NCBI GenBank assembly: GCA_028279745.1
Contig: JANQNC010000001.1
Span: forward strand, 90,001-122,000
Direction of reading: 5' to 3'
DNA length: 32,000 nucleotides
Origin: Candidatus Nanoarchaeia archaeon
GTDB lineage: Archaea > Nanobdellota > Nanobdellia > Woesearchaeales > JANQNC01
The stretch's first letter is position 1; each line of letters starts with the position of its first letter. The notes beneath the pieces are model-generated. The model did not search any database, was not told where the DNA came from, and saw only the letters and a program-made list of their open reading frames with translations. Below are positions 1 to 32,000 of the stretch, piece by piece. A program made the position numbers and the translations under genes.

Positions 1-140
1 TATTTGCATTCTTTAGGTTCACGCATAGAAGAATCTCTTTTGTTGCCGAACTCTTCTTTGACCTCTTCTACTTTATCCAAAGCACTCATGAAATCATCCA
101 TTATCTGCTTAGCTTCCTTTCTAATCTTCTCTTGATCCAT
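1..140 (-). CDS. N-terminal part of a small acidic protein that runs off the left edge (possibly archaeal GatC-like; weak guess)
   Basis: A minus-strand ATG at 138-140 opens MDQEKIRKEAKQIMDDFMSALDKVEEVKEEFGNKRDSSMREPKECK..., which stays open to position 1. It lies 23 nt downstream of the 164-1105 gene on the same strand. The family guess rests only on recalled N-terminal similarity. Confidence 0.3.
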   Translation of the reverse strand, partial: MDQEKIRKEAKQIMDDFMSALDKVEEVKEEFGNKRDSSMREPKECK

Positions 141-163
141 GAGTAATCTGCTTGAGAACGAAT

Positions 164-1105
164 TTATAAGCTTTTCTTTAAATTAGTATATGGGGTGATG
201 ATTGTAGGAGATTCTTTAACCATAACTTCATAATTCCAACCATTTACGCCTGTAATCTGGCCTTCCCCTGTGAAGTATTGTTTGATAAAACGGGTTTTTC
301 CTCTCATCTTTGTAAAGTAAGTAGAATCTTCTTTAAATCTTCTCAGATGTCCCCTTACTGGGTGTGCGCCTCTTGGTTCTTTAGTCTTATTTCTGAAAAA
401 ATCTTTTGTGTCATCTTCATTTAGGCAGATATAGTGTGGTCTCATTACGGTTTTACGTAAGAACTCTCTTTTTTTCTTTTTGCCATTGCTCTTTGAAGTT
501 AGTTTTTTAGAGCTGTTGTTCTCTTTCAGAATCAGGAAATTCCCGGGATCCATCAGGTAAACTAGCTGATCAACAAATGCGATAGTGTCTTTGCCAACGC
601 AAGATGCCATCTGTAATGGGTTGCTGGGTTGGGGTATGCCTTGGAAGAAGTTTTTACTAAATAGATTGGAGACCTCAACATAAACTTTGGGTCTTGGTTC
701 ATCTATTTTTGCATAAGACACAGAAATGCTTTGAACCCCCTTATCCATTATTGAAGAAACAACAAAATAGTTGTTGTTTGTGTCAATCTCACGCAATATT
801 ATTGCAGACATTGAGTCTTCTATTGCGGTAGTTGTATAAGGAAGGATGAGGTGTTGGTTATTCTGTTTTGATAGTGCAAAATAATCTCCTACATATCTAG
901 AATACTCGTCCCTGTTTTTCCCTGTGCTGGGAATAAGCTTTTCAACAATCATTGGAAACTCAAAAAGAGCTGCTTCTTTGATTATATCTTCAAGAAAAGG
1001 CTTGACTGGACCAATAATGTTTGCTTTTTCATCGTCCCTTAGTTGAGTCTTTGTAAACTCTATTAATGCATCAAATGATTTCCCCATAATGCTATTTAAA
1101 ATCAA
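164..1105 (-). CDS. hypothetical protein, 313 aa, with a Lys/Arg-rich C-terminal third
   Basis: Long ORF with no credible competing frame. Basic patches KKKKREFLRK and RGHLRRFK are present. I recognise no catalytic or family motif. Confidence 0.55.
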   Translation of the reverse strand: MILNSIMGKSFDALIEFTKTQLRDDEKANIIGPVKPFLEDIIKEAALFEFPMIVEKLIPSTGKNRDEYSRYVGDYFALSKQNNQHLILPYTTTAIEDSMSAIILREIDTNNNYFVVSSIMDKGVQSISVSYAKIDEPRPKVYVEVSNLFSKNFFQGIPQPSNPLQMASCVGKDTIAFVDQLVYLMDPGNFLILKENNSSKKLTSKSNGKKKKREFLRKTVMRPHYICLNEDDTKDFFRNKTKEPRGAHPVRGHLRRFKEDSTYFTKMRGKTRFIKQYFTGEGQITGVNGWNYEVMVKESPTIITPYTNLKKSL

Positions 1106-1199
1106 GAAGTTATATATAAACTTAACTACTTAGGAGTAATACACTAGTTAAAACGTAATATTTAAAATAAGAAAACACTCAATAGAGAGATAAAGAGGT

Positions 1200-1712
1200 A
1201 TGAGAATGATTGTAGCATACATACTGCTGTTTTTGCTGTTCTCTTTGATAGGGGGCATGTTGGATACAGCATACAGATCCTTGATGGATAAAAAATTTGC
1301 AAGCAATTGTTTTTTTGGTATTTTCTTCTGCCCAATCTATGGTTTTGGAGCATTATTGATGACACATCTTACGGCCTCAATGCAGGGGATAGATGTTCTT
1401 TTTAGGGTGTTGGTGTATGCATTTTCACTTACATTTCTTGAGTATGTCGGTGCTTTATTTACAGAGAAGGTCCTAAAAAGAAAACTTTGGGATTATTCTA
1501 AGAGGAGGTTGAATTTTCAGGGGAGAATCAACATACAACATTCATTATACTGGTTATTTTTAGCAATTGTATTTGAGTACATCTACTTCAGCTTAGTTTC
1601 GCCAATAGTGAGCTTTCAGTTCTTTCCAATGAAGTATGAGATAATATCTGGTTCATTATTCTTACTTCTGTTTTTGATCTTAACTTTTAGAAGAGCAAAA
1701 AAGATTTCTTGA
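1200..1712 (+). CDS. polytopic membrane protein of the family usually annotated 'putative ABC-transporter type IV'
   Basis: The family-typical strings CPIYGFGALL, LEYVGALFTEKVL..KLWDYS and NFQGRINIQHSLYW are present in a 4-5 TM hydrophobic protein. An AGAGG-like SD lies just upstream of the ATG at 1200. Confidence 0.6.
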   Translation: MRMIVAYILLFLLFSLIGGMLDTAYRSLMDKKFASNCFFGIFFCPIYGFGALLMTHLTASMQGIDVLFRVLVYAFSLTFLEYVGALFTEKVLKRKLWDYSKRRLNFQGRINIQHSLYWLFLAIVFEYIYFSLVSPIVSFQFFPMKYEIISGSLFLLLFLILTFRRAKKIS

Positions 1713-1736
1713 TGCCAAAAGCTTAAATAAAAAATA

Positions 1737-2171
1737 ATGTTTCTTAGGCATATGGGAATGGTAACAGATAAAGTACTAAAAGAGTTTGACATGCAGTACT
1801 GGGAAAAAGTTAGATACAAAGCAGATGAAGATCTGTTTTACAGAGTTAGTGAGGGGGGTGTTGAGACTCCTGTAAGGATGAATAGATTCGACACGCAGAA
1901 TAAACCAAATGCGACTGAAAAAGAATATGAACGAGAGTTGACTGGGGCAGACAAAAGATTAAGAGAGATAATAATGGAGCATGTCGAATGGGTTGTTGGT
2001 GAAGATTTGGTGAGAGAAGGGCATATGGCTCATGGGAATGGAAGTTATATCTCTATCACAAGAGGAGCATGCAATATTCTCTGGAAAAGAAAAAAAGAGA
2101 TGCTGATGGAAAAGTACAATATCGGTTGGAATTCACCACCAGAACAACAGCCGGGAATATTTCTTGATTAA
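1737..2171 (+). CDS. hypothetical soluble protein, 144 aa
   Basis: The ORF has protein-like composition and no recognised motif. Its stop codon overlaps the stop of the convergent 2168-3319 gene in the palindrome TTAA (2168-2171). The start could also be one of the in-frame ATGs a few codons downstream. Confidence 0.45.
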   Translation: MFLRHMGMVTDKVLKEFDMQYWEKVRYKADEDLFYRVSEGGVETPVRMNRFDTQNKPNATEKEYERELTGADKRLREIIMEHVEWVVGEDLVREGHMAHGNGSYISITRGACNILWKRKKEMLMEKYNIGWNSPPEQQPGIFLD

Positions 2172-3319
2172 AGTTTATCTATGATTGGTCTGTAAATATC
2201 TTCAGGAAATAGGATGGGGAATATTTTACTAAACTGATTCTTTTTGTAAGTGTCATGATCAACATCGGGGTTTGTCCTTCTAACTTCTGCGTCAGCTAAA
2301 GTTAAGATTTGAACCTCAACAGGAATTCTTTCGTGTGTGTATTGTCCAAGAGGATGATTTCTAATTTCTTCCCTTGGTGAAGGAAGTCTGATGTAAAACT
2401 TAGTTACGTTAAAGTCATCGCTTGATGTGGAATTAACTTTCTTTCTTCTTGTGTCTTTGAAGTCTTCACGACCAGAACTTATCTGGATATGGGTGCCAAA
2501 ATAACTATCTAATTTGTTTTTAGCTTTATCATCTTCTACAATAAATTCAAAACCTGTGTAATCTTTAATCTCATCTGCGAAAGTATTTCTTAACATTAGT
2601 TTCATCAGTATTGATGCGTGTTTTATCTCTCCATCTTGATCTAGAAGCTTGTTTCTTGAACGAACGGGTTTATCTTTTGTTCCATAAACTTTTATTCCTG
2701 CTTTTGTGTCCCATGAATGAGTGTAGCCTTCAAGATTTACATCTTGAGGATTTGAAAAACTAAAAGTGTTGCTAAACCAATTCAATGCAGCAGGATAGTG
2801 CTTTAAAGAACCGATAACTGCAGGAGACTCATCAATCTTCATTATGTAATTTCCTAGCCCATAATTTCTTACTTTACAGAATGCAGAATAAATGCGGTCA
2901 TGATCAAAGCTTTTTGGTTTTTTCCCATTCTTTGCTTCTATCATATCCTCTCTTGCTTGTTTCAAGTAATCAAAAACATTGATTGGGTTTTCGATGTAGT
3001 CTATCTTGAATAATTTGCCGTATTCGGGCATGTGTTTTTCTAAAAGAAAATTAATTGCTTCAACTCCTCTGTTGATTGCTTTTGTAAACTCATTCTCTAC
3101 AACTGAATCCATTTCATCAGGCATAAATGTATTTCTAAGATAGTTTACAAAGAATGATTCTTGGTCGTTAGCCAGTGGAACTCGGATGCCTTTGAAGTTA
3201 AGGTAGTTTATCTTTGGGTTGAAATGAACAAAAGTTCTCCAAGCCTTCTTTTTGTCTACCGTCTTGGTATGTTCACCATATATCTTGTCTGCTAAAGTGG
3301 GTGTTTCTTCAGGTTCCAT
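2168..3319 (-). CDS. RelA/SpoT-fold (RSH-like) nucleotidyltransferase domain protein, with an unknown N-terminal ~220 aa
   Basis: The C-terminal half carries the ordered RelA_SpoT synthetase-like pattern. The elements are IKHASILMKLMLR (helix with K/R), IKDYTGFEFIV (D-x-x-G-x-x-hhh strand), FNVTKFYIRLP, and IPVEVQILTLADAEV...HDTYKK (compare vEIQIRT...W....H..YK). The match is divergent and was read by eye only. Confidence 0.45.
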   Translation of the reverse strand: MEPEETPTLADKIYGEHTKTVDKKKAWRTFVHFNPKINYLNFKGIRVPLANDQESFFVNYLRNTFMPDEMDSVVENEFTKAINRGVEAINFLLEKHMPEYGKLFKIDYIENPINVFDYLKQAREDMIEAKNGKKPKSFDHDRIYSAFCKVRNYGLGNYIMKIDESPAVIGSLKHYPAALNWFSNTFSFSNPQDVNLEGYTHSWDTKAGIKVYGTKDKPVRSRNKLLDQDGEIKHASILMKLMLRNTFADEIKDYTGFEFIVEDDKAKNKLDSYFGTHIQISSGREDFKDTRRKKVNSTSSDDFNVTKFYIRLPSPREEIRNHPLGQYTHERIPVEVQILTLADAEVRRTNPDVDHDTYKKNQFSKIFPILFPEDIYRPIIDKL

Positions 3320-3387
3320 TGGGTTTAGGGGTGTTTTAGGGTTTATAAATCTTTCTATTTGTTACCACTTTAGAAGGACAATATTAA

Positions 3388-3515
3388 CGCCGGCGGCAGG
3401 ATTTGAACCTGCATATCCAGAGGAAACTGGTTCTCACAAAGGCAAGCCTTTCTGGACACCCAGCAAAGCTGTGCATTTTCGAGACCAGCGCAATACCAGA
3501 TTATGCGACGCCGGC
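3388..3515 (-). tRNA. tRNA-Ser (anticodon CGA) with a 45-nt intron at the canonical 37/38 position
   Basis: Manual cloverleaf. The acceptor is GCCGGCG/CGCCGGC with discriminator G, and U8 is present. The D arm is GCAU-AAUCUGGUA-UUGC with G18G19. The anticodon stem is CUGGU/ACCAG and the loop is CUCGAAA (anticodon at 3479-3481). The long variable arm is UUUCCUCUGGAUAU and the T arm is GCAGG-UUCAAAU-CCUGC. The intron at 3433-3477 contains two small hairpins. No CCA is encoded. Confidence 0.85.
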
Positions 3516-3517
3516 AG

Positions 3518-4660
3518 TTAAAAACGCGAAATCTTAAGATTTTTCAAAGCATCCTCAAACTCTTCTGTAATATCTAAATTTTCTTCAGCTTTTTGGATCA
3601 TCTCAATTGAGGCTTTAGTTTCAGGATGTTCTGCAACATAATAAGAACAGCAGTCATCATAAGGTTGAATGCTAACCTCATATGTGCCAACTTCTTTTGC
3701 AATGTCAATTATCTCTTGTTTATTCATACCAATCAAAGGCTTCAAAACTAATTTATCAATGTCAAAGTATATGCTTTCCATGTTCTCTAAAGTTTGAGAA
3801 GCAACTTGCGCAATGCTATCTCCTACAATCAAAGCTTTAGCTTTTTCTTTGTTTGCAATTCTTGAAGCAAGCTTAAGCATAAGTCTTTTGTATATGAGCA
3901 TCCTTAATTTAGAAGGAACATTCTTGATTATTTTTCTTTGGATCTTATCAAAAGGAACGATGTAAAGTTTAGCTCCATTTTGAAATGTTGAAAGAACTTT
4001 AGTCAGGTCTTCAATCTTAGATTGGACAGCTCCAGTATTTAATAATCTGTTCTGGAAATGAACATAAGAAACTTTAGAACCTCTCTTAGAAAACATTGAA
4101 CCTGCAACTGGAGAGTCAATACCTCCAGATAAAAGACATAATGTTTTGGCTGAGGAGCCTGTAGGCAATCCCCCAACACCCTTAATCTTTTCTTTTGACA
4201 GATAAGCTTGTTTATTACAAAGTTCAATAGTTATTTTTGTATCTGGGTTGCTTAAGTTAACTTTTAGCCCTGTTTCTTTTACGATAAAAGCACCAACTTC
4301 TTTGTTGACATCATGAGATGTAAGTTCAAAATTCTTATTTCTTCGTTTTGTGTTAATGCCAAATGTCTTTTCTTTTCCAGTAATGAGAGTTAGTGCTGTT
4401 TTGTTAATGTCTTTAAGATCAAGATCTGTCTCTTTACCAATAGAAAAGTTAGTTATTCCTGGAACCTTTTTTATGATCTCAATATCTTTTGGGGTCACAT
4501 CTTTCTTGAAAGTTGCAATGTAATATCCATATTCTTTCTTTATCTTGTCAGTCTTCTTACCAAATGTTTCCTGCATATTACTTAGCAGAAGTCTTTCAAA
4601 GTAGTCTCTATTGCCTTTTTTCAATGCTATTTCGTCATAATGTATAATTATATGTTTCAT
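3518..4660 (-). CDS. thiI: tRNA 4-thiouridine(8) synthase ThiI (THUMP domain plus PP-loop, no rhodanese domain)
   Basis: The PP-loop motif LLSGGIDSPVA is present, with an N-terminal ferredoxin-like/THUMP region. The 380-aa length is typical of archaeal ThiI. Confidence 0.85.
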   Translation of the reverse strand: MKHIIIHYDEIALKKGNRDYFERLLLSNMQETFGKKTDKIKKEYGYYIATFKKDVTPKDIEIIKKVPGITNFSIGKETDLDLKDINKTALTLITGKEKTFGINTKRRNKNFELTSHDVNKEVGAFIVKETGLKVNLSNPDTKITIELCNKQAYLSKEKIKGVGGLPTGSSAKTLCLLSGGIDSPVAGSMFSKRGSKVSYVHFQNRLLNTGAVQSKIEDLTKVLSTFQNGAKLYIVPFDKIQRKIIKNVPSKLRMLIYKRLMLKLASRIANKEKAKALIVGDSIAQVASQTLENMESIYFDIDKLVLKPLIGMNKQEIIDIAKEVGTYEVSIQPYDDCCSYYVAEHPETKASIEMIQKAEENLDITEEFEDALKNLKISRF

Positions 4661-4737
4661 TACAAGGAGAAATGAGGGATTTGTTTAAAAGTGTTATCTT
4701 TATATTATGCAAGAATAAGAAAAAATCAATAAGAATG

Positions 4738-4890
4738 TTATTTGCTCTGAACGTCTTTTTGAATGTTTTCAAGAATGTTTTCAACTTCTTCGTGGTCAAC
4801 ATTGCATCTGCCCTGAGCTTTAGGTTTTTCTTTCTTCTTCTTTGCGTTTTCAAGCATAGATTCAACAAAATTCTGGGTTCCGTCAGTCAT
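4738..4890 (-). CDS. possible small hydrophilic protein, 50 aa
   Basis: My own translation is MTDGTQNFVESMLENAKKKKEKPKAQGRCNVDHEEVENILENIQKDVQSK*, which is below the ORF-track cutoff. Its composition is protein-like, whereas the antisense ORF 4672-4959 (+) is F/L/V/K junk. No homolog is recognised. Confidence 0.3.
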   Translation of the reverse strand: MTDGTQNFVESMLENAKKKKEKPKAQGRCNVDHEEVENILENIQKDVQSK

Positions 4891-4915
4891 ACGTTAATTT
4901 TGGAATTTTACATAT

Positions 4916-5926
4916 TTAAAGTTTTTGTTTATTTTTTAGAAATCCTTGCTTGTTTATGAATCTGATAACTTTTTTTGCAGTTTGTTTTGTAAACGTATTA
5001 TAGATTTTGTATGTAAGTTTGTTGTTATCAAATAAGGGCATTTTATTCTTCCATAACTTCAAAAGATAATGGGGTGGGGGGTCAGATAAGATAACTGGGT
5101 TTTTTCTTTTCATCCACAAGACTTCGGTAAATCCTGAAGGCATACCTATCACAAGGTCGCATTTAGATAGGATTTCAGTCTCAGCAGCAAAACCTATCCC
5201 TTTTAGATAAGTGCAACTTTCTGAAGGAATATTTAGGCTTTTTGTTGTGTATTTTGCGTTATGTTCACCATTCACAAATGCGCCTTTGTTTTTTATGTTG
5301 TCGGTGAGAGTTGAAATACTTTGTTTGTTCATTCCACATATAAGGATGTGGGCATCATATATTTCTATAAGTTTATTGAAAAGATCGCTTTTTGTTTTAA
5401 TTATCTGTTTTTCAGATTTTTGAAAGAAACCTTTTATTGCTCCTTTTTTAGTACGATAACGCCATAAATAACCGATGGTGACTTTTTTATCAAAAATGGA
5501 AGGATCTATATTGTTTTCTTTCATGCAGATGGGCAAGTATCTTTTTCCAATTTCACTTAAATCTAAGCTTAAACCAGATCTGGCAAAGTTGTGTTTTTCG
5601 ATTATGTTCCATGGAAGATTATGTTTTTTGAACTTTCTCCTGATGTTTATGGGTAGTTTGTCTAAGATTTTTTCTTTTAGCTCTGGGTCATTAATTTGGA
5701 ACTGGTAAAAATAATCTATGTCAACTTCAGTTATCTTATCCGCAAGATAAACCTCATCTAACATGTCTAACTTATAGTGTTTCATAGCATCCAAACGGTT
5801 ATCAACTGCAAAGAAGCCTATCCAAGACTCGTTGTCTTTCTTTATTTTTTTAATTGAGCATAACTGTTCATAACAATCTCCCAACGCACCATGGATTATT
5901 GTCCCAACTCTTTTTTTATGTGTCAT
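4916..5926 (-). CDS. GT-B glycosyltransferase, family-9 (heptosyltransferase)-like
   Basis: The N-terminal IIHGALGDCYEQLCSIKKIKK resembles GT9 (i..lgaLGDv....P.l.aLk). The C-terminal TEILSKCDLVIGMPSGFTEVL...NPVILSDP resembles GT9 (l..adLvIgnDSGpmHlA...tPtvaLfGp). The match is motif-level only. Confidence 0.45.
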   Translation of the reverse strand: MTHKKRVGTIIHGALGDCYEQLCSIKKIKKDNESWIGFFAVDNRLDAMKHYKLDMLDEVYLADKITEVDIDYFYQFQINDPELKEKILDKLPINIRRKFKKHNLPWNIIEKHNFARSGLSLDLSEIGKRYLPICMKENNIDPSIFDKKVTIGYLWRYRTKKGAIKGFFQKSEKQIIKTKSDLFNKLIEIYDAHILICGMNKQSISTLTDNIKNKGAFVNGEHNAKYTTKSLNIPSESCTYLKGIGFAAETEILSKCDLVIGMPSGFTEVLWMKRKNPVILSDPPPHYLLKLWKNKMPLFDNNKLTYKIYNTFTKQTAKKVIRFINKQGFLKNKQKL

Positions 5927-6007
5927 TGTTGTTGTGAAGTGGGAGTCATTAAAATAAGTTTAGTTTATTGAGTTAAATTTATAAAAGAAGCAATTTATAA
6001 ATAAAAC

Positions 6008-6724
6008 ATGAACGTGGGATTGAAGCTTTATTATGATGATCAGCCGTTCTTTGAAAAATTCAAAGACCATGTAGACTTTTTTGAAGTAGAAGCATTTCCA
6101 AGATTTCACTTTGATTTTTTGAATGATTATGACATGCCGTTTGTAGTTCATGCGCCGATGTGGGCGCAGGGAGTAAATTTGGCAAACCCTGAAAGAGAAG
6201 AGGTGAACGTGGCAAATATGAGGCATGCACAAGAAGTTGCTGACAGGCTAGATGCAAAATACATAATAGTTCACCCTCATCTACAAGAACATGCTGGATG
6301 TAACACAGACAATACTGCAAAATTCATAAAAGCTTTGAAGGATAAACGAATAATTGTTGAGAACATGCCCTTCTTGTGCTCAGAGTATATGGGTTATCTG
6401 TACAGTGCAGAAAAGATGAAGGAGTTCAAGAAAAAACACAAGATAAACTTTTGCTTGGATTTTGCACATGCATCCGAAGCGGCAGAAGCACTACATGAAG
6501 AACAGATAAGTTTTTTAAGAAGATTTGTTGCATTAAAACCCGTACACTATCATCTATCTGATACGAAGATAAAAACTTTGACTGATCTGCATCTGCATTT
6601 ACGGGAAGGCGATTTACAGTTGAATGAAATTAAAAAATTAATACCTCAAAAAGCGTTTGTGACATTAGAAGTAAAACATCATCCAGATAAAGCACAACAA
6701 GACTTAGAATTTATGAGACTTTAA
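6008..6724 (+). CDS. xylose-isomerase-like TIM-barrel protein (sugar-phosphate isomerase/epimerase or AP-endonuclease-2 superfamily)
   Basis: The characteristic strand-end motifs occur in order: FVVHAP, YIIVHPH, IIVENMP, FCLDFAHA, HYHLSD and VTLEV. Confidence 0.6.
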   Translation: MNVGLKLYYDDQPFFEKFKDHVDFFEVEAFPRFHFDFLNDYDMPFVVHAPMWAQGVNLANPEREEVNVANMRHAQEVADRLDAKYIIVHPHLQEHAGCNTDNTAKFIKALKDKRIIVENMPFLCSEYMGYLYSAEKMKEFKKKHKINFCLDFAHASEAAEALHEEQISFLRRFVALKPVHYHLSDTKIKTLTDLHLHLREGDLQLNEIKKLIPQKAFVTLEVKHHPDKAQQDLEFMRL

Positions 6725-7038
6725 GATTTCTTGATAGTTAATCTAACAGAACCAAGATTGTATTTTTCTCTTATCTTGTAAGAAGAGTTCAGATCTTTCT
6801 TAAGCTCGTTAATCCTTTGTTTTATAATTTCAGATTCGGAGTCTTTCTCATCAGAATCATAATGAAGTCCTTCGTAACCAACTTTTTTCCTGCCAACTTG
6901 ATAGTCAACTTTTACTTGTCTGCTTCCATCAGTGAACGTTCTTGATTTGGTCTCAGCTTTGATACTAACACTCTTCTTTCCAGTTAAAGCTAGAAGTATA
7001 GAAAGTTTAATGTCACTCATACTGGTTTCTTCTGTCAT
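6721..7038 (-). CDS. hypothetical protein, 105 aa
   Basis: The ORF is 6721-7077. A TATA-like box (minus-strand CTATATAAATATC, about 7058-7070) lies inside the first 13 codons, so I place the start at the ATG at 7036-7038 (MTEETSMSD...). No motif is recognised. Confidence 0.45.
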   Translation of the reverse strand: MTEETSMSDIKLSILLALTGKKSVSIKAETKSRTFTDGSRQVKVDYQVGRKKVGYEGLHYDSDEKDSESEIIKQRINELKKDLNSSYKIREKYNLGSVRLTIKKS

Positions 7039-7154
7039 ACTAGCAAAAATGACCAGATATTTATATAGTTTTTCCAAGATTAATATACAAAAACCTATAT
7101 TAATGACAACTTTTATATACTAGTTTGGTCTACTTTTAAACAAGGGGTGGACAA

Positions 7155-7544
7155 TTGGAGATACTATTTGACAGATTCAACTTGCCAGAAGACATTTTTA
7201 AGATAGTTTTCCCAACAGAAAGACAGCAAGTAGTTGCAAAACTTCTAATAAAAAGGATAAAAGATAATAGTGGTACAATTGGCAAGACAGAGATGTCAAT
7301 GTTTGCAACTGAATTGCATGAAGGCACACTAGTTGATAACAGACCAGATATGGATCCTTTTAGGCGGAGTGAGAAGCCAAAAATTTCATACAACAAAAGA
7401 CAGTTCTATGATAGGATATTAACTCCTTTGAAAAGTATGGGTATGATAGACTATGACCTGTACAAGAAACAATATATGCTTTCCGATAAATTCAACAAGT
7501 CAATGATCAAGATAGGATTGTTGTGGTTGAGAGAGATTAGATAG
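7155..7544 (+). CDS. hypothetical protein, 129 aa, possibly a winged helix (TTG start)
   Basis: TTG at 7155 is preceded by AAGGGGTGG (7142-7150), and a TATA-like TTTTATATAC lies at about 7113-7122. There is no in-frame ATG for about 45 codons. The C-terminal LTPLKSMGMIDYDLYKKQYMLSDKF looks like a wHTH wing. Confidence 0.4.
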   Translation: MEILFDRFNLPEDIFKIVFPTERQQVVAKLLIKRIKDNSGTIGKTEMSMFATELHEGTLVDNRPDMDPFRRSEKPKISYNKRQFYDRILTPLKSMGMIDYDLYKKQYMLSDKFNKSMIKIGLLWLREIR

Positions 7545-7546
7545 TC

Positions 7547-7912
7547 TTAGTTGTAGAGTTTGTGAATGGTTTCTGCTAACTTCTTTATTATAATAACAGA
7601 ATAACCCCAACTTAAAGTGATCCAGATAGGTATTCCAAGATAGGAAGGATTGTTGTATGTCCAAGCACCACTATATACCATGATGATTTCGCCAATCTGG
7701 AAAAAGATTGCAGCTATCAGGAATAAAGTCAGATCTTCTTTATTGTGCAAGACAAAGATAAGAACTACAAAAGTTAAAAGGTATAATGCTGTCAATGCTA
7801 TATTATGTTTCCAAAACAAAGCCATAGTCAAAACTAATGCGAATAGAGCAAATATCTCAAATGTGATGTTTTTACAAAAGACTTTAAGCTTTTTTCTCAT
7901 TTTTTTTACCAT
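7547..7912 (-). CDS. small integral membrane protein (4 TM)
   Basis: Hydrophobic ORF of 121 aa. It overlaps the 3' end of the upstream MATE gene by 29 nt, or by 17 nt if the start is the ATG at 7900. Confidence 0.5.
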   Translation of the reverse strand: MVKKMRKKLKVFCKNITFEIFALFALVLTMALFWKHNIALTALYLLTFVVLIFVLHNKEDLTLFLIAAIFFQIGEIIMVYSGAWTYNNPSYLGIPIWITLSWGYSVIIIKKLAETIHKLYN

Positions 7913-9236
7913 TTAATTTTCTAACTTTTACTAAGAACCAAGTTAATGCGATAGCTGCAGCAACAATTGCCCCAACTATTATCGCAATAGCAATTGAAAG
8001 ATAGCTATAACCTAAAACTTGAGTGAAAAGATAAGCTAAGGGAATAACTAAAACAAACACTCTGACAAGATTTGCAATCATGCCTGGCAAACCATGACCC
8101 ATGCCTTGTAATGCTCTGCTGCAGATCATAGTTATTGCAAGGAAAGGGAAAGCAAAAATGTGAATTCTGATATAAGCAGATGCTATGTTTAGTAGGGAGG
8201 GGTCTGATGTGAAGATGTAAAAGAAGATTTTAGGAAATATAAGGAAGACAAAGCTCATGAATAAAGCAAAAGATACTGTAAGTTTGATTGCATGTGCAAT
8301 CGTACCTTTAAGAAGATCATATCGTTTAGCACCATAAAACATTCCCGCTAAAGTCATAGAAGCCATCGAGAAAGCAACAATCGGCATAACTGTCACAGAT
8401 TCAAGTCTTGAAACCATGCCTAAAGAAGCAACATAGTCAGTGCCAAAAGAAGCCATGAACTTGTTTATGAAGACTGAGTATATTGACATAAACATCATCA
8501 TAAGGCTTGCAGGAAAACCGACGGCCAAAATCTTCCTAACTTTATCAAAACCAAAATTAAAACTGCTTAATCCCAAATGAAGATAAGATCTCTTTCTAGC
8601 TTTGAAAAAGTATAACAAGAAGGATATGAAGAATGCATTAACTGTAGCAATTGCTGCACCGTTAACACCCCAGCCAAGAACATAAATAAAAATAGGATCT
8701 AAGATAATATTGATACCTAAAGCAACAACCTGGATCTTCATCGGAGTTTTTGTATCTCCCTGAGCAGAAAAAATACTGTTAAGCATAAACGAAAGGAACA
8801 TGAAAACCATGCCTAATAAGATGATCTTCATATAACCCGAAGCTAGTGCAGTAACTGATGTTGCTGCACCAAAAAGTTTGAATAAGCTTGCTAATGAAAA
8901 ATTGCCTATCATGAAAACTATCAAGCCTAAAATAATCGATAAAATTATTCCATGCATAGCTGCATTTTCAGCAGCTTTCTTTTGTTTAGCACCCAAATAT
9001 CTGGAAATTAAAGAACCAGTTCCAGTCCCCAAACCTAAATTTAATGCGATTATGAAAAAGAAAATTGGAAATGAAAAAGTTAATGCTGCAATCGCATCGC
9101 TCCCTAGTCTTCCTACGAAAGCGGTGTCAACAATACTATATGTTGATTGAACAAGCATAGAAACAAGAACTGGCGCAGCTAAAGTAAACAAAGCCTTCTT
9201 TGGATTTTTTATAAATTTGTCTACCTTGTTTTTCAT
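7884..9236 (-). CDS. MATE-family multidrug/oligosaccharidyl-lipid efflux transporter
   Basis: A 450-aa protein with about 12 TM segments. The N-terminus is typical of MATE (LFTLAAPVLVSMLVQSTYSIVDTAFVGRLGSDAIAAL), and the second half has the internal-repeat character of the family. Confidence 0.8.
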   Translation of the reverse strand: MKNKVDKFIKNPKKALFTLAAPVLVSMLVQSTYSIVDTAFVGRLGSDAIAALTFSFPIFFFIIALNLGLGTGTGSLISRYLGAKQKKAAENAAMHGIILSIILGLIVFMIGNFSLASLFKLFGAATSVTALASGYMKIILLGMVFMFLSFMLNSIFSAQGDTKTPMKIQVVALGINIILDPIFIYVLGWGVNGAAIATVNAFFISFLLYFFKARKRSYLHLGLSSFNFGFDKVRKILAVGFPASLMMMFMSIYSVFINKFMASFGTDYVASLGMVSRLESVTVMPIVAFSMASMTLAGMFYGAKRYDLLKGTIAHAIKLTVSFALFMSFVFLIFPKIFFYIFTSDPSLLNIASAYIRIHIFAFPFLAITMICSRALQGMGHGLPGMIANLVRVFVLVIPLAYLFTQVLGYSYLSIAIAIIVGAIVAAAIALTWFLVKVRKLNGKKNEKKA

Positions 9237-9275
9237 TTTATAAGAAGTTGAGCAAACTAAAAAAAAATAAAAGAT

Positions 9276-9494
9276 TTATTTAGCAGCTAACTTAATGTCA
9301 GCAGCGTGGATTGTTTTTCTGCCTGAGTGTTTTGCAATTCGGTTAGCTTCATCCGCGATATCTTTACCAATGTCTTCAAGAACATCTGCAAAAGTTACTA
9401 ATGCCTCTTCACTAACTCTTTTAGCGCCGTGGTTAACTAGCATTCTACCAAGAGCTGCCTTTGGAATAATGTTTTTTCTTTTTGTACCTGCCAT
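9276..9494 (-). CDS. archaeal histone (HMf/HMt family histone fold) with a short basic N-terminal extension
   Basis: It aligns by eye to HMfB. IPKAALGRMLVNHGAKRVSEEALVTFADVLEDIGKDIADEANRIAKHSGRKTIHAADIKLA matches (P)IAPIGRIIKDAGAERVSDDA...HAGRKTI.AEDI.LA. It has an extra MAGTKRKN at the N-terminus. Confidence 0.85.
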   Translation of the reverse strand: MAGTKRKNIIPKAALGRMLVNHGAKRVSEEALVTFADVLEDIGKDIADEANRIAKHSGRKTIHAADIKLAAK

Positions 9495-9535
9495 TGTAAT
9501 AATATTATATTGATGATAGTTTATAAACGTTTTGA

Positions 9536-9667
9536 TTATTCTTGTTTATCAAACACTTTCTTGAAAACAATAGAAACAATAAAGAAAACGGAGGCTGCTA
9601 TAACTAACATAACAATCCCAGAAGTTAAATCATTTGGCTTTGCATTTCCAATAAGGGTTTGATTCAT
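9536..9667 (-). CDS. possible single-pass membrane micro-protein, 43 aa
   Basis: My own translation is MNQTLIGNAKPNDLTSGIVMLVIAASVFFIVSIVFKKVFDKQE*. On the minus strand a TATA-like ATTTTTAAATATT lies about 25 nt upstream of the ATG. The ORF is below the ORF-track cutoff. Confidence 0.35.
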   Translation of the reverse strand: MNQTLIGNAKPNDLTSGIVMLVIAASVFFIVSIVFKKVFDKQE

Positions 9668-9743
9668 ATTCTTTTCAGTGATTCCAATATTTAAAAATTT
9701 ATTGTATATATTAGAAATGTTTAAAAACTAAGTTCTGATTGCT

Positions 9744-10280
9744 ATGCATATGAATCAAAAACACATAGGTGTGATATTGATAATAGTTGGGGTGGTCATG
9801 GCAGGTTTTGTATTAGTGGTTAAAACCAACGAAGACCAAAACATAAGACTATTGGTAAATGAGCAAGGATCTTGTTTTCTAGATGATGGAACTTGTTTAC
9901 ATGATGACCGAGACTATACGATGTACCTCTTTGGGTGGGCGCTATCAATTGCACTAATCATATTCGGAGTTTACATTTCAGTATTTGATAAAACACAAGA
10001 AGTGTTAGCAGAACATCAAGTGAAAGTAAGTTCGGCATTAAAAGAAGCAAAACAAAAAGATGAATTTCATGCATTCTTATCTGGATTCACAGATGAAGAG
10101 AAATCTATCTTGAAAGCAGTAAAGGAACAAGATGGAATAAAACAAAGTACTTTGAGATATAAAACAGGAATATCAAAATCAACATTATCGCTGATTCTAA
10201 AAGAGTTGGAAGAAAAAGATATAATCAAACGAAAACCAGCTGGAAAGACAAATGAAGTCTATTTGAGGAAGAAGTTCTGA
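9744..10280 (+). CDS. membrane-tethered winged-helix (MarR-like) transcription regulator
   Basis: There are two TM helices, IGVILIIVGVVMAGFVLVV and LFGWALSIALIIFGVYISVF. They flank an about 30-aa loop containing CFLDDGTCLHDD. The C-terminal wHTH is ILKAVKEQDGIKQSTLRYKTGISKSTLSLILKELEEKDIIKRK. Confidence 0.65.
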   Translation: MHMNQKHIGVILIIVGVVMAGFVLVVKTNEDQNIRLLVNEQGSCFLDDGTCLHDDRDYTMYLFGWALSIALIIFGVYISVFDKTQEVLAEHQVKVSSALKEAKQKDEFHAFLSGFTDEEKSILKAVKEQDGIKQSTLRYKTGISKSTLSLILKELEEKDIIKRKPAGKTNEVYLRKKF

Positions 10281-10317
10281 CTGTAAAAAAAGTTCAGGTT
10301 TTTGTCTGGCGTAGAAT

Positions 10318-10824
10318 TTATTTATTTCTTAGTTTCTTTAAAACTAGGTATGTGATAAGATCTAGTATTAGTCCAAACAGCAGTATGGGGAGTATCCATA
10401 AGAGAAATATTTTACCAAAAATTAAAAAACACCATGTCAAAGAAGGTTCCCCTGACCCTATTCCAATACTACAGCTCCAACCACTACTAAAACTAATGCT
10501 AAAGAATGACACAAGCAAGAATAATAAAAACATTGAAAGAACAACAATAGTTGAAGTAAACTTCTTGATATATTTTGGTTTATTCCTTACTAAATATCTG
10601 ACCAAATCTATTGACAATCCCAATACTAGTGCAGGAATCACACCTAAAAGAAATAATGACCCAAAAATTAAAAAGCAGTTCCCTAAAGAATATCCGCCAA
10701 GACCTACCAGAAGAGTACAACTCCAATTATTACTAAAACTATCAAACAAAAACCATGACAGCCACACTAAGAAAAACATTGAAAAAACGATTATGGTTGA
10801 AATGAAATTATTAACAATCTTCAT
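10318..10824 (-). CDS. integral membrane protein built from two tandem ~80-aa repeats
   Basis: Residues about 6-87 and 88-168 align end to end: F(I/T)STI(I/V)V(F/L)SMF(F/L)L...WSC...(N/W)CFLIFG..FLL...P.L..GL..DL..YLV. A TATA-like box lies 20-30 nt upstream of the ATG on the minus strand. Confidence 0.6.
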   Translation of the reverse strand: MKIVNNFISTIIVFSMFFLVWLSWFLFDSFSNNWSCTLLVGLGGYSLGNCFLIFGSLFLLGVIPALVLGLSIDLVRYLVRNKPKYIKKFTSTIVVLSMFLLFLLVSFFSISFSSGWSCSIGIGSGEPSLTWCFLIFGKIFLLWILPILLFGLILDLITYLVLKKLRNK

Positions 10825-10991
10825 GATAATAACCTAATCTAGTTTTTATATAAATTAGTTTCGGTTAAAGAATAATAAACTGATGATGATTTACTTTGAA
10901 TAAATTATGTATCAAAAACCAATCATAAACGGTCTGGGACAATAATTCAGGCAATAGAAACGTTTTAGGGTAAGTTTTTTGGAGGGAAGGT

Positions 10992-11001
10992 ATTTATAAA
11001 A
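10992..11001 (+). promoter_or_regulatory. TATA-like box of the cop/dsb operon
   Basis: ATTTATAAAA is preceded by a purine-rich GGAGGGAAGG (BRE-like). It lies 33-42 nt upstream of the ATG at 11034, and the SD GAGGTGA is at 11021-11027. Confidence 0.35.
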
Positions 11002-11033
11002 GCTTGATCTAAAAAAAGTAGAGGTGAGGGTCA

Positions 11034-11237
11034 ATGAAAAAAGCAATTAAAGTAAAAGGTATGCACTGTCAAAGTTGCGAAGTTCTAATCAAAGATAGTC
11101 TAGAAGAGGTAGATGGTGTTAAGAGTGCAGAGCTGGATCATGAAAAAAATATTGCAACTGTTGAATATGATGAAACTAAAGTTGATGAAAATAAGATAAA
11201 AAAAGTAATCAAAGATGAGGGTTACGAAGTAGAATGA
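11034..11237 (+). CDS. copZ: heavy-metal-associated (HMA) domain copper chaperone, CopZ-like
   Basis: A 67-aa protein with the motif GMHCQSC and a ferredoxin-like HMA layout. Its stop overlaps the next start in ATGA. Confidence 0.75.
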   Translation: MKKAIKVKGMHCQSCEVLIKDSLEEVDGVKSAELDHEKNIATVEYDETKVDENKIKKVIKDEGYEVE

Positions 11238-12676
11238 GAGTAGACTTTATAGCAGAAGGAACAACTTGTGAAAGTTGCGAAGAGATAATAAAAAGACAGG
11301 CAAAAAAAGTTAAAGGTGTAGAAAAAGTAACTTTTAACTATGAAACCGAAGAGGGTCATGTAACTTTTGACCCAAACAAAACAGACATAGACACAATACT
11401 ATACAAGATAGAAGAAAAAGGTTATACTTGTTACATATTAGACAATAAAAAGAAGGGCAACAAAGCGATAGCCTGGATATTTGGGATATTGGGTTTGTTG
11501 GTAGTTGGATATTTTATACTTAAGTTTGCAGAGGGAATAGCTTTACCTGAGATAACTCAAAACATGGGATATGGGCTATTGTTTGTTGTAGGATTATTGA
11601 CAGGATTCCATTGTGTGAGCATGTGCGGAGGATTTGTAGTAAGCTATACTGCAAAGAACGCAGAAGAAGGGAGAAAATCACACATCTCCCATCTGATGTA
11701 TGGATTAGGAAAAACAGTTTCATACACTGTGATCGGTGCTGCATTTGGACTATTGGGTTCAATAATAATATTCACGCCTATAATGAGAGGGATTGCAGGA
11801 ATACTGGCAGGACTATTCTTAATAATCTTCGGGTTAAACATGCTAAACTTGGTTCCTTGGTTAAGAAAGATACGGCTGAGAACACCAAAAGCAATATCAA
11901 AATTTGTAGGAAAAAAAACAAGAAAAAATTCGAGTCCTCTGGTTATAGGGTTATTGAATGGTCTAATGATAGCATGCGGTCCATTGCAAGCCATATACAT
12001 ACTGGCAGCGGGAACAGGAAGTATGATAGAAGGAGCGAAAATATTATTCATATTCGCACTAGGCACTTTACCCGTAATGTTGGGATTTGGATACTTCACT
12101 TCATTTATATCACAAAAAGCAACACACAAAATACTAAAAGCATCAGGAGCAATAGTCATACTTTTGGGATTGGTGATGCTAAACAGAGGGTTAGCATTAA
12201 CAGGAACTGGATTTGATGTTCAATCAATAGTAACTGGAAATAGTGAAGAGTTAGTCAAAACTGGTTTGACGATGGAAGCAGGATATCAAGTAATTGAGAT
12301 GGACGTAACAAGATATGGTTGGGAACCAGACAAATTTGTCCTAAAAAAAGATGTGCCTGTCAAATGGGTAATAAACGGAAAAGAGATTACTGGCTGTAAT
12401 AATGCGATACAAGTGCCAAAATTAGGACTTGACTTTGACATAACAAAAGGAAAACAAACGATAGAATTTATACCAACAGAAGAAGGAACAATAAGCTGGA
12501 GCTGTTGGATGGGAATGATCCCTGGCTCATTTGTAGTAAAAGAAGATGTAGATTTAAATAATGCAGAGGCAATCCAAGAAGAAATAAACAATATCCAAGA
12601 GCAACCAAGAGGATCTTGCGGTGGAGGCTGCGGAGGCGGATGCGGTGGCGGTTGTGGTGGAGGCTGCGGAACATGA
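11234..12676 (+). CDS. fusion protein: HMA domain, DsbD_2/TauE-like transmembrane domain, cupredoxin-like domain and a C-terminal (CGGG)n tail
   Basis: The N-terminal HMA domain has GTTCESC. The TM core has the HCVSMCGG motif typical of the DsbD_2 family. The extracytoplasmic cupredoxin-like domain shows [31 protein letters not shown]...[16 protein letters not shown]. The tail is [21 protein letters not shown]. Confidence 0.7.
12617..12670 (+). repeat. 4.5 copies of a 12-nt coding repeat (TGY GGN GGN GGN) encoding (CGGG)n
   Basis: The sequence reads tgcggtggaggc tgcggaggcgga tgcggtggcggt tgtggtggaggc tgcgga. This is a GC-rich island in an AT-rich genome. The copies differ mainly at synonymous positions. 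Confidence 0.9.
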
Positions 12677-14835
12677 AAAAAACAATACTGGATGTAAAAG
12701 GTATGCATTGTGCCAGTTGTTCTACAGTAATAAATAGAGCGCTAGACAAAACAGAAGGTGTGACAAAGGCAAATGTTAATTTAACAACCCACAAAGCAAC
12801 AGTTGAATATGATCATAACAAAATAGATACAAAAGGACTGATAAACGTAATAAAAAATAAGGGATATGAAGCGTCAGAATCTTCTAATGTAATGGATCAT
12901 GATCATGAACATACAAGTCTAAGAAAAAATTTTTACATCAGCTTGATATTCTCAATCCCTGTATTCATACTGGGAATGTTCTTCATGAAAAACCCAATAC
13001 CCTTCCAAGATTATATTATGTGGGTGTTAGCAACACCCGTACAGTTCTTTATTGCCGGATCAATGTATAAAAGCGCATTTAATGCACTAAAAGGGAAGAC
13101 AGCAAACATGGACACGCTGGTAGTGATGGGGACATCCGCTGCGTATTTTTACAGCGTGTTTGCAGTTCTAACTGGATTAGGATATGTTTACTTTGAAGCA
13201 AGCGCAGTACTTATAACGATAGTCATATTCGGAAGAATGCTAGAAGCAAAAGCAAGAGGAAAAACATCAGAAGCGATAGGGAAATTGATAGGATTAAAAC
13301 CAAAAACCGCAACTGTTGTAAGAAAAGGAAAAGAAATCAAGATAAAAATTGATGACGTAAAAGTAGGAGACATAATAATAGTAAAACCGGGAGAAAAAAT
13401 ACCTGTAGACGGAAAAATAATCGAAGGAAACTCGTCAATAGACGAATCAATGGTTACAGGAGAATCAATACCTATAGAAAAGAAAAAAAATGATTTGGTG
13501 ATTGGTGCAACAATAAACAAACACGGAACCTTCAAGTTTAAAGCAACAAAAGTAGGAGCAAACACAACATTAGCACAAATAATCAAACTAGTAGAAGATG
13601 CACAGGGAAACAAAGCACCAATACAAAGATTTGCAGACACAGTCTCAATGTATTTTGTGCCTGCAGTCTTGGCTATTGCGATAACAACCTTTATCGTTTG
13701 GTACGTTGTAGTTGGGTCAGCATTTGATTTTGCGTTGATAGCAAGCGTGGCAGTATTAGTTATAGCTTGTCCGTGCGCATTAGGCTTGGCAACACCAACA
13801 GCAATAATGGTGGGTACAGGAAAAGGCGCAAACAAAGGAATACTGATCAAAGGCGGAGAAGCATTAGAAACAGCACATAAGATAAAAAGTGTTGTGTTAG
13901 ATAAAACAGGTACAGTAACGAAAGGTCAGCCAGAAGTGACTGACTTGGTTAATGTTGGGAAGACAACAAAAAAACAGTTACTAACTATTGCAGGAAGCAT
14001 AGAAAAAGGATCAGAACATTCATTAGCAGAAGCAATAGTTGCTAAAGCAAAAAAAGAGAAAATCAAATTTAAAAAAGTAAAAGCATTCAAAGCAATACCT
14101 GGAAAAGGGATAAGCGCATCAATAGGAACAAAAAAGTATCGGTTTGGGAATGCAAAGCTGATGAAAGAGAATAAAGTGAATATTTCTAAACATAGAAATG
14201 TGATTCAAAAAATGGAAAATGAAGGTAAAACTGTGATGGTGCTGGCTGAGAATAAAAGAATAATTGGATTAATTGGTGTAATGGACACAATAAAAGAAAC
14301 ATCCCCTCTTGCCGTAAAAGAGTTACAGAAGATGAAAATAAAAGTATACCTGATAACAGGAGATAACGAAAGAACTGCAAAAGCGATAGCAAAACAAGCA
14401 GGAATAAATCATGTCTTTGCAGAAGTATTGCCGAAAGACAAAGCGAACTATGTGAAAAAATTACAGAAAGAAGGAAAAGTGGCGATGGTGGGAGATGGGA
14501 TAAATGATGCTCCTGCTTTAGCCCAAGCAGACATAGGAATAGCGATGGGCAGTGGAACCGATGTTGCGATGGAAACAGGAGATATTGTGCTGATGAAAGA
14601 TGATCTTGCAGATGTAGTTAAGTCATTAAGGTTAAGCAAGATGACAATGTCAAAAATAAGACAAAACATGTTCTGGGCTTTATTTTATAACACATTAGGA
14701 ATACCTGTAGCAGCGGGGTTATTGTACCCAGTTACGGGTTGGTTGCTAAACCCAATGCTTGCAGGGGCTGCGATGGGGTTAAGTTCCGTAAGTGTAGTAT
14801 CAAACTCGCTATTATTGAAACTGAAAAGATTATAG
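12673..14835 (+). CDS. copA: Cu(I)/Ag(I)-translocating P1B-1-type ATPase CopA
   Basis: Motifs present are HMA GMHCASC, TM6 CPC ([11 protein letters not shown]), [19 protein letters not shown]7 YN (FYNTLGIP) and TM8 MGLSS. I place the start at the ATG at 12673 ([13 protein letters not shown]), which overlaps the upstream stop in ATGA. The ORF-track extension from 12616 (RWRLRRR...) is the repeat read out of frame. Confidence 0.9.
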
Positions 14836-14900
14836 TCATAAACATAAAAGATTTAAATGAAGATAAAAAAAAGAGTTATCTAAATGGAGGTAAAAATAAG

Positions 14901-15737
14901 ATGGCAGAAGAAAAGAAACAAGATCATGTAAAACATGAAACTAATGTAAAAAGTGAAAAACATGAACCCAGTGTAAAAAGTGAACATCATGTTAAACATG
15001 AAGCTCATGTAAAGAAACAAGAAAAAAAGACATGTGATCATGGTTGGTTAATAGCAACAAAAGTGGTTACGTTAGTTCTACTAGTAATACTAGTATTTCA
15101 GGTAGGATCAATAAACAGCAAACTGGATGGTTTAGCTGGGTTGGAGGTTGAAGAAAAAGATGAAGATCAACCAACGCAACCAAAAGCAGATGATAAACCT
15201 GCAGTTGAGTTAGATATGGAAGAATTGATAGATGATGACACTGTGAAAGGAGATGCAGATGCACCAGTGACAATAGTTGAATGGAGTGATTTTGAATGTC
15301 CGTTCTGCGCAAGATTCTATAGGGACACAATGGGGCAGATACAAGAGGAATACATTGACACAGGAAAAGTGAAGATGGTATTCAGAGACTTCCCGCTAAG
15401 TTTCCATCAACAAGCACAAAAAGCAGGAGAAGCAGCAGAGTGTGCAGGTGAGCAAGATAAGTTCTGGGAAATGCACGACATACTATTTGAAGAAGGTGTA
15501 AAAGGAGGAGTGGACTCATTCAAACAATTTGCAGCAGACTTAGGGGTAGATACTGCAGAATTTGATGAATGTTTAGATTCAGATGCAATGGCTGAAGAAG
15601 TCAAGAAAGATATGGCTGATGGAGTAAAAGCAGGAATAACGGGAACACCGGGCTTCATAATAAACGGACAGAAAATATCTGGAGCGCAACCATTTGCAAA
15701 CTTCAAAGCAGTGATCGATGCGGAGTTAGCAGAATGA
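14901..15737 (+). CDS. membrane-anchored DsbA-family thiol:disulfide oxidoreductase with a His/Lys-rich repeat at the N-terminus
   Basis: The ATG at 14901 follows GGAGG (14886-14890). The layout is an N-terminal HVKHE/NVKSE repeat, a TM helix (LIATKVVTLVLLVILVFQV), an acidic linker and a DsbA-like domain. That domain has the active site CPFC (WSDFECPFCARF) and GTPGFIINGQ. Confidence 0.75.
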   Translation: MAEEKKQDHVKHETNVKSEKHEPSVKSEHHVKHEAHVKKQEKKTCDHGWLIATKVVTLVLLVILVFQVGSINSKLDGLAGLEVEEKDEDQPTQPKADDKPAVELDMEELIDDDTVKGDADAPVTIVEWSDFECPFCARFYRDTMGQIQEEYIDTGKVKMVFRDFPLSFHQQAQKAGEAAECAGEQDKFWEMHDILFEEGVKGGVDSFKQFAADLGVDTAEFDECLDSDAMAEEVKKDMADGVKAGITGTPGFIINGQKISGAQPFANFKAVIDAELAE

Positions 15738-16075
15738 AAAAATTATTTTTTTTATTTTTTTTATCTTCTTTTTTATTAACTGGCTGTGCACTTTTTCCTG
15801 AAGAAGAAGGAGAATTTGATGAATTTGCAAAATGTTTGAATTCAACAGGCGCAAAAATGTATGGTACAGAATGGTGTGGGCATTGTAAAGACCAAAAAGA
15901 AAGATTTGGGATTTCATTCCAACATGTGGATTACATAGACTGTGATAAAACTAAACAAGTGTGCACGTCAGCAGGAATAAAAGGATATCCAACTTGGATA
16001 ATAGATGGAGAAGCTTATCCTGGAGCAAGACAGCTATCTGAGTTAGCAGAGTTGTCTGGATGCGAGCTTGAATAA
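15734..16075 (+). CDS. thioredoxin-fold lipoprotein (resembles the Trx-like domain fused to VKOR proteins)
   Basis: It has a signal peptide with a lipobox-like LLTGC, a WCGHC active site, and GIKGYPTWIIDGE. Its ATGA start overlaps the upstream gene. Confidence 0.65.
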   Translation: MKKLFFLFFLSSFLLTGCALFPEEEGEFDEFAKCLNSTGAKMYGTEWCGHCKDQKERFGISFQHVDYIDCDKTKQVCTSAGIKGYPTWIIDGEAYPGARQLSELAELSGCELE

Positions 16076-16344
16076 TGAAGAAAGAAAAACCTTTTTTTAT
16101 TTTTGGAATTATATCAACGGTATTTGGTGCATTAGGGGGTGTGGTGGCAGGATTAGGATTATGTCCTTGTGTACTGGCACCAGTTGTTTCATTAATGGGT
16201 GTTGTGATACTGTTGTTTACATTTTTAGTGAGTAATAAGGTTTATTTTGTTATGATTGGTGTTTCATTATTGATTATAAGTTATTTATTACATAGAAAGA
16301 AAACATGTCATATTCATACGAAAAAGTTAAAAAGACACAAATGA
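16075..16344 (+). CDS. small membrane protein with an intramembrane CPC motif and a basic CHIH tail
   Basis: An 89-aa protein with 2-3 TM helices, GLGLCPCVLAP inside TM1, and C-terminal KKTCHIHTKKLKRHK. Its start overlaps the upstream stop (TAATG). Confidence 0.5.
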   Translation: MKKEKPFFIFGIISTVFGALGGVVAGLGLCPCVLAPVVSLMGVVILLFTFLVSNKVYFVMIGVSLLIISYLLHRKKTCHIHTKKLKRHK

Positions 16345-16368
16345 GAAAGTATAGAAAGAGGTGAAATA

Positions 16369-16632
16369 ATGAAACTAAAACCAATCGGATTCGGATTCTT
16401 ATTCTTAGTATTGTCAGTTTTGTTAATAGCATACGCATTAACAAGGCCTTGTGAAGTAGGACCAATAACACAGACACAAGGAAATGTAACAATAGAAGTT
16501 AACCAACCAATAGAGATGAACAGGATGGTCTGTTTGAGTACTGATTTTACAGCATTCTTTGCAATACTTGCAGGATCTGCAGCAATCTTCCCAGCAGTAA
16601 GTGGAATCTTTAAAGGATTAACAGAAGATTAA
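16369..16632 (+). CDS. small membrane protein, 87 aa (N- and C-terminal TM helices)
   Basis: The SD AGAGGTGA lies upstream of the ATG. There are hydrophobic N- and C-terminal segments and two Cys in the intervening loop. It is the last gene of the operon. Confidence 0.45.
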   Translation: MKLKPIGFGFLFLVLSVLLIAYALTRPCEVGPITQTQGNVTIEVNQPIEMNRMVCLSTDFTAFFAILAGSAAIFPAVSGIFKGLTED

Positions 16633-16642
16633 AAGTTAAAAG

Positions 16643-16666
16643 AAAAAAATAAAATTAAATTTTTTT
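16643..16666. terminator. bidirectional oligo-T/oligo-A terminator region between convergent genes
   Basis: A7 at 16643-16649 reads as T7 on the minus strand, and T7 lies at 16660-16666. Archaeal termination typically occurs at oligo-T tracts. Confidence 0.35.
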
Positions 16667-16934
16667 ATTGTTTGTTTCTAGCAACTACAAATACAGCTGC
16701 TGCCGCAATAACTAAAGCGCCAACGCCTAAAGCGCTGAACTCAGGAATTGCTTCACTTGGTTCGCCAGGGAAACAGTATCCATATTCACCAAACTGCATA
16801 TCACAAGGTCCGCAGTCTGGTTGACATATTTCATCTTGTGGGCTGAAACATTGTCTTTCTTCACATGCTGGTTGAGCTACAATAAAGCTTAAAGCCATCA
16901 AAGCCACCAGTGCAAATAAAATAATTTTTTTCAT
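16665..16934 (-). CDS. secreted Cys-rich mini-protein with a PEF-CTERM-like C-terminal sorting/anchor signal
   Basis: The start is set at the ATG at 16932-16934 (MKKIILFAL...), preceded by GAGGTG. The track's GTG start lies inside that SD. The protein has a signal peptide, an about 45-aa mature region with 6 Cys (C-x4-C, C-x3-C-x2-C, ...C), then PEF, the hydrophobic helix SALGVGALVIAAAAVFVV, and the basic end ARNKQ. Confidence 0.6.
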   Translation of the reverse strand: MKKIILFALVALMALSFIVAQPACEERQCFSPQDEICQPDCGPCDMQFGEYGYCFPGEPSEAIPEFSALGVGALVIAAAAVFVVARNKQ

Positions 16935-17002
16935 TGTTAATATCACCTCATAACATTGATAATGCTATTTTTGGGATTATTAGTATATAAAAGTTTCTAG
17001 AA

Positions 17003-18361
17003 TTACATGCCGAACTTGCTCATATCAGGCATCTTGCCGCCAAATTTCTTTAACATGCCTTTATTCATCTTACCGCCTTTCATCATACGGATCATCTTTT
17101 TACTCTGTCTGTACTGTTTTAACAAGTCTTTAATTTCGCTGGAGTCCATTCCTGAACCTTTAGCAATCCTATCGATCCGGTCAGCACTAATTATGTCTGG
17201 TTCTTCTAACTCTCCTTTTGTACAAGAATCCATGATAAATCTCCATTTCTTTAATTTTTCTTCCTGAACTTCTAAAGCTTCTTTAGGGATATTCATATTG
17301 CCCATTCCAGGAATAAGTTCCATAACTTTGCTTAAAGGACCCATCTTTTTAACAGCACTCATCTGTTCGTAAAGGTCTAAAAGATTAAATTCTCCTTTCA
17401 ATAGTTTTTTACCTAAGTCTTCGGCTTGACCTTCAGGAATAGCTTCTTTAGCTTTTTCAAGTAATCCTTCAATATCGCCCATGCCTAAAAGTCTTGAAAC
17501 AAACCTTTTTGGATCAAATTCCTCAAAGTCATCAACCTTTTCACCAACCCCTATGAACTTAACATTGGCGCCAGTGACAGCACAAGCACTTAACGCACCA
17601 CCTCCTTTAGCAGTACCATCCATCTTTGTAATAATAACTCCTGTCACTCCACAAGTCTCATGTAAAGTTTGGGCTTGCTTTTGAGCAGCTTGTCCAATAT
17701 CTGCACCTATAACAAAAAGTTTTTCGTGAGCATCAATGGCCTTATGCAGATTGTTTAACTCTTCAACTAATTCATCTGAAAGTGCGTCTCTACCTGCAGT
17801 GTCTAGAATAACTAAATCGAATTTGTCTAGTTCAGGTTCAAACTCTTTGTAAATTTCAACAGGATCTTTCTTTTCAGGATTTCCAAATACGGGGATATCA
17901 ACTTGTTTACCTAATGTTTGGAGTTGTTTGAAAGCAGCAGGTCTCCAAGTGTCTGTCGACATTAATGCTACTTTTAATCCACGTTTTTGGTAATACTTTC
18001 CAAGTTTAGCTGCAGTTGTAGTTTTACCGTTTCCGAATAAACCCACTAACATTATCTTAGTTGGTTTTTTAGAAGTGTCTAACTTGACTTGTTCTTCACC
18101 TAGGAAGTTTACAAGCTCTTCATATACTACATTTATCAAGTGTTCTTTCTTTGTTAAGCCTGGCTTCAGCTCTTCATTTAACGCTCTTTCTTTGATTGTT
18201 TTAGTTAGGTCAAATACTAACTGTACGTTCACATCTGATTGTAATAAAGCTCTTTGAATGTCCTTAACAAGCTCATTGACTAGTTTCTCATCTACAAAGA
18301 CTGATTTAGCTATCTTCTTTAATGTGTCTTTCAGTGATGTGCCTAGTTTATCTAATACCAT
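17003..18361 (-). CDS. srp54: signal recognition particle protein SRP54
   Basis: The N domain is present. The G domain shows GLFGNGKTTTAAKL, DTAGR and TKMDGTAKGG. The Met-rich M domain ends ...MMKGGKMNKGMLKKFGGKMPDMSKFGM. Confidence 0.92.
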   Translation of the reverse strand: MVLDKLGTSLKDTLKKIAKSVFVDEKLVNELVKDIQRALLQSDVNVQLVFDLTKTIKERALNEELKPGLTKKEHLINVVYEELVNFLGEEQVKLDTSKKPTKIMLVGLFGNGKTTTAAKLGKYYQKRGLKVALMSTDTWRPAAFKQLQTLGKQVDIPVFGNPEKKDPVEIYKEFEPELDKFDLVILDTAGRDALSDELVEELNNLHKAIDAHEKLFVIGADIGQAAQKQAQTLHETCGVTGVIITKMDGTAKGGGALSACAVTGANVKFIGVGEKVDDFEEFDPKRFVSRLLGMGDIEGLLEKAKEAIPEGQAEDLGKKLLKGEFNLLDLYEQMSAVKKMGPLSKVMELIPGMGNMNIPKEALEVQEEKLKKWRFIMDSCTKGELEEPDIISADRIDRIAKGSGMDSSEIKDLLKQYRQSKKMIRMMKGGKMNKGMLKKFGGKMPDMSKFGM

Positions 18362-18382
18362 GGTGTAGAAAGATTATTGTTG

Positions 18383-18393
18383 ATATTTAAAGG
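18383..18393 (-). promoter_or_regulatory. TATA-like box for srp54 (leaderless or short-leader transcript)
   Basis: The minus strand reads CCTTTAAATAT, 22-32 nt upstream of the srp54 ATG (18361). No SD lies in between. Confidence 0.35.
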
Positions 18394-18402
18394 TTACTAC
18401 GA

Positions 18403-18840
18403 TTACTTTTCTTTTACTACAACACACTCAGCAAGTACGTCATGCAATCCTTGGTGTTTCTCTGTAAAAGCGATCATGATAAATCCTATGTATAATATTA
18501 TTGATGATAATATCTTTCCAAAGAATCTTCCTGAAGCTCTTCCAAAAGAAATTCTTTTGCCTTTTTCATTTGTTACCTTTATTCCACAAGCAAGTTTACC
18601 AGGTGTTGCCTGTCTTTTAGAACTCTCACATCCTGCATAATAAATCCAAGGTGTGATAAACATAAGAGATAACGCCAAAAGACCAAAAACAAGTTGTATT
18701 GCTTCACTTGCAGGTGTAAATGCTGCAGGTAATGCTAAAATAACTAGTATTGCAATAAAAATAATGTTAATTATTACAGAATCGATAATGTATGCCACAA
18801 GTCTTCTTCCGAATCCGGAATACTTTACTTTTTTCGGCAT
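18403..18840 (-). CDS. RDD-family membrane protein
   Basis: YSGFGRRLVAYIIDSVI carries the R and D of RDD. ATPGKLACGIKV and the C-terminal GLHDVLAECVVV are also present. There are three TM helices. Confidence 0.7.
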   Translation of the reverse strand: MPKKVKYSGFGRRLVAYIIDSVIINIIFIAILVILALPAAFTPASEAIQLVFGLLALSLMFITPWIYYAGCESSKRQATPGKLACGIKVTNEKGKRISFGRASGRFFGKILSSIILYIGFIMIAFTEKHQGLHDVLAECVVVKEK

Positions 18841-18842
18841 TC

Positions 18843-19625
18843 TTAGTTCCAGTTAAGATCAAACATTGCTTGTAATGCTTGTGCGAATATAGGGGTTTTA
18901 ACCCAAACTCCAACATCGTATGAAGGGTGTACTGAAACATCATCCATAAGCATGAATACAAGTTCTTGTCCATCTGCAACCATGAATCTTCCTTTAACTT
19001 CTGAATCTCTAACTTCTGCGAAATCTTTAAGCTGTTTAACAACTTTTTCGTTCTTTTTGTTAACTGGTGCTAGTATTCTAACTGATACTCCGTTTTCTTT
19101 AGCTTTTTTCAAAGCTCTTTTGAAAGCGTCAGCTTTTCTTACTAAACCTTCTGCTGAAGTTACTATAGAAACTGATTCTTTTGCATTAGCGATCATTGAA
19201 GCCATCTGGTTGTATGATGTGTCTCTTCCTTTAAGGCTTCCTGACAACTCTGTCGGGTCTGTCTTTTCGATCCCTTGTGTGTGTAGTAATGTTAATTCGT
19301 TAAGAACAGTTGAATCTTTAAGCTCGTCAACCATCTTGATCTGTGAAGCTTTTTCGTTTTCAATCTTCTTCTTAACCCTTGATAGAACTTCTTCTGGAGG
19401 TACAGCCACATATTTGATCGGCTTTCCTAGTTTCATTATGATGAAACCTTTCTTTTCAAGTGATTCTAGAACATCGTATGCTCTTGATCTTGGTACGTTA
19501 GAAATGTCTGATAGTTCTCCTGCGTTAGCAACGCCTCTTGATAATAGTGCTGTCCATATTTTAGCTTCGTATGAGTTAATGCCGAAGTCTTTTAATTTTT
19601 CCAAAAAGTTTTGTTCTACAATCAT
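18843..19625 (-). CDS. TrmB-family transcriptional regulator (N-terminal wHTH plus C-terminal TrmB-type domain)
   Basis: FGINSYEAKIWTALLSRGVANAGELSDISNVPRSRAYDVLESLEKKGFI is the canonical TrmB N-terminal wHTH. The protein is 260 aa. An AGGAG SD lies upstream. Confidence 0.8.
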   Translation of the reverse strand: MIVEQNFLEKLKDFGINSYEAKIWTALLSRGVANAGELSDISNVPRSRAYDVLESLEKKGFIIMKLGKPIKYVAVPPEEVLSRVKKKIENEKASQIKMVDELKDSTVLNELTLLHTQGIEKTDPTELSGSLKGRDTSYNQMASMIANAKESVSIVTSAEGLVRKADAFKRALKKAKENGVSVRILAPVNKKNEKVVKQLKDFAEVRDSEVKGRFMVADGQELVFMLMDDVSVHPSYDVGVWVKTPIFAQALQAMFDLNWN

Positions 19626-19674
19626 TTTTTATCGTCTCCTTATTTTTTATGTAGTCAGTATCGTTTTTTTTGTA

Positions 19675-19690
19675 ACTATTGTGTAATAGT
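19675..19690. promoter_or_regulatory. perfect 6-4-6 palindrome ACTATT-GTGT-AATAGT in the trmB upstream region (candidate operator)
   Basis: Read directly from the sequence. It lies 50-65 nt upstream of the trmB-family ATG, within a 213-nt divergent intergenic region. Confidence 0.3.
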
Positions 19691-19838
19691 GAATCATAAC
19701 TAGTATTTAAATGTTTCTATTTTTAACCACCCTCCAGTAGAGAATTATATATAAAATCAACCTCTAGAAGGTCTAAAAAGGGCAATATTTAAATACTAAG
19801 GGTCCCAGAATTGATATATAGATAAGTGAGTGGTTAAT

Positions 19839-20342
19839 ATGACAGAATTACCAGAAAATCTAAAGAACGTGGGAGATGCGTTAGATAATGAGCGAGTTAG
19901 TATGGGGATAAGTGCGACTGGAGCGGTAGCGAAGCAGTCAGAAGCCCCAGAACAGGCAGAAGAGCCAGTATCAGAGCCTGTAGAAACTCCAAAAGAGGAG
20001 CCAAAAATGGATGATTCAACAGCAAATGAGCTTAAAGAAAGAGTAGAGAAGATGGAGAATGTATTGCAAGAATTTGGTAAATTCTTCATGGAATACAAAG
20101 AAGAAAACGCAAAAAGAGTTGGAGAGCTATCAGAAGCAGTATCTGCATTCAGAAATGAGATGTTGAACATTAAGACTGCAGCACAGAAAACAGAAGCTGC
20201 TCCAGCAGCACCGGCACCAGTACAATCAGCTGAATCAACCCCTGCTGAAAAACCAAACCACAAAACTGGAGACACAAAATCCAGTGACGTAGACATAAAC
20301 GAGATATTCAGCAACGCAAACGGCAGGATGATGAAAAAGTAA
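19839..20342 (+). CDS. acidic, Ala/Pro/Glu-rich protein with a central coiled-coil-like segment; hypothetical
   Basis: The ATG at 19839 (MTELPENLKN...) is preferred to the track's GTG at 19830. The central ELKERVEKMENVLQEFGKFFMEYKEENAKRVGELSEAVSAFRNEM is helical. The antisense ORF 19796-20410 is S/F-rich junk. Confidence 0.55.
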   Translation: MTELPENLKNVGDALDNERVSMGISATGAVAKQSEAPEQAEEPVSEPVETPKEEPKMDDSTANELKERVEKMENVLQEFGKFFMEYKEENAKRVGELSEAVSAFRNEMLNIKTAAQKTEAAPAAPAPVQSAESTPAEKPNHKTGDTKSSDVDINEIFSNANGRMMKK

Positions 20343-20362
20343 TCAATGGAGGCAATTAAAAA

Positions 20363-20509
20363 ATGGCAGAAGCAAGATGCATGAAATGCAGAACACAAGT
20401 AGAAATCCAAAACCCTGAAGAAGTAATTAATGCAAGAGGCCTTAAAATGATCAAAGGTAACTGCGGAGCATGCAACACAAAAGTTTGCAGGATCGTAGGA
20501 AAAGCATAA
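20363..20509 (+). CDS. small zinc-ribbon protein, 48 aa (CxxC...CxxC)
   Basis: My own translation is MAEARCMKCRTQVEIQNPEEVINARGLKMIKGNCGACNTKVCRIVGKA*. A GGAGG SD lies at 20348-20352. The layout matches small stand-alone zinc ribbons common in archaea. The ORF is below the ORF-track cutoff. Confidence 0.6.
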   Translation: MAEARCMKCRTQVEIQNPEEVINARGLKMIKGNCGACNTKVCRIVGKA

Positions 20510-20510
20510 G

Positions 20511-20555
20511 TTTAATTTTTTTAACTTTATTCTTTTAGAGGATAGTTTATCCTCT
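20511..20555 (+). terminator. oligo-T tract followed by a short hairpin downstream of the zinc-ribbon gene
   Basis: T7 lies at 20516-20522. The hairpin is AGAGGAT (20537-20543) / ATCCTCT (20549-20555) with a 5-nt loop. Confidence 0.3.
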
Positions 20556-20570
20556 TAGTATTATTTTGAA

Positions 20571-20632
20571 GGGCGATGATGAAGTTAATTCCCGGCTGAT
20601 CTTAATGATGAACGGAAGTAACTTCTGAGCTC
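20571..20632 (+). ncRNA. C/D-box sRNA (2'-O-methylation guide) with complete C, D', C' and D boxes
   Basis: The boxes are C AUGAUGA (20576-20582), D' CUGA (20596-20599), C' AUGAUGA (20605-20611) and D CUGA (20625-20628). The 13-nt guides are AGUUAAUUCCCGG and ACGGAAGUAACUU, with a 5-nt spacer between D' and C'. The termini GGGC/GCUC can pair with one G-U. The element is intergenic. Confidence 0.75.
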
Positions 20633-20666
20633 ATATTAATCACTTACTTGTTACATATTTATTCTG

Positions 20667-20696
20667 TTTATAAATAGTATACTAATGTTTATAAAG
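20667..20696 (+). promoter_or_regulatory. two tandem TATA-like boxes (GTTTATAAA x2, 20 nt apart) upstream of the Ntn-hydrolase gene
   Basis: GTTTATAAATAG lies at 20667-20678 and GTTTATAAAG at 20687-20696. The second box overlaps the track's ATG at 20685, which argues that the real start is the downstream ATG at 20742 with its GGGGG SD (20730-20734). Confidence 0.35.
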
Positions 20697-20741
20697 AACC
20701 TGTATTCACTGTTAAGTGTTGAAAATGATGGGGGAAGAGAA

Positions 20742-21653
20742 ATGACTATCTGTGTAGGATTCATACCTAATGATAAAACTGTCATGATTATGCAGGATGG
20801 AGAGGTTACAAATGGTAGGACTGGCATCCCTTACACAGTAAAAAAGATGCAGAGGTATGATGATAAGTTTTTTATTGGCTATCTGAAAAGCAGAGAGTTA
20901 AGCGGACTTTTAGATATAATTCTGCAGGGAGCAGATCTAAATAAGATAAAAAATTATGATGATATGAAAAAAGAGATAGAAAAAGCAAGACACAAAGTGT
21001 GGAAATCAGAAGCATTAGCAGTCTTAAAACAACACGGGGTTAATTCTTTAGAAGCTTTAACATCAACTGTTATCGACGAAGAAACAGAAAAAGAGATCGA
21101 TCTAAAGCCGGAAGTAAAGAATGTTTTACTTAACACAATAACAGATAAATCTTTTTTACAGATGGGTCTGATGGTGGGATACTTTTTTGATAAGCCAGGG
21201 ATAAGTTATATGTCTGTAGCGGGTGCATTAAGAGGAAGTGTTATCGGACCAAAAGAATTCTATGTGGATGGGGTTGCTGGTGAAGGAATAACTATGAAGA
21301 TGAAAAAAATGGTTGCAGAGTACCAATGGAAACCAGGAATAGACAATGTTGATGCATTAGACATCCTAGTAAAAGCGGGAAATGGAGCTTCGGAGTATTC
21401 TGGAGTTGGAGGGCCTTTCTCTATAATTATGATGGGTGAAGATAAAAAAGTAAAAGAGCTAGATGAAAGAAAACTGAACATGGTTATGGATATTGATAGA
21501 CTAAACGAACTTTCTGCAGGAGGATTTATCCCTGCATACTGTGATGCATTGACAGATCTTGCCGACCATAAAGTTAGCGCTGACCAATTATACGATAAAT
21601 TATCAAAGTTAGATGTGGGTTATGAATTTAAACATAAGTTTAAGAACTCATGA
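20742..21653 (+). CDS. proteasome-beta/HslV-like Ntn-hydrolase-fold protein with no propeptide (Met-Thr start) and an ~80-aa insertion
   Basis: With the start at 20742 the protein begins MTICVGFIPNDKTVMIMQDGEVTNGRTGIPYTVKKM. That places Thr at +1 after Met removal, Asp at about 18 and Lys at 33, matching the proteasome T1/D17/K33 triad spacing. Later elements are YVDGVAGEGI (compare GSG) and ALDILVKAGNGASEYSGVGGPFSIIMM (compare A...A..RD..SGG.i.v). All of this was read by eye. Confidence 0.5.
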   Translation: MTICVGFIPNDKTVMIMQDGEVTNGRTGIPYTVKKMQRYDDKFFIGYLKSRELSGLLDIILQGADLNKIKNYDDMKKEIEKARHKVWKSEALAVLKQHGVNSLEALTSTVIDEETEKEIDLKPEVKNVLLNTITDKSFLQMGLMVGYFFDKPGISYMSVAGALRGSVIGPKEFYVDGVAGEGITMKMKKMVAEYQWKPGIDNVDALDILVKAGNGASEYSGVGGPFSIIMMGEDKKVKELDERKLNMVMDIDRLNELSAGGFIPAYCDALTDLADHKVSADQLYDKLSKLDVGYEFKHKFKNS

Positions 21654-22296
21654 TGCCTAAATTATTAACTTTTCTAGACAAAGTTTCTTTTGCAATGCCG
21701 ATCTTTTTAGCAGTCAACATTGTGTTGAAGTCATTCTCTTCTAAAGCTCTTGTTAAGAACTGGATCTCAAACTCTTTCATAGCATCATCATAACTTAAGT
21801 TAATGTCTGGAAGATTAAGTGAGATATCTTTGATGTGATCTTTCTTTAGATCATAAGATTTATTTTTTGTGATGTCATACTTTGACAAAGTATCTTCAAC
21901 GACGCTGTAAACATAATTTTCTTTTTGGTCTTTAGTGAAGTAGTAAGGTCCTTTTCTTAGATTTTCAATGTTAATCTTGAATTTTTTGATCAGTCTGTGA
22001 ATACTTCTTCTGTCTAATCCTGCTATACTTGCAACTTTACTTACGTTACCGTAACATGATTGAAGTAGTGTTAGGATAAATACTCTCTTGAAGTCTTTCT
22101 TTGCATCTTTAAATTTTTGGTTAACATCAAAATCAACTTGAAGAACTGGGTTAACTAATTTTTCTGAAATGTCTTCATTAACTTCTTTTATCTTGACACC
22201 TAAGAATTTCTTCATAGACTCCTCTACAACTGGATCTATGCTCTGCTTTTTATGCATAATTTTCTCTAAGCTTTGGGACTTCTTTGTCATAGTCAT
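21640..22296 (-). CDS. DNA-binding protein with two Fis-type (HTH_8) helix-turn-helix domains and no other recognisable domain
   Basis: Domain 1 is FKRVFILTLLQSCYGNVSKVASIAGLDRRSIHRLIKKFKI. Domain 2 is FEIQFLTRALEENDFNTMLTAKKIGIAKETLSRKVNNLGI. Both fit fE...i..aL....gN...aA..LGi.R.tL.rKl. Confidence 0.6.
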   Translation of the reverse strand: MTMTKKSQSLEKIMHKKQSIDPVVEESMKKFLGVKIKEVNEDISEKLVNPVLQVDFDVNQKFKDAKKDFKRVFILTLLQSCYGNVSKVASIAGLDRRSIHRLIKKFKINIENLRKGPYYFTKDQKENYVYSVVEDTLSKYDITKNKSYDLKKDHIKDISLNLPDINLSYDDAMKEFEIQFLTRALEENDFNTMLTAKKIGIAKETLSRKVNNLGIMSS

Positions 22297-22435
22297 ACTG
22301 AGACAAAGAAATCATTTGTTATATATAAACCTTTCGGTATTTGTTACTTTGAAGTGGTGTTATGAGGAAAGTTTAAATAGTGGGGGTTGTACCTTGCTTG
22401 TTATGAGTGGCGAACCTGCTGTAGGGGAGAAGGGC

Positions 22436-22861
22436 ATGTCCCTAAGTGATAAAATAAGTAGTATTGTATTATTAGCTGCTGCTGTTCTTGGAATGAGTTA
22501 TTTTGTTCACACCATGGGTGAAAGAACACAAACTAAACTGGATGACAAATATGGGTATGTGAACGCAGTTGTAGTTGAAGAAGAACATAAGAATAAGATT
22601 GCACCTTCAGGAGAATGGCAAGGACTGTCAGATTATGTTATAAAAGCAAAAGCATATGGAACAGGAGATACCCTAAGTATAATCGTGAAAGATTGGAAAA
22701 GTTTTACAAAAGAATCATTAGATAGTATGATCCAAAAAGGAACAATAGTCCAGTTCCCAAGACGAGCAATTGAGAGAAATGAAGAGGTGCGTGAAACATA
22801 CTTTAAACCAGGAGACAAATCAGGAGTGAAGTATGCTGATAGGATAAAAGTAATGGGTTAA
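22436..22861 (+). CDS. N-terminally membrane-anchored hypothetical protein, 141 aa
   Basis: The 5' part of the track ORF (22169-) overlaps the divergent gene and is discarded. The ATG at 22436 follows the SD AGGGGAG, and the alternative is the ATG at 22403. The TM helix is ISSIVLLAAAVLGMSYFV, followed by a soluble domain with no known motif. Confidence 0.5.
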   Translation: MSLSDKISSIVLLAAAVLGMSYFVHTMGERTQTKLDDKYGYVNAVVVEEEHKNKIAPSGEWQGLSDYVIKAKAYGTGDTLSIIVKDWKSFTKESLDSMIQKGTIVQFPRRAIERNEEVRETYFKPGDKSGVKYADRIKVMG

Positions 22862-22891
22862 AATATTTCTTAAAATAACACTTTGTTAACA

Positions 22892-23272
22892 ATGCCAAAA
22901 GAAATTCTATACCTTGATCTAAACAAAGTAGATCTATATGTTTCTGAAAATATGAAAAGTGATCTAGTTATTGAGTCGATTATCAAAGGAATAGAATTGG
23001 GGGATGATATTCCTGCAGTTCCTGTATCTCGGATAGACGAAACAACATATGAACTTGCAGACATAGATGATTTTCCGTTAGAACATGGGGGCAATCATAG
23101 AGCAGTTAGTTATTTTATTTCTAATATGCCGATGAAAAGTGTAATTTTGGCAAAGAGAAAGGAGTTATCAAACAAACTGCATGTAAAAGATGTAATCTTA
23201 GTTAATGATTCTCAACTTCCCGAATCGGACAGGTTGGATTTTAGAAAAAAAGCTTATTCGGGATATAGATAA
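22892..23272 (+). CDS. stand-alone ParB-N/sulfiredoxin-fold domain protein, 126 aa
   Basis: LDLNKVDL...ESIIKGIELGDDIPAVPVSRIDETTYELADIDDFPLEHGGNHRAVSYF matches the ParB-N pattern (..SI...G...Pi.V......y.l.dG.HR..A). The start is set at the ATG at 22892 rather than the TTG at 22883. Confidence 0.5.
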   Translation: MPKEILYLDLNKVDLYVSENMKSDLVIESIIKGIELGDDIPAVPVSRIDETTYELADIDDFPLEHGGNHRAVSYFISNMPMKSVILAKRKELSNKLHVKDVILVNDSQLPESDRLDFRKKAYSGYR

Positions 23273-23296
23273 AAAAAGAAAAGAAAAAAAGAAAGA
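23273..23296 (-). terminator. oligo-T-rich terminator region at the end of the purine operon
   Basis: The minus strand reads GTCTTTCTTTTTTTCTTTTCTTTTTT immediately after the stop of the 432-aa gene. Confidence 0.35.
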
Positions 23297-24595
23297 CTAA
23301 TCTTTCTGTACTCTGCTTGCGTAAGGCAAGAATTCATCAACCCAAGCATCAACAGGTCTTGCGTCGAATATGTCTGTACCTAAAGCTCTGTTACCAACAA
23401 CTTTCAGAGCATCTGCCATCATAGCACATGAATCATCTGCTGCTGACTGCAATGTTTCTTTAGTTGTGTGGTTCAACAAGTAGTTGTGCCAGTTGTCTGT
23501 ATTGCCTTCTACCTTTTGAGCTTCTGCTTTAGCATCATCACAAGCTTGGTAAATACCTCTTGCTCTGAAAACAGCTCTTTGGATCTCTTTGTTGGTAGGA
23601 ACTAGGTATTCTATCCCGTTCTTTTCAACTAAGATCATCTCTCTGTTTTCGTCAGGTGTTTTAGCGAAGTCAGTCAGTTTAATTTTTCCACCGTCATAAA
23701 CAACACCTTCAACTTTACCGTCCATGTTCTTGATGTTTCTTTCTCCATCATACTTCATCTGGTCGTTTGCACATTTTCTTACTGTGCCTTTCCAGATTTC
23801 ATAACCTTTCTCATCAACACCCATCCTTGCTCTAGCTTCGTCTTCAGTAACGTCTTCGTCTCCACCAACGCTGAACTTTGTTGTAAAGTTAAGAACTGGG
23901 GATTCAAGAACTGCACCTGGATTAGGTATTGTTCCGCCTAATGTTAATTCTTCCAAATAACCTTTCAGATCAGGGAAAGAATCCAGACCTTTTTCAGCAA
24001 CGTCTGCTCTTATCTCATCAAGAGCTTGTACTGTTTCGTCGTAAGTAGCTATCTTTTCATAGATGTCTCCTCTTCCGGTGTACTTGAACATCTTCTTGAA
24101 AGAACTTGAACCTAGTGGGAATCCTCCTCTGAAGATAGATTCTGCATCTGCAACATAAACTGAGATGTCGCCTTGTTTGATAGCTTCGTGGTATTCTTTA
24201 ACTGCTTCAACAGTTCCTGCTTTAGGAATGTTTGCAAGCTGCATAACAATTATATCGCTTAGCTCTCCTCTGTCAAGTAAAGTTGTTGTATCAACTACAT
24301 TTCCTTCACTGTCCATCAGACCAAGATAGCATGAACCTAACCCGATATTTTCTGCATGCTCAAAGTAAGATGCAGTCATCATAGTCAAGATGTAATTCTT
24401 TGAGTCAATCTCTACTGGGGGGATCTGTTTTTTCAAGTCAGCTACTGAAAATCTTCCGCTGACTTTCCAAGCCCCTTGTCCGAACTTGTGGGGTTCTGTT
24501 TTTATGTACAGTTTTTCTGCAAGTTCTCTTCTTTTTGTATCCAATCCAACTATTTCCGGTCCGCCCGGTATTATCATATCTTTTACACTTCCCAT
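23297..24595 (-). CDS. unknown soluble acidic protein, 432 aa; last gene of the purine operon
   Basis: Clean ORF with its own GGAGGAG SD, 26 nt after the purE stop. I recognise no motif of any purine enzyme or other family. Checked by eye: PurC, PurD, PurH, PurM, PurN, PurO, PurP, PurT, RuBisCO, MAT and FBPase. Confidence 0.6.
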   Translation of the reverse strand: MGSVKDMIIPGGPEIVGLDTKRRELAEKLYIKTEPHKFGQGAWKVSGRFSVADLKKQIPPVEIDSKNYILTMMTASYFEHAENIGLGSCYLGLMDSEGNVVDTTTLLDRGELSDIIVMQLANIPKAGTVEAVKEYHEAIKQGDISVYVADAESIFRGGFPLGSSSFKKMFKYTGRGDIYEKIATYDETVQALDEIRADVAEKGLDSFPDLKGYLEELTLGGTIPNPGAVLESPVLNFTTKFSVGGDEDVTEDEARARMGVDEKGYEIWKGTVRKCANDQMKYDGERNIKNMDGKVEGVVYDGGKIKLTDFAKTPDENREMILVEKNGIEYLVPTNKEIQRAVFRARGIYQACDDAKAEAQKVEGNTDNWHNYLLNHTTKETLQSAADDSCAMMADALKVVGNRALGTDIFDARPVDAWVDEFLPYASRVQKD

Positions 24596-24621
24596 TTTTT
24601 TCTCCTCCTATAAAGTAATCC

Positions 24622-25653
24622 TTAAACAAATGCTTCAATGCCTTCAGATTGAACTAAATCATCATTCTCTTTAACATCTTCAGCTAAAGATTCTCGATAA
24701 TCTTTAATCTTCTCTTGGATTTTAGGTACGGTCAAACCAACTATCTGCGAAGCGTACAAAGCAGCATTAGAGTATTTGTTAATTCCAATTCCTGCAACAG
24801 GGCATCCTTTTGTTTCCTCTTCAATATCTGTAAGCCCAAGCAGACTATTGAAAATATCTCCTTCTATGAAATCGTTACTTCCTGCATAACCTTCTGCAAT
24901 CGGCAATCCAATTGTCGGAAGATCTGTTTGTTCTGCAACATTTCTTGGGAAGTAGTTTGTAGATTCTTCATCGTCCAAAGCACCAAGTGCAATAACTGCT
25001 TTAGCGCCTTTATTCTCCAACTCTCTGGAAGTTTTTATCATTCCTTCAGAATCAACAGTAGATAATTCATACTCTTTAGTTTTAATACCGAACGCAGTCA
25101 TTAAAAAAACCATGTTTTCATATTTATCTTGGTTTAGATTAATATCTGATGGTTTAATTATCCCAACAAAAGGAACATTATCAACTTCAGAAACTTTTCC
25201 ACCAATCCCTCTATAAGATCTGATCTTATTTCTTATTTCTGGGTTATTGTTGTAAGCTATCTGAGCAGCTAAGATTGCTGCACTTTCTGACTGTCCAACA
25301 CCAACTGAACCTACAGGAATCCCATCAGGCATCTGTATAATTGAATACAAAGAATCTTTCCCTTCTAAACTGCTTGTTTTTACAGGTAAACCAACAACAG
25401 GCAACAATGTTTTTGAAGCAGTCATGCCTGGCAAGTGTGCAGAACCTCCTGCAGCAGCAATACTTACATAAAAACCATTATCAGAAAGTTTTCTAGCTGC
25501 CTCTGTCATTATGTGTGGAGTCCTATGAGCAGACAATACTCTTGGCGAGTATGGGATGCCTACAGATTCCAGAAACTCATAAGCTTTCTTAATTTTTGGA
25601 ATGTCTGATTTACTTCCAGTCCTGATTTCAATTAAAGGTTTTTCATTTTTCAT
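24622..25653 (-). CDS. purE: N5-CAIR mutase (class I PurE) fused to a second, degenerate PurE-like domain
   Basis: Domain 1 (aa 1-~150) has GSKSD, SAHRTP (class I signature), AAGGSAHLPGM, LPVVGLPV and IPVGSVGVG...AAILAAQI. Domain 2 (aa ~160-343) keeps the fold-like strings (IKPSD, VIALGALDDE, LPTIGLPI, CPVAGIGI...AALYASQIVG) but lacks SAHR and the GG.AHLPG loop. Confidence 0.85.
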   Translation of the reverse strand: MKNEKPLIEIRTGSKSDIPKIKKAYEFLESVGIPYSPRVLSAHRTPHIMTEAARKLSDNGFYVSIAAAGGSAHLPGMTASKTLLPVVGLPVKTSSLEGKDSLYSIIQMPDGIPVGSVGVGQSESAAILAAQIAYNNNPEIRNKIRSYRGIGGKVSEVDNVPFVGIIKPSDINLNQDKYENMVFLMTAFGIKTKEYELSTVDSEGMIKTSRELENKGAKAVIALGALDDEESTNYFPRNVAEQTDLPTIGLPIAEGYAGSNDFIEGDIFNSLLGLTDIEEETKGCPVAGIGINKYSNAALYASQIVGLTVPKIQEKIKDYRESLAEDVKENDDLVQSEGIEAFV

Positions 25654-25655
25654 TT

Positions 25656-26840
25656 TTATTTTCCTCCATTATCTATTGTTATTTTCTCTTTTATTTTCTC
25701 AGCACGAATTATTAAGTCTTCTTGGTCTTCCCCCTTATTTGAGATGACAGTAAAATGACCCATCTTTCTGTAAGGTTTAACTTCATGTTTGCCATAGTTA
25801 TGAACAAAAACTCCTTTCTCAACTTCAGCAGTTCCAATTATTTGTGAATTATCAAACATTATCTGGTAATTGCCTGTTTGGCCATCTAATCCAATAATGT
25901 TATGCATGACTGCAGGACCTGAAATTAAATCAGTGTTTCCTAAACTTTCTCCTGAAATTGCCCTTATGTGTTGTTCGAACTGGGAAGTTTGACATGCTTC
26001 AATAGTATAATGGCCAGAGTTATGAACTCTTGGTGCAATCTCATTGATCAAAACATCGCTACCTGCAACAAGCATCTCAATACCAAAAACACCTGCACCA
26101 TTTAATGATTCCATTGTTTGTTTTGCAATTCCCTTTGCTTTCTCTATGATTTCTTTGTTAACTCTGGCGGGAACAATTGTTTTTTCTAATATGTTGTAAT
26201 CTTTTCCATGAACATTCTCTCCAACAGGAAAGATTGAAATTTCTCCATTCACACCTCTTGCAGTAATTACTGATATTTCAACATCAAAAGGAATATACTC
26301 TTGAGCCATAATCTCTCTTCCGTTAAAGTAAGACAAGACTCCATCAACTTCACTATCCTTTCTTAAAACAAAATTACCTCTGCCATCATATGAGTCTTTT
26401 CTTGCTTTAATCATTAAAGGCAAACCATATCCAGAAATAACTTGTTCTAATTCTTCTTTTCCACTAACACTTTCGAAATTAGGTACAGGTATGCTAGAAT
26501 TGTATAAAAAATCAGCTTGTGTGTACTTATCCTGAATTGTTCTTAGCGTATCAGGAGAAGGGTGAACAGGCAAACCTTTTTTTCTTAGCTCTTCTAAAAC
26601 TTTACTGTTGGCTAATTCAATCTCAAAAGTTATTATGTCTGAAGAATTTCCTAATTTCCTAATTTGTTCTTCGTCCTTGTAATCTCCAACAAGTTGGTCA
26701 TCTAAAAAACTATATGCAGGACAATTTGGAGTGGGGTCTACTGCAATTAATCTGTAAGGCAGATCTTTGTCTTTGATAGACTCACCTATCATCAAACATA
26801 ACTGACCACCGCCAACAACACCTATTGTTTTTTTGTTCAT
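25656..26840 (-). CDS. purK: N5-carboxyaminoimidazole ribonucleotide synthetase (ATP-grasp) PurK
   Basis: IGVVGGGQLCLM is at the N-terminus, and the ATP-grasp core shows GLPLMIKARKDSYDGRGN and ELNEIAPRVHNSGHYT-like (INEIAPRVHNSGHYTIEA). The gene sits 2 nt from purE. Confidence 0.88.
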   Translation of the reverse strand: MNKKTIGVVGGGQLCLMIGESIKDKDLPYRLIAVDPTPNCPAYSFLDDQLVGDYKDEEQIRKLGNSSDIITFEIELANSKVLEELRKKGLPVHPSPDTLRTIQDKYTQADFLYNSSIPVPNFESVSGKEELEQVISGYGLPLMIKARKDSYDGRGNFVLRKDSEVDGVLSYFNGREIMAQEYIPFDVEISVITARGVNGEISIFPVGENVHGKDYNILEKTIVPARVNKEIIEKAKGIAKQTMESLNGAGVFGIEMLVAGSDVLINEIAPRVHNSGHYTIEACQTSQFEQHIRAISGESLGNTDLISGPAVMHNIIGLDGQTGNYQIMFDNSQIIGTAEVEKGVFVHNYGKHEVKPYRKMGHFTVISNKGEDQEDLIIRAEKIKEKITIDNGGK

Positions 26841-26847
26841 TTTATAA

Positions 26848-28293
26848 TTACACGTTCAATTCTGAATCTGAGTCTCCGATCAGATCTTTATACTTCATCA
26901 AGACAGGGTCAACTTCAGTTTCAATAAATTCATCAACCTGTTCTGATGCCCGCCCTGTAAACCTTGAAGGATTATCCAGCAAAGTGTCTAGATATTCTTT
27001 TCCTGCAGGGAAGTTAGAATCTTTTTCTAATCTTTCAAAAAGATCGTTTGGCTTGCCTTCTTCCTTAACAATCTTACCTGCCGCAACTGAATGAACTTTT
27101 ATTATTTCGTGCATTTCATTTCTGTTATGTCCTTCTTTAGCTAAGTCCATCAAGATTTCTTCAGTAGCCATAAATGGCAGTTCTTGATCAAGATGTTTCT
27201 TGATTTGTGCAGGATAAACAACCATTCCTTTAGTAATGTTCTGATAGATTTTTAAAACAGCATTTGTCAACAAGAACTCTTCAGAAATCAAGCTTCTTCT
27301 AGCTGAAGAATCATCTAGCGTTCTTTCAAACCACTGGTTTGCATGAATTTGCCCAATCATATTAGGGTAATTCATCAACATTCTAGAAAGGCTGGTCATC
27401 CTTTCAGAACGCATAGGATTTCGCTTGTAAGCCATAGCAGAACTTCCGGTCTGCTTTTTAGAGAAAGGTTCCTCCTGCATTTTCAGATTAGAAAGTAATC
27501 TAAGATCGCATGCAAACTTACTTGCTGAAGAAGCAATGCCTGCAAGAACGCTAGAGACCATTGTGTCAAACTTTCTTGAATAAGTTTGACCCGTAACAGG
27601 GTAAGATTCACTAAATCCTAATTTTTTTGTAACAAGCTCATCCAACTTCTTAACTTTTCCATGATTTCCGTCAAAAAGTGTAAGATATGAAGCTTGTGTT
27701 CCTACAGTTCCTTTGGCGCCTCTTGCCTTGAAAATACTTTCTAAATGCTCAATTTGCTCGAGATCCATTAAAAGATCCTGTATGTAAAGAGTATTTCTTT
27801 TTCCAACAGTTGTGGGTTGACCGGGCTGATAGTGAGTAAAACCCAAAGTAGCTAAATTCTTATGATCTTTAGCAAACTTAGAAAGATTGTAAATTGTGTT
27901 AACTAAGTCCTTTTTGACAAGGGTTAAAGCTTCTTTTTGCTGTATAAGATCTGTATTGCAACACACATATTGGGAAGTTGCGCCCAAATGTATAATGCCT
28001 TTAGCTTCGGGGCAGTGAAGACCATATTCATATACGTGAGACATGACGTCATGTCTTGTTTCTTTTTCTCTTTTTTTTGCAACATCATAATCAATGTTTG
28101 TTACAGCGTCATACATCTCCTTGATCATATTGTCTGTTATCTGGGTTAAGCCTAACTCTTTCTCTGCTTCAGCTAAATCGATCCAACATTTTCTCCAAGT
28201 CTGAAATTTAAAATCATTAGAGAATATTTTTTGCATCGCTTTATCGGCGTATCTTCCTGATAGGGCAGATTGATAGATTGAGTTATCGGTCAT
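26848..28293 (-). CDS. purB: adenylosuccinate lyase PurB
   Basis: The fumarase/ASL family signature TGSSAMAYKRNPMRSE is present, with an N-terminal YQSALSGRYADKAMQKIFS. I prefer the ATG at 28293 (MTDNS...). The GGAGG within the last codons of the upstream gene then serves as SD and the 17-nt overlap disappears. The alternative start is 28311. Confidence 0.88.
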   Translation of the reverse strand: MTDNSIYQSALSGRYADKAMQKIFSNDFKFQTWRKCWIDLAEAEKELGLTQITDNMIKEMYDAVTNIDYDVAKKREKETRHDVMSHVYEYGLHCPEAKGIIHLGATSQYVCCNTDLIQQKEALTLVKKDLVNTIYNLSKFAKDHKNLATLGFTHYQPGQPTTVGKRNTLYIQDLLMDLEQIEHLESIFKARGAKGTVGTQASYLTLFDGNHGKVKKLDELVTKKLGFSESYPVTGQTYSRKFDTMVSSVLAGIASSASKFACDLRLLSNLKMQEEPFSKKQTGSSAMAYKRNPMRSERMTSLSRMLMNYPNMIGQIHANQWFERTLDDSSARRSLISEEFLLTNAVLKIYQNITKGMVVYPAQIKKHLDQELPFMATEEILMDLAKEGHNRNEMHEIIKVHSVAAGKIVKEEGKPNDLFERLEKDSNFPAGKEYLDTLLDNPSRFTGRASEQVDEFIETEVDPVLMKYKDLIGDSDSELNV

Positions 28294-28294
28294 T

Positions 28295-28777
28295 TTATTG
28301 TATTCCTCCATTTATTGTTTCAAAATTTTTTATTTTATTTATTTTCTGAGGGTTATTGTCTAAAACCAAAAAGTTCATTTTAGGGTGTGCTTGATAAACT
28401 CGGTTGAAGTAATCATAAACGTCTTTTGCATCACCTTTACTTAACTCTTCAGAAATATGTATAACTAATTTTTGAATCCCTTCAGTGTGTTTTTCTAAAG
28501 TATCAAAAGCGGTGTCGTTTAGTATGGGTGTGAGTTCACCAAGACATTCATAGATCCTTCTGTGGCAAAGAACCTGCATGTATGAAGGATAAGTCACATT
28601 ACTTACTTGGGTGTCATTATCCATTACATATATCACTCCGCTTTTGTCGATCTTTCCCTTAACAAAGTTATTGCTGCCATCAAGGTAAGGATGGTTATTG
28701 CCTCTGTAGTTGAAAACGGCAATATTTATGTCATTTTTTTGAAACACTGCTGCAACGTCATCTTTTGTCGTAATCAA
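28295..28777 (-). CDS. unknown protein, 160 aa, embedded between purA-like and purB
   Basis: Clean ORF, 8 nt after the purA-like stop and abutting the purB start. No motif is recognised. Confidence 0.55.
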   Translation of the reverse strand: MITTKDDVAAVFQKNDINIAVFNYRGNNHPYLDGSNNFVKGKIDKSGVIYVMDNDTQVSNVTYPSYMQVLCHRRIYECLGELTPILNDTAFDTLEKHTEGIQKLVIHISEELSKGDAKDVYDYFNRVYQAHPKMNFLVLDNNPQKINKIKNFETINGGIQ

Positions 28778-28785
28778 TTTATCAC

Positions 28786-30519
28786 CTACTCTCCCTTTTT
28801 AACATAAATTAAGTTATCCGTTTCTGGACCATTCCCAACTGAAATTACTTCTAAGCCAGTTAATTTTTCTACTGCACCAATAAAGTTCTGAACAGTCTGA
28901 GGTAAAGGATCATTTGGATCTCTTTTCCCGACACCAATAGGTGTGTCCTTCCAACCAGGCATGACTTTTGTAATTCCATAACAATGTTTTAGAACTTGAT
29001 CACAAGGGTAAGGGTCGCCAACTTTTATTATATCTCCATTCTTGTAAATCTTACCTCCTGACTCAGCACCTTCGCCAGATGGGTTGTGATAAACATAACC
29101 AACTGTTAACCCAACATAATCTTGGTCATCTCCTCTATCTAAAGCGGATATTGAGGTGAAGGGTCCTTGAACTTCATTAACAACAGCTGCAGACAAACAA
29201 TCAAACACACCAGTAACTCTTGGCTTGCCTGTTGTAGCTCCTTTCTCACCAAAGTTTCTTGAAGAAGCGATAGCCATAGCTTCATTAATCCGGAATTCAC
29301 CAGATTCATCCTTGTAACTTACAGGATTAAGAACTCCGTTCTTACCCACACTTTCAAAATATGCTTTTTGTATTCTATCAAAGTCTTCACAACCCTCAAG
29401 CTCATTCAAAGAATCAATGTTTGCCTTAGAGAAATGGTCTTGTGGAACAAACGATGAAGGGTTTGCACCAATACCAACTCTTGAATCTGCAGGTGTCTTG
29501 AAAACATTGATCACTGCAGTCTTGTACTTTGTTGTGTTATACAAAGCAGAAGCGATAACTCCTGCAGCATGAGTCTGTGCAGATGTTGAAGAAGGCCAAT
29601 GCTTCTCAGTAGCGTTAGAAAGATTGAATGACTGAGGTGATTCAATCAAACCTTTATTGCCTTTCTCTAGATTCTCCCTAAACATCTTAGCAACATCAGC
29701 TCTCTTCGGGAAATCAGAGTTTTTAACAACCTTCTCCTCATAAAGAGATATCAAGTATTCAACTTTTTTCTTAACATCTCCAGCTTTCAAAAAGTCATAC
29801 ATGTGAGCAGGAACTTTTCTGGTGCCTTTAGCAACCATTGCATCCAAGCCATCAATAACTTCCTGTTCATCTTTGTCATTGTGTTTCATCAGAGCTTCAT
29901 AGATATTAAGCTCTTTAGTAAGTCTTTTAGCTTGTTCATCTGTAGAATTAAATAAATGATCTAATCTTAATCCTCTTTTCATAGCTTTAGAAGCATGAAT
30001 GTAAGACATACCCATCAAAGTAGACGAGTTTGGAGGATTTAATGCAAAATCCAAAACCTTATGTTGAGGTCCAACAACATGAACATTACCTACAAATAAT
30101 TTATCTTTGTAGTCGATACCTGCATTAACTAACTGGCTAATCTCTTTCTCCATGTAGTTGATAGGATCCATAACACACTCAGAACCGATTGCATTAACTT
30201 TTCCAGTAAGAATTCCAGAAGGCGTTAGGTTGAAAACATATTTTTTACCATCTAACATAACAGTGTGGCCTGCATTCTCTCCTGAGTTAAATCTTGCAAT
30301 CAATTGAACTAGCTCATTATTGGCAATAGCATCAGTTATTTTTCCTTTACCTTCATCACCAAAGTAACCTCCTGCAACAACTAAAACCTGATTAGCTTCA
30401 ATTATTGGAAGTAGTACATCTTCAAAAGAGCTTGGAGAATAGCTGCCTGAATAATTTTCAGCTAGCGCTTCTATCACACTAATATCTTTTATTTCGTCAA
30501 ATACATTTTGTATTGCCAT
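28786..30519 (-). CDS. purA: adenylosuccinate synthetase-like protein, unusually long (577 aa) and divergent
   Basis: PurA hallmarks occur in order: GYFGDEGKGKITD (P-loop GDEGKGK), NAGHTV, ESPQSFNLS...WPSSTS (compare EGAQG..LD...GTYP.VTSS), SRVGIGANP (compare TRVG.GPFP) and GATTGKPRVTGVFD (compare G.TTGR.RR.GW.D). The canonical TTxxGIGP(A/C)Y segment is not recognisable. There are several insertions relative to the ~340-430-aa enzymes. Confidence 0.7.
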   Translation of the reverse strand: MAIQNVFDEIKDISVIEALAENYSGSYSPSSFEDVLLPIIEANQVLVVAGGYFGDEGKGKITDAIANNELVQLIARFNSGENAGHTVMLDGKKYVFNLTPSGILTGKVNAIGSECVMDPINYMEKEISQLVNAGIDYKDKLFVGNVHVVGPQHKVLDFALNPPNSSTLMGMSYIHASKAMKRGLRLDHLFNSTDEQAKRLTKELNIYEALMKHNDKDEQEVIDGLDAMVAKGTRKVPAHMYDFLKAGDVKKKVEYLISLYEEKVVKNSDFPKRADVAKMFRENLEKGNKGLIESPQSFNLSNATEKHWPSSTSAQTHAAGVIASALYNTTKYKTAVINVFKTPADSRVGIGANPSSFVPQDHFSKANIDSLNELEGCEDFDRIQKAYFESVGKNGVLNPVSYKDESGEFRINEAMAIASSRNFGEKGATTGKPRVTGVFDCLSAAVVNEVQGPFTSISALDRGDDQDYVGLTVGYVYHNPSGEGAESGGKIYKNGDIIKVGDPYPCDQVLKHCYGITKVMPGWKDTPIGVGKRDPNDPLPQTVQNFIGAVEKLTGLEVISVGNGPETDNLIYVKKGE

Positions 30520-30532
30520 TATTTCACCTTCG

Positions 30533-31990
30533 TTATTTTTTTACAGTCATGCTGTGAGTGTTACTCACGATCTGACTTGTTGTCGGAGAATTTAATTCTA
30601 TAACTGCATTCTCTCTAAATTCGTTTAAGTTCATACTGCCTGAGTTAACTAGAGCAGCTTTTATCTTAGTCATGTCAACATTAAAGTTTGGCTTAAGTCT
30701 CCCTTTGTAGAGAACTGTGCCTTCTTCACCTTCAGCAAAGAAAGTTTTTCTTGTAATGTGTCCGTAACGTTCAAGATTCTGAGCTCTCTTAGAACCTTCG
30801 CCATAAGTAACAACTTCAACCATCTTATTCTCGTTTTTGGTTTCTTTACCGTCTTTGTCTAGCTTTTCACCTGCTGCTTCGTAGAAATGATTAAAGTAAC
30901 CACCCATCATTATAGCATCTGCAACTGTTAATGCAATAATCATATCAGCAGGACTAGAAATTCCCCCGTCAGAAATGATTCTTACAAGGCGATTATGTTC
31001 TTTTAGGTAATCTTCTCTTGCTCTATTAGCTTCTAACAGAGCAGTGAATGGTGCTCTTCCAGTAGCTTTTTCTCTTTGAGTGCTGCAAATAGAACCAGAA
31101 GACATACCTGTCTTAATAATGTCTGCACCGTGCTTCATTAAGTAAAGGGCACCGTTGTATGTAATGACATTTCCAACACAGATAGGAACTCCTGTTTTCA
31201 TATCTTTGTATCTGTCAAGAACATTACTTGCAAACTCGCTGTAAGCATCAGAAGAATCAACAACAATTAAGTCAACACCTGCAGCAACACATTTCTCAAC
31301 TCTTTTCTCCCAACCTTTATGAGTTCTGATTGCTGCTCCAACTTGAAGTGTTTCAATATCCTTCTCAAAAGCTAACTTAACTAATCTATCTTGTTCATCC
31401 AATACAACTAAGTAGTTAGCATCTTTTTCTTTAATCATCGCTTTAGCTTCATCAACAGAAATATTTGGGTTATTGCAATAAGCTATTGGGTCTTGGCTTT
31501 CCCTTTTGAAAGGGGTCATAGCTTGAGTTACTCTTTCATCACTGCTAACTTCACTGTTCCAGTATTCTTGTTGATCAAAAACACCAAGTAAAAGATTATT
31601 TCTGTCGGTAACAGGAATTTTAGAATAACCGTGTCTTTCAATTAACTCAATAACTGATTCGACAGAGTCATTTTCATTCGCTATAACAGGATCCTCAACG
31701 AAATTCATCTCATAAGTCTTAATGTCTCTAATGATCTTCTCCTGTCTATCTATAGGTAAAGCAGCAGGTAAAATTCCCATGCCTCCTTCTTTACTTAGCT
31801 CTAAAGCCATATCATAACCAGTAACAGAACTCATAGCAGCACTTAACGTAGGAGTCTTAAGCTTAAGTTTGTCAGTAAGCTTAGTCTCTAAAGAAATTGC
31901 AGGAATTTCACAACCAAGTTTAGTTAAACCAGTAAGCAAACTGTACTCCTGAAAAGTTCTGCCAGGTTCGTTTATGATTTGTTTTACCAT
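30533..31990 (-). CDS. guaB: IMP dehydrogenase GuaB with a CBS-pair subdomain
   Basis: The TIM-barrel IMPDH shows SAAMSSVTG, the catalytic loop GMSSGSICSTQ, and ISDGGISSPADMIIAL. A CBS pair is inserted after residue ~95. It is the first gene of the operon, and its start lies 10 nt from the window edge. Confidence 0.88.
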   Translation of the reverse strand: MVKQIINEPGRTFQEYSLLTGLTKLGCEIPAISLETKLTDKLKLKTPTLSAAMSSVTGYDMALELSKEGGMGILPAALPIDRQEKIIRDIKTYEMNFVEDPVIANENDSVESVIELIERHGYSKIPVTDRNNLLLGVFDQQEYWNSEVSSDERVTQAMTPFKRESQDPIAYCNNPNISVDEAKAMIKEKDANYLVVLDEQDRLVKLAFEKDIETLQVGAAIRTHKGWEKRVEKCVAAGVDLIVVDSSDAYSEFASNVLDRYKDMKTGVPICVGNVITYNGALYLMKHGADIIKTGMSSGSICSTQREKATGRAPFTALLEANRAREDYLKEHNRLVRIISDGGISSPADMIIALTVADAIMMGGYFNHFYEAAGEKLDKDGKETKNENKMVEVVTYGEGSKRAQNLERYGHITRKTFFAEGEEGTVLYKGRLKPNFNVDMTKIKAALVNSGSMNLNEFRENAVIELNSPTTSQIVSNTHSMTVKK

Positions 31991-32000
31991 TCTTAGCTGA

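Follow-up and report, generated by a model that had tools for sequence, protein, structure and literature searches.

The window, as we call the whole 32-kb stretch of DNA analyzed here, carries on its minus strand a series of tightly packed genes in the order guaB, a purA-like gene, an ORF for a 160-aa protein, purB, purK, purE, and an ORF for a 432-aa protein (Table 1). From guaB to the last ORF, the spacers measure 13 and 8 nt, a 17-nt overlap, and then 7, 2, and 26 nt. The overlap becomes a 1-nt gap if purB begins at its Met7 (position 28293), which is preceded by a better GGAGG site and is probably the true start. The 5′ end of the operon lies past the window edge. At the other end, the ORF for the 432-aa protein is intact and scores highest in the operon for codon usage, and the T-rich tract directly behind its stop codon is likely an archaeal terminator that would end the transcription unit. 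With a pI of 4.86 the encoded product is acidic, and it lacks hydrophobic or membrane-like segments. An earlier note on this DNA had described the ORF, the gene order, the spacers, the Shine–Dalgarno site, the oligo-T tail, and an acidic, soluble product, all of which agree with the coordinates and the sequence.

Table 1. Coordinates of features in the window and in related loci, with gene orders around long purC
Feature	Sequence	Position	Strand	Evidence or gene order
T-rich tract, 26 nt, directly after the purC TAG stop; likely terminator	window	23271..23296	−	read from sequence
purC, probable long-form divergent SAICAR synthetase, 432 aa, ATG start, TAG stop	window	23297..24595	−	PF01259, AF2/Foldseek, residues, synteny
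AGGAGG, Shine–Dalgarno-like, 8 nt 5′ of the purC ATG	window	24604..24609	−	read from sequence
purE-purE′, fused double AIR carboxylase/N5-CAIR mutase domains, 343 aa	window	24622..25653	−	PF00731 217 bits, two stretches; TIGR01162 209 bits
purK, N5-CAIR synthetase, 394 aa	window	25656..26840	−	NF004679 370 bits (cutoff 326); TIGR01161 355 (cutoff 318)
purB, adenylosuccinate/SAICAR lyase, 487 aa	window	26848..28311	−	TIGR00928 368.5 bits (cutoff 326)
Orphan ORF, 160 aa, TTG start	window	28295..28777	−	without Pfam or NCBIfam match
purA-like adenylosuccinate synthetase with insertions, 577 aa	window	28786..30519	−	PF00709 203 bits, full profile; below NCBIfam equivalog cutoffs
guaB, IMP dehydrogenase, 485 aa	window	30533..31990	−	PF00478 238 bits
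tRNA match, 128 nt	window	3388-3515	−	Rfam, model positions 1–71
ORF without Pfam match	window	164-1105	−
ORF without Pfam match	window	2168-3319	−
ORF without Pfam match	window	4916-5926	−
ORF without Pfam match	window	19796-20410	−
ORF without Pfam match, 322 aa	window	20685-21653	+
ORF without Pfam match	window	22883-23272	+
Pur cluster with long purC	L001			purB-purM-like-purN-long purC
Pur cluster with long purC	L002			purD-purE-long purC-purB-guaB-purA-purO-AICARFT-AICARFT-purM
Pur cluster with long purC	L003			purL-purQ-purD-purN-purM-like-purE-purH(split)-purB-long purC
Pur cluster with long purC	L004			purE-long purC-purO-purM-like
Pur cluster with long purC	L005			purE-long purC-guaB-purA-purB-purD-...-guaA-purH
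Pur cluster with long purC	L037			purL-purQ-purN-purM-purO-long purC-purB-guaB-purA
Pur cluster with long purC	L039			purL-purQ-purE-long purC-purB-purO-AICARFT
Pur cluster with long purC	L040			purB-purE-long purC-purH
Long-PurC subclade locus, bacterial-type contig	L038	10001-11239
Long-PurC subclade locus, bacterial-type contig	L040	7867-13040
Long-PurC subclade locus, bacterial-type contig	L041	10001-11245
Protein of the 486- to 488-aa family in purM position	L001	7684-9150		faint AIRS N-domain match
Protein of the 486- to 488-aa family in purM position	L003	4135-5595		faint AIRS N-domain match
Protein of the 486- to 488-aa family in purM position	L004	7874-9337		faint AIRS N-domain match
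purB, 650 aa	L002	11284-13236		matches window PurB twice

Window GuaB is 55–58% identical to GuaB of Marine Group III (Poseidoniia/Thalassarchaeaceae; loci L006–L035), but only 24–31% identical to its counterparts in the DPANN relatives' pur clusters. PurB shares 66% identity with PurB of one such cluster (L003) and 30% with that of another (L002). From these GuaB and PurB identities the operon looks like a mosaic, possibly produced by gene transfer. When the relatives' purE genes were compared with window purE by tblastn, there was at most one marginal match, of 38 aa (E = 6e-4), from the 317-aa purE of L002. The PurA-like protein exceeds the usual length by ∼150 aa. It covers all of the PF00709 profile, scores far under the NCBIfam purA cutoffs, gives a weak match to the PurZ model (61.6 bits), and is only 26% identical to the PurA of DPANN relatives. 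The L002 PurB, from a Woesearchaeota contig, is 650 aa long and matches window PurB twice (residues 33–314 and 348–641), which suggests that its lyase domain is internally duplicated.

The 160-aa ORF between purA and purB is, by the searches made here, a true orphan. A search of 5.8 billion clusters returned only the ORF product itself, and neither Pfam, NCBIfam, nor the PDB gave a match. In frame, the codons are used as in coding sequence, though less markedly than in the neighboring genes, and an SD-like GGGAGAG lies upstream; an AF2 single-sequence model reached a pLDDT of 42, too poor to search. BLASTP of this ORF and of the 322-aa ORF on the plus strand, including comparison with a relative's PurO and PurH, returned nothing that would mark either one as a PurO/PurH-like protein or as the N-terminal piece of a long PurB. 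Elsewhere in the window, Rfam reports a tRNA where ARAGORN finds none; this is presumably an intron-containing archaeal tRNA. Apart from the 160-aa ORF, six ORFs encoding 129–383 aa, among them the 322-aa ORF, have no Pfam match at E ≤ 0.001.

Identity of the 432-aa protein

The operon had been described as containing two ORFs without a motif of any Pur enzyme. This holds for the 160-aa ORF, which had no match in the searches above, but not for the 432-aa protein, which belongs to the Pfam family SAICAR_synt (PF01259; 29.2 bits against a GA cutoff of 20; E = 9.9e-7). The match covers residues 227–318 and spans only positions 105–195 of the 233-position profile. In NCBIfam, the protein matches five purC models and nothing else, all of them far under the equivalog cutoffs (40.1 vs. 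189.9 for TIGR00081; 60.4 vs. 546 for NF010566). A sequence-only search of the PDB with the protein matched no chain, and the family profile reached Methanocaldococcus jannaschii PurC at only E = 0.85.

Searching 5.8 billion protein clusters gave 91 homologs of 400–450 aa that are 38–62% identical over their full length. Nearly all of these ∼90 proteins come from DPANN archaea, those with a named source being assigned to Nanoarchaeota/Woesearchaeota MAGs or to an unclassified "archaeon." Several already carry the NCBI or JGI name phosphoribosylaminoimidazolesuccinocarboxamide synthase, while others are called "hypothetical protein." Across 38 aligned homologs spanning the same identity range, 90 positions are at least 90% conserved; PF01259 is matched by 20 of the 38, and no other Pfam family is matched by any. 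The window protein is a further member of a known, partly annotated, and uncharacterized long-form PurC family of DPANN archaea. Against 1.84 billion representatives the family profile found only 382 proteins, and beyond the core family it reaches proteins of 340–400 aa at E values of 1e-38 to 1e-11. NF010566 gives these bridging proteins 170–330 bits. Their scores on TIGR00081 reach 195 bits, and one protein, P0124, clears the cutoff of that model (195.1 vs. 189.9); it can also be aligned directly with the 432-aa protein (27% identity; E = 2.5e-17).

The predicted structure leads to the same family. An AF2 model built from the 38-sequence alignment has a pLDDT of 95.8 and a pTM of 0.93. Searched against the PDB with Foldseek, a check that the earlier note had proposed, it shows the SAICAR synthetase fold: ranks 1–38 are all SAICAR synthetases or PAICS, with probability 1.00 and E values down to 1.6e-9. 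Target-normalized TM scores are 0.56–0.76 for stand-alone PurC chains (ranks 1–32) and 0.35–0.41 for bifunctional PAICS chains (ranks 33–38). The next match has an E value of 0.24, and no other fold in the PDB appears below 0.2.

Residues were paired with those of Escherichia coli PurC (Ec) by hhalign and by MAFFT through the bridging sequences (alignment A2, 15 sequences). Window G2 and K5 correspond to Ec G10 and K13, S50 and D53 to S33 and D36, E152 and R156 to E90 and R94, K240 and D246 to K123 and D129, D292, K294, and E296 to D175, K177, and E179, and D309, D315, and R318 to D191, D196, and R199. Fifteen columns of A2 show the same residue in each of its 15 sequences, and the residues listed here occupy 14 of them. 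They include PurC contacts for the substrate or the Mg-nucleotide, namely, Ec R94, D175, K177, E179, D191, and R199. With reference to the E. coli CAIR/ADP complex, Brown et al. (2011; PMC3261824) named E179, S100, R94, R199, and D175 as ADP/CAIR contacts with full conservation among archaeal PurCs. Of the five, E179, R94, R199, and D175 pair automatically in the 432-aa protein. By our reading of the motif E-x-I-F-R-G-G-F-P-L-G-S-S by eye, S163 would be the counterpart of S100, and a similar motif reading, again outside the automatic alignment, places K336 and R340 at Ec K211 and R215. Counterparts are therefore found for Ec R94, S100, D175, K177, E179, D191, R199, K13, and R215, with S163 and R340 assigned by motif reading only. 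The position of Ec Lys11 is occupied by Ser3; according to Brown et al. (2011, PMC3261824), conservation of this lysine is likewise lacking in Halobacteria and Archaeoglobi. Cys89 stands where archaeal PurCs have His (the Ec Gln69 position).

Profiles, fold, residues, and bridging sequences are four independent routes, and together they establish the homology of the 432-aa protein to PurC. The gene neighborhoods of the family bear on its function. Among ten homolog-bearing contigs that we read, eight place the long purC in a purine cluster, adjoining purE/AIRC, purB, purO, or purN (Table 1), so that the linkage to pur genes, which the earlier note had wanted checked, is conserved in these eight contexts; the other two are not pur clusters. 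Neither the pur-cluster loci that were read nor the window contains a second PurC-like gene, and the long family therefore fills the PurC slot as the sole candidate there. Hence, we conclude, with a probability of nearly 0.9, that the 432-aa protein is the SAICAR synthetase (PurC, EC 6.3.2.6) of this DPANN-type archaeon, an enlarged and fast-evolving form of the ordinary enzyme. The statement that the operon lacks PurC was wrong, since the protein proposed to stand in for a missing enzyme is PurC itself. It does fill a missing step, as had been suggested, but as a member of the expected pathway family, with the PurC fold, its catalytic motifs, and its Pfam assignment, rather than as a nonorthologous replacement or a new activity. 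The confident match to an unrelated family that would have undone the idea did not appear.

Two side observations concern the contigs of the family. A long-PurC subclade (P0051, P0059, P0072, P0078, and P0081) lies on contigs with the bacterial hallmarks IF3, L35p, L20, PriA, UvrA, sortase, and YkuD, which suggests transfer between DPANN archaea and bacteria, possibly CPR bacteria. On one of these contigs (L040), a mini-cluster purB-purE-purC-purH, covering AIR to IMP, sits beside resolvase, TrwB-like, and relaxase genes. In addition, three of the purine clusters carry, in purM position, a family of 486- to 488-aa proteins with a faint match to the AIRS N domain; it probably represents a further Pur enzyme that has diverged and become larger, and that strict models would overlook.

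Pathway context and competing explanations

The operon is predicted to encode the route from AIR to AICAR (PurK, PurE-PurE′, PurC, and PurB) as well as the steps from IMP to AMP and XMP. PurK would convert AIR to N5-CAIR, and PurE-PurE′ would convert N5-CAIR to CAIR. From the chemistry of its family, we infer that the long PurC binds Mg-ATP and CAIR, phosphorylates the 4-carboxylate of CAIR, and next attaches L-aspartate, yielding SAICAR, ADP, and phosphate. PurB would then split SAICAR into AICAR and fumarate. IMP would proceed to AMP through PurA and PurB and to XMP through GuaB.

The strongest competitor to a PurC assignment is a paralog that keeps the PurC fold while its function has been changed or added to. 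Such a protein might act on another carboxylate or phosphorylated substrate, or its insertions might serve a second activity or docking to PurE or PurB. The ∼190 extra residues with their near-invariant, family-specific motifs would fit this idea, as would the very low scores on the curated purC models. Two homologs have no pur neighbors and lie on contigs with bacterial hallmarks (L038, with IF3, L35p, L20, and PriA; L041, with sortase and YkuD), and Brown et al. (2011, PMC3261824) brought up a different chemistry for certain archaeal PurC-like proteins. However, every alignable contact residue for CAIR, ADP, and Mg is kept. Moreover, the family supplies the sole PurC candidate in eight of ten contexts, within complete or near-complete pur clusters in which some protein must perform the PurC step. 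We therefore regard a changed function as unlikely and retain SAICAR synthetase as the assignment.

What lies between AICAR and IMP is a separate matter. The earlier note had reported the formyltransferase and cyclohydrolase as missing, and within the 32-kb window this stands: Pfam scans and tblastn with the relatives' purH and purO found neither AICAR formyltransferase nor IMP cyclohydrolase. The steps before AIR were likewise not found within the 32-kb window by Pfam scans and by tblastn with the relatives' purM, purD, and purN. A word-seeded search with the PurO of a close relative as query returned no PurO relative from the 1,301,350-bp source contig, which is a weak negative. Nearly complete purine pathways have been reported for some Woesearchaeota (PMC8421398). 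Because relatives have full or nearly full pathways, the default expectation is that the AICAR-to-IMP and pre-AIR genes lie elsewhere in the genome. It is improbable, in our estimate, that the 1.3-Mb genome lacks PurH, PurP, and PurO altogether, with the gap closed by an unrecognized enzyme (the product of the 160-aa ORF, or an activity of the conserved additions to the long PurC) or through AICAR or IMP exchanged with a host. If it did, the operon would be a truncated AIR-to-AICAR branch standing beside the IMP-to-AMP/XMP steps.

Could the 432-aa protein itself be a nonorthologous replacement for PurH, or for PurP and PurO? That the 32-kb window has no purH, purP, or purO, together with the PurO search of the contig, invites the question. 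Yet the protein has the fold and the motifs of an ATP-dependent aspartate ligase, not of a formyltransferase or cyclohydrolase. PF01808, PF02142, PF06849/PF06973, and PF07826 gave no match to it at E values up to 1, and its PDB matches include no such fold. PurO and/or AICARFT genes occupy the same clusters as the long family at L002, L003, L004, L005, L037, L039, and L040; the family thus co-occurs with these enzymes instead of replacing them. Nothing supports a role for the 432-aa protein in AICAR-to-IMP conversion, and we judge such a replacement very improbable. Equally improbable is that the ORF is a decaying, nonfunctional remnant of purC in a symbiont whose genome is reduced and whose purine pathway is broken. 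Many DPANN genomes do lack complete purine synthesis (PMC7414124), and the searches of the window found no AICAR-to-IMP enzymes, but this reading is opposed by the intact ORF, its strong Shine–Dalgarno site and top codon usage, the 90 positions conserved among such diverse homologs, and the very confident AF2 model.

The assignment of the 432-aa protein as a long-form PurC leaves the known pathway unchanged, and no new enzyme is needed for the SAICAR step in this operon; its main value is as a correction. More broadly, strict equivalog cutoffs make metabolic reconstructions of DPANN archaea score PurC as missing even though it is present. Since about half of the long-PurC family has no Pfam match and several members are called hypothetical, the apparent auxotrophy of DPANN archaea is inflated.

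Comparison with known PurC and PurE enzymes

Compared with E. coli PurC (237 aa), the 432-aa protein has ∼190 extra residues, modeled as helices and one hairpin, while the core strands and the catalytic motifs are kept. The additions comprise insertions at approximately residues 13–32, 97–112, 121–147, 158–207, and 321–334 and a helical C-terminal extension (∼356–432). Near-invariant residues specific to the family are Y135, Y179, A183-T184-Y185, R196, W369, N402, and P424-Y425-A426-S427. As guesses, the extra segments may cover the active site or mediate contacts within an oligomer or with a partner. With its five insertions and its own invariant motifs, this architecture is a reasonable target for structural or enzymological work.

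The closest Foldseek matches are long-form, monomer-type enzymes of ∼295–306 aa, Saccharomyces cerevisiae Ade1 (1A48, 1OBD, and 2CNQ) and Mycobacterium abscessus PurC (3R9R and 6YVQ), at E values of 1.6e-9 to 1e-8 and probability 1.0. They have in common with the window protein a three-part fold with helices after the core, an R-x-S-x-x-D type motif in the N-terminal sheet (window R48-F-S50-V-A-D53), and the D-x-K-x-E and D...P-D-x-x-R motifs. However, the window protein is only 12–14% identical to them, ∼130 residues longer, and without a sequence-only match to them. Further differences are a helical insertion of 50 residues behind the G-S-S phosphate loop and a longer C-terminal helical bundle.

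Short-form PurC (∼230–240 aa; PF01259, TIGR00081) is represented by the E. coli (2GQR), M. jannaschii (2YZL), and Pyrococcus horikoshii (3U54/4O7L) enzymes. Their target-normalized TM scores of 0.65–0.76 mean that the 432-aa model contains almost all of the short enzyme, and 14 of the 15 invariant A2 columns are shared. The differences are the five insertions and the C-terminal extension, the replacement of Ec Lys11 by Ser, and that of the archaeal His (Ec Gln69) by Cys.

The metagenomic PurCs of 340–400 aa that match NF010566 (P0113–P0241; PRK13959.1-4) stand between these forms at 25–28% identity to the window protein. Both have an MGSVKD N terminus, the E-x-I-x-R-x-G-x-P-x-G-S-S loop, D-G-K-x-E, T-x-D-E-N-R, an S/N-K-E-x-x-R motif, and C-terminal helices. 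In contrast to the window protein, they have no equivalent of residues 13–32 and 179–207, and they score 170–330 bits on NF010566 against its 60. Measured against the intermediates of 340–370 aa, these two segments are all that the window protein has in addition. The long-form homologs of 400–450 aa agree with the window protein in both the insertions and the pur-cluster position.

Window purC follows a canonical purK and a double purE, whereas the relatives that were read have a short divergent AIRC of 171–184 aa or one of 299–317 aa, without purK. A fused double-domain PurE-PurE′ has been described for Methanobacteria, which lack purK (PMC3261824); in contrast, the PurE-PurE′ of the window adjoins a canonical purK.
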